A stretch of 64,000 bases of DNA from an uncultured delta proteobacterium (GTDB lineage Bacteria; Myxococcota_A; Polyangia; Haliangiales; Haliangiaceae). The stretch's first letter is position 1. Every line of letters starts with the position of its first letter. The stretch spans positions 320,001 to 384,000 of the forward strand of contig CAWKDB010000002.1 in assembly GCA_963848295.1 (NCBI GenBank), in the 5' to 3' direction. The notes below the pieces were generated by a model. That model saw only the letters and a list, made by a program, of their open reading frames with translations, did not search any database and was not told the origin of the DNA. Made by a program: the position numbers and the translations under genes. Shown here one piece after another: positions 1 through 64,000 of this stretch.

Positions 1-199
1 GCCATTTGGCGAAGCGTTCGTACGCTTCGGCAGCGTGGCGGTCGGTCTCGGGAAGGAGCTCGAGTGGAGCCGCGTGGCTCCAGAATAGCGCGCCGTCGGC
101 GGGGGGGCCATCCCCGCGGGCAACGTCGGTAGCGATCTCGACCAGCCGAGCGCGAGCTCGGTCCGCGAGCTCGCCCACGAGGATCGGTTGCCAGTCCAT
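1..199 (-). CDS. N-terminal fragment of a gene running off the window edge (MDWQPILVGELADRARARLVEIATDVA...); function uncertain, possibly LanC-like
   Basis: ATG at 199 lies 2 nt past the stop of the CoA-transferase B gene and the frame is open to the edge. The LanC-like resemblance is only an impression. Confidence 0.35.
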   Translation of the reverse strand, partial: MDWQPILVGELADRARARLVEIATDVARGDGPPADGALFWSHAAPLELLPETDRHAAEAYERFAKW

Positions 200-201
200 C
201 G

Positions 202-825
202 TCAACTCAGGGCCGCGCCGGTCGCCACCGCCGCCTGCTCGCGGCTGACGCCCGGCGCCAGCTCCACGATGCGGAACCCCTCGCCGGTCGGCTCGAACAC
301 GCCGAGGTCGGTGATGACGAGCGCGACGACGCCCGCCGCAGTCAGCGGATAGGTCGCAGCGCGCCACGAGCTTCGGCGCGCCGTTCTTCGCACGTGCTGC
401 ATCATCGCGATGACGCGCCGGCAGCCGCTCGCGAGATCCATCGCGCCGCCGATGCCCATGACCTTGCCGCCGGGCACCGCCCAGTTCGCGAGGTCACCGT
501 TCGCCGCGACCTGCATCGCGCCGAGGATCGCGAGGTCGACGTGACCGCCGCGGATCATCGCGAACGACGCGGCGGAGTCGAACGTCGAGCCGCCGGGCAA
601 CACCGTCACGGTCTGCTTGCCCGCGTTGATGAGGTTCGGATCTTCGTCGCCCTCGAACGGGAACGGCCCGGTGCCGAGCAAGCCGTTCTCGGAGTGCAAG
701 AACGCGTGGCCGGCCGGCAGGTAGTCGGCGACCTGCGTCGGCAGGCCGATGCCGAGGTTGACGATCGAGCCGGCGGCGATCTCCTTCGCCGCGCGCCGCG
801 CCATCGCTTCGGTGTCCCAGCTCAT
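202..825 (-). CDS. scoB: 3-oxoacid CoA-transferase subunit B (ScoB/PcaJ family)
   Basis: VNLGIGLPT, catalytic SENG, GGHVD, LGAMQV and GGAMDL motifs. An apparent compensating indel pair near 352-392 (alternate frame reads KNGAPKLVARC). Confidence 0.88.
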   Translation of the reverse strand: MSWDTEAMARRAAKEIAAGSIVNLGIGLPTQVADYLPAGHAFLHSENGLLGTGPFPFEGDEDPNLINAGKQTVTVLPGGSTFDSAASFAMIRGGHVDLAILGAMQVAANGDLANWAVPGGKVMGIGGAMDLASGCRRVIAMMQHVRRTARRSSWRAATYPLTAAGVVALVITDLGVFEPTGEGFRIVELAPGVSREQAAVATGAALS

Positions 826-1526
826 CGCTTCCTCACCGTACGAAACTCGAACGCGTTCTCGTGCTCGGGCACGTGGACGACCTTCGCGACATAGATCCCC
901 GCGAGGTGGACGTCATCGGGATCGATCGCGCCCGGCTCGACGAGCTCGTCGCACTCGACCAGCGCGAGCTTCGCGGCGGTCGCCATCACCGGGTTGAAGT
1001 TGCGCGCGGTCCGCCAGAAGCGCAGGTTGCCGAACCGGTCGGCCTTCGCCGCGCGCACGAGCGCGACATCGCCGTGGAGCGCGCGCTCGAGGAGATAGCG
1101 CTTGCCGTCGAGCTCCTTGACCTCTTTGCCCTGCTCGACGACGGTACCGACGCCGGTCGGCGTGTAGAACGCCGGGATGCCCGCGCCCGCGGCGCGCATC
1201 CTCTCGACGAGCGTGCCCTGCGGTACGACCTCGACCTCGACTTCGCCCGAGGCCATCCGCGTGTGCAGATCTTCGTTGCCGCCGATGTAGCTGCAGATGA
1301 CCTTGCGGACGATGCCGGCGCGCAACCAGGTCGCGAGACCCTTGCCGAGGTTGCCGGCGTTGTTCGAGACCAGCGTCAGGTGCTTCACCCCGCGCTCGAC
1401 CATGCCCTTGATCAGCGCTTCGGGGTTGCCCGACAAGCCGAAGCCGCCGACGAGGATCGTCATGCCATCTTGCACGGGCGCGAGCGCCTCGGCGACCGAG
1501 CGCACGACCTTGTCGTGATGGTTCAC
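822..1526 (-). CDS. scoA: 3-oxoacid CoA-transferase subunit A (ScoA/PcaI family)
   Basis: [44 protein letters not shown] and TARNFNP motifs. GTG at 1526 overlaps the upstream stop (GTGA). Confidence 0.9.
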
Positions 1527-2797
1527 GCCGCGGCCCCGAACGCGCGCACCGCGGCGTCGCCGAACGATCGGATGCCGCCGACGAGCTCTTGCTCGGTGAT
1601 GCACAGCGGCGGTGCGAAGATCGCGGTCCCGCGCTTGGCGTCGACATGGAGCGAGAGCTTGCGCTGCGCGAGCTCGCCGGCGAGCACGCCCCACTCGATG
1701 CTCGGCGCCTCGATCTCGAGCGCGGCGAGCAGGCCCTGACCGCGCACGAACGTCACGGCCGTGACCCGCTGCTTGACGGCATCGAGCTCGCGGCGCAGCA
1801 CGGGCCCCAGGCGCTCGGCGTTCTCGAACAGCTTGTCGTCGCGATAGACGTTGAGGGTCTCGACCGCGGCGGCGCACGCGGTCGGATGCGCGTAGTACGT
1901 CAGTCCGCACGCGAGCACGCGCTCGTCGAAGTGCTCGGCGACGCGAGCGCTGACCAGCACCGCGCCGATCGCTTGATAGCCCGAGGCGAGGCCCTTCGCG
2001 ACCGTGATCAGATCGGGCGCCACGTTCCAGTGCTGGAACCCGAACGGCTTGCCGGTCCGGCCGAAGCCGGTGAGCACCTCGTCGGCGACGAGCAGCGCGC
2101 CTTCGCGATCGCACGCGGCACGGACGAGCGGCCAGTACTCCGGCGGCGGCACGAGCACGCCGTTCGCGCCCGGCACCGGCTCGAGGAACACCGCGGCGAT
2201 CGAGTGCGGGCCCTCGAGCTGCATCTGCGCGTCGATGTTCGTCGCGCACTCGCGCGCGCAGGTCGCGAGCTGCTTGCCGAACGGGCAGCGATCGCAGTAG
2301 CAGTCGGCGACATGGACGACGCCCGGGATGCCCGGCTCCATCGCCGCGCGCCGCCAGTCGCCGGTCAGCGACAACGCCCCCATCGACGCGCCGTGATAAC
2401 TGCGATAGCGCGCGATGTTCTTGAGCCGGCCGGTGACCGCGCGCGCGATCTTGAGCGCGTTCTCGTTCGCCTCGGCGCCGCCGAGCGTGAAGAACACCTT
2501 GCCGCGCGCGAAACCGGGGCCGGCCATCGCGAGCAGGCGTTCGGCGAGCTCGACCTTCGCCGGGAACACCGCGTTCGGAGCGGCGAGGCACAGCTCGTCG
2601 GCCTGGCGCTTGATCGCTTCGACGATGCGCTTACAGCCGTGGCCGGCGTTCACCTGGTAGCTGAGCGCGCCGAGATCGAGCCAGCGCTCGCCGCCTTTCG
2701 TCGTGAAGTGCGCGCCGTGACCGCCGGTGAGCTCGAGCGGCTTCGCGCCGTGCTGCGCCGACCACGTGAAGAAGAACGGATAGTCGCGGGTCGTCAT
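1523..2797 (-). CDS. Class III PLP-dependent aminotransferase (omega-amino acid:pyruvate type)
   Basis: [41 protein letters not shown] (catalytic Lys) and LTYYAHP. Confidence 0.9.
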
Positions 2798-2800
2798 GAG

Positions 2801-3922
2801 TCAGAGCTTCCAGCGCACGGGCGAGACGTTGTGGATGAACCCCTGCTGCGCCCACAGCTCGCCCGAGGTCAAGTTCATCGCGATCGCGCCGCAGGTCGCC
2901 GCGCCGTGCGGGTCCTCCGGCGTCGACATGTTCGTGTTGATGCTGCGCGGCCAGCCGTCTTCGGAGCCGAGCCGGCGCCACGCATCGGCGAGATCCGCGA
3001 TCGGCGCGCGCGCGAGGTCGACCTCGAGCCAGTGCATGCGATCGTGCGTCGTGCTCGCGGGCGGGACCTTCGAGCGTGCGGCGACCTCGCGATCGAAGCA
3101 GTGGTTCGTGTGGCAATAGACCTTGAGGTCGCCGTTGAACACCTGCTTGCGCCGCGTTCCCGACGCCTCGATCGCGAACGCCGCGTTGCGGCCGCCGACG
3201 AAGTAGTGATGGCCCGAGCCGATCGGCGCGTGGGCGATCTCGTCGCGCGCTCCGGTCACCGTACGTTCGGCGAGCGCGCGGCGCACGACCGCGGGCCACA
3301 CCACGCCGAGCGTCGCGTCGGTCGAGTACAGGTTGTTGATCGCGATCGCCACGCGCGCGGCATTCATCCCGGCCATCCCGAGGCAGCCGGTCACGGTGAG
3401 CAGGCGCATCGCCGGCGCCTTCGCGGTCTCCGGCACGCCGAGCGTCATGACGTACGGGATCGCGGTCGCGTGCATGTCCCAGGTCTGCGCGAGGATGCGT
3501 CCGCTCGGCGTCTCGGCCCAGATGACACTGCATCCGTCGCCGCCAAGGGAATCCGAGCCCGAGCCCGAGCCCGAGCCCGATGCGTCGTCGTGCGTCTTCG
3601 CCCGCTTCCACTTCTTCTGATCCGGATCCAGATCCCGCAGATCGGTGTAGTGATTCGCGACGACGATCTCTTCGGGCGTCACCGCCGCACCCTCCGCGAT
3701 CCCGCACAGCTCGGCGTGCAAGTCGCGGTCGTAGCTCTCCAGCACCGGCAGGTGCGCCTTCGCCGCCGACAGCACCGCGGCAGCGTCTCCGAACCCGCCG
3801 ACCTTCGTGCACAGGTACACGCGGATCGCGGCGAGCGCCTTGATCTCGCCGCGGAAGCTCTCGCCGTGCAGCTGGCCCCACTCGCGTGGTGACTTGCCGG
3901 CTGGAAGATCGAGCGTCCTCAA
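2801..3922 (-). CDS. Peptidase C45 family Ntn-hydrolase / acyltransferase
   Basis: [10 protein letters not shown]-terminus, ELCGIAEGA, autocleavage site DG/CS, ILAQTWD, GMAGMN and HTNH. TTG start at 3922 overlaps the upstream stop. Confidence 0.8.
3553..3580. repeat. (CCGAGC)4.7 tandem repeat encoding a Ser-Gly run just before the C45 autocleavage site
   Basis: Directly visible in the sequence. Confidence 0.9.
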
Positions 3923-6900
3923 CGTGCGCCGCCTGCGCCGCCGATCGCCTCCGCGGCCTCGGCGATCCGATCGAGCGCGGGAATCACGCCGAGCTTGCCC
4001 GCGGGGAACCGCCGCACCGCGATGCCGCGATCGCCGAGCGCATCCGCGACTTCGTCGGCGCGGTCGCCGGCATCGATCACGCGATACGCGCCGAGCCCGG
4101 CGAACGGCACGCCGAGCCCGGTCAACGCGCGATCGAGCGCCGCGGCGCCGCCCGCGATGTCGAGCCGCCGCGCCGCTCGCGCGTGATGATGCTGCCGGAC
4201 GAGCGACAGCTCGTCGCCATCCCACGTCGACACGAGCGTCAGCGGACCCGGGACGTACCACTTCGCCGAGGTGTGCAGGTAGCCGGTCTGCGCCCCGCCC
4301 CACCACGTCAGCACGTCGGGGACGAGGCCCACGGCGCTCGACAAGAACGGGCCCTTGCCGGAGCGATACGTGTGGGTCGTGGTCTCGACCGCGATCAGCG
4401 GCAGCTCGAGCTCGGTGCGCAGCGCGCCGAGCTCGGCGATGAAGTCGGCGGGTAGCACGTGCCCGGTGCGCTCTTGCACGAGCTCGTACACGAAGCCGAG
4501 CACCCCCGCCGGGCCGCCCGCCTTGCCGACCGCGACGCGCAGCGCTGCGATCGTCGCTTGCGTGCCTGCGATCGCCGGATGCGGCACGCGCGGCCACGCG
4601 AAGTGACCCGGACCACCGCGATGCACCGCCGGATCCGAAAGCGATCGCGTGCTGCCGACGGTGTGCCCGTAGTAGCCACCGTCGAGCCCGATCGCGACGG
4701 CCGCGGTCTTGCGCGTACTGCGGACGAGCCGGAGCGCCTTGTCGATGCTCTCGTCGCGGCTCGACGTCAGGTACATGTGCGGCAGCTCGGGCACGAGCGC
4801 CGACAGCCACTCGATCGCGCGCACCGCGGCGGGTGTCGTGTAGTTCATCAGCGTGAGCTTGTTGACCGCCGGCCCATACAGCGAGCCATCGCGCTCGAGG
4901 CTGCGCAGGCTCGCCGGTCCGTCGGCGAACGGCTTGGTCAGCCCTTGCGCGAGATCGATCGCCGCCGCCGGCTCGCTGCGAGCGACGCGCCGCTTGCGGA
5001 CGTCCTCGGCGACCGCGAGATCCGGTGCGAGTGGTCCGAGCGGAATCCGGTAGTAGATGGCCTGACCCTCCGGGTCCTCGTACTGGCCGGTCAGGATCGA
5101 AACCACGTGCGCGCCGAACACGCGGTTGAGGTGCGTCATCTCCGCGGTGCGGCCGACGCGATTGCGCCCGCTGACGTAGCCATAGCGCGGCGAGCCATCG
5201 GGCCGCTTCGCCGCGGCCGCGTCACGCAACTGGTGCTCCTTGAGCTTGCGGCCGATGCCCGATCCCTGGTGGCTCGGCGCGACCGTGATCGACACCGAGT
5301 ACATCGTGTTGTGCTTGCCGAGCATCGGATCGTCGTCGCATCCTTCGACATCGTCGCTCTGCTCGAGCGGGCCGCCGATCGCGAACGCGACGAGCTGCGG
5401 GGTGCCGGACGGCCCGGGCGCCTCCGCGATCACGAGCGAGCCATCGACCCCTTCGATCGCCGCGCGGATCTCGGCCGGCGGCGTGCGGCGCGCCGGCTCG
5501 TAGACCTGGTACTCGATGTCGAGGATCGCCGGTAAAAAGCTCATCGCCTCCGAGTGCGGGACGCGGCGATACGTGACGTTCGGCGGCGGCGCCGGCGCGG
5601 CGCCGGGCGCCGGCGGGTTCTCCCAGGACGGCGGCTTCTGACCTTCGTGCGCGTCGAGCCACGACAGCGACCGGCGGATCGTCTCGAACAACAGCTCGAT
5701 CTCGCGCGCGAGATACGAATCGCTCAGCCGATAGCGCGCGGTCCGCGAGCCGGCCGCAAACACGACCGCGCCGCGCCAGAACCTTTGGCCGATGAACGCA
5801 TCGAGTTGCGCCGGGGTGGGCAGATCGAACGCGAACGCATAGCCGGCGCCGCGCGGATGCTGGACGAGATGCGGATACGCTCGCGCGAGCTGCGCGAGCC
5901 GCGGCGCGACGAGCTTCTCGAGCCGCTCGGCGTTGTGCCCGGTCGACACCATGTCGGCGTGGATCCGGCCGCGCACCAGCGACGCGGCATGAACACTCGC
6001 CGGCTCCGGATCGGCGAACCGCGACATCACGACGCCGACCTGCGCGCGCTTCGCGAACGTCACCGCGTCGGGATAGTCTTGCTGGCCGCGCGCGGAGAGC
6101 AGCCGGAACTTCGAGTGCCACGCGAACGGCCCGCCGAGCCCGAAGCCGACCTGGACCTCGTCGAACAACAGCGAGGTCTTGTGGTAGCGCGTGAGCAGGC
6201 GCAGCGCGCGAAAGAACCGCTCGGTCGCGTAGCGATCGCCGCCTTCGGATTGCATCGGCTCGACGATCGTCGCGAAGTAGGCGCCGGTCGCGAGCGCGGC
6301 ATCGACCGCGGCGAGCGAGGCGACCTCGGCGGCGAGCAACGCGTCGTCCTTCGCGTCGCCGAATCGCTCGCGGAGATCGGCGATGTCGCCGGTGGCGGCG
6401 GCGGCGTAGTAACCGCTCGGCGCGGACGGCTCGTCGTCAGACGGCGTGTTCCACACCGGGAACGGCGCGAACGTCGCCTCGTAGCCCTCGAGCTCGAACG
6501 CGGCGCGCTTGCTCGGCGAGTGGGTCGCGTGCACCGCGAGCAGCGTGCGGCCGTGGAAGCTGCCGTCGAACGCGAGCATCTTCGTCGCATCCGGCCGTTC
6601 GCAGTTGATCCGGGCGAGCGCGAGCGCCTTCTCGTTGGCCTCGGCGCCGGACGCGACGAACGTGACGTGCGGCAAGCCCGGCACGAGCTGGCGCAGCGCG
6701 TTCGCGTAGTCGATCTCGGCCCAGGTCTCGCCCGCGGCGGTATCGGGGTTCGCGACGAGCGTGTCGCCGAACTCGCCCTCGGTGAACGCGCGCACGACCG
6801 GATCCTCGGCGAAGCCACCGACCACCGTCGCGGTCTGGCTCATCCCGTCGAGCACCGCGAGCGGCTCGCGATCGATCGACACCATCCACGGTCCGGCCGA

Positions 6901-8571
6901 GCGCAGGTGATCGAACACCGGCGGCTTCTTCTCTTTCGGCACGCGATCGCCGGCATAGAGCCGCGCGAGGTACGCCTCGGACTCCGGCAGCTTGCCGCCG
7001 GCCGGGCGATGCAGCGCCATCGGTCGCGGCAGCTCGACGAGCATGCGCGCCGCGTCGGCCGCTTCTTCGCCCGCGTGCTGCGCCTCAAGCCGATCGAGAT
7101 CGACGGGCGGCAGCAACGCGGCGAGCTGCGGGTGCGGCGTCACCGCGCCGAGCACGTTCTCGAGCACCGCGACCGGCGCGACGACGTTGCGATGGGCCCA
7201 CGCCCCTGCCGGGCGATGGTTGCCGCTCTTGCCGAGGCCGCCGAACGGCAGCCGCGGGCTCGCGAGGTTCGTCGAGCGGTTGCGATTCAAGATGCCGCTG
7301 TTCGTCCGCGCGAAGAACTGCTCGAACCGAGGCGTCGACGCGGTGAACACCGCGTTCGCGAACCCGTACGGCGACGCATCGATCACCGCGATCGCTTCGT
7401 CGTCGGTGTCGAACACCTCGACGCACAGATCCGGGCCGAACACCTCGACATCGGTGTAGCCGGCGACGTGGTGGACGCCATCGGGCATGCGATGCAACGA
7501 CGGCGAGTGGTAATAGCCGCCCGGCAACTTGCTGCCGGCGACGATCGCATCGGCGCCCGCCTTCTTCGCGATCTCGAGTGCCGCTTGCAGCTTGTGCAGC
7601 GCGCCGATCGTCGCGACCGGGCCGGCGAACACCGACGGATCCTCGGGATCGCCGAACTTCAAGCCGCGCACGACCTTCGCCAGCGCATCGATGAACCGAT
7701 CGGCGATCTTGCGATGCACGAGCACGCGATCGGTGCCGGTGCAGCGCTGGCCCGCGGACAAGTAGCCGCCGACCGCGACCTCGTGCACCGCCTGGCGCAG
7801 CGCGCAGTCGTCGAGCACGACGCACATGTTCTTGCCGCCCATCTCGAGCGCGACCAGCAGCTCGGGGCGATCGAGCGAGGCTTCGAGGATGCGGCGGCCG
7901 ACCGGCCAGCTGCCGGTGAAGCACAACCCGCGGAGCAGCGGATGAGCGACCATCGCCGCGCCGACCTCGCCCGCGCCGACGACGACGTTGAGCACGCCGG
8001 GCGGCAGCTTCGCGGCGAGCGCCGCCTCAGCGTAGCGCTGGCCGCACAGCGGCGAGATGTCCGACGGCTTCATCACGACCGTGTTCCCGGCGTAGAGCGC
8101 GGGGATCACGTGCGCGTGACACAGGTGGAGCGGGAAGTTGAACGGCCCGATCACGCCGACGACGCCGAGCGCCTGGTAGCGCAACACCTCGCCGGGCGCG
8201 ACCGGACCTGGCTTCAAGTCGCTCGCGATCGCCGCCTTGACCAGGTCGAACCGGTTGAGCAGCGTCTGGATCTCGGTCTTGGCTTCCGCGCGGATCTTGC
8301 CGGTCTCGAGCACGATCGCATCCGCGAGCTCGGTCGCGCGACTCGCGATCGCGGCTTTGAATCGCTCGAGGTGAGCGAACCGTTCGGCGCTGGACAGCGC
8401 GGCCCATGCCGGTTGCGCCGCCGCGGCCGCCGCCGCCGCATCGCTCACCGCGGAGACCGTGTAGCCGGTCTCGAACACCACCGCGCCATCGGCCGCGGGG
8501 TTCTTCGACACGAGCGCGGTTCCAGAGGGCGGGACGAACCCCCCACCGATGAAGTTGCCCTTGGCCTGCAC
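3919..8571 (-). CDS. Multidomain fusion: AstD-like aldehyde dehydrogenase + lysine-6-aminotransferase-like class III domain + GNAT + degenerate second aminotransferase domain
   Basis: [48 protein letters not shown]1: [64 protein letters not shown]2: [21 protein letters not shown]. Probable start GTG 8571. Confidence 0.85.
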
Positions 8572-8735
8572 GCGGCTACTAGACCACAAAAGCAAGAGAA
8601 CTCAACGATATCAGCAGCCTCGGCGCCTACTAATTCCCACGCGCACCGATTCCCGAACGAGGTTGCTGAGTTGCGTTGGGAACTGCCGGTCGGACGTCAG
8701 ATCGCCATGGTGTGATCGACGCAAGATGCTCTGCC

Positions 8736-9059
8736 ATGAACGACGACAACCTCGATGAGTTGATCGAAAACCTGCTCGCCCGTACGCCCAGTTACGAAGT
8801 CCGGATCGACAAGAAAATCGATCCTGGCGTCGCGACCGGAGACGCTCACGAGGCCGCAAGCGCGGTCGCGCAAGCGCGGCTCGAAAGCCTGAGCCGCGGC
8901 GATCGCGTCGTGCACGTGATCACGAATGGGCGCGAAACCTTCAGCGACACGGTCAATCGTTCGCAGGTCAACGCACTCATCGCCTCGGGTGCGATCCATG
9001 ACGAAGCAAGCGCGCTCGCGGCGTTCGCGGAGGCGGACGCGCCGGCCGCTCGCGGCTAG
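8736..9059 (+). CDS. Hypothetical protein (~107 aa)
   Basis: Plausible globular composition from ATG 8736 (MNDDNLDELIENLL); divergent from the fusion operon. Confidence 0.55.
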   Translation: MNDDNLDELIENLLARTPSYEVRIDKKIDPGVATGDAHEAASAVAQARLESLSRGDRVVHVITNGRETFSDTVNRSQVNALIASGAIHDEASALAAFAEADAPAARG

Positions 9060-9075
9060 GCCTTCACCGTTTCGT

Positions 9076-9621
9076 TCACTGGTCCGCCGGTTTCGCGTCC
9101 TCAGCCGGCCTTGGCACCGTTGGGGCTTTCACAAGGTGAATACCCCGGCCCGTGATCGTGGCGCACACGCGATCGGGACCTTTGCCCTCGGTGACGACGT
9201 GCGTAAGCAGGATCGTATCCACCGTGCTTGGAAGACCGCCGTCCGCCGCGGTGGGAAGACCGCTGAGGTCGAGTCGAGAAATCGCGTCGGTCGCGGCCGC
9301 GGCTATTGCTTGGCGCGTAAGCTCGTCCGCCGATAGTTTCGCGAGGTCAGTCATACCCACCCAGTAGGTGGTTGGTGTCAGGCGATTGACGCACGCCTTC
9401 CCGACGCCTGAGTCGAGAAGCTCGAAGTCAAGAGCGCCAACCATCGCGGGCTGATTGCCGGGCTGCATGCTGACGAGCAAACTCGACCCGTCGATCGCCG
9501 CTCGCTCAGGCGCTGCGCAGCCGACGAACGCCAGACAGACAACGGTCCCCTTCACCGTCCGAGCTTCACCCTCGTTGGCACCTAAGGCAACAGCTGGCGC
9601 ACGCAGCTTGACCGCGGTCAT
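9076..9621 (-). CDS. Hypothetical exported protein or lipoprotein (true start may be near 9555)
   Basis: Lipobox-like VCLAFVGC; lies in a visibly less GC-rich stretch next to the transposase. Confidence 0.5.
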   Translation of the reverse strand: MTAVKLRAPAVALGANEGEARTVKGTVVCLAFVGCAAPERAAIDGSSLLVSMQPGNQPAMVGALDFELLDSGVGKACVNRLTPTTYWVGMTDLAKLSADELTRQAIAAAATDAISRLDLSGLPTAADGGLPSTVDTILLTHVVTEGKGPDRVCATITGRGIHLVKAPTVPRPAEDAKPADQ

Positions 9622-9919
9622 GGCGGGCGCGACGCTTGGCGCCTACGCGCCCGACGGGTATCGCGATAGGGATGTTGACGAGTACAACATTCGAATGGCC
9701 CTTCGTGCCCTGCTCGAAGGTAACGCTGGTGCGTTCCTCCCACTGTCAGGGAGTTCCGTGGGCTCGCGGTCGAGCCTGTCAGGAACGTCCGTGGATCAAG
9801 ACGTAAGGGACGTATCAGGTCTGGACCCATGGTGTGCGAGGACGCGCCCGTTGCAGCCAATCATGAACTTACGTATATCTGCTGAATCAATTGAATCGTC
9901 GGTTGCTACGTTCCGAGGC

Positions 9920-10669
9920 GTGAGGTCGTCTTCGCGTAATCGCCAGCTCGAGCTTCCGCGGCTCGATAAGAACCAGCAGCGTCGCGGCGGGAAGCGACGA
10001 GGCGCCGGCCACAAGCCGAAGGGCTTCCGCGCCGGCGTCACGCACGCGAAGCGCGCCGAGCTCGATCCAAGCAAGCCCCTCCACATCACGCTGCGCGTGG
10101 TCGCGGCGGTCGCCGCCTTGCGGTCGGAGAAGGCCTATCGTGCGATTCGCCGCGCGCTGGTCGTCACAGCGTTCAACCAACTCGGGCTGCGGATCTGCCA
10201 CTTCAGCGTCCAGCGGAACCACGTCCACTTGATCTGCGAGGCCGACAACAACGCCGGGCTCACGCGCGGCATGCAGAGCTTCAAGATCTCTACGGCAAAG
10301 CAGCTCAATCGCGAGCTGCGGCGTCGTGGCACCGTGTTCGCCGACCGCTACCATGTCGAGATCCTCGCCACCCCGACGCAAGCGAGCCACGCGATCAGCT
10401 ACGTGCTCAACAACTGGCGCAAGCACGGCGAGCACCGCAACACCGCCGGGCTCTACCGCGGCCGCATCGATCCGTTTTCGAGCGGCGCACAGTTCTACGG
10501 CTGGTCCATGCCGCGCTGGCGCACCAGCCTCTATCCAAGAGGGTACGAACGTGCCGCGATCGCGGCGCCCCTCACATGGCTGCTTGGGGTCGGCTACTTG
10601 CGCGGCAGGCCGATCAGCGTCTTCTCGGTGCCCTCCACGCGAGCCACGCGATTGGTGTCGAAGAGTTGA
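9920..10669 (+). mobile_element. HUH/Y1 tyrosine transposase (IS200/RAYT-like)
   Basis: PLHITLR, HUH motif NHVHLICE, VFADRYH, and catalytic-Tyr helix YVLNNWRKH. GTG 9920 has TACGTT 7 nt upstream. No tnpB nearby. Confidence 0.8.
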
Positions 10670-10843
10670 GACGAACCATGAGCGCGGAGTAGCTCCGTTT
10701 GGTCCTCGGCTCGGACGATGCCGCCCCCAAGCAGTCGGCTTGCACAGTGGTCCAGTAGCGCACGCGCTCGCAAAGCCGGTCCGAGGCATTTGGGGACGCG
10801 CCGCGGCGAGAGTGCAAAAAACTGTGGTAACAAGCGAGCCTAG

Positions 10844-12688
10844 ATGGCCTCGCTGGTGTTCCTTGCAGGTCCGATCGCCGGCCGGCGGTACAGACTCGGC
10901 GAAGGCGAGTACGTGATCGGACGGCGCTCCGACTGCCAGATCTTCGTACCGGACATGCGGGTGTCGCGCCAGCACGCGCGGCTGTGGCGCGACGGCGAGG
11001 GCTGGACGCTCGAGGACCTCGGCTCGAATAACGGCACGTTCATCAACGGCCAGAAGCTGAAGAAGGCGACCGCGATCCGCAACGACGACGAGATCACGAT
11101 CGCGAACAACAAGATCCGGGTCGAGTCGCAGGACTCGTCGGCTGAAGGCCGGTTCCCCGAGGGCAACGTCACGATCGTCGACGTCACCGGGCAATCGCTG
11201 ATCCGGTCGCGCGAGGAGTCCGGCCTGGTCAAGCTGCCGATGGTGTCCTCGGGCTTGCAGAGCCTCGCCGATCAGAAAGCGGTGCGGTTGATCGAGCGCA
11301 AGCTCGATGCGCTGACCCAGATCTTGTCGGCGACCGCGGCGTCTGGTTCCGCGGAGGAGCTGCTGACCAAGCTGGTCGACGCGCTGCTCGAGCTCTATCC
11401 GCAGGCCGACGATGTCGGCGTGCTCGTCGAGGACGAGCGCACCGGCGAGCTTCGGGTTCAAGTCCAGCGCCACCGCCGCGCCCAGACCGGGCCCGACTCC
11501 GGCGGCGACGTCTCGCCGTACGGCGGCGACTTGCGCGTACCGGGCACGATCATCCAACACGTGGTCAGCGATGGCCGCGGCGTGCTGCTCGGCGAAAACG
11601 CCGACGACGAAGAGCCGATCGGCACGCGCATGGGCGCACCGATCATCTACGGCGGCGCGCACTACGGCGTGGTCTACGTCGAGAGCATGACCCAGTCGTT
11701 CCGACAGGAAGACGTCGATCTGCTCCAGACCATCGCGAACCAAGCCGGGTTGGCGATCCATGCCACGCGCGTCGCGGTGCAGCTCGCCCGGCGAGAGCAG
11801 CTCGATCGCGATCTGCGCGTCGCTCGCCAGATCCAGCGCAGCTTGTTGCCGGCGAACGTGCCGCAGGTCGTGGGCCTCGACTTCGCGGTCCACTACGAGC
11901 CCGCGTATCAGATCGGCGGCGACTTCTACGACTTCATCTGGCACGACCCGTCGCACTTGGGTCTCGCGGTCGGCGATGTCGCCGGCAAAGCGATCAGCGC
12001 GGCGCTGTACATGGCGCGGTTGACCTCGGAGCTGCGGTCGCGCGCCGCGATCGCGCGGACGCCCGCGCGACTGCTCCGTCGCGTCAACAGCGAGATCGCG
12101 TCGCTCGGCGACGACGGCATGTTCGCGACGCTCGTCTACCTGATCTACGACCTCGAGAACCGCAGCCTCGTGTTCACGAACGCCGGCCACTGCGTGCCGC
12201 TGTTGCGCCGCGGCGACCGCGTGTTCCCGCTCCAAGCCGAGCGCGCGAGCACCCCGCCGCTCGGGGTGACCGCCGAGCTCGAAGCGGGTGAAGCGCGCGT
12301 CCAGCTCCACTCCGGCGACATGCTGATCATCGTGTCGGATGGCATCATCGAAGCGCGCGATATTCACGGCAAAGAGTACGGGCTGACGCGGCTCTCGCGG
12401 CGGATCCGGACCGCGCGCGGCGCGACCGAAGACGTCATCAAGGCGATCCTGGCGGACATCGACTCGCACTGCGGCGATCAAGCCCAAGGCGACGACATGA
12501 CGATCGTCGCGATGGCGATCGACCAGCGCCGCGCCAAGCGCAAGACCACGACCCTGCCCGGCGTCGTCCCGGCCGAGACCTCCCGACCCGCGCGGCTGTC
12601 GACCGAAGGCGGCACGCCGAACGACACCTCGCGGATGGGCCACGAAGGAATTCACGGGGTTCCACCCGGCCCCGACGAACAAGACTGA
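10844..12688 (+). CDS. FHA-GAF-SpoIIE (PP2C-type) Ser/Thr phosphatase
   Basis: FHA: IGR, VSRQHA, LEDLGSNNGTFING. GAF-like middle. PP2C: GGDFYD, VGDVAGK, NAGH, SDGIIE, DDMT. Confidence 0.9.
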   Translation: MASLVFLAGPIAGRRYRLGEGEYVIGRRSDCQIFVPDMRVSRQHARLWRDGEGWTLEDLGSNNGTFINGQKLKKATAIRNDDEITIANNKIRVESQDSSAEGRFPEGNVTIVDVTGQSLIRSREESGLVKLPMVSSGLQSLADQKAVRLIERKLDALTQILSATAASGSAEELLTKLVDALLELYPQADDVGVLVEDERTGELRVQVQRHRRAQTGPDSGGDVSPYGGDLRVPGTIIQHVVSDGRGVLLGENADDEEPIGTRMGAPIIYGGAHYGVVYVESMTQSFRQEDVDLLQTIANQAGLAIHATRVAVQLARREQLDRDLRVARQIQRSLLPANVPQVVGLDFAVHYEPAYQIGGDFYDFIWHDPSHLGLAVGDVAGKAISAALYMARLTSELRSRAAIARTPARLLRRVNSEIASLGDDGMFATLVYLIYDLENRSLVFTNAGHCVPLLRRGDRVFPLQAERASTPPLGVTAELEAGEARVQLHSGDMLIIVSDGIIEARDIHGKEYGLTRLSRRIRTARGATEDVIKAILADIDSHCGDQAQGDDMTIVAMAIDQRRAKRKTTTLPGVVPAETSRPARLSTEGGTPNDTSRMGHEGIHGVPPGPDEQD

Positions 12689-12784
12689 GCGCCCGTCGCG
12701 GCAAAGTCTCGGCTTTCGGAGGGAGACAACGCTTGCCAAGCCCGCGAGCGCCGTGGCATACAACGCGTCCCCGGAGCTACTGCC

Positions 12785-12958
12785 ATGGCGAAAAAAGGGA
12801 AATCGGGCCGCGAGCTCATCCGTCTGGTGTCGACCGCCGATACCGGCTTCTTCTACACCACGTCGAAGAACCGCAAGCGGACGCCCGACAAGCTCGTGCT
12901 CAAGAAGTACGACCCGGTCGTGCGTCGGCACGTCGAGTTCAAAGAGTCGAAGATCTAG
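12785..12958 (+). CDS. rpmG: 50S ribosomal protein L33, Cys-free form (absent from the ORF track because it is 57 aa)
   Basis: Manual translation: [57 protein letters not shown]. Confidence 0.95.
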
Positions 12959-12967
12959 GAGCTGGCG

Positions 12968-13204
12968 ATGTCGCGCGTTTGCCAAGTCACCGGGAAGAAG
13001 CCGCTCGTCGGCAACAACGTCTCGCACTCGAACCGCCACACGAAGCGCCGGTTCGAGATCAACCTCAAGGACAAGCGGTTCTGGGTCGAAGACGAGAAGC
13101 GCTGGGTCACGATTCGGATCTCGGCGCGCGGTATGCGCCTGATCGACAAGCTCGGCTTGCCCGCGGTGATCGCCGAGATGCGGTCGCGCGGCGAGAAGTT
13201 CTAA
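12968..13204 (+). CDS. rpmB: 50S ribosomal protein L28
   Basis: [36 protein letters not shown] Shine-Dalgarno upstream. Confidence 0.95.
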
Positions 13205-13215
13205 CGCCGCCCGCG

Positions 13216-14511
13216 ATGCGGTTCGCGGCGGCAGCGCTCGCGATCGCCGCGTGTCACTCCCCGGAGCATCCGCGGTCACAAGCCGTCGGGCAGACGCTCG
13301 ACGTCAGCGCCGGCGGAGCCTTGCGCGGCGTCGCAGGCGATCACGGCGGCGCGCGGCTCTTCACGGCGATCGCGGCGCCCGGTCATACGACGGTCGTCGC
13401 CCGCACGAACGGCGCGATCAGCTGGTCGGCCGACGTGCCCGGCGGCGGAGGCCCGATCGCCGCGAGTCACGGGCTCGTCATCGTCACGACCAGCGCCACC
13501 GGCGGGATCTCGATCGCCGGTGTCCCGCGGGTGCTGCGCGGCGATCCGGGCATCGTCGCGATCGCGCTCGACGCCGGCACCGGTGCGATCAAGTGGGTGC
13601 TACCCGTCGATTCTGGCGAGTGGGCGGTCGCGAGCGCGATCGCCGCGACCGGCGACGGCGTCGTGATCGGCGGATCGTTCAGCGGCACGCTGCGCGCCGG
13701 CGCGAAGGTCGTGACGAGCGCGGGCACCGCGGACGGCTTCGTCGTCAAGCTCGGTGCGGGCGGTGCGGTCGATTGGCTCGTCAGGATGGGCGGGCCCGGC
13801 GGCGATGCGATCACCGGTGTCGCGGCGCGCGGCGATCGCATCGCGATCGCAGGAACGTTCGGGATGGACGCCGACCTGTTCGGCCAGCGGCTCGTCCAGA
13901 TCGACGACCGCTCGCCGCTCGCCGACGGCTTCGTCGCCGAGCTCGATGTCGCCGGCGCCTTGAGCTGGGTCAAGACGTTCGGTGGCCACTACGACGAAGC
14001 AGTCGCCGGCGTCGCGATCGACAACAGCGGACGCGTCGCGGTCGCGTCGAGTGCACGCGGCAAGCTCGCGGTCGGCGGCACCGAGCTGTCCGCGCAAGGT
14101 GCCGGCGATGGCCTGGTCGCGTGGTTCGGCAGCGACGGCGCGGTAGGCGGCGCGACGTTGATCGGCGGCGCCGACTTCGATGGCCTGCGCGCGATCTGCG
14201 CACCCGAAGACGTGAGCGGCGTGGTCGTCGGCGGGTTCTTCTCCGGCTCGATCACGCTCGGCGGCCGCAAGCTCGACGCCGCCGGCGGCGATGACGCCTT
14301 CCTCGCCGCGCTCGACAGCGAGGGCGTGGTCACCGCGGTGTGGCCGGTGAGCGGGCCCGGGCGCGAAGAGATCGTCGCGCTCGCGCCACTCGCCGGCGGT
14401 TTCGTCGCGGGTATCGCGCACACCGCCGCCGTCACGATCGATCGCGCCGCCCTGCCCGCACCCGCCGATCCGATGACCGGCGCCGCGATCGCCGTGCGCG
14501 CCGCGCCTTAG
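13216..14511 (+). CDS. Putative lipoprotein with beta-propeller-like repeats
   Basis: LAIAAC lipobox; repeated G.F.G....G ... DGFV/DAFL ... W...GG units. Confidence 0.7.
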   Translation: MRFAAAALAIAACHSPEHPRSQAVGQTLDVSAGGALRGVAGDHGGARLFTAIAAPGHTTVVARTNGAISWSADVPGGGGPIAASHGLVIVTTSATGGISIAGVPRVLRGDPGIVAIALDAGTGAIKWVLPVDSGEWAVASAIAATGDGVVIGGSFSGTLRAGAKVVTSAGTADGFVVKLGAGGAVDWLVRMGGPGGDAITGVAARGDRIAIAGTFGMDADLFGQRLVQIDDRSPLADGFVAELDVAGALSWVKTFGGHYDEAVAGVAIDNSGRVAVASSARGKLAVGGTELSAQGAGDGLVAWFGSDGAVGGATLIGGADFDGLRAICAPEDVSGVVVGGFFSGSITLGGRKLDAAGGDDAFLAALDSEGVVTAVWPVSGPGREEIVALAPLAGGFVAGIAHTAAVTIDRAALPAPADPMTGAAIAVRAAP

Positions 14512-14515
14512 CCCA

Positions 14516-15748
14516 TCACGCTTCGAGCAACATCCGGTCGGGCGCTTCGAGCCGATCCTTGACCGCGACGAGGAACGACACCGCCTCGCGACCGTCGACG
14601 ACGCGGTGGTCGTAGCTCAGCGCCACGTACATCATCGGGCGGACCTTGATCTCGTCGCCGATCACGACCGCGCGCTTGACGATGTTGTGCATGCCGAGGA
14701 TGCCGGTCTGCGGGTAGTTGAGCAGCGGCGTCGACATCATCGAACCGTAGATGCCGCCGTTCGTGATGCTGAACGTCCCGCCGGTGAGATCCGGCAGCGC
14801 CAGCTTCGCGTTGCGCGCGCGGTCCGCGAGCTCCAGGATGCCGGCTTCGATCTCGGCGAACGTGCGCTGGTCGCAATCGCGCAGCACCGGGACGACGAGG
14901 CCCTTCGGCGCCGACACCGCGATGCCGAAATCGTAATGCTTCTTGTAGACGATGCTGCCGGCGACGAGCTCGGCGTTGACGCCGGGGAACAGCTTGCACG
15001 CGGCGACGCAGGCTTTGACGAAGAACGACATGAAGCCGAGCTTGGTGCCGTGGGTCTTCTCGAAGCTGTCTTTGTACCTGGTGCGCAGCTCGATGATCTG
15101 CGTCATGTCGACTTCGTTGAACGTCGTCAGCGACGCCGACTCGTGCTGCGCCTGGACCAGGCGCTCGGCCACGCGCTTGCGCAGCGGCGACATCGGCGCG
15201 ATCTCGTCGCGCGGATCGACTTCGGCGAGGCGAGCCTCCGCGCTCGGTCCGGCCGGTGCGGCGCCGGCGTCGGTGCGCGCCGGCAACGAGCCGTGCTCGC
15301 GAGCGGCGAGACGTTGCGAGGGGGTGAGGCGTAGCAGGGCGTCGCGATCGAGCGACTCGCCGTTGCCGGTGCTCGGTGCGGCGGCGAGGCTGACTGCCGC
15401 CGGGGACGGCTTCGCGGCTGGCGCCGGGGGCGCGGGCTTCGGTACGGTCGGAGCCGCGGCCGGCTTCGGTGGGGCGGGAGCTGCGGCCGGCTTCGTCGCC
15501 GCCGCGCCGGCCTTGCCCGCGTCGACCTGGCCGATCACCTCGCCGACCTTCACGGTCGCGCCGACCGCGGCGCGCTGAGCGCCCATCGCCCCCGCGACCG
15601 GCGACGGCAGCTGCACCGTGATCTTGTCGGTCTCGAGCTCCGCGACCGGCTCGTCGACCGCCACGGCCTCGCCGCTCTGCTTGAGCCAACGTGACACGAC
15701 TGCCTCGACGATCGATTCGCCGAGCGGGGGCACGACCAGATCAGCCAT
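14516..15748 (-). CDS. sucB: Dihydrolipoyllysine succinyltransferase (E2 of 2-oxoglutarate dehydrogenase)
   Basis: Lipoyl domain ELETDK, LTTFNEVDM, KLGFMSFFVKA, GGTFSITNGG and YDHRVVDG. Confidence 0.95.
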   Translation of the reverse strand: MADLVVPPLGESIVEAVVSRWLKQSGEAVAVDEPVAELETDKITVQLPSPVAGAMGAQRAAVGATVKVGEVIGQVDAGKAGAAATKPAAAPAPPKPAAAPTVPKPAPPAPAAKPSPAAVSLAAAPSTGNGESLDRDALLRLTPSQRLAAREHGSLPARTDAGAAPAGPSAEARLAEVDPRDEIAPMSPLRKRVAERLVQAQHESASLTTFNEVDMTQIIELRTRYKDSFEKTHGTKLGFMSFFVKACVAACKLFPGVNAELVAGSIVYKKHYDFGIAVSAPKGLVVPVLRDCDQRTFAEIEAGILELADRARNAKLALPDLTGGTFSITNGGIYGSMMSTPLLNYPQTGILGMHNIVKRAVVIGDEIKVRPMMYVALSYDHRVVDGREAVSFLVAVKDRLEAPDRMLLEA

Positions 15749-15757
15749 TGCGGCATG

Positions 15758-16732
15758 CTACCGCGGATCGCGAGCGCGCGACCTGATCTCGAAGACATGC
15801 AGTGCGGCGCCGAGCAGACCGTACACGATCATCCGACCGCGGCGCGCGAACGCGAAGGCCAGGCCGAGCGGCCCAGGAAACCCGAGGACCGAAAACAGGT
15901 AGACGGTCGTGCCCTCGAACACGCCGAGCCCGGCCGGAATCGCGAAGCTGATGAACCCGGCGGCGTGATGAAAGCAATAACAGAACACCACCGTGGTCGC
16001 GTCGTGGGGCAAGCCGAGGCCCCACAGCAGCGCGACGAACTCGAGCATCCCGACGAACCGCGACAGCGCGTACCACAGCAACAGGTGCGCGAGTCGACCG
16101 GCGGGCAGCGGCAACAGCTCGGCGTCGCCGGTCGCGCCGAGCCAGCGGCCGAGCGTGCGCCCGAGCTTGCCTGGCAACGGGGTCAACACGAGTACGAAGC
16201 TCGCGAGCCCGGCGGCCGCACCGATCGCGACATAGGTGACGAGCCCGGCGCGCAGCGCCGACGGCAACGCGAACCGCGACAGTCCCCACGCGAGCCCGCC
16301 GGCGGTGACGACCAAGCCGACGCCGTTCTCGATCACGCGATCGCGGATCAGCGCGGTCACGGCACGGTCGACCGGCACGCTCGCGCTCAGCTGGCGGACC
16401 TTGAACGGCTCGCCGCCCACGCCTGCGGCTGGCAACAGGGAGTTATAGCCGTCGCCGATCAGCCGGATCACGACCAGCGCTCGAAACCCGATCGCGTCGT
16501 CCAGCAGGAGCTGGAGCGCGCGCGTGTTGACGAGCGTCCAGCCGAACGCGACGACCAGCGTCAGCGCGAACGCCGGACCGACGATCGCGCAGGCGTCGGC
16601 GATGTCGCCGAGGGAATAGCGCGACACGACAAAGACCAGCAGGCCGACGCCGAAGACGAGGAGGGCGCGATCGATCCAGCGCTTCGCTCCGTGTCGCGAC
16701 CCGATCGGCTCTTTGTTAGCGGTCAAGGACAA
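15758..16732 (-). CDS. Lysylphosphatidylglycerol-synthase TM (flippase-like) family membrane protein; start uncertain
   Basis: NSLLPAAGVGGEP and IPAGLGVFEG motifs; several hydrophobic helices. Confidence 0.75.
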   Translation of the reverse strand: MSLTANKEPIGSRHGAKRWIDRALLVFGVGLLVFVVSRYSLGDIADACAIVGPAFALTLVVAFGWTLVNTRALQLLLDDAIGFRALVVIRLIGDGYNSLLPAAGVGGEPFKVRQLSASVPVDRAVTALIRDRVIENGVGLVVTAGGLAWGLSRFALPSALRAGLVTYVAIGAAAGLASFVLVLTPLPGKLGRTLGRWLGATGDAELLPLPAGRLAHLLLWYALSRFVGMLEFVALLWGLGLPHDATTVVFCYCFHHAAGFISFAIPAGLGVFEGTTVYLFSVLGFPGPLGLAFAFARRGRMIVYGLLGAALHVFEIRSRARDPR

Positions 16733-16770
16733 CGGTGACGGTGGAGTTCACGTTCAGGTCGACGTCAACG

Positions 16771-16776
<6 letters not shown>
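16721..16776 (-). repeat. Hexamer-periodic dispersed repeat, copy A (supplies the sucA stop codon)
   Basis: Minus strand reads GTTGAC GTTGAC GTCGAC CTGAAC GTGAAC TCCACC GTCACC GTTGTC CTTGAC; closely matches copy B. Confidence 0.85.
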
Positions 16777-19689
<2,913 letters not shown>

Positions 19690-19708
19690 GAGCGCTAGGA
19701 TACTCCGA

Positions 19709-20356
19709 TCAGCGCGGCGCGGCCTTCGCGCGCAGCGCGTCGACGACATCGGCCCCCAACTTCGGCGCGTCGATTCGGACGCTCGCGGCACGGACGAGCT
19801 TCGGGAGCTCGACGATCGTCAGCTTCGGTTGCGCGTCGATCACGAGCTCGTGATCGATGGATTCCAGCTGCGACGCGTCGATCATCTCGAGATCGTAGTT
19901 GTCGGTGACGACGAGCGATCCGGGCAGCGTGCGCAGCCCCGGCACGATCAGGGCGGTCAACGCCACGTTGTTCTCGACATCGATCCGACCCGCGCGTTCG
20001 AGCAACGGCAAGAACAGCCCGCTCAACGAGCCGTTGCCGATGACCTCGACCGCGCCGCCGACCGACCGAAGATTGTACAACGCGACCTCGTCGATGCCGA
20101 CCGTCGGGCCGACCACGAGGTCGCCGGAGATCTCGACGAGCCCGCGCAGCGGCGACGTATCGAGCGTCGCACCCGTACGGATCACGACGCTCCTCGCCGA
20201 CTTGCAGATCGCGAACGCGGTGACGTCGGCTTGGCTCGCGAGCACGACCGTGCGGTCGGCCGCACAGCGCGCCGGATCCGGGCCACGGACCCAGAAGCAC
20301 CCGGCGAGGCCGAGGACGAGGACCACGATGGCCGCGGTTGGATCGCCCCGCTTCAT
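19709..20356 (-). CDS. Putative lipoprotein with receptor-L-domain-like solenoid repeats
   Basis: LGLAGC lipobox; repeated L..L..V.G.L.V..N..L units; ATGA overlap with the pdxJ stop. Confidence 0.65.
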
Positions 20357-21111
20357 TTCGTGACGGGCGCGTCGACCGCTTCGCCGTTGCACGCGCGGAC
20401 GTAGCGCCGGACCGCTTCGGCGAGCCCGAGATAGAGCGCATCGGCGAGCAGCGCGTGACCGATCGAGGCCTCGGCGATCTGGGGCACTTCGCGCGCGAGC
20501 AGCGGCAGGTTGCGCAAGTCGAGATCGTGGCCGGCGTTGACCGCCATGCCGCACTCGACCGCGGCCTTCGCGGTCTCCCGCACGCGGTCGAGCTCGATCT
20601 TGAGCTGCGGGGTCCGCCACGCCGCCGCGTACGGCTCGGTATAGATCTCGATGCGATCGGCGCCGGTCGCCGCCGCTGCCGGCATCATCGCCGGGTCGGG
20701 ATCGACGAAGATCGCGGTGCGAATCCCGCGCGCCTTGAGCCGCGCGACGATCGGCGCGACCACCGCGTGTTGCGCCGGCAAGTCCCAACCGTGATTGCTC
20801 GTGACCTCGCCGGGCACGACCGGCACGAGCGTGAACTGGGTGACGAGCAACTCCTCGGCGAGCGCGATCAGCTCCGGGCGTTCGTCGCCTTCGAGGTTGA
20901 GCTCGGCGCCGCGGTCCTTGCACAGCTGGCGCAGCACGCGCACATCGTCGGCCTTCGCGTGGCGATTGTCGGCGCGCCAATGCAGCGTTAACCCGGAGGC
21001 GCCCGCGTCGAGGCACGCGATGCCGGCGAGTCGCGGCGACGGATTGATCCCGCCGCGCGAGTTACGGAGCAACGCGACCTTGTTGAGATTGACCGACAGC
21101 CGGATCGGCAC
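20353..21111 (-). CDS. pdxJ: Pyridoxine 5'-phosphate synthase
   Basis: [44 protein letters not shown] and SIGHAL. Confidence 0.95.
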
Positions 21112-21124
21112 GCGCCGATCTGTA

Positions 21125-21862
21125 TCACGCCTTGGCGTCGGAGCCGGCGGGCAGCGCGCGCAGCGCCGGCGGCGCGAGCACGCCGAGCACGAGCGCGACC
21201 GTGCTGGCGCCGAGCGTCGCATACGCGCCCCACGACAACACCGCGGTCAGCGCCGAGCCGAGATAAATGAGGATGCCGGCGAGCACGAGGCCACCGGCGA
21301 GGCCGGCGAGCTGCTTGCCTTTGGCCGAGCGGCTCGCGGCGAGGCCGACGACAGCGCCGATCGGCACGAGCCAGAGCGCGTACATCATCACGCCGAACGC
21401 CGACGCCATCTCGCGCTTGTCCGAGTCGAGCAGCGAGCGGAACATCGAATCGGAGTCCCACGGCGCGACGAACCCGGCGAGCACGACGAGCCCGCCGAGC
21501 GCGCGCAGGCTGGCGTAGCGTTGCGAGGTGCCGGCGAGCATCGCGGCGGCACCGCCCAGCACGAGCCAGGTCGCGAGATCCGCGTCGAGCATCGCGTGCG
21601 TCGACTTGAGCAGGACATCGCCGCACACGAGCAAGCCGGCGACGATCGCCGCGAGCCGCGCGTACTCGGTGCGCGCGGCGCCGAGCAAGGCGACGCCCGA
21701 CAGCGGCACGAGGAACAGCCAGTGGTTGTCGTCCCAGGCGATGCCGAGCCCGGTCGCGGAGTGGCCGAAGATACTCACCCACGGCAAGAAGAACGCGATA
21801 AGGAGAACCGCCCCTGCGCTCGATAGCGCGCCTTCGGCCCACGGCGCCATGCGTTTTTCCAT
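21125..21862 (-). CDS. Integral membrane protein with an internal duplication
   Basis: Two similar halves (FFLPW...WLFLVPL and FVAPW...ALWLVPI); hydrophobic throughout. Confidence 0.7.
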
Positions 21863-21940
21863 GGCCTCGACGCTACCAGACCGCGGCCGGCGTGCCAGCG
21901 GCAACGCCGAACGAGCGCGACAAATGGCGCGATCTATTTG

Positions 21941-23155
21941 TTACGGCGCGATCGGCGTGATCACGATCTTGCCGGTCCCCGTCTGCACTCCCGGTGTCAT
22001 CATGATCGTGGTGAGCGTGCCGGTCCACGACGAGCCGCCACCGCCACCACCACCGCCGCAGTAGCCGAGCGACGAGCCGCCGCCGCCGAAGTAGCCACCG
22101 CCGCCGCCCGCCGTGCCGCCGTCCGTCTCGAAGCACACCGGCTCGATCGCTTCCTGCCCCGGGTCGCCCGCGCCACCTTGACCGAGCACGCCCGCGGTCG
22201 CACACGTCGACGGCGGGTGATAGGTCTCGCATGACGGCGCGCCGCCACTCGTCGCGCCGCCGCCACCGCCACCGCCCGCGTGGGGTGCGGTCGTCGCGGT
22301 ACCACCCAAGTTTCCACCCGGGAGGCCGTTCGCGCCGGCATACCCAGCGCCGCCCGCGCCGCCGCAGTAGTTGGTGCCGCACGTGCCGCCGCCACCCGCG
22401 CCGCCGATGTAGTCGCCCGGCGCGTCACCGACGCCGCCGGCGCCACCGCCACCCGCGACGATCACGCGCGTCGAGATATCAGCCGCGGTCCGCACGTCCG
22501 AAGCGTCGCCGCCGTTCGGCACCGGGGCGCTCAGCGTCACGCCGGCGCCGCCGCCGTTCCACCGCGCTTGACCGCCGACGTACGCGAGCAGCTGCTCGCC
22601 AGGAGTCACCGCCATCACGCCGGACGCATAGCCTCCGAGCCCGCCGGCGGTCGCGCCCTTGAAGTCGACGCCGGCCGCGCCCCAGGCTTCGATCTTGATC
22701 GAGTGCGTCTGGCCGGGAACCGTATAGGTCTGCGGCGCGCCGGTGTACGTGAACATCTGCGGCCCCGCGGTGAACGTCGCGGTGACCGTCGTCGGCCCGT
22801 TCATGGTCACGACGCACGTCGTCGCGCCGCTGCAGGCGCCCGACCAGCCGACAAACGTAGAGCCCGCGACCGGCTGCACGTCGAGCGTGACCATCGCGCC
22901 GTCGTCGTAGCTCGCGGTGCACGTCGCACCACATGCGATGTCGCCGTCGGTGGAGCTGATCACGCCGTCGCCCGTACCGGCCTTCACGACCGTGAGCCCG
23001 GCCTCGGTCGGCCCGGAATCCCCGCCACCACCGCCGCCGCCGCCACCACCACCGCCCCCGCCGCCCGTATCGGGGCCAATCGCACTGCCCTTCGCACACG
23101 CGGCGAAGCCGAGGCAAAGCGCGAGGCGCGCGATGTGAGATTGCAACAAGTCCAT
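21941..23155 (-). CDS. Putative lipoprotein: poly-Gly linker, InlB-B-repeat-like domain and glycine-rich domain
   Basis: LGFAAC lipobox; GS.FVGWSGACSG...C.VTM.....VTATF; F.YTG..QTY.VP; EAWGAAG; many GGGG runs. Alternative start at 23176. Confidence 0.7.
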   Translation of the reverse strand: MDLLQSHIARLALCLGFAACAKGSAIGPDTGGGGGGGGGGGGGGGDSGPTEAGLTVVKAGTGDGVISSTDGDIACGATCTASYDDGAMVTLDVQPVAGSTFVGWSGACSGATTCVVTMNGPTTVTATFTAGPQMFTYTGAPQTYTVPGQTHSIKIEAWGAAGVDFKGATAGGLGGYASGVMAVTPGEQLLAYVGGQARWNGGGAGVTLSAPVPNGGDASDVRTAADISTRVIVAGGGGAGGVGDAPGDYIGGAGGGGTCGTNYCGGAGGAGYAGANGLPGGNLGGTATTAPHAGGGGGGGATSGGAPSCETYHPPSTCATAGVLGQGGAGDPGQEAIEPVCFETDGGTAGGGGGYFGGGGSSLGYCGGGGGGGGSSWTGTLTTIMMTPGVQTGTGKIVITPIAP

Positions 23156-23214
23156 CACCCCGACCGTGACCGCCATCCTACCGTAACCGCCCGGGCGGCC
23201 GGGAGGGGATCGAC

Positions 23215-26145
<2,931 letters not shown>

Positions 26146-26177
26146 GGCGGACCCGCGTTGCTACCGCACAAGTCGGA

Positions 26178-26834
26178 TCAATGCACGCACAGCAACGCGA
26201 TCGTCCATGACGGGTCCGGCGGTGTGCCGTCGGGCCACCACTCGGTCGTCACCGCGCAACTGTCGGCCTGCGATACGTCGGTCGCGATCCGATACATGCC
26301 GGGGGTGGTCGGCGCGGTCATCGCGAACCCGGTGACCGTGCCGGTGACGCCGTTGACGTGGTTGACCGTGCCGTCATAGCCGCAGCCTCGGCGGCCGCCG
26401 GTCATGTCGTAGCCGATCTCGATCTGATCGATGCAGTTGCCGCTGCACCGGTCTTCGTCGAGCACGTAGTGGAACCCGACCGCGAGGTCGGCCCCGGGCG
26501 TCGCGCTCACGAGCTGGCCCTGGGTCGACACGTCGATCGCGGACAGCGTGATCGTCATCGCCGTGCCGTCGTTGCCGGCGCGGGTCTCCATGATCGTCAG
26601 GCCGGGCGGCGTTGGGCTCGGGCCGCACAACCAGTCGTCGACGTCATCGCACACGCCGTCGCCATCGACGTCGACGCAGGCATCGGGCGGCACGAACGCG
26701 TCGGGCGTCGCGCTGCCGCTGTCGCTCCCCTGCGGTCGAGCGTCGAGCGTGCCTGGGCTGCTGTCGATCGCCTGCGAACCGTTGCGCGTGAATCCGCAGG
26801 CGGTGACGAAGACCATCGCGACGAGCCAGCGCAC
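26178..26834 (-). CDS. Putative lipoprotein with a D.DGDG Ca-binding-like motif
   Basis: FVTAC lipobox; CVDVDGDGVCD; TAGGCT 6 nt before the GTG start. Confidence 0.65.
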   Translation of the reverse strand: MRWLVAMVFVTACGFTRNGSQAIDSSPGTLDARPQGSDSGSATPDAFVPPDACVDVDGDGVCDDVDDWLCGPSPTPPGLTIMETRAGNDGTAMTITLSAIDVSTQGQLVSATPGADLAVGFHYVLDEDRCSGNCIDQIEIGYDMTGGRRGCGYDGTVNHVNGVTGTVTGFAMTAPTTPGMYRIATDVSQADSCAVTTEWWPDGTPPDPSWTIALLCVH

Positions 26835-26902
26835 CGATCCAGCCTACACCGGGGCGGAACGGCCCTGGGCTTTTTCCCGGGGCGGCGCTACGGTCCCCGA
26901 CG

Positions 26903-27613
26903 ATGCGGACCCTCATCGCGATCGCCCTGTTCACCGCGGCGTGCTCGAAGTCACCCAAGGAGGCTGCCCCGGCCGCCCCGACCGGGGATCCACCGCCCGC
27001 GGCCAAGACGGTCGAGGCTCGCGCTCACGCCGAGCCCGCGCTGACCGCGAACAGCTTTGACCCCGCCAGCCTGCCCCCCGCCGGCACCGCGCCGCCCCCG
27101 GTCACCGTCACCAAGGAGCTCGACTCGATGTGGACTGCCCCGATCAAGACCCTCAAGGGCGAACCGACCACGCTCGCCGCCTACAAGGGCAAAGCGCTGA
27201 TGCTCGTCAACGTCGCGTCGAAGTGCGGCAACACCCCGCAGTACGCGACGCTCGAAGCGCTGCAGAAGAAATATGAAGCGAAGGGCTTCACCGTGATCGG
27301 CTTCCCGTGCAACCAGTTCGGCGGCCAGGAGCCGGGGACCGCGGAAGAGATCCAGACGTTCTGCGCGACCAACTACGGGGTCACGTTCCCGATCATGGAG
27401 AAGATCGAGGTCAACGGCGACAAGCGTCACGAGATCTACAAGGCGCTGACGCCGATCAAGGACGCGTCGGGTCGCGACGGCGACATCCAGTGGAACTTCG
27501 AAAAGTTCGTGGTGTCGGCCGACGGCACGAAGGTCACCCGATTCTCGCCGCGCCAGAAGCCGGACGATCCGGCCGTGATCGCGGCGGTCGAAGCGGCGCT
27601 GCCGAAGTCCTAA
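26903..27613 (+). CDS. gpx: Glutathione peroxidase family protein (Cys type) with a lipoprotein signal
   Basis: LVNVASKCG, GFPCNQFGGQEPG and IQWNFEKF; N-terminal LFTAAC lipobox and Pro/Ala linker. Confidence 0.92.
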   Translation: MRTLIAIALFTAACSKSPKEAAPAAPTGDPPPAAKTVEARAHAEPALTANSFDPASLPPAGTAPPPVTVTKELDSMWTAPIKTLKGEPTTLAAYKGKALMLVNVASKCGNTPQYATLEALQKKYEAKGFTVIGFPCNQFGGQEPGTAEEIQTFCATNYGVTFPIMEKIEVNGDKRHEIYKALTPIKDASGRDGDIQWNFEKFVVSADGTKVTRFSPRQKPDDPAVIAAVEAALPKS

Positions 27614-27616
27614 GTA

Positions 27617-27672
27617 CGTTGACGTTGACCTGAACGTGAACCTGAACCCCACCGTCGACGCTGTCGTTGACC
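27617..27672 (+). repeat. Hexamer-periodic dispersed repeat, copy B (just after the gpx stop)
   Basis: GTTGAC GTTGAC CTGAAC GTGAAC CTGAAC CCCACC GTCGAC GCTGTC GTTGAC. Confidence 0.85.
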
Positions 27673-28052
27673 GATCGCGAGTTGTCCGCGCCCGCGCGTT
27701 ACGAGCGAGCCATCAGCTCGTCGTGACGGCCTCAGAGCGCTGTCGACTAAATCGCCGATTTGATGTTCTCATTGTCGCAGAACCAACCATCCTGACCGCG
27801 ACCATCGTGGTGGGTGGTCTCGTCTACTATGGGCTCTTCGGCCGTGAGCCGATGGATCGGTCGAAGCCAAGCAACAACGACCACTCGCCGTGCGATCATG
27901 ATGAGCATCGAAACGACGAGCCGCCAGTATTCGAACCGTCTTGCTACGCGAATGGCCGTGCGGGCATGTGCATCAGCATTAGCCGTTGCGAGGGCGCCCA
28001 CGTTGCCGGGTTCTGTGAAGGGCCACCGGAGATCCAGTGCTGCGTCCGCTAA
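27636..28052 (+). CDS. Small hypothetical protein with one hydrophobic segment and a C-terminal 6-Cys module; true start probably downstream of the repeat
   Basis: CYANGRAGMCISISRCEGAHVAGFCEGPPEIQCC; codon usage visibly less GC-biased than neighbours. Confidence 0.45.
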   Translation: MNLNPTVDAVVDRSRVVRARALRASHQLVVTASERCRLNRRFDVLIVAEPTILTATIVVGGLVYYGLFGREPMDRSKPSNNDHSPCDHDEHRNDEPPVFEPSCYANGRAGMCISISRCEGAHVAGFCEGPPEIQCCVR

Positions 28053-28072
28053 ACGCCCCGAAAGCGGGCCGT

Positions 28073-28134
28073 GTCGAGGTCAAGGTCGACGTTTTTCGTT
28101 CACGTTCAAGTTCACGTCGACGTCAAGGTCAACG
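28073..28134 (-). repeat. Hexamer-periodic dispersed repeat, copy C (just after the queD stop; inverted relative to copy B)
   Basis: Minus strand reads GTTGAC CTTGAC GTCGAC GTGAAC TTGAAC GTGAAC GAAAAAC GTCGAC CTTGAC CTCGAC. Confidence 0.8.
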
Positions 28135-28136
28135 CT

Positions 28137-28499
28137 TTACGCGCCGCGGTAGATGCAGCGCGACGTCGGCGTCTCCGACACCACGACCTCCGCGAGATCG
28201 GGCAGCGTCGCGTGCAGGCGCTGCCACCACCACGCGGCGAGCAGCTCGCTCGTCGGGTTGTCGAGGCCGGGCAGCTCGTTGAGCACGTGGTGATCGAGCT
28301 CGCGGACGAGCGGCAGCGCGCGCTCGTCGATCGCAGCGAAGTCGACCAACCAGCCGAGCTCGCGATCGACCTCGCCTTCGATCGCGACCGTGATCTCGTA
28401 GCTGTGGCCGTGCATCCGCGCGCACTTGTGGCCGGGCGGCACTTTCGCCAAAAAGTGCGCCGCTTCGAACCGATAGTTGCGCTCGAGGCGCGTCCGCAT
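28137..28499 (-). CDS. queD: 6-carboxy-5,6,7,8-tetrahydropterin synthase
   Basis: FEAAH, C...HGHSY, LVDF, LDH..LN, NPTSE and ETPTS. Confidence 0.95.
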   Translation of the reverse strand: MRTRLERNYRFEAAHFLAKVPPGHKCARMHGHSYEITVAIEGEVDRELGWLVDFAAIDERALPLVRELDHHVLNELPGLDNPTSELLAAWWWQRLHATLPDLAEVVVSETPTSRCIYRGA

Positions 28500-28595
28500 C
28501 GCCGGCTTTGTAGCACGGAGGCCGAGCGCGAGGCGCGTTGCCCCTACTTGCGGGAATCTTCCCTGCTGCCGTCGGCATCGGTATAGATTCCGACC

Positions 28596-29993
28596 ATGAG
28601 GCGGATCTGGCTCGGATTCATCGCGGTCGCGGCCTGCAAGGGCGCGCCGGCCGCTCCACCCGACGCGGCGTTACCGGCCTGGGACCCAACCTTGCCCGAC
28701 GCGAGCGTGATGGGTGTGCGCCGCGGCCTGACTCCGGCGCGCGGCATCATCCACTTGCACTCGCCGTACTCGTGGGATGCGTGCGATCAGAATCCGCAGC
28801 CGATGGGCGTGGTCAACGAGCCGTGTCTCCAGGATCTGCGCGCCGCGCTGTGCACCGACAAGATCGACTTCGCCGCGCTCACCGATCACAACGACTCGAT
28901 GTCGCAACAGGACCTCCCGACCCTGTTCAACATGCGCGACGGCGACGTCGCGCTGTACGATGCGGAGCAGGAACAGAACGGCTCGCGGATCACGTGCGAC
29001 GACGGCCACCAGGTGCTGTTGACCGTCGGCACCGAGAACACGTTGATGCCGATCATGCTCGATCGCCACGTCCCGGGCACGGTCGCCGATCGTCAGGCGA
29101 TCTACACCGCGGACACCGCCGATGCGGTCGCCGCGTTTCATGCCGCCGGTGGCCTCGCGTGGATCGCCCACACCGAGCAACACGACATCAGCGAGCTGCG
29201 CGCCGTGGTTCCGGACGGCATCGAGGTCTACAACCTCCACGCGAACATCGATCCGAAGATCCGCGGCCCGTACCTCGGGCTCGATCCCGATGGGGCGATC
29301 GACGCGGCGGTGAACTTCGTCGATTCGAGCAGCGGTCATCCCGAACCCGATCTCGCGCTGCTGTCGTTCTTGACGGTCGCCCAGCCCGACATCGATCGCT
29401 GGAACCTGTTGCTCGGCGACGGCCGGCACGTCCCGGTCACCGTCGGTTCGGACGCTCACGAGAACGCGATTCCGATCATCTTCCCCGATGGCGAGCGCGG
29501 CGATTCGTACCGCCGCGTGCTGCGCTGGTTCGCGAACGACGTGCTCGTCGCCGATCCGCACGACCCGGCGCAGATCAAGGCCGCGCTGCGAGCGGGCCAG
29601 ATGTACGCCGCGTTCGAGATCATGGGCACGCCGGCGGGGTTCGATGTCTACGCGACGACCGCGGCTGGAGCGACCGTCGAGCTCGGCGGTCAGCTCGCGG
29701 TGGCCGATGCCGGGACGCTCACGGTCGACGTGCCGACCGTGTTCGATCTCGACCCGTCCTTGCCCGCGCCCGAGATCCACGCGTCGATCATCCACGTCGA
29801 CGCGAGCGGCGCGACCGTGATCGCGACCGGCGACGGCCCCACGCTCACCGCGCCGATGTCGGCGGCTGGGGCATATCGGGTCGAGATCTCGATCGTCCCG
29901 AATCACCTCGGCCCGTACCTCCACGACCTCGGCCCCATGTATGCACAGCAGGAGCTACCATGGATCTACGCGAGCCCGATCTACGTGCAATAG
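28596..29993 (+). CDS. PHP-domain metallohydrolase lipoprotein
   Basis: AVAAC lipobox; HLHS..S.D, ALTDHN, IAH, GIEVYN and GSDAH. Confidence 0.75.
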   Translation: MRRIWLGFIAVAACKGAPAAPPDAALPAWDPTLPDASVMGVRRGLTPARGIIHLHSPYSWDACDQNPQPMGVVNEPCLQDLRAALCTDKIDFAALTDHNDSMSQQDLPTLFNMRDGDVALYDAEQEQNGSRITCDDGHQVLLTVGTENTLMPIMLDRHVPGTVADRQAIYTADTADAVAAFHAAGGLAWIAHTEQHDISELRAVVPDGIEVYNLHANIDPKIRGPYLGLDPDGAIDAAVNFVDSSSGHPEPDLALLSFLTVAQPDIDRWNLLLGDGRHVPVTVGSDAHENAIPIIFPDGERGDSYRRVLRWFANDVLVADPHDPAQIKAALRAGQMYAAFEIMGTPAGFDVYATTAAGATVELGGQLAVADAGTLTVDVPTVFDLDPSLPAPEIHASIIHVDASGATVIATGDGPTLTAPMSAAGAYRVEISIVPNHLGPYLHDLGPMYAQQELPWIYASPIYVQ

Positions 29994-30019
29994 CGGAGTT
30001 CGCCCGTTCGAGGTCTGGC

Positions 30020-30529
30020 ATGAGTGTCACATTGTGGACGCTTGTTCTCACCGCGGGCGCCGCGCTCGCGGGGTGTGACCCGACTTATTCGAGCGGCGGT
30101 GGCGGTGGCGGCGGCGGGGTCGGCGGCTGGGGCAGCGGCCCCGGTGGCGGTGGCGGCAGTGACGGGTTCGGCTGCGAGCAGGACAGCGATTGCGGAGGCG
30201 GCACCACGGTGTGCGCCCGCGATGGCGAGTGCCTCGATTCGTCCCAGGTGGTCGAGGTCCACGTCAGCTGGACGATCAGCGGCGCTCCCGCGAGCTCCGC
30301 AACGTGTTCGAGCTCGCCCGACCTCCAGCTGTCGTTCCTGTCGGATGACGGCAACGAGGACGGCGAGTTCGGCTTCGCGCCGGTGCCGTGCGTCGAGGGC
30401 AAGTTCACCATCGACAAGCTGCCGAGCTGGTACACCGAGGTCCAGCTCTCGCGCGACAACGACGATGACCCCGGTGCCACGGCCAGGATCGACGGCAGCG
30501 GCAACGCGGCGATCGACCTGCCATACTGA
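30020..30529 (+). CDS. Cys-rich lipoprotein (paralog 1 of a tandem pair)
   Basis: LAGC lipobox; C..DSDC...VCARD, WTISGAP and PVPCVEGKFTIDKLP. Confidence 0.7.
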   Translation: MSVTLWTLVLTAGAALAGCDPTYSSGGGGGGGGVGGWGSGPGGGGGSDGFGCEQDSDCGGGTTVCARDGECLDSSQVVEVHVSWTISGAPASSATCSSSPDLQLSFLSDDGNEDGEFGFAPVPCVEGKFTIDKLPSWYTEVQLSRDNDDDPGATARIDGSGNAAIDLPY

Positions 30530-30533
30530 CCGC

Positions 30534-30926
30534 ATGCGCACGGCCTGGTTGATCGCGCTCGTCGGGTGTGGCGGTGGTGCGCCGACCTGCTCGACCGACA
30601 GCGACTGCTCCGGCCAAGTCTGCGCGCGCGACGAGCAGTGCTATCCGGCAGCGCAGATTCGATCGGTCGTGATCAACTGGACGGTATCGGGCGCACCGCC
30701 GACCGCGTCGAGCTGCGCGGCGATCCCGAACCTCGTGCTCGAGCTCGACACCAGCGATCTGTCCACCGGGTTCGAGTTCGAGCCCGTGCCGTGCATCGAG
30801 GGCAAGTTCACGCTCGACAAGCTGCCGACGATCTACACCGAGGTCGATCTCGGCGTCGAAGGCGACTTCTCGCAGAGCGAGCGGATCGGCAGCGACAACA
30901 CGGTCAGCTTCGATCTCACCCCGTAG
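30534..30926 (+). CDS. Cys-rich lipoprotein (paralog 2 of a tandem pair)
   Basis: LVGC lipobox; C..DSDC..QVCARD, WTVSGAP and PVPCIEGKFTLDKLP. Confidence 0.7.
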   Translation: MRTAWLIALVGCGGGAPTCSTDSDCSGQVCARDEQCYPAAQIRSVVINWTVSGAPPTASSCAAIPNLVLELDTSDLSTGFEFEPVPCIEGKFTLDKLPTIYTEVDLGVEGDFSQSERIGSDNTVSFDLTP

Positions 30927-30994
30927 GTTTGGCCATAAGTTTGGCCAGAGTTTGGTCGCAGGGGATTTGCCGCTCGCGGCGCAGCCGGTATGGT
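30927..30994 (+). promoter_or_regulatory. Putative pdh promoter with three upstream GTTTGG direct repeats
   Basis: GTTTGGCCA at 30927 and 30939, GTTTGGTCG at 30950; TTGCCG at 30967; TATGGT at 30989, 7 nt before an in-frame GTG. Confidence 0.5.
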
Positions 30995-31001
30995 CGGGCC
31001 C

Positions 31002-32024
31002 GTGGCCACCGCGTCCATGACGACTCCCGACTCCGTCCGCGTCGAAGACGACGATCCGTCGATCACGACGACCGCCGAAGAGCTCGCGCCGCTGTACCGC
31101 CAGATGCTCGCGATCCGGCGCATGGAAGAAGCGTCGGCCAAGGCGTACTCGCAAGGCAAGATCGGCGGATTCCTGCACCTGATCATCGGCCAGGAGGCGG
31201 TGTGCGTCGGCGCGATCGCGGCGCTCGAACAGAAAGATTACGTCGTCGCGACGTACCGCGAGCACGGCCACGCGTACGCGAAGGGCGTCGCGTCGCGCGC
31301 GATCCTCGCCGAGCTCTACGGCAAGAAGACCGGCCTGGTGAAGGGCCTCGGCGGCTCGATGCACCTGTTCTCGAAGGACCACAACTTCCTCGGCGGCTAC
31401 GGCATCGTCGGCGGTCACGTGCCGATCGCGGCGGGCGCGGCGTTCGCTTCGAAGTATCGCGGCGATGGCCGGGTCACGCTGTGCTTCTTCGGCGAGGGCG
31501 CGTCGACGATCGGCGGGTTCGCGGAGGGCCTCGCGCTCGCGGCGCTGTGGAAGCTGCCGGTCGTGCTGATCTGCGAGAACAACCAGTATTCGATGGGCAC
31601 GCCGACCTATCGCTCGCTCGCCGTCGAGGATGTCTCGCTGCGCGCGATCGCGCACGGCATGGCGCGCGATCGGTTCGACGGCGACGATGTGATCAAGGTC
31701 AAGCGCCGAGTCGCCGAGGCGGTCGAGCGGGCGCGCACGACCGGCGAGCCGACGCTGGTCGAGGTCGTGACCTATCGATTCCGCGGTCACTCGATGAGCG
31801 ATCCGGGTCTGTATCGCACGAAGGACGAAGTCGAAGAGTGGAAGCGCCGCGATCCGCTCAACCGCTGCCGCGCGCGCCTCGTCGAGCTCGGTGTTGGCGA
31901 ACCAGAGCTCGGCAAGCTCGAGGACGACGTCAAAGCCGAGATCGAGGACGCGGTGAAGTTCGCCGAAGACTCGCCGGCCGCCGACGAGTATCTCCCGTAC
32001 GTGGTGAAGGCCGAAGGGAGATAG
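31002..32024 (+). CDS. pdhA: Pyruvate dehydrogenase E1 alpha (start at 30990, 31002 or 31017)
   Basis: KIGGFLHL..GQEA, YREHGH, GGSMH, FFGEGA, CENNQY and TYRFRGHSMSDP. Confidence 0.93.
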   Translation: MATASMTTPDSVRVEDDDPSITTTAEELAPLYRQMLAIRRMEEASAKAYSQGKIGGFLHLIIGQEAVCVGAIAALEQKDYVVATYREHGHAYAKGVASRAILAELYGKKTGLVKGLGGSMHLFSKDHNFLGGYGIVGGHVPIAAGAAFASKYRGDGRVTLCFFGEGASTIGGFAEGLALAALWKLPVVLICENNQYSMGTPTYRSLAVEDVSLRAIAHGMARDRFDGDDVIKVKRRVAEAVERARTTGEPTLVEVVTYRFRGHSMSDPGLYRTKDEVEEWKRRDPLNRCRARLVELGVGEPELGKLEDDVKAEIEDAVKFAEDSPAADEYLPYVVKAEGR

Positions 32025-32027
32025 CCC

Positions 32028-33011
32028 GTGGCGGTCATCAGCTATCGAGAGGCGCTCAATCAAGCGATGCGCGAGGAGATGGAGCGCGACGAGAGCGTGT
32101 TCATCATGGGCGAAGAGGTCGGCCACTACAACGGCGCGTACAAAGTGACCCAAGGCTTGCTCCAGCGGTTCAGCGAGCGCCGCATCATCGACGCACCGAT
32201 CGCGGAGATGGGGTTCGCCGGCATCGGCGTCGGCGCCGCGATGGTCGGCTTGCGGCCGATCATCGAGTTCATGACCTTCAACTTCTCGCTCGTCGCGATC
32301 GATCAGATCGTGAACAATGCGGCGAAGATCTTTCAGATGAGCGGCGGGCAATACAACGTGCCGATCGTGTTCCGCGGTCCGGGTGGCCCGGCGGTGCAAG
32401 TCGGCTCGCAGCACAGCCAAGCACTCGAGAGCCTGTACGCGCACATCCCGGGCTTGAAGGTCGTGATGCCGTCCACCGCCTACGACGCGAAGGGTCTGTT
32501 GAAGACCGCGATTCGCGATGACAACCCGGTCGTGTTCATCGAGGGCGAGACGCTCTACAACACGACGTGGGAAGTGCCCGACGGCGGTGAGCACCTGATC
32601 GCGATCGGCAAGGCCGACATCAAGCGCGAAGGCAAGGACATCACGTTGATCGCGTGGTCGAAGATGGTGTGGACGTGCCTCGAAGCGGCGAAGTTGCTCG
32701 CGGCCGACGGCATCGAGGCCGAGGTCGTCGATCCGCGCACGTTGCGCCCGCTCGATGTCGAGACCCTCGCGGCGAGCGTTCAGAAGACCGGGCGCTGCGT
32801 GATCGTCGAGATCGGCTGGCCGGTCGCCGGGTTCGGCGCCGAGGTCGCGTATCAGATCCAGCGCCACTGCATGGACGCGCTCGACGCGCCGATCGAACGC
32901 GTCACGAGCGATGACGTGCCGATGCCGTACGCCAAGAACCTCGAGGATGAGGTTCAGCCCCAGCCCGCGGATGTCGTCGCCGCGGTTCGCCGCGCGTTGT
33001 ACTTGGATTAG
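32028..33011 (+). CDS. pdhB: Pyruvate dehydrogenase E1 beta
   Basis: GEEVG.YNGAYKVT, D.PIAEMGF, EFMTFNF and QHSQ. Confidence 0.95.
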   Translation: MAVISYREALNQAMREEMERDESVFIMGEEVGHYNGAYKVTQGLLQRFSERRIIDAPIAEMGFAGIGVGAAMVGLRPIIEFMTFNFSLVAIDQIVNNAAKIFQMSGGQYNVPIVFRGPGGPAVQVGSQHSQALESLYAHIPGLKVVMPSTAYDAKGLLKTAIRDDNPVVFIEGETLYNTTWEVPDGGEHLIAIGKADIKREGKDITLIAWSKMVWTCLEAAKLLAADGIEAEVVDPRTLRPLDVETLAASVQKTGRCVIVEIGWPVAGFGAEVAYQIQRHCMDALDAPIERVTSDDVPMPYAKNLEDEVQPQPADVVAAVRRALYLD

Positions 33012-33013
33012 CC

Positions 33014-34417
33014 ATGGCCCAGATCTTAGGACTGCCGAAACTGTCGCCGACGATGGAAGAAGGCGTGCTCGTGCGCTGGACCAAGCACGAGGGCGACAAG
33101 GTCGCGCCCGGCGACTTGATCGCCGAGGTCGAGACCGACAAAGCGAACATGGACTTCAACGTCGAAGACGAGGGCGTGTTGTTGAAGCTGCTCGTCAAGG
33201 AAGGCGACACGGTCAAGCTCGGCGCGCCGGTCGCGATCATCGGCAAGGCCGGAGAAGACGTTTCGGCCCTCGTCGCGGAAGCGGCGAAGCAGGGTGGCGG
33301 AGCGGCGGCCCCGGCTGGGAAAGCGGCACCGGCGGCGGCGGCGGCTCCGGCGGCGGCGAAACCGGTAGCGGCGCCGAAACCGGCAGCGGCGCCGGCACCC
33401 GCACCGGCGGCGAAAGCGGCACCGGGTCCGGCAGCGAAATCGCCTACGCCTACGCCTACGCCTACGCCTAAGTTGCTGGCATCGCCGCTGGCGAAGACGC
33501 TGGCGATCGAGCTGGGAATCGATCTGCGCACGATCACTGGCAGTGGACCGGGCGGGCGCATCGTCGAGCGCGATGTCAAAGCCGCCGCCGGCGGAACGAA
33601 TGGCAAGGCGCAGGACGAAGCGAGCGGCGACGCGAGCGATGATACCGAGCCGACGCACCCGACCAACGCACTCGCGGTGCGCAGCGCGCGCCAGATGCGA
33701 CCGGAGAGCGACGACGACTACACCGACGTCGTCGCCTCGAACATGCGCAAGCGGATCGCGATGCGGCTGACCGAGGCCAAGCGCGATGTTCCGCACTTCT
33801 ACTTGATGCGCCAGCTCGATGCCGCGCCGATGCTCGGGTTTCGCGAGCGACTCAACGCGCTGCTCGGCGACCGAGGTAAAGTCTCGGTCAACGACCTCGC
33901 GATCAAGGCGGTCGCGCTCGCGCTGCGTCGCGTGCCGGAGTGCAACGCGAGCTGGGAGCCCGGCGATGGCACCGGACCGGCGGCGATTCGCCATCATCAT
34001 CGCGTCAACATCGGCGTTGCGGTCGCGATCGAAGATGGGCTCGTCACGCCGGTCGTGTTCGACGCCGATCAAAAAGGCATCGGCTCGATCGCCGCCGAGG
34101 TTCGCGACCTCGCCGAGCGCGCGAAGTCGCGACGGCTCAAGGGCCACGAGATCACCGGCTCCACGTTCTCGGTGTCGAACCTCGGGATGTTCGGCATCGA
34201 GCGATTCACCGCGATCATCAACCCGCCCGAGGGCGGCATCCTCGCGATCGGCACCGTCGTCGACACGCCGGTCGTCGCGAACGGCCAGGTCGTCGCCGGC
34301 AAACGGCTGACCGTCACGATGTCGTGCGACCACCGCGTGATCGATGGCGCGCTCGGGGCGCGTTGGCTCGCCGCGTTCGTCGACTTGATCGAGCACCCCG
34401 AGTCGCTCGCGCTGTGA
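33014..34417 (+). CDS. pdhC: Dihydrolipoamide acetyltransferase (E2 of pyruvate dehydrogenase)
   Basis: PKLSPTMEEG, EVETDKA, intact PSBD (ASPLAK...GSGPGGRIVERDV) and CDHRVIDGA. Confidence 0.95.
   Translation: MAQILGLPKLSPTMEEGVLVRWTKHEGDKVAPGDLIAEVETDKANMDFNVEDEGVLLKLLVKEGDTVKLGAPVAIIGKAGEDVSALVAEAAKQGGGAAAPAGKAAPAAAAAPAAAKPVAAPKPAAAPAPAPAAKAAPGPAAKSPTPTPTPTPKLLASPLAKTLAIELGIDLRTITGSGPGGRIVERDVKAAAGGTNGKAQDEASGDASDDTEPTHPTNALAVRSARQMRPESDDDYTDVVASNMRKRIAMRLTEAKRDVPHFYLMRQLDAAPMLGFRERLNALLGDRGKVSVNDLAIKAVALALRRVPECNASWEPGDGTGPAAIRHHHRVNIGVAVAIEDGLVTPVVFDADQKGIGSIAAEVRDLAERAKSRRLKGHEITGSTFSVSNLGMFGIERFTAIINPPEGGILAIGTVVDTPVVANGQVVAGKRLTVTMSCDHRVIDGALGARWLAAFVDLIEHPESLAL
33443..33470. repeat. 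(CCTACG)4.7 tandem repeat encoding Pro-Thr in the PdhC linker
   Basis: Directly visible in the sequence. Confidence 0.9.
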
Positions 34418-35817
34418 GTGACGACGCGCCATACGACGTCGTCGTCATCGGGTCGGGCCCGGGCGGCTACGTCGCCGCGATCCGCTGCGCGCAGCTCGGC
34501 TTGCGCACCGCCTGCGTCGAGCGCGCCGAGCTCGGCGGCATCTGCCTGAACTGGGGCTGCATCCCGACCAAGGCGCTGCTCAAGAGCGCCGAGATCCTCG
34601 ACCACGCCCGGCGCGCGGCCGAGTTCGGTATCGTGATCGACAGCGCGCGCCCCGACTTTCCGGCGATCATCAAGCGCAGCCGCGACATCGCCGACAAGAT
34701 CAGCAAGGGCGTCGGCTTTCTGTTTCGCAAGAACAAGATCGACACGATCGTCGGCACCGCGAAGCTGCTGCCGCGCACGCAGACGTGGAAGCCGCACCAG
34801 CTGCAAGTCGGCGACCGCACGGTCGAGGCCAAGCACGTCATCATCGCGACCGGCGCGCGCGCGAGGTCGCTGCCGGGCATCGAGCTCGATGGCGAACGGA
34901 TCGTCGAGTACCGCAAGGCGATGACGCTGCCGACGCTGCCGAAGTCGCTCGTCGTGCTCGGTTCCGGCGCGATCGGCGTCGAGTTCGCGTCGTTCTATCG
35001 CTCGCTCGGCACCGAGGTCACGATCGTCGAGTTCCTGCCTCGGCTCGTGCCGAACGAGGACGCCGAGGTCTCGAAGGAGCTCGCGCGCGCGTTCGACAAG
35101 CGCGGCATCAAGGCGCTGGTCGGTCACAAGCTGACCGCCGCGACGCGCACCGGCGGCGGCGTCACGGTCACCGCCGAGCCCGCGCAAGGCGGCGCCGCGG
35201 TCACGCTCACCGCCGACGTGCTGCTCGTCGCGGTCGGCATCCAGGCGAACATCGAGAACCTCGGGCTCGACGCACACGGCATCGCGCTCGAGCGCGGCTT
35301 CATCAAGGTCGACGCCAACTGCAACTGCGGCGAAGGCCTGTGGGCGATCGGCGATGTCGCCGGCCGCGGCTTGGCCCACGTCGCATCCGCCGAGGGCGTG
35401 TTCGTGGCCGAGAAGATCGCCGGCGTTCACGCCGAGCCGGTTCACTACGAGTCGATTCCGGCGTGCACGTACTGTCACCCGGAGATCGCGTCGCTCGGGC
35501 TGACCGAGGACAAGGCGAAGGCGCAGGACATCCCGGTCAAGGTCGGCCGGTTTCCGTGGCGCCCCCTCGGCCGCGCGATGGCCTCGGGCGAGACCACCGG
35601 CTTCGTCAAGGTCATGTGGCACGCCGAGACCGGCGCGCTCGTCGGTGCGCACCTGATCGGGCCCGCGGTCACCGACTTGATCGCCGAGCTCACGCTCGCG
35701 AAGACGACCGAGGTCAACGCAGAGTCGCTGATGTACACGATCCACGCGCATCCGACGTTCGCCGAGGCGATCAAGGGTGCGACCGAGCAGGCGTACGGCA
35801 TCGCGATCGACTTGTAA
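34414..35817 (+). CDS. lpdA: Dihydrolipoamide dehydrogenase (E3)
   Basis: GSGPGGY, GGICLNWGCIPTK, GSGAIG and HAHPTFAE. GTG overlaps the pdhC stop. Confidence 0.96.
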   Translation: MSDDAPYDVVVIGSGPGGYVAAIRCAQLGLRTACVERAELGGICLNWGCIPTKALLKSAEILDHARRAAEFGIVIDSARPDFPAIIKRSRDIADKISKGVGFLFRKNKIDTIVGTAKLLPRTQTWKPHQLQVGDRTVEAKHVIIATGARARSLPGIELDGERIVEYRKAMTLPTLPKSLVVLGSGAIGVEFASFYRSLGTEVTIVEFLPRLVPNEDAEVSKELARAFDKRGIKALVGHKLTAATRTGGGVTVTAEPAQGGAAVTLTADVLLVAVGIQANIENLGLDAHGIALERGFIKVDANCNCGEGLWAIGDVAGRGLAHVASAEGVFVAEKIAGVHAEPVHYESIPACTYCHPEIASLGLTEDKAKAQDIPVKVGRFPWRPLGRAMASGETTGFVKVMWHAETGALVGAHLIGPAVTDLIAELTLAKTTEVNAESLMYTIHAHPTFAEAIKGATEQAYGIAIDL

Positions 35818-35862
35818 CGTCGCGCCGCGCCAACCGGCGAGGCGACGTGGCACGATGGATCG

Positions 35863-37599
35863 GTGGGTCGCATCGCCATCGCGTCGTGGGTGATCGCTGG
35901 TGTGATGCTCGTCGCTGCCGGCTGCGGTGGCACGCCGACCTGCAGCGGCGCCGGGGTCGCGTGCGCCGGCTCGTGCGTCGACTTGACGCTCGATCATGGC
36001 AACTGCGGGGCGTGCGGCAACGCGTGCGCCGACGGCGACTACTGCAGCGTCGGCGCGTGCGCCGCGAACTGCCTCGCGGGCTTGACCGCCTGCAACGGCG
36101 AGTGCGTCGACGAGACCGGCGATCACGACAACTGCGGCGCCTGCGGTAACGCGTGCGCGACCGGCGAGGTGTGCTCCGACAGCGCGTGCTCGACGAGCTG
36201 CGGGTCGTTGACCGAGTGCACTGATCACTGCTCCGACACGCAGACCAGCAACGACGACTGCGGTACGTGCGGCAACGCGTGCCCGCGCGGCGAGTTCTGC
36301 TCCGCCGGCGCGTGCACGTCGTCGAACATCAAGCACGTCGTGCTGATCGTCGAGGAGAACCACACGTTCGAGAACTACTTCGGTAACTACTGCAAGGCCG
36401 CCGCCGGCTCGAGCCCGAGCTGCACCGCCGGGCCCGAGTGCTGCGAGGCGGCGCCGGCGACGGATCCCTCGGGTGCCGCGCCGATCGTGCTCGACGACGC
36501 GAGCAACGAGATCTACGACCGCGATCACGACGAGGTCTGCGAGGTCGCGCAGATCGACGGCGGCGCGATGGATCACTACGTCGTCGGTTCGGGCGTGGTC
36601 ACGCCGTTCCCCGAGTCGGTCTACACCTACGACTGCTCCGATCCGAACAACTGGGCGGTCGCCGCCGCGACCAGCGTGCAGGCGTACTGGACCTACGCCG
36701 ATCAGTTCGCGCTCGCCGACCGCTACTTCCAGCCGACCGTCGGCAGTACGTCGTCAAACGACATGTACCTCGCGGTCGCGCAGTGGCAGTTCGTCGACAA
36801 CACCGATCGCCCGTTCACGATCGGCAGCGGTTGCCTCGGGCCGGGCGGCCAACCGACGGTGTTCGGCGATGTCGCGACCGTCGCCGACGTGCTCGTGGGC
36901 ATGGGCTTCTCGTTCAAGATGTACGCCGATGGCTACGCCGACGCGGTCGCCTCCGCCCCGATGTGCGCGTCGGCGGTCGGCACGTTCCCGGCCGACTGCG
37001 AAGCGACCGAGATGACGTCGGCGTACAGCACGTGCAACTACGATCCGTCGGACCTGCCGTTCAACTACTACAAGCAGTGGGGCGATAATGCGATGTCCCT
37101 CGTCGACTTCTCGCAGTTCGCGACCGACGTCGCGGCGAATCAGCTGCCGAGCTTTTCGTACCTCAAAGCGCGGACGTATCGCAACGAGCACCCGAAGTGG
37201 TCGACGCTCGCGCGCGGCGTGTCGTTCGTCACCGGCGTCGTCGACATGCTCCAGAGCTCGAGCTACGCGAACGACACGTTGATCTTGCTCGTGTGGGACG
37301 AAGGCGGCGGGTTCTACGACCACGTGCCACCTCCACCCGCGGTCGCGACCCGCTACGACGCCGACTCCGCCGGCAACGCGATCCCGTACGGCACGCGCGT
37401 GCCGATGCTCGCGCTCGGCCCGTTCGCGAAGCCCGGCGAGGTGTCGCACGAGCCGATGGAACACTCGTCGATCGTGCGCTTCCTCGAGTACAACTTCCTC
37501 GGGCCGCGCTACGCCGGCGCGCTCGGCCACCGCGACGCGGTCGTCAATAACATCGGCAGCCTGCTCGACCCCGCGCAAACCGGCATCGTCGTGCCGTGA
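35863..37599 (+). CDS. Phosphoesterase / phospholipase C family lipoprotein with N-terminal Cys-rich repeats
   Basis: AAGC lipobox; three D..(N/D)CG.CGNAC repeats; IKHVVLIVEENHTFENYFG, WDEGGGFYDHVPPP, GTRVP and HSSIVRFLE. Confidence 0.85.
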   Translation: MGRIAIASWVIAGVMLVAAGCGGTPTCSGAGVACAGSCVDLTLDHGNCGACGNACADGDYCSVGACAANCLAGLTACNGECVDETGDHDNCGACGNACATGEVCSDSACSTSCGSLTECTDHCSDTQTSNDDCGTCGNACPRGEFCSAGACTSSNIKHVVLIVEENHTFENYFGNYCKAAAGSSPSCTAGPECCEAAPATDPSGAAPIVLDDASNEIYDRDHDEVCEVAQIDGGAMDHYVVGSGVVTPFPESVYTYDCSDPNNWAVAAATSVQAYWTYADQFALADRYFQPTVGSTSSNDMYLAVAQWQFVDNTDRPFTIGSGCLGPGGQPTVFGDVATVADVLVGMGFSFKMYADGYADAVASAPMCASAVGTFPADCEATEMTSAYSTCNYDPSDLPFNYYKQWGDNAMSLVDFSQFATDVAANQLPSFSYLKARTYRNEHPKWSTLARGVSFVTGVVDMLQSSSYANDTLILLVWDEGGGFYDHVPPPPAVATRYDADSAGNAIPYGTRVPMLALGPFAKPGEVSHEPMEHSSIVRFLEYNFLGPRYAGALGHRDAVVNNIGSLLDPAQTGIVVP

Positions 37600-37638
37600 C
37601 GGTCGCCTTTGCGAGCGCCGTGCGGTATCCATCGTGAG

Positions 37639-38552
<914 letters not shown>

Positions 38553-38556
<4 letters not shown>

Positions 38557-38960
38557 TCGAGCTCGTCCGAGCATCGCTCGCCGACGTTGCGTTCGCGCGC
38601 GAGCTGTTCGAGCTGACGGCGGACGCCGCGAGCTTCGCGACCGAGCTCGTGCTCGACGACGCCGAGCTCGTCGTCGCGGCGGGCCAGCGCGTCGGCTGGG
38701 TGCAGAGCTCGGTGCACGGCAACGCAATCCATCTCGCGCAACTCCACATCGCACCGGCGTGGCGCGGCCGCGGCATCGGGCGCGCCGTCGTCGACCGCGT
38801 GATCGAGCGTGCGCACACCGCCCAGCGCGATGTCACGCTCGCGGTGCACGCCGCGAGCCCGGCGCGCCGGCTGTACGAGCGCCTCGGGTTTCAGCTCGAT
38901 GTCGCGACCGCGCCGTCCGGCGACACGATCTACCTGCGGCGTCAGCGGACGAGCGTGTAG
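38553..38960 (+). CDS. GNAT family N-acetyltransferase
   Basis: WRGRGIGR motif A and ARRLYERLGF; ATGA overlap with lipA. Confidence 0.85.
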
Positions 38961-39685
38961 ACCAGCCTGGCGATCAACCCACCCGAGACGACGAGCACCG
39001 CGATGCGCACGACCCGCGTCCCCCCGGACATCGCGAACCGCGCGCCGATCGTGCCGCCGACGAGCTGAGCGACCGCCATCGCGAGCGAGGCCTCCCAGAT
39101 GATCACGCCCTGACGAGCGAACGTCGCAAACGCCGCGAGGTTCGCGGCAAAGTTGACGACCTTCGCGTCGGCGCTCGCGTCGACCAGGTTGCGCCCGCAT
39201 AGCGCGACGAACCCGACGATCAGGAACGTGCCGGTCCCGGGGCCGAAGAACCCGTCGTACGCCCCGATCACGACCGCGAGCACCGCCGCGGCCCAGGCGC
39301 GCTTCGGGGTCGCCGGATCGCCGCTCGGCTTCTTGACGACGACGAGCACCGCGGCGCCGACCAGCAACGCGATGATGATCGGATCGAGCGTCCTGGCCGG
39401 GATCGCGAGCACGAGGTTGACGCCGACGAGCGATCCGGCGAAGCCGAGCGGGAACGCGTAGAGCGCTTGCTTGCGATCGACGCGCCCGGCGCGCCAGAAC
39501 GCGAGCAACGCCGCGCCCGAGCCCCACACCGACTGGCCCTTGTTCGTCCCGAGCGCGACGTGGGGCGGCAGACCGGCCGCGAGCAACGCCGGCACCGTGA
39601 CGAGGCCGCCGCCGCCGGCGATAGCATCGACCGTGCCCGCGAACAGCGCGGCCACGGCGAGCAGCGCGATCGTCGCGGGAGGCAT
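38942..39685 (-). CDS. TauE/SafE (TSUP, YfcA-like) membrane transporter
   Basis: VDAIAGGGGL, ALGTNK and YDGFFGPGTG. Confidence 0.92.
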   Translation of the reverse strand: MPPATIALLAVAALFAGTVDAIAGGGGLVTVPALLAAGLPPHVALGTNKGQSVWGSGAALLAFWRAGRVDRKQALYAFPLGFAGSLVGVNLVLAIPARTLDPIIIALLVGAAVLVVVKKPSGDPATPKRAWAAAVLAVVIGAYDGFFGPGTGTFLIVGFVALCGRNLVDASADAKVVNFAANLAAFATFARQGVIIWEASLAMAVAQLVGGTIGARFAMSGGTRVVRIAVLVVSGGLIARLVYTLVR

Positions 39686-39691
39686 CGCGCC

Positions 39692-39708
39692 ACCTTACAT
39701 CGTAGACT
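39692..39708. promoter_or_regulatory. Back-to-back -10-like boxes in a 29-bp divergent gap
   Basis: TAAGGT (minus, 39692-39697) is 6 nt from ATG 39685; TAGACT (plus, 39703-39708) is 6 nt from ATG 39715. Confidence 0.6.
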
Positions 39709-39714
39709 GAAGAG

Positions 39715-40635
39715 ATGGAGCTAACCGTCGTCGGCGCCGGCGTGATCGGCCTGACGACCGCGCAGGTGCTCGAGCAGCGCGGCCATCGCGTCTCGATCGT
39801 CGCGGCGGCGCAGCGCGGCGGCACGACGTCGGCGATCGCTGGTGCGGTGTGGTTTCCGTATCGCGTCGGGCCGCGGGAGAAGGTGGCGTTGTGGGCCGCA
39901 CGCACGCGCGAGTGGCTGAGCGAGATCGCGGCGTCGACGCCCGAGGCGGGCGTGGACATGCTGACCGGCTTCGAGGTCGTGCCGAGCGACGAGCGACCCT
40001 GGTGGGCCCTCGGCGACGACGTGCGACGCGTCCCTGCGCCGATGACCGGCGCGCCGATGGCATGGCAGTTCTCCGCGCCGCGCTGCGAGCCGGCGCTGTT
40101 CTTGCCGTGGCTCGAAGGCCAGCTGCGCGCGACGATCACGCGCAAGGTCGTCGGCGATCTCGCCGCCGAGCCGGGCGACGTCGTCATCAACTGCACCGGG
40201 CTCGGCGCGCGCGCACTGTGCGACGACGAGGCGCTCGTGCCGTTGCTCGGCCAAGTCCTGATCGCCGAGCCAGGCGAGTTCGATCTCGCGACCACCGTCA
40301 CCGACGACCGCGCCGCCGACGAGATCTTCTACGTGATCCCGCGCCGTGGCGAGCTCGTCGTCGGCGGCATCTCGCGGCTGGTACCGCATGGCGTCGCGCC
40401 GCAAGTCGATCCTGCGATCACGCATCGCGTGCTCGCCCAAGCGCGCGAGCTCGGCGTCGCGATCGGCGCGGTGCGCGACGTGCGCGTCGGGCTGCGGCCA
40501 TTTCGCCCCGAAGTCCGGCTCGAGCGCGACGCCGCGAATCCGCGCATCATCCACAACTACGGCCACGGCGGCGCCGGCTTCACGCTGTGCCGCGGCTGCG
40601 CCGAGCAGGTCGCCGTGCTGATCGGGCCGCCGTGA
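39715..40635 (+). CDS. D-amino acid oxidase family FAD oxidoreductase
   Basis: VVGAGVIGLTTA, VINCTGLGA, VGLRP and HNYGHGGAGFT. Confidence 0.9.
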   Translation: MELTVVGAGVIGLTTAQVLEQRGHRVSIVAAAQRGGTTSAIAGAVWFPYRVGPREKVALWAARTREWLSEIAASTPEAGVDMLTGFEVVPSDERPWWALGDDVRRVPAPMTGAPMAWQFSAPRCEPALFLPWLEGQLRATITRKVVGDLAAEPGDVVINCTGLGARALCDDEALVPLLGQVLIAEPGEFDLATTVTDDRAADEIFYVIPRRGELVVGGISRLVPHGVAPQVDPAITHRVLAQARELGVAIGAVRDVRVGLRPFRPEVRLERDAANPRIIHNYGHGGAGFTLCRGCAEQVAVLIGPP

Positions 40636-40686
40636 ACATCGAGATGTAACACCCGCACGCGGTGGCTTCGCATAGCGTTCGCGGCC

Positions 40687-41058
40687 ATGAAGAGACTCGC
40701 ATTCGCGTTCTTGGCGTTCACCGGCTGCGGCGGATATCACTACGACCTCGCGATGACCGGCACGGCGCCCACCGCGCCGAGCGCTGCGACGTGCGACTTC
40801 AAGGTCGTCGGCCTGCCGCCACAAGTACCGTTCGACGAGGTCGCCACCCTCACCCCAGAAGTCACCATGTTCGGCGCAAAAGCCGCGAGAGATCCATTGA
40901 AGTTTAAGAGCGCCGTCCACGACGCTGTCTGCAAGGTCGGCGGCGACGTCGTGGTGACCGAGGTCAACGGCCAAGGTGTGTACGTCCGCGGCACCGTGTT
41001 GCGGCTCAAGCAAGCTGCCGCGATCACCGCCGACGTACCCGCGGGTCCGCAGATCTAA
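40687..41058 (+). CDS. Hypothetical lipoprotein
   Basis: AFTGC lipobox; C.VGGD.V motif. Confidence 0.65.
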   Translation: MKRLAFAFLAFTGCGGYHYDLAMTGTAPTAPSAATCDFKVVGLPPQVPFDEVATLTPEVTMFGAKAARDPLKFKSAVHDAVCKVGGDVVVTEVNGQGVYVRGTVLRLKQAAAITADVPAGPQI

Positions 41059-41068
41059 GCGCTGCTCG

Positions 41069-42487
41069 CTACTTGTGGATGATGCCGCTGTAGTACAGCG
41101 CGACGAACGCGCCGCCGGCGACGAGCAACGCGACGATCGCGTACAGCAGCGCGTTCGACTTCGGCCGATTGCGCGCCACGAGATCCTTGCCGACGACCGG
41201 CGTGTCGAGCCGCGGCGTCTGGTTGGCGTCGGCCTCGGCCTTGTCCGGTTTGGTCTTCGCCTTGCCGGGCGGCTTGGGTTGCGCGACCACGCCGCGCGAC
41301 GTCGCATCGCCCTTCGGCTTGAGATCGTCGCGGACGTGCAGCCGCGTCGGATCGTCGTCGCCGTCGCGCGTCTTGGTCGCCGCGATCACGACGTTCTTGC
41401 CCTTCGCCTTCTCGGGCATCTTCGCATCGATCGCGGTCATCTCTTGCGATTCGCTGAACTGCTGCGCCGACGACCGCGCGACGCCGCCCCGCGGCTCGTG
41501 CATCCGCGGCGGCACCTTGTCGTGCGGTGTCTCCTCCATCGCGAGCACCGACGGGTGGACCAGGCCCTCGGTCAGGCAGCGATCCCACGCCTCGCGCAGC
41601 TGTTGCTCGGCTTCCGACGCATCGCGGAAGCGCGACTTGTCCGACGGCTGGAGCGCGGTCATCGCGACCGTCGCGAGCGGCTCGGGGATCGAAGGATCAT
41701 GGCGGGTCGGCGGCGGCGCGTTGCCTTGCACGACGTAGCTGTTCGTCGTCTTGGTGTCGGGACCCTCGTACGGAATCCGTCCCGACAACAGCTCGTACAT
41801 CACCGCGCCCCACGCGAACACGTCGGCCTGCGGCGTGTACCGCCCCTCGCGGATCGCCTCGGGCGGCGAGTATCCCGGCGTCCCCATGAAGATGCCGACC
41901 TGGGTCAGATCGCTATCGGGCAGCCGCGCGATGCCGAAATCGGCGAGCTTCCAGCGGTTGTCGCCGGCGTGGAGCACGTTCGCGGGCTTGACGTCGCGGT
42001 GGACGATGCGCTGGCGATGCGCGAACGCCAGCGCGGACGACAGGTCGAGCCCGATCTGGACGCAGCGCGCGAGCGGCAGCCGGACGCGATCGAGCCGATC
42101 GGCGAGCGACTCGCCCGGCAGGTACTCGAGCACCATGAACGGCGCGCCGGTGTCCTCGTCGACGCCGACATCGAAGATCGTGACGATCGCCGGATGCGAC
42201 ATCTTCGCGGCGGCCTTGGCCTCGCGTTGGAACCGCTCGAGGAACGCCGAGCGCACGCGCCGCCCCTGCTGCTGCGGCGACATGATCGTCTTGACCGCGA
42301 CCGTGCGATCGAGCAGCGGATCGCGTGCCTTGTACACGACGCCCATCGCGCCTTTGCCGATGGTCTTGATCACCTCGTACCGACCGATCGACTGGCGGCC
42401 CTCTTCGCCAACGAGGCCCATGCCCGGTGGCGCTTCGGCCTTCAGTCGCGTGTTGGTACGCGGGCGAGCTTGGACGTCGTCCGACAT
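41069..42487 (-). CDS. Hanks-type Ser/Thr protein kinase with a C-terminal membrane anchor
   Basis: GKGAMGVV, VAVK, HRDVKPAN, DFG, GTPGY.PPE and DVFAWG; terminal hydrophobic helix. Confidence 0.93.
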   Translation of the reverse strand: MSDDVQARPRTNTRLKAEAPPGMGLVGEEGRQSIGRYEVIKTIGKGAMGVVYKARDPLLDRTVAVKTIMSPQQQGRRVRSAFLERFQREAKAAAKMSHPAIVTIFDVGVDEDTGAPFMVLEYLPGESLADRLDRVRLPLARCVQIGLDLSSALAFAHRQRIVHRDVKPANVLHAGDNRWKLADFGIARLPDSDLTQVGIFMGTPGYSPPEAIREGRYTPQADVFAWGAVMYELLSGRIPYEGPDTKTTNSYVVQGNAPPPTRHDPSIPEPLATVAMTALQPSDKSRFRDASEAEQQLREAWDRCLTEGLVHPSVLAMEETPHDKVPPRMHEPRGGVARSSAQQFSESQEMTAIDAKMPEKAKGKNVVIAATKTRDGDDDPTRLHVRDDLKPKGDATSRGVVAQPKPPGKAKTKPDKAEADANQTPRLDTPVVGKDLVARNRPKSNALLYAIVALLVAGGAFVALYYSGIIHK

Positions 42488-42526
42488 CGACCCACAGGAA
42501 TGCTAACACGCCGGCAACGATCGCGG

Positions 42527-42621
42527 AAAAAACCGGCCCCGAGTCGGTCAATTGCTCGGCTGTCCGGCGAAGCAAGGACGGCCGACTCCCTACGACGAGG
42601 GGCCCCCGGAACGGGGCGGTT
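42527..42621. other. Strongly structured intergenic element (terminator or small RNA candidate)
   Basis: Outer stem 42531-42541/42612-42621; inner stems 42541-42549/42580-42588 and 42556-42565/42576-42585; T6 run at the minus-strand 3' end. Confidence 0.45.
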
Positions 42622-42626
42622 CTGCG

Positions 42627-43571
42627 TTACCTAGACGTTCGGCCGGCGCCCGAGACCTTGCCACCGGCGTCTACCGAGGCGGTCACGAAGGCATTGCCAC
42701 CGATGACCGCGCCCTTGCCGATGATGGTGTCACCGCCGAGGATCGTCGCGTTGGCATAGATCACCACGTCGTCCTCGATCGTCGGGTGGCGGCGTTTGCC
42801 GTGGTCGGGCCGCGCCTCGCCCTGGGGCACGCTGAGCGCCCCTAGCGTGACGCCCTGGTAGATCCGCACGCGGTTGCCGATCAGGGTGGTCTCGCCGATC
42901 ACGACGCCGGTGCCGTGGTCGATGAAGAACGCCTCGCCGATCTCCGCGCCTGGGTGGATGTCGATCCCGGTCCGGCGATGGGCGAGCTCGGTCATCATCC
43001 GCGGCACGACGACCGCGCCTTCGACCAACAGGGCGTGCGCGATCCGATAGACCGTGATCGCGTAGGTGCCGGGATAGGCCATCAAGATCTCGTCGATGCC
43101 GGTCGCGGCCGGGTCGGCCTCGAAGGCGGCGCGCAGATCGACGCGAATCGCCGACCGCAACGCCGGGAGCCGCGCGAGAAACCGATCGGTGATGACGTCG
43201 GCTTTCGCGGTGCACTCGTCGCACTCGAGGTCGGAGCGGCCGAGCGCTTGCTGCCGTTTGTGATGCGCCGCGCGGTAGACCTGGCGATGTAACGCGACGC
43301 GGAGCTCGTCGACGCGCTGGCGGATCAGCTCGCGCAGCTCGACGCGATCGAGGCGCGCGACGTCGGGGCCCGCGTAGCCCGGGAACAGCAACGCGCGACA
43401 CATCTCGATGACGCGCTCGACCTGCGCTTCGGACGGGATCTCGTAGCTGCCGATATGCTGCATCTCGGCGGCCGCCGGATCGAGATACATGTCGAGCAGC
43501 TGATCGGCGACCGCGCCCGACGAGGTCGGCGGGTCATCGACGACGGGCAGCGGCCTGCGATCCGCGGACAT
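42627..43571 (-). CDS. cysE: Serine O-acetyltransferase (long EpsC-like form)
   Basis: DPAA, YPG, YRIAH, TGIDIHPGA, FFIDHGTGVVIGET, YQGVTLGA and RRHPTIED. Confidence 0.93.
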   Translation of the reverse strand: MSADRRPLPVVDDPPTSSGAVADQLLDMYLDPAAAEMQHIGSYEIPSEAQVERVIEMCRALLFPGYAGPDVARLDRVELRELIRQRVDELRVALHRQVYRAAHHKRQQALGRSDLECDECTAKADVITDRFLARLPALRSAIRVDLRAAFEADPAATGIDEILMAYPGTYAITVYRIAHALLVEGAVVVPRMMTELAHRRTGIDIHPGAEIGEAFFIDHGTGVVIGETTLIGNRVRIYQGVTLGALSVPQGEARPDHGKRRHPTIEDDVVIYANATILGGDTIIGKGAVIGGNAFVTASVDAGGKVSGAGRTSR

Positions 43572-43608
43572 CTGCTACGTCTAGCACGCCGCGCGCACGG
43601 TGGGACGC

Positions 43609-44509
43609 TCAACGATCGACGATGGCGACGACCGCCGCGGCGCTCCGGTCCGACGCGGCTTCGCCGAGGACGCGGCCGGCGGCGAGCACGCGCGACCGGC
43701 CGGCGAACGCCGAGATCGAGTACGCCGCCGACGAGCTGCGCGCACACCGCGTGCGGCGCGAACGCGAGCGCCGCTGCGGCACCCGGGTCACCCGCGCGAT
43801 CGGCGGCCGGGTTCGCGATCAGCGTCACGCCACGGCCAGCGGCGACCGGACCCAGCGCGACGAACCGTTCGTGCGGCGAGCGGGGCTCGACGTGCGCGTC
43901 GTAGCCGATCAGCGTCGCGAGCTTTCCGGCCGGAGTGTCCGCGAGCGCCAGCGCGTGCTCGTCTCCGCGCGCGAGGTGCAACGCGCCCGGCGAGCCATCC
44001 TCGAGGCCGGGCACGAGGTTGATCTTGGCGGTGGTCGTGACGAGCCGTCCGTCGGGCCCGAACAGCATCGACGCGTTCGTGAGCTCGCCGTGGCTGCCGA
44101 GCCGCAAGTGCGAGCCGGCGACGACGTAGGCGGCATGGCGACGCGCGAGCGGCCCGAACAGCGCCTTCCACCAGCGCTCGGCATCCGGGGCGAGCGCGGC
44201 GAGTACCGCGTGGCGAGTGTCGAGTAACCGCGTCGTCGCGACGCCGCGGAGCACGGCGAGCGGACGGCGCAGGGCCGCACCCGCGAGCGCGGCCGCGAAC
44301 GTCTTGGCCCGCTTCGCCCTCGCCGAGGCGAGCGCGAACAGGGCGAGGTGGCCGGTGAGCTCGGGCACGACGACGAGCCGCGTGTCGGCCGCGCCGGTGC
44401 TTGCGACCGCGTGGTCGATCGCCTGCTCGATCGCCGCGCGATACGTCTCGCCGGTCGCGAGCATCGCCGCGTCGACCTCGAGCTGGACCGCGATCAGCGC
44501 GAGCTTCAT
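43609..44509 (-). CDS. Nitrilase / carbon-nitrogen hydrolase superfamily protein with an apparent frameshift near 43710 and Gly at the catalytic Cys position
   Basis: IAVQ, VVVPE, N.S.LFGPDG, KINLVP and LIGYDA. Removing one G near 43710 gives ...VLDLAFAGRSRVL... ending at the 43609 stop. Confidence 0.7.
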
Positions 44510-45486
44510 TCGACGGTGCGGGCCTGCCCCGCGCCGGCAGCACCGCCTGCGGTTCCATCATCGTCGGGGGCCGCGCCGGCGCGCGGGGTCGGCTCGGGGG
44601 CGTCGTTGATCCGCGCGATCACGGTGTCGAGCTCCCGCTCGGGGATCGTGATCCGCGTCGGCATGCCGCCGCCGAGCTCGAACAGCTGGACGAAATCCCA
44701 GCCCGAGTCGAACGCCGCCGCGATCGTCAACATCCCCGAGTCGCGGACGATCGCCACCGGCGCCTTGGCCTGGCCCGCGAGCAACAAGTCGGTCTTGTCG
44801 AACTGACCGGCGTGGCCAGCGCTGTCGACGACCGCGACGCGGCCGCGGATCGTGAAGTGTCGCGCGAGGTCCCGGGTGACGACGTCGCGCGCGTCGAACA
44901 GCGCGGCCGCCTCCCTGATCAGATCGTCATGCACGCCCGATTTCAGGCCGCCGACGAGGAACTGCACGACCGCGCGCTTCAACCGGTCATCGCGGAACTT
45001 CGCACGCAGGGCGCGATCGATGCGCCGCGCGATCGGGCCGGGCGTCCCGGTGCGGGTGTCGACGGCGCGCGCGTCGGCGTCGGCCGTCGGATACGGCTGC
45101 TCGCCCGCGAGCACCCACTTCGCCGCGGCGTAGATGCCGTCGAGATCGACGTGCGTGCAGATCGTGTCGATCGGCCCGGTCTGGCGCACGAGCTCGGGGG
45201 TCACCATCTCGGGACACGCACCGTGCTCGGCCTTGGTCGCGAGCACGAACCGCGGATCGCCCGCGAAGTCGACGTGGCGCTCGTGGTCGTGATGGTCGAC
45301 CCACGCGGCGAGCCGAGCGCCGAGACCGTCGATGAACGGCTTGGTCGTCAGCTCGAACGATACGCTGGTGCCGACCGTCGCGGCGAACGCGACGTCGAGG
45401 ACGACCACCCTGCCCTGCAGCTTGTCGGCACGCGGCAACACGCGTGGCGACGCGAAGTAGAGCTGCGGCAACTGCACGGTCTTCAA
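44506..45486 (-). CDS. DHH-like phosphoesterase with apparently permuted motif order
   Basis: VVVLD, then WVDHHDH, then ICTHVDLDG; ARAVD; C-terminal LGGG. Confidence 0.6.
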   Translation of the reverse strand: MKTVQLPQLYFASPRVLPRADKLQGRVVVLDVAFAATVGTSVSFELTTKPFIDGLGARLAAWVDHHDHERHVDFAGDPRFVLATKAEHGACPEMVTPELVRQTGPIDTICTHVDLDGIYAAAKWVLAGEQPYPTADADARAVDTRTGTPGPIARRIDRALRAKFRDDRLKRAVVQFLVGGLKSGVHDDLIREAAALFDARDVVTRDLARHFTIRGRVAVVDSAGHAGQFDKTDLLLAGQAKAPVAIVRDSGMLTIAAAFDSGWDFVQLFELGGGMPTRITIPERELDTVIARINDAPEPTPRAGAAPDDDGTAGGAAGAGQARTVE

Positions 45487-45511
45487 GGGTACCAGTTTCG
45501 CCGCCGTAGCC

Positions 45512-45548
45512 GTGTACGTGCACGTCCACGTGTCACGTGCACGTCCAC
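45512..45548 (-). repeat. Hexamer-periodic repeat, divergent copy D (14 nt after the TPR gene stop)
   Basis: Minus strand reads GTGGAC GTGCAC GTGACAC GTGGAC GTGCAC GTACAC. Confidence 0.65.
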
Positions 45549-45562
45549 GATCTTTCTTGGAG

Positions 45563-48184
45563 CTACTTCGGGCACTGCAGCGTCACCGTCCAGCCGTCGT
45601 GGAGATACACCTCGCGGACGGTGCCGCGATCGCCGCACTGTTGCGGTGTGCTGCCGAGCAAGCACATCGTGCGCTCGCCCGCGGGCGCGACGAGGGCGCC
45701 GCGCTTGCCACCGTCGACTTGGCCGAGCTCGGCGCCATCGACCCACACGTCGACGCTGTCCTTGCACTGCGTGTTATCGACGTAGAACGTCGCGTGCGGT
45801 GTGGCGCGCAGCGCGGTTGACTTCGGAATCGGCGGCGGCTTGTCCTCGACGATGACGTGGTAGCGCGCCGGGTCGGCGACCGCGGCGGCGAGCAATCGAT
45901 CCGTGCACCCCACGACGCGCAGCTCTGGCCCGAGCTCGCGCGACCACTCGGCGCGCAGCTCGCCGACATCGGCCAGCGCGAGTGCGAAGCTCTTCTTCGC
46001 CGCGGCCACCTGGGTGCGCGCGTTTGGCAGTAAGCCTGCGGTCAGCCCGAGCGCGTCGTGGCGCTCGACAAATCGGTAGTCCGCTTCGAGCTCGATGCCG
46101 AGCCGTTCGTAGCGAGCGAGCGCGGCCTGGGCGTTCGCCCACCAGCTCGCGATCGCGGTGACCGGGCAGCCGTTCAGCTTCACGCCGGTCGGCCTCGCCT
46201 CGGGTCCCTTGCCGAGCACCCCGAGGATCGACAAGACGTAGCCCTGGTACGCGGCGCGGACGATCGCCATCGTCGCGGCGATCTGATCGTAGCGATCGAG
46301 CGCACCCGCGATCGCATCGGCGTCGCCCCACGGTCGATCGGGTGGCGCCGGCAACACGAGGGTCAGCCTCGCCCCGGCATCGAGCGAGGCGAGTGCCGCA
46401 CGCGCGGCGCGATCGCCCGGAGAGCTCGCGAGCGCCGCCGCGAGCTCGGTTCGCGCGGTCGCCGGATCGCCCGACTGCGCGCGCGCGATGCCAGCCAGAT
46501 AGTGCAACCCGGCATCGCGCGGCCACGCCGCGAGCGCAGGTTCGAGCTGGGTCAGCGCGGCCGGAGCATCGCCGGCGGCGAGCTCGGCGGCCGCGAGCCA
46601 GCGCCGAGTCGCCAAGGTACGCGGCTCGATCTTCGCGGCTCGGGTCAGATGCGCGATCGCGTCCGCGGCGTGACCTTCGACGACGGCGAGCGCGCCGAGC
46701 TCGGCTTCCGCAGCCGCGGCATCGCGACTGTCCGGTGACCGGATGAGCTGTGCGTAGGCTCGCTCCGCCTCGGCGCGCTGGCCCGCGTCGAGCAGGGTCT
46801 GCGCCGCCGCGAACGCAGGCAGGCTCGAGGTCGGCGCGAGCGTGGCGGCGCGCGCGTACCAGGCCAGCGCCCCGGCGACATCACCGGTCTTGCGATGGCC
46901 ATCGCCGACCCGGATCGCGAGGGCGACATCGTTCGGCCGCGCGGCCGCGACGAGCTCGAGCGCCTTGGTCGCCTGGGGCCACTTGCCGAGCGCACCGTAG
47001 GCCGCGGCGAGGTCGGCCTTGATGTCGAGATCAGCGGGCGCCCGCACCGCGATCGCCTCGAGCTCGGCGACCAGCTTGCGGGTCTCACCGCGCGACGCGT
47101 GGATCAGCGCGAGCACGCGCCGCGCCGACAGCCGATCGGGCAACCGCTCCGTGACTTGCTCGAGCTGATGAGCCGCCGCGGCGGGCTCGCCGACCTGCCA
47201 GAGCGCGGCGCCGAGCTGCTCGCGCGCGTCGAGGTCCCACGGCCGGTGCGTGACGAGCTTGCTCGACAGATCGACCGCGAGCTGCCACTTGCCGGCGGCG
47301 CTCGCGACGGTCGCCGCCGCCCGCAGCGCGCGATCATCATCGGGCGCGAGATCGAGCGCGTAGTTGATCTTGCTCGCCGCCTGTTTCACGTCCCCCGTGC
47401 GCGCGAGGACTTCGCCGTAAAGGAGCTGCGCCTCGTACAGCGTCGGCGCGATGAACGTCGCGCGCTCGAGATCGTGCTGCGCGGCTTTCAGGTCGACCGA
47501 TCCGCCAAGCGCGCCCGTCAGCTCGCCGAGCCCGCGGCCCATCAGCTCGACCGGATACGCGTCGGGAGCGAGCACGCGATGCAGCCGCGCGATCCGGGTC
47601 GGGTCCGCCGCCAGCCCCGGCGCCAACCCCGCCGTCGCCCACACCTCGGTCATCACGTCGCCGAGCAAGGCGTCGAACCGCTTCGGATCGCCGGAGCGCT
47701 GCGCCTCGGCCGCGACCGTCGCGACCGGCTGCCCCGGCACCGCAACTTTCCATACGATGACGTCGAGCCGGATCTGGTCGCCGACGCGATCGAACCAGCC
47801 GGTCGCGACGAAGCTCGCGCCTCGCCGCTGCGCGAACGCGGCGACGGTGTCGCCCATCGCCGGCACGTGCTCCCCGGGCACGATCAGCGGTCCGCCGACG
47901 ACGTCGACGTCGACCACGCCCTGCGCCTTCTCGGCGAGCTCGAATGGCGCCCCGGCGACGAGCCAATCGAGGCCCTTGCCGCCGGCATGGTTCTCGAACG
48001 GCGTCACCGCGAGCACGGGCGGCCCGATCGCGAAGTCCGGCACCGCCGGCGCGGCCACGGCACGCGTCGCGCCGAGCACGCTCGCGAGCGCGATCGCGCT
48101 GCATGCCAACCCGCTGGCCCTGCGGCAGCCCCGACGGCCGCGCGCAGGCCCTGACCTTCGTTGCCGTACTCCGAGCGCGCCCAT
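45563..48184 (-). CDS. Exported multi-TPR protein; start uncertain
   Basis: Signal-like segment, LAVTPFEN N-terminal domain, many Ala-rich TPR-like helices and a C-terminal beta domain (VWVDG..LG). Confidence 0.75.
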   Translation of the reverse strand: MGALGVRQRRSGPARGRRGCRRASGLACSAIALASVLGATRAVAAPAVPDFAIGPPVLAVTPFENHAGGKGLDWLVAGAPFELAEKAQGVVDVDVVGGPLIVPGEHVPAMGDTVAAFAQRRGASFVATGWFDRVGDQIRLDVIVWKVAVPGQPVATVAAEAQRSGDPKRFDALLGDVMTEVWATAGLAPGLAADPTRIARLHRVLAPDAYPVELMGRGLGELTGALGGSVDLKAAQHDLERATFIAPTLYEAQLLYGEVLARTGDVKQAASKINYALDLAPDDDRALRAAATVASAAGKWQLAVDLSSKLVTHRPWDLDAREQLGAALWQVGEPAAAAHQLEQVTERLPDRLSARRVLALIHASRGETRKLVAELEAIAVRAPADLDIKADLAAAYGALGKWPQATKALELVAAARPNDVALAIRVGDGHRKTGDVAGALAWYARAATLAPTSSLPAFAAAQTLLDAGQRAEAERAYAQLIRSPDSRDAAAAEAELGALAVVEGHAADAIAHLTRAAKIEPRTLATRRWLAAAELAAGDAPAALTQLEPALAAWPRDAGLHYLAGIARAQSGDPATARTELAAALASSPGDRAARAALASLDAGARLTLVLPAPPDRPWGDADAIAGALDRYDQIAATMAIVRAAYQGYVLSILGVLGKGPEARPTGVKLNGCPVTAIASWWANAQAALARYERLGIELEADYRFVERHDALGLTAGLLPNARTQVAAAKKSFALALADVGELRAEWSRELGPELRVVGCTDRLLAAAVADPARYHVIVEDKPPPIPKSTALRATPHATFYVDNTQCKDSVDVWVDGAELGQVDGGKRGALVAPAGERTMCLLGSTPQQCGDRGTVREVYLHDGWTVTLQCPK

Positions 48185-48199
48185 ACACTCGATCATATA

Positions 48200-50662
48200 G
48201 TGCAGCCTGACGAAACCGCCCGTAGTCGCGGGCCCGACCGTCGCAAGCGCGTCCGCCGACGCCGCCGCCTGTCGATCTTGCGCTTGCTCGCGTTGCTGCT
48301 GATCTACGGGCTCTCGCTCGGCGCGGCCGCCTTGTACTTCGTGATCCAGACGGTCAACCGCGATCTGCCGCAAGACCTCACCCAGTTGCTCGACTACCAG
48401 CCGAGCCGCAAGAGCGTCGTGCTGTCGTCGGACGGCGTCGAGATCGGCTCGTTCTCGATCGAGAACCGGCGGATCGTCTCGCTCGATCGCATGCCGGCGC
48501 ACGTGCCCGAAGCGTTCGTCGCCGCCGAGGATCGCCGGTTCTTCAAGCACGGCGGCTTCGATCCGATCGGCATCGTGCGCGCGGCGATCAAGAACTACCG
48601 CGCGTCGCGGACGAAGCAAGGTGGTTCGACGCTGACCCAGCAGATCATCAAGCAGACGGTGCTCGCCGACGAGCAGTCCGACCTCAAGGATCTCGGGCTG
48701 TCGAAAGACGACCGCGAAGCCGAGGTCAAGCGCCAGCGTTACTGGCGCAAGCTTCGCGAGGTCGTGCTCGCGGTCCGACTCGAGCGCGAGCTGTCGAAGC
48801 AGGACATCCTCTCGATCTACTTGAACCACGTCTACCTCGGTCACGGCGCGTACGGCGTCGCCGCGGCGGCGGAGACCTATTTCGGCAAGGACGTCGAGAA
48901 CCTCACGATCGGCGAGGCCGCGTTGCTCGCCGGCCTCGTGTCGTCGCCAGCGGCGCACGATCCGCATCACGACCTCAAGGCCGCGCGCGAGCGCCAGCGC
49001 TACGTGCTCGGTCAGATGCTCGCCGAAAAGTACATCTCGAAGGATCAGCTCGACGCCGCGCTCGCCGAGCCGATCACGCTCGTCGACGACACCGATCGCA
49101 ACCAGTTCGCGGCGCCGTACTTCGTCGAGCATATCCGCCAGCTCGCCACCGCCGCCTATGGCGAGTACGAGCTGTTTCGCGGCGGCCTGCAGTTTCACTC
49201 GACGCTCGACTCGCGGATGCAAGCGGCGGCCGAGGGTGCGCTGCGCCACGGCCTCGAGACGATCGATCGCGCGCTCGGCTTTCGCGGCCGGATCGGCACC
49301 GTCGCCACCGCCGATCGCGCGACCTGGACGGGCGGCCCGGCGCACGCACTTGCCGGCCCGAACGACAACGAGCCGCGGCTCGCCGATAACCTCCTGACCG
49401 AGCAGCGCTACGCCGCGATGGTGACCGCGCTGCCGCGCACCGGCGCCGGCGTCGTGGTCGACCTCGGTCCGGCCAAGCTGCCGCTGATCGCGGGCGACGC
49501 GCGCGATGTGCGAGCGTGGCGCGGTAAGGCCGGCGAAACGATCGCGGTCGGCGACTTGCTGCCGGTGCGGCTCACCGCCGACCGCAAAGCCGCGACGATC
49601 GCGCAACGACCGGCGCTGCAGGGCGCGATGGTCGTGATGCAACCGACGACCGGCCGCGTACTCGCGCTCGTCGGTGGCTACGACTGGACGAGCTCGAAGT
49701 TCGACCGCGCGACCCAGGCGAAGCGCCAGGTCGGCTCGTCGATCAAGCCGTTCGTCTATTCGGCCGCGCTCGAGTCGGGCAAGACCCCGGTCGATCATCT
49801 GCGCGACGGTCCGTTCTCGGTCCAGACCGCGACCGGAACGTGGACGCCCGCGAACTACGGCAACCAGTACTTCGGCGACGTCACCCTGATGACCGCGCTC
49901 GCGTTCTCGCTCAACACGATCAGCGTGCAGCTCGCGGTCCACGTCGGCCTCGATCGCATCATCGAGATCATGCGCGGCTACGGGATCACCTCGCCGATCC
50001 CGCGCCATATCTCGATCAGCCTCGGCACGCCCGATCTCACGTTGCTCGAGGTCGCCACCGCGTACGCCGGCATCGCCTCCGGTGGCAAGCACATCACCGC
50101 GCGGTTCTACGATGCGGTCACCGACAGCAGAGGCCGGATCATCTCCGACGGGCAGCCAGCGCCTACCCCGCAGGTCGTGTCACCCGAAGTCGATTACGTG
50201 ATGGTGAACCTCATGAAGGGGGTCGTGAACCGCGGCACGGCTCACGGCGCGGCCAAGCTCGGCCGACCGGTCGCGGGCAAGACCGGCACCTCGGCGAACT
50301 TCAAAGACGCCTGGTTCAACGGCTTCACGACCGACTTGCTGTGCTCGGTGTGGATCGGCCGCGATGATTCGAAGCCGATCGGCAACGGGATCACCGGCGG
50401 CGGCGCCGCGGTTCCGATCTGGCTCGACTTCATGCAGAAAGCGCATCCGGCGACCCCGGTCCGCGACTTCGCGCCGCCGCCAAACGTGATCTTTGCACGC
50501 GTCGAACCGTGGAGCGGATCGCCGGCGGGCCCGGGCCCGGGCGCGGTCTGGATGCCGTTCGTGCGCGGCACTCTGCCCCCGGCGTTCGTCGGCGCGGCGC
50601 CGATCCGATCGTTCGACGAGCTCGTACCCGCCGCAGCCGTGCCGCCTGTAACGTCGCCGTGA
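48200..50662 (+). CDS. mrcA: Class A penicillin-binding protein 1A
   Basis: TM anchor; transglycosylase EDRRF..HGG.D, QGGSTLTQQ, RKLRE; transpeptidase SSIK, SLN and KTGT. Confidence 0.93.
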   Translation: MQPDETARSRGPDRRKRVRRRRRLSILRLLALLLIYGLSLGAAALYFVIQTVNRDLPQDLTQLLDYQPSRKSVVLSSDGVEIGSFSIENRRIVSLDRMPAHVPEAFVAAEDRRFFKHGGFDPIGIVRAAIKNYRASRTKQGGSTLTQQIIKQTVLADEQSDLKDLGLSKDDREAEVKRQRYWRKLREVVLAVRLERELSKQDILSIYLNHVYLGHGAYGVAAAAETYFGKDVENLTIGEAALLAGLVSSPAAHDPHHDLKAARERQRYVLGQMLAEKYISKDQLDAALAEPITLVDDTDRNQFAAPYFVEHIRQLATAAYGEYELFRGGLQFHSTLDSRMQAAAEGALRHGLETIDRALGFRGRIGTVATADRATWTGGPAHALAGPNDNEPRLADNLLTEQRYAAMVTALPRTGAGVVVDLGPAKLPLIAGDARDVRAWRGKAGETIAVGDLLPVRLTADRKAATIAQRPALQGAMVVMQPTTGRVLALVGGYDWTSSKFDRATQAKRQVGSSIKPFVYSAALESGKTPVDHLRDGPFSVQTATGTWTPANYGNQYFGDVTLMTALAFSLNTISVQLAVHVGLDRIIEIMRGYGITSPIPRHISISLGTPDLTLLEVATAYAGIASGGKHITARFYDAVTDSRGRIISDGQPAPTPQVVSPEVDYVMVNLMKGVVNRGTAHGAAKLGRPVAGKTGTSANFKDAWFNGFTTDLLCSVWIGRDDSKPIGNGITGGGAAVPIWLDFMQKAHPATPVRDFAPPPNVIFARVEPWSGSPAGPGPGAVWMPFVRGTLPPAFVGAAPIRSFDELVPAAAVPPVTSP

Positions 50663-50688
50663 TGTCGCTCGTGCTAGGTTCGCAGCCG

Positions 50689-51252
50689 ATGTCACGCGCG
50701 GTCGTAGTCGCGAGCCTCATCGTCGGTTCGCTCGGCGGATGCCGGGTCAGCCTCGACCCGAGCGGAAAACAAGCGCCGACTTGTGTCGTCGATCCGCCGC
50801 CGCAGGTGTGCGTCGACGCCGAGAGCCACGACGACTTCACGTGGATCGAGACGAACATCTTCGACAAGCAGTGCGCGCAGAGCGACTGCCACGATGGCGG
50901 TGCGAGCAAGCAAGGCGCGATCAACCTGCACGCCGACCCGGCGCTGAACGCGGCGGGCGCCTATTCCCACTTGCTCGGCGCTGACGGCAACGGCGTCGCG
51001 TCGGTGCTCGCGCCGGATCGCAAGCTCGTCGTACCGAGCCAGCCCGACGAGAGCTACTTGCTGGTCATGCTCGGCGAGGTCGACTACAAGGACGCGATCC
51101 CCGCCGACGACGCACCCGCCGACATCAGCGCCTCTCCCGACCACGCCGCCGAGGGCACCGGCTATATGCCGATGTCTCAGGCGACGCTGATCTGCTGCCA
51201 GAAGCTCGACGCGATCCAGCGCTGGATCACGGCCGGCGCGTTGAACGACTGA
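50689..51252 (+). CDS. Putative lipoprotein with a CX4CH heme-c-like motif
   Basis: LGGC lipobox; CAQSDCH; V.P..PDESYL; YMP; I.RWI.AGA. TAGGTT lies 8 nt before ATG 50689. Confidence 0.65.
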   Translation: MSRAVVVASLIVGSLGGCRVSLDPSGKQAPTCVVDPPPQVCVDAESHDDFTWIETNIFDKQCAQSDCHDGGASKQGAINLHADPALNAAGAYSHLLGADGNGVASVLAPDRKLVVPSQPDESYLLVMLGEVDYKDAIPADDAPADISASPDHAAEGTGYMPMSQATLICCQKLDAIQRWITAGALND

Positions 51253-51399
51253 ACGAGTGAGCGCCTCACTCACGGCGCGGTCGGCCGCGTCAGAGCGATC
51301 GCCGGGACGTGCGCCCGGCCGGCAGCACTGCCGAATGGCAGTGCGGGTAGATCACTTGCCCGAGAATCGGTGTTTTTGCCTTTCTGGCCAGCGGTTTGC

Positions 51400-51429
51400 T
51401 TGACGCACCAAGCGCTGCCTCGATACAAC
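51400..51429 (+). promoter_or_regulatory. Possible sigma70-type promoter of the motA/exbD operon
   Basis: TTGACG-N18-TACAAC; GGAGG Shine-Dalgarno before ATG 51480. Confidence 0.4.
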
Positions 51430-51479
51430 ATCTGACAAGCAGCGTGGGGGGTACCTCCCGGCGCGCGGAGGCAGAACCG

Positions 51480-52148
51480 ATGGACTGGCTAAGCGACGTA
51501 TTCAAGAAGGGCGGGCCGTTCTTCATCGTCAACACGTTCTTCCTGGCCATCGTAATTGGCCTGATCGTGGAGCGTTCGATCTACTTCCTCGGCCGCGGCC
51601 ACCTCAACGCGAAGGCGTTCCTCGAGCAGCTGCGCAAGCTGCTGTCGGCGAACAACGTCGACCGCGCGAAGAAGCTGTGTGACGCGACGAGTGCGCCAGT
51701 AGCGCGCGTCGCGAAGGCCGGGCTCAACCGCCTGCACCGCGGCGAGGCGGCGGTCGCTCAAGCGATGGAAGAGACGATGACCGACACGCTGCCCGAGGTG
51801 AAGACTCGAATCGGTGCGCTGTGGTCGCTCGCTAACATCACCACGCTGATCGGTCTCCTCGGCACCATCACCGGCTTGATCCGGACCTTCCACGCGATCG
51901 GCAAGCTGTCGCCGGCCGAACAGAAGGACGAGCTATCGAGAGGTATCTCGGAAGCGATGTACAACACCGCGTTCGGTCTCTCGATCGCCCTGTTGTGCAT
52001 GCTCGGCCACCTGCTGCTGTCGGCACAGATGAAGAAGGTCGTCTCGGATCTCGAAGCGTTCAGCTTGCGATTCGAGAACCTCCTGTCCGATGGTGGAGCT
52101 GCGGCCGCGAGCCGCGCCCCAGCCGCTCCCACCGAGGATCTCGAGTAA
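51480..52148 (+). CDS. MotA/TolQ/ExbB proton channel subunit (AglR-like)
   Basis: IVER, LIGLLGTITGLI..F and GISEAMYNTAFGL. Confidence 0.9.
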   Translation: MDWLSDVFKKGGPFFIVNTFFLAIVIGLIVERSIYFLGRGHLNAKAFLEQLRKLLSANNVDRAKKLCDATSAPVARVAKAGLNRLHRGEAAVAQAMEETMTDTLPEVKTRIGALWSLANITTLIGLLGTITGLIRTFHAIGKLSPAEQKDELSRGISEAMYNTAFGLSIALLCMLGHLLLSAQMKKVVSDLEAFSLRFENLLSDGGAAAASRAPAAPTEDLE

Positions 52149-52160
52149 AGCTGCTCGGCG

Positions 52161-52979
52161 ATGCAGCTGAGCGCACAGCAAGTCAGGTCGAAGACGCGCA
52201 ACGCCGTCCGGCGGCGCGAAGATCAAGTCGAGGACGAGGAGACGCAGAGCGGCGAGCTCAACCTCATCCCCTATCTCGACATGGTCACGAACCTCATGCT
52301 GTTCCTGCTGTTCTCGATCTCGGCGGGCATCGTGTTCACGCAGATCGACACGACGTTGCCGGACAAGGCGCCGCCGAATGCCACGGTGACGCAAGCGACC
52401 GATAACCCGGACGACAAGCCGCTCGGCCTCTTCGTCTCGATCACCACCGACCGCGTCCTTATCTGGTCGGTGTCCGGGCTCGAAGGCACGCTGAGCGCGC
52501 CGAAGCTGCAGCTCAACCGCACCGGCCACGACGGCGATCGTTGCGATGGCAACTACATGTGCGAGAACAACACGTGCGACGGCGATAGTCAGAGGTGCGT
52601 GGCGAGTCGCGAGCACCCGGCTCCAGCGCCGCAGCCGGTGTTCGATTACCGCGCGATCAACAAGACGCTGCACGACATCGCGAAGGCTAACTACAACGGC
52701 AAGCTGCGCAAGGCGAACACGTACGCGATCACGCTCCAGGCGTCGGACAAAGTGCCGTACGGTACGATCACCTCGGTGATGGCGGCGATGCGCTGCCCGA
52801 TGCCGGACTTCGGCAAAGAGGTCAAGGGCTGTCTGCTACCCGCCGACAACAAACAGATCAAAGCCGCGAAGAACCCGATCGACAAGGACAACTTCGCCTA
52901 CGACACGAATCGCGCTCCGTACGACGCCGACACGATGGCGCTGTTCAGCAACATCGGCTTCTCGTCGGGGTTCGAGTGA
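52161..52979 (+). CDS. ExbD/TolR family subunit with a Cys-rich insert
   Basis: ELNLIPYLDMVTNL (conserved Asp); VPYGTITSVM; insert CDGNYMCENNTCDGDSQRC. Confidence 0.85.
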   Translation: MQLSAQQVRSKTRNAVRRREDQVEDEETQSGELNLIPYLDMVTNLMLFLLFSISAGIVFTQIDTTLPDKAPPNATVTQATDNPDDKPLGLFVSITTDRVLIWSVSGLEGTLSAPKLQLNRTGHDGDRCDGNYMCENNTCDGDSQRCVASREHPAPAPQPVFDYRAINKTLHDIAKANYNGKLRKANTYAITLQASDKVPYGTITSVMAAMRCPMPDFGKEVKGCLLPADNKQIKAAKNPIDKDNFAYDTNRAPYDADTMALFSNIGFSSGFE

Positions 52980-52983
52980 GCTG

Positions 52984-53565
52984 ATGGCGTTCACGCAGCG
53001 CGAAGCGCGCACCATCATCCGCAAAGCGGTCAACCGCGTCCCCGAGGGCGAGTCGATCCGCCACCTCAACATCATGCCCATGATGGACATGATGACGATC
53101 CTGCTCGTCGCCTTCATCTTCCAGATGGCGACGAGCGCGCTCGAGCTCACCGCGGGGACCGTCACGTTGCCCTCGACCGCGGTCGATTCGATCGTCGCCG
53201 AGAAGACGTGGATCCTCGTCATCACGCCGGTCGGCATCGTGATCGAAGGCGGCAATCAGGCGGCGCAGATCGTCTCGGTCCACGACGGCGATGTCGACGC
53301 GAGCGAGAAAGAAGGCGGCCAGCTCGGGCTCAAGATCACGCGGCTGACCCAGTTCCTGGCGTCGCTCCATCAGCAGGAAGCGGCGGCGGCGCTCCGCGAG
53401 GGCGGCGACCCCAACGCCCCGCAGGAGATGCTGGTCATCGCGGATCGCACGATCCCGTACCGGCTGCTGGTCGAGGTGATGTACTCCGCAAACCGAAAAG
53501 AAGCCGGGTACAACCATTTTCGGCTGATCGTCCAGAAGAGCTTCCCCGCTAGACCCAACAGGTAG
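52984..53565 (+). CDS. ExbD/TolR family subunit
   Basis: LNIMPMMDMMTILLV and IADRTIPYRLLVEVMYSA. Confidence 0.88.
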   Translation: MAFTQREARTIIRKAVNRVPEGESIRHLNIMPMMDMMTILLVAFIFQMATSALELTAGTVTLPSTAVDSIVAEKTWILVITPVGIVIEGGNQAAQIVSVHDGDVDASEKEGGQLGLKITRLTQFLASLHQQEAAAALREGGDPNAPQEMLVIADRTIPYRLLVEVMYSANRKEAGYNHFRLIVQKSFPARPNR

Positions 53566-53615
53566 TCCCGAGCTCGGGGCTAGCCTGGGGCTGCGGCTGC
53601 GCTATAGTCGTAGGC

Positions 53616-54308
53616 ATGAAGCTCGTAGGCGAACGCAGAGCCTTTGCCGCCGCGGTGTTCGCATTCTTCGGCGTCCTCTACCTGATCCAGGCGCTACTCG
53701 GGGACGGCTCGACCGCGCGCGTGATGTGGGCGATCGCCGGCTGCTATGGACTGGCGTTCTTCTCGCTCGTCGCCGGCTATTTCTGGGCGCGCTGGTTCTC
53801 GGTTGGTCTCGGCTTGTTCGGCGTGCTCGTCGCAGCCGCCGGGGTCTATCAGATGGGCCCCGAACCGATGGTGCTGATCATCGGCGGCCTTCACCTCGGC
53901 GCGACGCTGAGCCTGTGGGGATCGACGATGGCAGGCAGCTACGACGGCCAGACCGCGTGGCGCGAGCGTTACCACATGGACGACAGCGCGGTGCAGCGGC
54001 TCGGCCGTTCGGTGATTCGCGCGGGTGTCTCGCTCCCGATGGTGCTGATCTATGCGTTCGCTCCGAAGCCGGGCAGCGCGGTGCTCGGCTTCGCGGCATT
54101 CGGCCTCGTCGCGCTCGGCTTGCGCGCCACGGTCAAGCTCAGGACCTGGGGCGTCGTCGCGCTCGGCGCGGCCGGCGCGCTGATGGTGATGCTCGCCGGA
54201 ATCGACGCCTCGGCCGGCGGCGACATCCTCGTGCCGTCGCTCGCCGGTGGGTTGCTGATCTCCGCGACCGTGCCGTTCGTTCGTCCGATGCTCCGCTCGC
54301 TCGTTTGA
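53616..54308 (+). CDS. Integral membrane protein
   Basis: About seven hydrophobic segments; TATAGT 7 nt before ATG. Confidence 0.75.
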   Translation: MKLVGERRAFAAAVFAFFGVLYLIQALLGDGSTARVMWAIAGCYGLAFFSLVAGYFWARWFSVGLGLFGVLVAAAGVYQMGPEPMVLIIGGLHLGATLSLWGSTMAGSYDGQTAWRERYHMDDSAVQRLGRSVIRAGVSLPMVLIYAFAPKPGSAVLGFAAFGLVALGLRATVKLRTWGVVALGAAGALMVMLAGIDASAGGDILVPSLAGGLLISATVPFVRPMLRSLV

Positions 54309-54339
54309 TCGCGGGCGCAGAGCGCGCTACCGTCGAGCA

Positions 54340-54909
54340 ATGGCGACGACTTTGCGGCTAGCCGTGCTCGGTCTCGCGCTAGCGTGCTTCGGCACGATGG
54401 GCTGTCAGCCGCTCTATGGCGCGAAGCCCGAGAGACTGCGGAACCCGGAGAGGAAGCGCAGGCCGCCCGAGGCCGAGACCAAGGCGCCGGAGATCAAGTA
54501 CGTCGAGGAGTGCCAGGCAGACTTCCGAGAGGATCCGAAGAGGATGCGGATCGTGGCGCAACCGACCGTCGCGCGCCAGCTCATCCAGGTCGGAGATGAC
54601 GCGATGGCGGGCGCAGAAAAGGCGAAGGACGACAACGCCAAGGTCGGCTTGTGGAAAGAGGCGATCAGCAAGTACATCAACGCGCTGGTCAAGGACCCGT
54701 ACAACGTCGATGCGACGCTCGACCTCGCGCGCGCCTACGACCGCTTTCTACGCAAGGGCTGTGCGATCGCGATGTTGAAGCGACTCGCGACGATCTCGAT
54801 GTATCCGAAGCTCTCGACCGACGCGAACCACGCGATCGACTCGATCGGCGACAATGCCGGTTGGTTCAAGGGCTATCGCAAAGACGCGATCGCCGCGGTT
54901 GGACGCTAG
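54340..54909 (+). CDS. Lipoprotein with a TPR-like helix pair (paralog 1)
   Basis: TMGC lipobox; AL.KDPYNV.AT..LA.AY....RK.C.I..L.RL shared with the next gene. Confidence 0.7.
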   Translation: MATTLRLAVLGLALACFGTMGCQPLYGAKPERLRNPERKRRPPEAETKAPEIKYVEECQADFREDPKRMRIVAQPTVARQLIQVGDDAMAGAEKAKDDNAKVGLWKEAISKYINALVKDPYNVDATLDLARAYDRFLRKGCAIAMLKRLATISMYPKLSTDANHAIDSIGDNAGWFKGYRKDAIAAVGR

Positions 54910-54911
54910 CG

Positions 54912-55532
54912 ATGCGCCGCGCCCTGCTCGCGCTCTTGCTCTCGGTCGGCTGTCACGCTCAGGGCGAGATCACGGCGCCACCGCCACCGCTTCGCCCTGA
55001 AGCCGAGGCGCCACCCGAGACCGAGAAGAAGGTCGCGAAGGACTGCGAGCCCACCGATCCGTCAGAGGAGCTCAAGCCACTGCCGTTCGATCAGCGCTCG
55101 ATTCCAGAGGGCATCAACATCACGAACGGCGGGATCGCCGATCTCAAGCTCGCCAACAGTCACGAGGTCGATCGCGCGACCAAAGAAGACAAGATGGTCC
55201 AGGCGGTGACCGAGCTCAAGACCGCGCTCAAGGCGGATCCGTACAACATCCAGGCGACGTACGAGCTCGCCGCGGCCTACGCGCAGATCGGGCGCAAGCA
55301 GTGCTCGATCAATCTGCTCACTCGCCTGCTGCAGATGACGCAGCATCCGTTCAAGCACGCCGAGGTCGAAGCCGAGATCGATCGGTTGCTCGGCCGGCAC
55401 CAGCAACTCGATCCGGACTTCGCGTCGCTGCGCGGCGATGACCGGTTTCGCGTGTTGATCGAGAAGATGTGCGCCGGCACGAACGACCCCAACTGCGTGT
55501 ACGGCGGACAGAAGTCCGGCCGCGAGCGATAG
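54912..55532 (+). CDS. Lipoprotein with a TPR-like helix pair (paralog 2)
   Basis: SVGC lipobox; ALKADPYNIQATYELAAAY...GRKQCSINLL.RL; DPDFASLR.D.RF. Confidence 0.7.
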   Translation: MRRALLALLLSVGCHAQGEITAPPPPLRPEAEAPPETEKKVAKDCEPTDPSEELKPLPFDQRSIPEGINITNGGIADLKLANSHEVDRATKEDKMVQAVTELKTALKADPYNIQATYELAAAYAQIGRKQCSINLLTRLLQMTQHPFKHAEVEAEIDRLLGRHQQLDPDFASLRGDDRFRVLIEKMCAGTNDPNCVYGGQKSGRER

Positions 55533-55623
55533 GCCCCCAGCGCGACACCGGCGCTACGCCGACGCCGCAGGCCCCGGCTAGCCTGTCGCCGCTGATCAAT
55601 TGATCAATTTCGCCGTCCGACGT

Positions 55624-56463
55624 ATGAACGTCTCTCCGATGCGAACCCTCGTCGTCGTCGCCGCCTTCGCTTCCGTCCCTGCTATCGCCGGTGCGACCCC
55701 TCCGCGGGTCGCGAGGAAGCCGTCGGCGTGCGGCGTGAAGATCCTGCCGCTGGTCGAGGGCAACTCGTGGACCTACGAGCCGACGCCAGCACCGCGAGCC
55801 GCGCCGCCGGACATCACGCGCATCTCGCCGCCGCGCGCCGATGCCCTGACGATCACCGTCAAGAAAGTCGAGACCAAGGGTCCGGACACGACCGTCACCC
55901 TCGAAGAGAAGACGACGTACAACCGGCCGAGCAAAGATCCGAAGAAGCCCGTGACCGACGAGCGCACGATCACCACGACGATCACGTGCAACGCAAAGAA
56001 GTTCGAGATCTCGCCCGACAGCTTCTTCTTCGCCGGCGAGCCCGGCGGTGCCGCCGGAGTGAAGCTCGATACGATCGAGCGTCCGAAAGATACGAGCTGG
56101 AAGCTGACGAACGGCGGCATCGGCGACGCCGATTGGCGCGAGGATGTGATCGCTCACTGGACGCGGATCGCCACCCCGGGCTCCGACGCTAACCTCGGCA
56201 GCGGCAAGCTCTGGCTCGAGCGCGTGTTCACGCCGCAGCCGAAAGAATCGGTCACGACGAAGACCGGCCAGTACACGGCCGAGAAGATCGGCATCTCGGT
56301 CACCGGCCGGGTCGCCCTCGACGGCGCGCCGCCGGACATCAAACCGATGGAGCTCCCCGCGGGCTGGCTCGATACCGTTTGGCTCGCCGACGGCGTGGGG
56401 GTCGTGCAGGTGCTCAACGCGTACGCGCAGCAGTACACGCTCGTCGCGTCTGCGGTGCAGTGA
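55624..56463 (+). CDS. Secreted hypothetical protein, beta-rich
   Basis: Signal peptide; LPL.EGNSWTY, ESVTT..G.Y.A and WLADGVGVV. Confidence 0.7.
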   Translation: MNVSPMRTLVVVAAFASVPAIAGATPPRVARKPSACGVKILPLVEGNSWTYEPTPAPRAAPPDITRISPPRADALTITVKKVETKGPDTTVTLEEKTTYNRPSKDPKKPVTDERTITTTITCNAKKFEISPDSFFFAGEPGGAAGVKLDTIERPKDTSWKLTNGGIGDADWREDVIAHWTRIATPGSDANLGSGKLWLERVFTPQPKESVTTKTGQYTAEKIGISVTGRVALDGAPPDIKPMELPAGWLDTVWLADGVGVVQVLNAYAQQYTLVASAVQ

Positions 56464-57617
56464 CCGCACGTTGGCGGCTGACCAAACCGCTGCGCGAACG
56501 AATCGCCGCCGGCCATCCGTGGATCTACGACCGCGCGATCGCAGGTCCAACCGCGCAGCCCGGTGACATCGTCGAGATCGTCGACGACAAGGGGCCGGTC
56601 GCGGTCGCGTTCGTCGATCCGACCTCGCCGATCCGCGCTCGCGTGCTCGCGACTGGCGAGCCGGACTCGGTGACCGCGACGTGGACGATCTCGCGCGCGC
56701 AGGCCGCGGCGGCTCGCCGTACCCGCGATCCGCTGCTCGCCGGCTGCACCGGGCTGCGGCTCGTCCACGGCGAAGCCGATGGCTGCCCCGGGCTCGTCGT
56801 CGACCTTTATGCCGACACCGCGGTGATCGTGTTCGACGGGGCCGCCGCCGCGGCGTTCTGGCGCCCGCGTCTATCCGACGTGCTGATCGGGCTCGAGCGC
56901 GGCGGCCAATCCGTCGCGCATGCCTGGCTGCGCGGTGAACGACGCGAGCGGGGCGCGGGCGAAGCCGTCCGCGGCGATCCGCCTGCTGCCATCGTGATCG
57001 CCGAGGACGACGCTCGGTTCGCGGTCGACGTCCGCGCCGGTCAGAAGACCGGGTTCTTCCTCGATCAGCGCGACAACCGACGGACGATCGGTCGTCACGC
57101 CGCGGGCGCGTCGGTGCTCAACGTGTTTTCGTATACTGGCGGGTTCTCGCTTCACGCGGCGATCGGGGGCGCGAGCAGCGTCACCTCCGTCGACCTTGCG
57201 GCTCCCGCGATCGCCCAGCTCGCGGCGAACCTCGAGCTATCTCAGCTACCCACCGCCGCCCACGAGCTCGTCGTCGAGGATGCGTTCGAGTTCCTGGTGC
57301 GCGCGCGCCGGCAAAGCAGGCAATGGGATCTCGCGATCGTCGATCCCCCGAGCTTCGCTCCGAACGAACGCTCGAAGCCCGCTGCGCTGCGAGCGTATGA
57401 ACGACTCGCCGACGCCGCGCTCGCCGTGATCGCGCCCGGCGGCCGATTCGCGCTGGCATCGTGCTCGAGCCATGTCTCCGAGGCCGACCTGATCGGGCGG
57501 TTGGAGCGCCCCGACCTCCGGCTGCGCCAAGTCGCGAGCGCGGCCTCCGATCACCCGGTGCTTCCGGCCTTTCCGGAGGGGCGGTACCTCAAATTCTTGT
57601 TGTTCGACGTGGGCTGA
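56460..57617 (+). CDS. rlmI: RlmI-like SAM-dependent rRNA m5C methyltransferase
   Basis: GHPWIY, GQKTGFFLDQRDNR, VLNVFSYTGGFS, DPPSF, SCS and DHP. Confidence 0.85.
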   Translation: MTARWRLTKPLRERIAAGHPWIYDRAIAGPTAQPGDIVEIVDDKGPVAVAFVDPTSPIRARVLATGEPDSVTATWTISRAQAAAARRTRDPLLAGCTGLRLVHGEADGCPGLVVDLYADTAVIVFDGAAAAAFWRPRLSDVLIGLERGGQSVAHAWLRGERRERGAGEAVRGDPPAAIVIAEDDARFAVDVRAGQKTGFFLDQRDNRRTIGRHAAGASVLNVFSYTGGFSLHAAIGGASSVTSVDLAAPAIAQLAANLELSQLPTAAHELVVEDAFEFLVRARRQSRQWDLAIVDPPSFAPNERSKPAALRAYERLADAALAVIAPGGRFALASCSSHVSEADLIGRLERPDLRLRQVASAASDHPVLPAFPEGRYLKFLLFDVG

Positions 57618-57789
57618 CTCCTGAAGAACAAATTGGGCCGGGACTTACCAACCACCGGGCGTTCCCCTGACGTAATCGCCAGTTGCCTTCGTGGGGTGAA
57701 CCGGCCCCAGCGTGCAACCTGCAGGCAGCAATTCCCCGAGGGAAAATCAGCGCTTGACGCGCTGACCTACATCTCGCTACACAACCGCC

Positions 57790-59961
57790 ATGAGCGCGAC
57801 TCGTTGGCCGTTGATCCTGTTGTTGGCCGTGACGGCGTGCGCGAAGCATGCGAACAACGGCGAGCCCGATGGCCCGACGTTGCCGCAATGCTCGGATGGC
57901 ATCGACAACGACGGCGACGGCAAGATCGACTACCCCGACGACCCGGGCTGCCTCGCGCCACAACAAGACGACGAGACCGACGATTGCCCGGACGGACCGA
58001 ACTGCCCGCAGTGCGGGAACGGCAAGGACGACGACGGCAACGGGCTGATCGACTACCCGAGCGATCCGGGCTGCACCGCAGCATCTGACCCGATCGAGTT
58101 CACGTTCAACGCCGAGGCCTGCGGCTCGACGATGACCGTCAAGCAGTTTCCCACCACCGGCGTGGACATGGGCGGTACGGACTCCGGCGTACTCGATCCG
58201 GACACGAGCTCGTCGATGCTGAGCTCGACCTGCGAAGCGACGAGCGGCGTCGGCGCGGTCGCGTACGTCATCATGCTCGATAAGCCGATGGTCGTGACCG
58301 CCACGAGCATGGGGACCGCGAACATCGTGTCGATCCGCTCGGTCATGTGCACCGACGCCACGGCCGAGCTCGCGTGCAGCCCGGCCGTGAGCGGCACCTC
58401 GACCGCGACCGTCATCAAGGCGCTGCCCGCGGGCGTGTATTACGTCGTCGTGGAGCTCGGCGTCGTCGGCGGCACCGGCGGCTACGAGCTCACCGTGACG
58501 ACCGCACCCGGCGCCGGCACTGTGTGCACCGGCCCGACCGACTGCGGCCCCGGCCTGGTCTGTCACCCGAACCCGAACGGTGGCAGCGACATGGTGTGCG
58601 AGCCACCGGCGTGCAGCGACGGCATCGACAACGACGGTGACGGCAAGATCGATTACCCGTACGACCCGGGCTGCACGTCGCCCGCTGACGACGACGAGAC
58701 CGACGACTGCCCGAGCGGGCCGAACTGCCCGGCGTGCAGCAACGGAATCGACGACGACGACGACACGTTCACCGATTGGCCGTCGGACACGAGCTGCCAC
58801 TCCGCGTCCGACGCGAGCGAAACCTGCACCGACAGCGAAGGCGTCGTCGAGCTCACGACGATGGTCACGCAGGGCACGACGGCGACCGCGACCGATGACT
58901 TCCAACCGGCCTGCGCGGAAGAGACCGGCGGCGCCGACCTCACCTACCGGATCGACGTGCCCGCGCTCACCGCGCTCACGATCGACGTCCAGTCCGATGA
59001 CATCTATCCGGTTGTGGAGCTCTTGAACTCCACGTGCGGCGGCACCGCGATCGAGTGCGAAGAGGAAGCGGACATCGTGAGGGCCGCGGTCGCAGCCGGG
59101 ACCTACTACATCGTCGTGGACGACGACTACGGCGACGATACCGGCCCGTTCACGCTGAACGTGAGCGGAACGATCAAGAACGGCGCGAGCTGCGAGAGCC
59201 AGCTCGCACAGAGCGGCGCCCTCGCCTGCAGCTCGGGCTACGCGTGCAAGGGCACGGTCGGTTCGCGCGTCTGTGCGATCGCCGCGTGCGCCGACGGGAT
59301 CGACAACGATGGCGACGGCAAGACGGACTACCCGTTCGACCCAGGCTGCGATTCGCCGTCCGACGACGACGAGAGCGATACCTGCCCGGGAGCCGGGTGT
59401 CCGGTGTGCAGCAACGGCCTCGACGACGACGACGACACGCTGACCGACTTCCCGGCCGATTGGGGGTGCGACTCGGCCGCGGGCGCGAGCGAGGTGTTCT
59501 GCACCGGTGAGATGGACGTCAAGACGCTGATCGCGGCACACGCGACAGCGGGTACGACCGTCGGCTCGAGCGACGACTTGACCTACACCTGTGGGTTTGC
59601 CGATGACGGCGATGTGTCGTACGGGTTGTCGCTGCCGGTACCGGTGGCCTCGTTGCAGATCGACACGACTGGCTCGACGACCGACACCGTCCTGCAGGTG
59701 CAAGACGCGAACTGCGCGACCTCGCTGGCGTGCAACGACGACGAGGACGTGGACAACGGGATCTACTCGTCGAAGATCGTGATGACCGACGTCGCCGCCG
59801 GCAACTACGCGATCAACGTCGACGCCTACGACGCCGGTCCGTTCACGCTCAACGTCAAGGGCACGGTCGCGAACGGCACCGTGTGCACGTCGCCGCTGTT
59901 CACGGCAGGCGTGCTCGTCTGCCCGACCGGCAAGACCTGCACCGCTGGCAAGTGCCAGTAG
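57790..59961 (+). CDS. Cys/Asp-rich surface lipoprotein with Ca-binding-like repeats and PPC-like domains
   Basis: VTAC lipobox; six C.(D/N)G.D(N/D)D.D...D(Y/W/F)P.D..C repeats in three pairs, each pair followed by a beta domain ending AG.Y. Confidence 0.8.
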   Translation: MSATRWPLILLLAVTACAKHANNGEPDGPTLPQCSDGIDNDGDGKIDYPDDPGCLAPQQDDETDDCPDGPNCPQCGNGKDDDGNGLIDYPSDPGCTAASDPIEFTFNAEACGSTMTVKQFPTTGVDMGGTDSGVLDPDTSSSMLSSTCEATSGVGAVAYVIMLDKPMVVTATSMGTANIVSIRSVMCTDATAELACSPAVSGTSTATVIKALPAGVYYVVVELGVVGGTGGYELTVTTAPGAGTVCTGPTDCGPGLVCHPNPNGGSDMVCEPPACSDGIDNDGDGKIDYPYDPGCTSPADDDETDDCPSGPNCPACSNGIDDDDDTFTDWPSDTSCHSASDASETCTDSEGVVELTTMVTQGTTATATDDFQPACAEETGGADLTYRIDVPALTALTIDVQSDDIYPVVELLNSTCGGTAIECEEEADIVRAAVAAGTYYIVVDDDYGDDTGPFTLNVSGTIKNGASCESQLAQSGALACSSGYACKGTVGSRVCAIAACADGIDNDGDGKTDYPFDPGCDSPSDDDESDTCPGAGCPVCSNGLDDDDDTLTDFPADWGCDSAAGASEVFCTGEMDVKTLIAAHATAGTTVGSSDDLTYTCGFADDGDVSYGLSLPVPVASLQIDTTGSTTDTVLQVQDANCATSLACNDDEDVDNGIYSSKIVMTDVAAGNYAINVDAYDAGPFTLNVKGTVANGTVCTSPLFTAGVLVCPTGKTCTAGKCQ

Positions 59962-59964
59962 CGG

Positions 59965-60423
59965 CTATGCGGCGCTGACCCGGCCCCGGCGTCGACCTTC
60001 GCGTCGCAACGCCTGCGCGCGGGCGTTCATCTCGCGCTCTTCGGCGTCGGTGCGGTGGTCGTAGCCGATTAGGTGACACAGCCCATGCGACGCGAGATGG
60101 ACGAGCTCGGCGTACAGCCCTCGCTTCGCTTGCCGGCGCGCGGTGTCGACCGAGATCACGATGTCGCCGAGGAGATCCGGATCGGCGGCGACGGCCTCGC
60201 GCTGCGCGAACGCCAGGACATCGGTCGGCTGATTCTTGCCGCGAAATCCGCGGTTGAGCTCGTGGATCGCGCGATCGTCGGTCAAGCGGAGCGCGACCTC
60301 GTAACGCGCACGCCCGTCGTGGCGTGCCACGGCCGTCACCATCCGCGCGACCTCGCGCCGCAAGCGCTGTCGCAACGCCGCCGGCAACGCGAGCCCGCGG
60401 TCGACGCCGAGCGACAGGCTCAT
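59965..60423 (-). CDS. ybeY: rRNA maturation endoribonuclease YbeY
   Basis: LN..FRGK..PTDVLAF, LGDIVIS and HGLCHLIGYDH. Confidence 0.95.
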   Translation of the reverse strand: MSLSLGVDRGLALPAALRQRLRREVARMVTAVARHDGRARYEVALRLTDDRAIHELNRGFRGKNQPTDVLAFAQREAVAADPDLLGDIVISVDTARRQAKRGLYAELVHLASHGLCHLIGYDHRTDAEEREMNARAQALRREGRRRGRVSAA

Positions 60424-60430
60424 CACCGCC

Positions 60431-62466
60431 TCATCGGGCGCGCGGCTTCTTTTCCCAGACGCGCGCGCCGACGAACACATCGAACAACTCGACGTCGAGC
60501 TGGCCGCGCTTGACGTCGCCGCCCAAGATGTCGAGCGCCTTCTCGACCGGCATCGCCTTCTTGTACGGGCGATCGCTGGCGGTCAGCGCGTCGTAGATGT
60601 CGGAGATCGCCATCATCCGCGCCGGCACTGGAATCTGCTCGCCGCGCAGCTTGCGCGGATAGCCCGAGCCGTCGAGCTTTTCGTGGTGCGCTCCGGCGAT
60701 CTCGGGCACGTCGCGCAGCGTGCGGCTCCACGGAATCTTGCGCAGGAAGTTAAACGTGTGGACGACGTGGCTGTTGATCTCGAGTCGCTCGTCTTCGGTC
60801 AGCGAGCCGCGTCGGATCTGCAGCGAGCTGGCCTCGATCGGGCTGAGGAACGGCAGCATCGCGCCGTTGTCGTCGTTGTAGGACATCCCGGCGATCACCG
60901 CGATGCGCTCGAACCCGCCCTGTTCGAGCACGGTCGGCTCGTTCGACGCGAGGATGAACTTGATGATGTCGTCGAGCTCGGCGACCTTCGCGACCACGTC
61001 GCGATCGGCGGTCGCGAGCTGCTCGGCGATCTCGTCGCGCGACGCCTCCATCAGGTAGCGCACCCGGCGCTCGAGGCCCTCGATCTGATAGCCGCGCTTG
61101 ATCAGCTGGAACCGCTGCTGGATCAGCTCGCGCTCGTGCTCGTAGAGCTTCTTCGCTTTGACCAGCACGACTCGCGGACCCCGACCTTGCCGAAGTCGTG
61201 GAGCAGGGCCGCGTACTCGATCTGCGTGAGGTCGTCGCGCGAGAACCGGACGTCGCGATACGGCCCGGTGTCGGCGCGGTTGATCGCCGCGCGCGAGGCC
61301 GACGGTGAGCTCGCGACGCGCTCGGAGTGGCCCGAGGTCGTCGGGATCGCGAGACTCGATCGCGCTGACCGACGCCTTGACGAAACTATCGAACAGCGTC
61401 TTGACCTCTTCGTAGAGCAAGACGTTCTCGAGCGCGATCCCGGCTTGCGATGCCAGCGCCGAAACGTACGCGACCGACACGTCATCGAACGGCACGACGC
61501 CATCTTCGAAATCCGCCGGCTGATCGAGCGCGATATAGCCCTTCGCACGCTTGTTGATCAGCTGGATCACGCCGATCACCTCGGCGCGCGCCGAGATCAT
61601 CGGCACCGCGAGCACGCTGCGCGTCTGGTAACGGTACTTGTCGTCGAACGCGCGGTCGTGGATAAACCCACGTGGGTTGTTGCCGGTGCCGGGCTCGTCG
61701 AGGCTGTACAGATCTGGCACGTTGATCACGATCGCCGGACATCACGCACGAACCGACGATCGACGACGCCGACACCGGCATCGTGAACCCAGCCGGCTGG
61801 ACGTTGCGCGAGTCGTTCTGCGACACCGCGAACAGCAGCTTGCGCTTTCCGACATCCTCGTCGTGACCTTCGACGATATAGACCGAGCCCGCATCGGCCG
61901 ACGCTGACCTCGCAGGCACGCTTGAGAATGATCGCGAGCAGCGAACGGATGTCGCGCTCTTGCGAGAGCGCCCTGCCGATCGAGATCAACATATCGTTCT
62001 CGTGTCGCGACCGCTCGAGCTCGAGCTCGAGAGCCGCGGTGCTGATCCGCAAGCCGATCGCATCGGCGCGATTGCGCAAGGTGAGCAGCAACCGCGTCAT
62101 CGAGATCGGCGACGTCAGCGCGGTCAGATCGACATCGACCAGGTCGCCGTGGACATCGGGACGCTTACCCGCGCTCTGTTGTGGCGACGCACCGGCGTCG
62201 AGCTGCGCCTCTTCGAGCTCTCGATCGTGACCGACCACGATCAGGCCATAGTTGCCGGACCGAGCACGGATCAAGTGCGGCAGCATCGCGCCTCGATCGC
62301 GCCAAACCTCGGGCCAGACCAGGACCAGCATCACCGCCGTACGTGAACGTTGCGAGCTCGTCTCGAGCTCGATCCAACCTTCGCCCTGGCGGCGCACGCG
62401 GTAACCGACCATCCGGCGATCGCGCGCGACTGCGTTCACCAGATCATCGGGGGTGGCCACCACCAT
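60431..62466 (-). CDS. GAF + HD-GYP cyclic-dinucleotide phosphodiesterase, broken by about six frameshifts (probably sequence errors)
   Basis: Pieces in three frames: [49 protein letters not shown] and DIYDALT.SDRPYK. Confidence 0.8.
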
Positions 62467-62469
62467 GGC

Positions 62470-63505
62470 TTACGAGTCTAGCCCGCCCGCCGTCGGCGCG
62501 GGTGGCCTCGCGTCATGCTCTCGCTGTTCCGATCGGGCGCGATCGCGGCGGTCATAGGCGCGGATCAGCGCCGCGACCAGGGGGTGGCGCACCACATCGG
62601 CATCGCTGAACTCGATCGAGGCGATGCCGCGAATGCTCCGCGACCAACTCGAGCGCGTCACGCAGGCCGCTGCGTTGCCCTGGCGGCAAGTCGGTCTGGG
62701 TCTGGTCGCCCGTGATCACGAGCTTCGCGCCGTAGCCCATGCGCGTGAGGAACATCTTCATCTGCGCAGGCGTCGTGTTCTGCGCCTCGTCGAGCACGAT
62801 GAAGCTCTCGTTCAGTGTGCGACCGCGCAAAAATGCGAGCGGTGCCACCTCGATCGATGTCGTCCGCCATCATCCGCGGTCAGCTTCTCCGGATCGATCA
62901 TGTCGCCCAGCGCGTCGAACAGCGGCCGCAAGTACGGATCGACCTTCTCTTCAAGCGTGCCCGGGAGAAACCCGAGGCGCTCGCCCGCCTCGACCGCGGG
63001 TCGGGTCAAGATGATGCGGCGCACGTGCTTGTCGAGCAAAGCGCGCACGGCCATAGCCATCGCGAGGTAGGTCTTGCCGGTACCCGCCGGGCCGATCGCG
63101 AACACGATATCGTTGTCGCGGACATGGTCGACGTACTGCTTCTGCGCCGGCGCCCTTCGGCGCGATCGGGCGCCCTGCGCGCGGCGTCAGGATCGTTTCG
63201 CCGAAGACGGCTTGAATCGACGCGCCCGGCGCAGCACCGGAGATCATCTTGACCGCGCGCACGACGTCGTCGGAGCCAAGCGCGCGACCGCCGAGTGCAA
63301 GCGCGTAGAGCTGTTCGAGGGCGGTCTTCGCGGTCTCGACCGCCGCTTCATCGCCTTCGATCGTGAGCTCGTTGCCGCGCAGATGCAGCTCGACGCCAGC
63401 GCTCCGCTCGACCAGCTTGAGCCGCGAGTTGCCGGCTCCACACAAGGTCTGCAGCGCCTCGGGATCGTCGAACGTCAGCTTGTCTCGGCGGGGTGACTTC
63501 GGCAC
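62470..63505 (-). CDS. phoH: PhoH-like ATPase (YbeZ type), broken by about four frameshifts (probably sequence errors)
   Basis: [49 protein letters not shown] and DVVRHPLV, spread over different frames. Confidence 0.88.
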
Positions 63506-63548
63506 GGCGGTGTCGGCGTATAGCACGCGATGCGGTAGGTTGCGGGCC

Positions 63549-64000
63549 ATGACCGCTGCTGCCCCCGGCGCCTCGCTCTCGCGGCTCGTCGAGATCATGG
63601 ACCGCTTGCTCGCCCCCGACGGGTGCCCGTGGGATCGCGAGCAGACCCTCGACTCCTTGCGGCCATTCCTCGTCGAGGAAGCGTACGAAGTGCTCGACGC
63701 GATCGGCCGCAACGACGTCCCCGACCACTGCGAAGAGCTCGGTGACTTGCTGATGCAGGTCGTGTTTCAGGCGGCGATCCGCCAGCGCAACGGTGCTTTC
63801 GCGATCGACGATGTCGTCGCGGGCATCTCTGACAAGCTCGTGCACCGCCACCCGCACGTCTTCGGCGACACCAAGGGCGTCGACACCGCGGCGCAGGTGC
63901 TCGAGCAATGGGACGAAATCAAGGCGAAGGAGAAACCGAAGCGGGAACGCGTGCTCGACGGCGTGCCCTTTGGGCCGGCGCTCGCGCGAGCCCAGAAGCT
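63549..64000 (+). CDS. mazG: Nucleoside triphosphate pyrophosphohydrolase MazG, truncated by the window end
   Basis: Manual translation: GCPWDREQT...EEAYEVLDAI...EELGDLL.QVVF...KLVHRHPHVF...W..IKAKE. Confidence 0.93.
   Translation, partial: MTAAAPGASLSRLVEIMDRLLAPDGCPWDREQTLDSLRPFLVEEAYEVLDAIGRNDVPDHCEELGDLLMQVVFQAAIRQRNGAFAIDDVVAGISDKLVHRHPHVFGDTKGVDTAAQVLEQWDEIKAKEKPKRERVLDGVPFGPALARAQK

Follow-up and report, generated by a model that had tools for sequence, protein, structure and literature searches.

What does a single polypeptide do that joins an aldehyde dehydrogenase (ALDH), two class III aminotransferase domains (AT1 and AT2) and a GNAT domain, and on which substrate does it act? The question is raised by a gene cluster in the window analyzed here, a stretch of 64,000 nucleotides from an uncultured delta proteobacterium. 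A first-pass annotation had proposed that the cluster acylates, transaminates, oxidizes and deacylates lysine, ornithine or a diamine, in the manner of the AST pathway. Our analysis supports this logic. However, the proposed substrates leave a free omega/beta-aminotransferase and a 3-oxoacid CoA-transferase without a step, and gene co-occurrence points to beta-lysine instead.

Results

All six minus-strand open reading frames were confirmed at the positions first assigned to them, as were their junctions: from the fusion gene onward, a 4-nt overlap, a 3-nt gap, two further 4-nt overlaps and a 2-nt gap. The fusion gene (3919..8571, GTG start, 1550 aa) has the domain order ALDH-AT1-GNAT-AT2. It is followed on the same strand by genes for a C45 autoproteolytic acyltransferase/hydrolase (2801..3922, 373 aa), a predicted deacylase; for a free, PRK06062-like class III aminotransferase (1523..2797), a predicted beta-amino acid transaminase; and for subunits A (822..1526) and B (202..825) of a 3-oxoacid CoA-transferase (ScoAB). 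Near 353-391 the subunit B gene has two compensating frameshifts a short distance apart. The sixth gene, which begins at 1..199 on the minus strand and runs on outside the window (374 aa), is LanC-like. It had been counted as a member, but its GC3 is 0.75 compared with 0.90-0.93 in the other five genes and it had no match in the 47 operon loci searched; we therefore regard it as a neighbor only.

The four-domain architecture was recovered by the Pfam scan, with Aldedh at residues 18-463 (E 8e-109), Aminotran_3 in two stretches and a weak GNAT match under the cut-off at 1058-1118; the other genes matched AAT/C45, Aminotran_3 and, twice, CoA_trans. Among the 120 homologs listed, 111 are 1480-1620 aa long and align with the fusion from end to end, so the fusion is no assembly artefact, and its C-terminal part is present in 21 of 24 genomes of the same genus. 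Both Myxococcota and Bacteriovoracaceae have further examples of the operon, with C45, the second aminotransferase and CoA-transferase A/B; as a five-gene unit it is conserved and common to myxobacteria and Bdellovibrionota. Linkage of the fusion to C45 and scoAB, which had been suggested as a check, is conserved. ScoA is the most constant neighbor (32 of 38 loci), whereas C45 is absent from 15 of the 38 and the free aminotransferase from 11, so that the predicted deacylation and 3-transamination, the fourth and fifth steps proposed below, are not always linked.

AT1 (5647..6999, minus strand, about aa 525-975) belongs to the lysine-epsilon-aminotransferase branch, which also includes eukaryotic GABA aminotransferases. 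Its best match in both sequence and fold is the lysine aminotransferase (LAT) Rv3290c of M. tuberculosis (PDB 2CIN; Z 38.7, rmsd 1.9, 398 aligned), with which it shares the PLP residues and the Glu/Arg switch. The best NCBIfam match of the aminotransferase part is likewise lysine 6-transaminase (TIGR03251), at 116 bits and hence short of the 520.8 cut-off. H673, R675, E776, D804, Q807, K841 (the PLP lysine; codon 6049..6051, minus strand) and R946 are invariant in 79/79 aligned homologs, all of which carry the PLP Lys, the Asp, the Gln and the substrate arginines of a class III aminotransferase. The trans Ser-Thr-Trp loop is present in LAT and ArgD-type rows of the alignment, but each of the 13 AT1 rows displayed has lost it.

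The reverse holds for AT2 (3934..4968, minus strand, about aa 1202-1546). At the position of the PLP lysine it has Gly in 69/79 homologs and Lys in 0/79, the PLP Asp is gone in all 79, and both the Asp-Glu-Val-Gln motif and the N-terminal segment are missing. Its Ser1448-Thr1449-Trp1450 loop (4222..4230, minus strand), the equivalent of the loop that completes a neighbor's PLP site, is invariant in 79/79; the preceding Asn is replaced by Ile/Val in 79/79. In AstC, the equivalent loop reaches into the PLP site of the neighboring subunit, according to the excerpt of PMC3590144. The lysine 6-aminotransferase likeness claimed earlier stands for the ancestry of AT1. That both AT domains are enzymes is not supported: AT2 is predicted from its residues to be catalytically dead and structural, and its likely role is only to complete the AT1 active site.

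This complementary loss predicts a single-chain pseudo-dimer with one site, and modeling is in agreement. The AF2 model of aa 521-1550 has a pLDDT of 94.4 and a pTM of 0.94. The AT1+AT2 complex scored 0.95 (best of three controls, 0.38), passing a mark that 116 of 157 solved pairs and 2 of 215 mismatched pairs attain, although this pass may reflect likeness to solved aminotransferase homodimers. At least 97% of contacts are the same between runs, the partner pLDDT is at least 93, and the predicted interface takes in the phosphate cup and lysine of AT1 and the loop of AT2. The LAT homodimer has two sites, whereas in the fusion a single chain combines an active half that has lost the trans loop with a predicted dead half that retains it. 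We consider it very probable that AT1 and AT2 form such a pseudo-dimer, a prediction better supported than the pathway proposed below.

The GNAT domain (5032..5580, minus strand, about aa 998-1180) has a RimI/N-alpha-acetyltransferase-like fold, to which RimI (Z 19.1, rmsd 2.3, 150 aligned) and NatA/Ard1 are equally near. The CoA-binding loop is kept (G1107 in 78/79 homologs), and conserved Tyr-Glu-x-x-Arg and Arg-Asn-Arg motifs are present. It is plausible that the GNAT performs the acylation; its role is the weakest step of the proposed pathway.

The C45 protein scored 132 bits on its model (cut-off 85); its Gly130-Cys131 cleavage site is intact, and Cys131 occupies the position of the 2X1D nucleophile in the alignment. 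The closest solved relative of the free aminotransferase, which resembles omega-amino acid transaminases, is taurine:2-oxoglutarate aminotransferase 6JIX. Both CoA-transferase subunits exceed the cut-offs of the pcaI/scoA (TIGR02429, 270 vs 128 bits) and pcaJ/scoB (TIGR02428, 269 vs 244) models, and their best solved relatives are succinyl-CoA:3-ketoacid transferases; ScoAB could not be distinguished from ordinary acetoacetate CoA-transferases.

The beta-lysine prediction was written down before co-occurrence was tested in 34 operon carriers and 267 non-carriers, and the test bore it out. A KamA-type aminomutase gene was found in 32/34 carriers compared with 77/267 non-carriers. KamD, the known next enzyme after KamA, was found in only 1 of the 32 KamA-positive carriers, compared with 56 of the 77 KamA-positive non-carriers, and in 1 of 39 carriers searched; a further 21 of those 77 have neither KamD nor the five-gene operon. 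Fisher p-values for these counts are too strong, because related genomes are not independent. Within families, KamA is confined to the three carriers among 18 genomes of f12 and to the carrier among the three of f18; in f26 the sole carrier lacks KamD, which 15 of 17 KamA-positive relatives have. In genome G182, kamA ends 6 nt upstream of the fusion, and scoAB follows. Two carriers have no KamA match, G159 and G097, and in the latter both AT domains are gone from the fusion.

The KamA-type protein of genome G000 (G000:C10:3815765) exceeds the KamA family cut-off (225 vs 199 bits). Since it reaches only 254 of the 525 bits of the TIGR03820 equivalog, its conversion of lysine to beta-lysine is itself a prediction. 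Its clade co-occurs with KamD, and one member adjoins a beta-lysine acetyltransferase gene (ablB) in locus L251. In the Bdellovibrionota carrier G044 the match to this KamA clade is only 35%, although the matching protein reaches 500 bits with the equivalog model.

Discussion

Considering the KamA/KamD co-occurrence, we suggest that beta-lysine is more likely the substrate of the fusion operon than lysine or ornithine, and that a KamA-type aminomutase, whose gene usually lies elsewhere in the genome, likely produces it from lysine. The genes, their conservation, the complementary residue loss and the co-occurrence are observed; every substrate and reaction of the following scheme is predicted. 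The GNAT, or an unlinked AstA where present, would acylate the 3-amino group of beta-lysine, stopping ring closure; AT1, its site completed by the Ser-Thr-Trp loop that AT2 contributes, would move the epsilon-amino group to 2-oxoglutarate; and the AstD-like domain would oxidize the semialdehyde to N-acyl-3-aminoadipate. C45 would then take off the acyl group, and the resulting 3-aminoadipate would be converted to 3-oxoadipate by the free aminotransferase, to 3-oxoadipyl-CoA by ScoAB and finally cleaved by a PcaF-like thiolase encoded elsewhere (in G000, 566 bits with a cut-off of 597; next thiolase, 280). These steps run in gene order. Beta-lysine has the chain length of lysine and the amine spacing of ornithine, which fits a LAT-derived AT1 joined to an AstD-derived ALDH. 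With this substrate, the CoA-transferase, first taken for a recycler of the acyl group, is more likely a pathway step that activates 3-oxoadipate. We put at about an even chance the proposal that the operon degrades beta-lysine to succinyl-CoA and acetyl-CoA with AT domains that share one active site.

The ALDH domain (7183..8520, minus strand, aa 18-463), with catalytic Glu243 and Cys277 conserved, is indeed AstD-like, as first recognized: its best NCBIfam matches are AstD models, below their cut-offs (TIGR03240, 311.5 vs 579.3 bits; PRK09457, 327 vs 514). In a quick tree it falls inside a well-supported AstD-like clade of 59 rows with astA-linked ALDHs (SH-aLRT 100), the remaining members of which come from astA operons, and the closest ALDH in Bdellovibrionota adjoins an AstA gene. 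It could therefore be asked whether the system is an AST variant for ornithine or alpha-lysine, in which AstA or the GNAT N2-succinylates the amino acid, the fusion stands in for AstC and AstD and C45 for AstE, and succinate is recycled by ScoAB. The nearness of the GNAT fold to N-alpha-acetyltransferases suits this, as does G000, which has astA and in which no astB was found. An ornithine role would also explain this AstA neighborhood in Bdellovibrionota and the enrichment of AstA in carriers (22/34 vs 100/267), and the ast-linked aminotransferase of other Myxococcota (32/301) coincides with carriers in only two genomes. AstB-less ornithine succinylation has been published for Acinetobacter AstO, as far as the excerpt of PMC12375414 describes it. 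With the AstO branch and the AST pathway (astCADBE), the operon shares acyl protection, omega-transamination, AstD-type oxidation by an ALDH of the AstD-like clade, and deacylation. However, its deacylase is C45 rather than AstE, its acyltransferase a RimI-like GNAT rather than AstA, and its aminotransferase a single chain from the lysine-aminotransferase branch; it adds a beta-transaminase and a 3-oxoacid CoA-transferase and is linked to KamA. An AST variant would leave the beta/omega-aminotransferase without a step and predicts neither the presence of KamA without KamD nor the kamA-fusion junction of G182. The operon ALDHs form their own subclade of 32 rows, separate from the astA-linked ones. 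In the loci read, astA never lies within the operon, and it is absent from 12/34 carriers, all of which have KamA. For ornithine supply, searches of G000 (85% complete) gave neither arginase proper, AstB nor a pentein hydrolase, and astB was found in just 5/34 carriers and 0/5 further ones. We thus consider the AST variant unlikely.

Beta-lysine could also be degraded differently. Barker's work on Pseudomonas and Brevibacterium reportedly revealed a route of the N6-acetyl type. Here the GNAT would acetylate N6, the free aminotransferase would give the 3-keto acid, ScoAB and a thiolase would cleave it, C45 would deacetylate, and AT1 and the ALDH would dispose of GABA. This uses all five genes, predicts the same KamA/KamD pattern and accords with the GABA aminotransferases in the AT1 branch. 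However, the fused domains would act once at the start of the route and twice at its end instead of in three successive steps, gene order would not be pathway order, and the ALDH resembles AstD (327 bits) rather than SSADH (210 bits). Moreover, the GNAT domain had no NCBIfam match at 1e-5, including the beta-lysine N6-acetyltransferase model (AblB, TIGR03827), and its identity to one beta-lysine N-acetyltransferase is only 25% over 103 aa. This makes the N6-acetyl route rather improbable for the operon. In Bacillus subtilis, the operon yodT-yodS-yodR-yodQ-yodP-kamA similarly encodes a GNAT, a class III aminotransferase, CoA-transferase A/B and a deacylase alongside KamA, but it is not known to include an AstD-like ALDH or a second, LAT-like aminotransferase; the fusion GNAT is not of the AblB/YodP type, and the operon deacylase is C45, not M20. 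According to the excerpt of PMC6522883, the physiological role of KamA in B. subtilis is open and YodT is uncharacterized.

Diamines, the third substrate class first proposed, are degraded by the Puu pathway. In a similar route the GNAT would acylate putrescine or cadaverine, the fusion would oxidize the other end, C45 would free GABA or 5-aminovalerate and the free aminotransferase would finish. Gene order would be followed here too, the free aminotransferase has the appropriate omega-amino acid transaminase likeness, and G000 has an agmatinase-like ureohydrolase. Nevertheless, the KamA linkage would be unexplained and a 3-oxoacid CoA-transferase would have no reason to be the most constant neighbor, which makes this route highly improbable.

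The proposed beta-lysine pathway starts, like clostridial lysine fermentation (KamA, KamDE, Kdd, Kce, Kal), from KamA-made beta-lysine, but all but one of the 39 carriers searched lack KamD, and the B12-dependent branch appears to have been replaced by the operon. Its last two steps would be those that end the 3-oxoadipate pathway (PcaIJ, PcaF), with the difference that the predicted 3-oxoadipate is fed by an amino acid and not by aromatics. Somewhat short of even confidence, we propose an undescribed, B12-independent lysine catabolism via 3-oxoadipate in predatory and soil bacteria. It would be carried out by a natural class III aminotransferase with one site in a single chain, its duplicate halves having lost complementary residues, and one polypeptide would acylate, transaminate and oxidize.

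Whatever its substrate, the AT1/AT2 pair would offer a clean example from nature of how complementary loss makes an asymmetric single chain out of a homodimer, and it might serve as a scaffold on which transaminases are engineered one site at a time. If the pathway is true, 3-aminoadipate would be a natural intermediate, and the C6 dicarboxylate precursor 3-oxoadipate could be reached from lysine by a short route. It would also give beta-lysine a fate in many bacteria that have lysine 2,3-aminomutase without 5,6-aminomutase, and would add a lysine degradation route in the protein-eating Myxococcota and Bdellovibrionota.

RESULTS

Operon and neighboring genes

The operon consists of five minus-strand genes: a 1550-aa fusion (8571-3919), a C45 hydrolase (3922-2801), a free class III aminotransferase (2797-1523), and the CoA-transferase subunits A (scoA, 1526-822) and B (scoB, 825-202). 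A LanC-like gene, 374 aa at full length, starts at 199 on the same strand and runs beyond the window (1-199). These coordinates bear out the first-pass annotation of six genes joined by 4-nt overlaps or 2-3-nt gaps, but the sixth is a neighbor only and is ruled out as an operon member by its GC3 (0.75 vs 0.90-0.93 in the five operon genes) and the lack of any match across 47 operon loci. The LanC-like gene (L001:15075-16199 in the locus that extends past the window) stands alone, shows atypical codon use, precedes a Ser/Thr kinase-WD40 gene, and has a second copy in the source genome (G000:C10:2867000). The kinase gene past it (L001, about 9700-15050) is broken by frameshifts, as is scoB, where a short compensated double frameshift at 353-391 (about 13 codons) may be an assembly error; contigs from sequencing runs at the locus were short, and none spanned this frameshift or the domain junctions of the fusion. 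Between the operon and an FHA-GAF-SpoIIE gene, which flanks it directly in other Kofleriaceae, lies a REP-associated-type transposase-like ORF (9455-10669, identified by eye from the translation).

Pfam and NCBIfam searches place in the long protein an aldehyde dehydrogenase (Aldedh, ALDH), two Aminotran_3 stretches (AT1 and AT2), and a weak GNAT match. That this fusion is real, as first proposed, and not an assembly artefact is established by its homologs: 111 of the 120 listed are 1480-1620 aa long and align end to end, and the AT-GNAT-AT part has a strong match in 21 of 24 same-genus genomes (including the unpublished G010; two matches are incomplete or divided between contigs) and in none of the 16 same-order or same-class genomes of that draw. 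Those relatives that have a name, at about 80% identity, belong to the Kofleriaceae. Among 50% representatives, 255 proteins matched with E-values up to 1e-30, and many of these are 1000-1100 aa long and have no ALDH. The GNAT-AT2 part occurs in 34 of 301 genomes drawn evenly from the phylum, hereafter carriers. Related loci number at least 69 in the sample listed, of which about 22 truly belong to the family. Fusion of the ALDH is seen in Kofleriaceae and in several further lineages. In ten loci (L141-143, L147-150, L237, L239, and L240) the ALDH has its own gene directly upstream, and in Bacteriovoracaceae it lies away from the operon, the closest ALDH there coming after astA.

Once duplicates are set aside (L144 and L153 were left out as copies of L030 and L028), 38 loci have 5 kb or more of downstream sequence; in these the fusion is followed by scoA in 32, the free aminotransferase in 27 (24 at a 38% identity cut plus L036, L037, and L059), scoB in 25, and C45 in 23. 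The order fusion, C45, aminotransferase, scoA, scoB is identical in Kofleriaceae and Bacteriovoracaceae, that is, in two phyla, in agreement with the association with C45 and scoAB proposed at first. D-Ala-D-Ala ligase, encoded upstream in four Bacteriovoracaceae loci, and coaBC/UDG, upstream in family f44, were rejected as partners, both being lineage-specific synteny. The system is real, conserved, and apparently uncharacterized.

A predicted single active site shared by AT1 and AT2

Both AT domains had been read as enzymes, a view which is not supported for AT2, predicted to be inactive: none of 79 homologs (25-80% identity) has a Lys at the PLP position (Gly in 69), and the Asp-Glu-Val-Gln and His-Gly-Arg motifs and the N-terminal segment are lost, while Ser1448-Thr1449-Trp1450 and Asp1453 are kept in all 79. 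AT1 keeps H673, R675, E776, D804, Q807, the PLP lysine K841, and R946 in all 79, and the Ser/Thr loop after the lysine, normal in class III enzymes, is deleted. In E. coli AstC, according to PMC3590144, the equivalent loop reaches into the neighboring subunit, where its Thr binds the PLP phosphate.

AlphaFold2 modeled residues 521-1550 with a pLDDT of 94.4 and a pTM of 0.94; the best fold match was the lysine aminotransferase of Mycobacterium tuberculosis (Z 38.7-39.0), with AstC and ArgD within about 1 of it (37.8). When AT1 and AT2 were given as separate chains with PLP, the complex score was 0.95 vs 0.38 for the best control, with contact agreement of at least 97% and partner pLDDT of at least 93; of solved pairs, 116 of 157 attain the mark for this score, and of mismatched ones 2 of 215, and the pass may reflect resemblance to solved homodimers. 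The predicted interface contains the AT1 phosphate cup and lysine and the AT2 loop. The complementary residue loss is evidence independent of the complex score, and a single-chain pseudo-dimeric aminotransferase is the well-supported reading of sequence and model. Lys548 was rejected as a replacement for Tyr18 of AstC; alignment offsets place the conserved Glu-Lys-Lys (547-549) 1-3 residues past Tyr18.

Acidobacteriota and Gemmatimonadota have a sister family of proteins about 750 aa long, which combine one aminotransferase domain, its own loop intact, with a degenerate GNAT; this family groups with AT1 at a modest support of 83 in a tree where AT2 forms a long branch, and may be similar to the ancestral form. 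LAT-like (lysine epsilon-aminotransferase-like) proteins of 730-750 aa with a GNAT-like domain lacking the CoA loop were seen in L043 (match at about 9788-12037), L045, L046, and L050, their hosts being Acidobacteriota, Gemmatimonadota, and Pseudomonadota; in L046 the gene is followed by two ALDH genes and one resembling saccharopine dehydrogenase.

Other operon enzymes

In a quick tree, the ALDH shares an AstD-like clade (support 100) with canonical AstD and the astA-linked ALDHs; within it, the operon ALDHs form their own subclade of 32 rows (support 100). The GNAT fold is closest to RimI and N-alpha-acetyltransferases (Z 19.1, tied). Since its CoA loop is kept and a set of Tyr, Glu, Arg, and Asn residues peculiar to it is invariant, the domain is likely to function as an acyltransferase. 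The cleavage cysteine of C45 is present. For the free aminotransferase, the best match is taurine:2-oxoglutarate aminotransferase 6JIX (289 bits, against 237 for the second); as taurine is a sulfonate with a beta-amino group, a beta-amino acid substrate is suggested by analogy.

DISCUSSION

The presence of a putative beta-amino acid transaminase with a 3-oxoacid CoA-transferase after it suggests a beta-amino acid as the substrate of the operon. Beta-lysine is ornithine with one more carbon at the carboxyl end, so that the chemistry of the arginine succinyltransferase (AST) pathway would yield from it 3-aminoadipate and then 3-oxoadipate. We recorded ahead of the co-occurrence test the prediction that carriers have a lysine 2,3-aminomutase-like (KamA-type) gene and lack KamD, the next enzyme of the known lysine fermentation. 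Of the 301 genomes, 109 have a KamA-type gene, among them 32 of the 34 carriers and 77 of the 267 non-carriers. KamD was found in 1 of 39 carriers searched (1 of 32 when only KamA-positive carriers are counted) and in 56 of 77 KamA-positive non-carriers (one a fragment match only). Such counts are inflated by kinship. The pattern also holds within families: in f12 KamA occurs in exactly the 3 carriers of 18 genomes, in f18 in the 1 carrier of 3, and in f26 the one carrier lacks KamD, which 15 of 17 KamA-positive relatives have. In G182, kamA ends 6 nt ahead of the fusion, and scoAB follows it. Two carriers lack KamA: G097, which has lost both AT domains and has an ALDH-GNAT fusion (L234:9733-11790), and G159, which is 89% complete and whose congener has KamA. 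Three Bacteriovoracaceae carriers have the same KamA type at 48-50% identity, and G044 only a 35% match. The KamA-type protein encoded at G000:C10:3815765 scores above the family cut-off and below the lysine equivalog cut-off; its action on lysine is argued from the co-occurrence with KamD and its place beside the beta-lysine N6-acetyltransferase gene ablB, which it precedes in L251. The KamA-type gene of L249 comes after two ATP-grasp ligase genes. For Bacillus subtilis KamA, PMC6522883 states an undetermined role.

The favored route would start with N3-acylation by the GNAT, followed by epsilon-transamination at the single AT1/AT2 site, AstD-like oxidation, deacylation by C45, beta-transamination, CoA transfer, and thiolysis; AstA, where present, may share or take over the acylation. 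We give this full sequence an even chance. Its steps run in the order of the genes, and the three activities joined in the fusion would act one after another; in many lineages the ALDH is not part of the fusion. A lone PcaF-like thiolase is encoded in G000. A beta-keto acid cleavage enzyme of the Kce family turned up in 3 of 5 carriers, and in G000 it lies away from the operon. Against beta-lysine stand 21 KamA-positive genomes with neither KamD nor the operon (e.g., G115, G120, G273, and G258), the absence of C45 from 15 and of the free aminotransferase from 11 of the 38 loci, and ScoAB sequences that could not be distinguished from those of ordinary acetoacetate CoA-transferases. N6-acetylation of beta-lysine, reportedly Barker's route, is improbable: the GNAT has no match to the beta-lysine N6-acetyltransferase model. 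A diamine route, on the lines of the Puu pathway, is very improbable.

An AST variant for ornithine or alpha-lysine draws on the lone astA of G000 (G000:C10:2301881-2302894; L134:9881-10906) and on AstB-less ornithine succinylation in Acinetobacter, described in PMC12375414. It leaves two operon genes without a step and 12 of 34 carriers without AstA, and we consider it unlikely. AstA occurs in 122 of the 301 phylum genomes (22 of 34 carriers) and AstB in 31 (5 of 34 carriers). In G000, which is 85% complete, we found no astB, no arginase proper, and no pentein hydrolase of related ast operons. Such astB-less ast operons occur in 14 Myxococcota genomes (L199-L212; e.g., G161, G101, and G171), all with astA, an AstD-like ALDH, and a pentein (amidinotransferase-like) hydrolase that likely replaces AstB; upstream, 9 of the 14 have a class III aminotransferase of unusual type and 5 an M20 deacylase that is ArgE-like. 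In Pseudomonadota, class III aminotransferase pairs (L047:3932-8556, L051:970-4775, and L040:9764-14458), some with 300-aa N-terminal extensions, adjoin histone-deacetylase-family and ALDH genes, possibly another acyl-protected amine pathway.

The literature covered, mostly without subscription papers, gave no account of the fusion architecture, of a beta-lysine/3-aminoadipate/3-oxoadipate route, of a pseudodimer aminotransferase, or of Kofleriaceae aminotransferases, and no title or abstract opening dealt with 3-aminoadipate catabolism; the nearest topics were AST, lysine fermentation, osmolytes, and unrelated heterodimers. Aminotransferase heteromultimers are little known according to PMC9309667, which uses a different class numbering. 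We suggest that the operon probably serves some beta-lysine route, and that a new catabolic route for beta-lysine is moderately supported.
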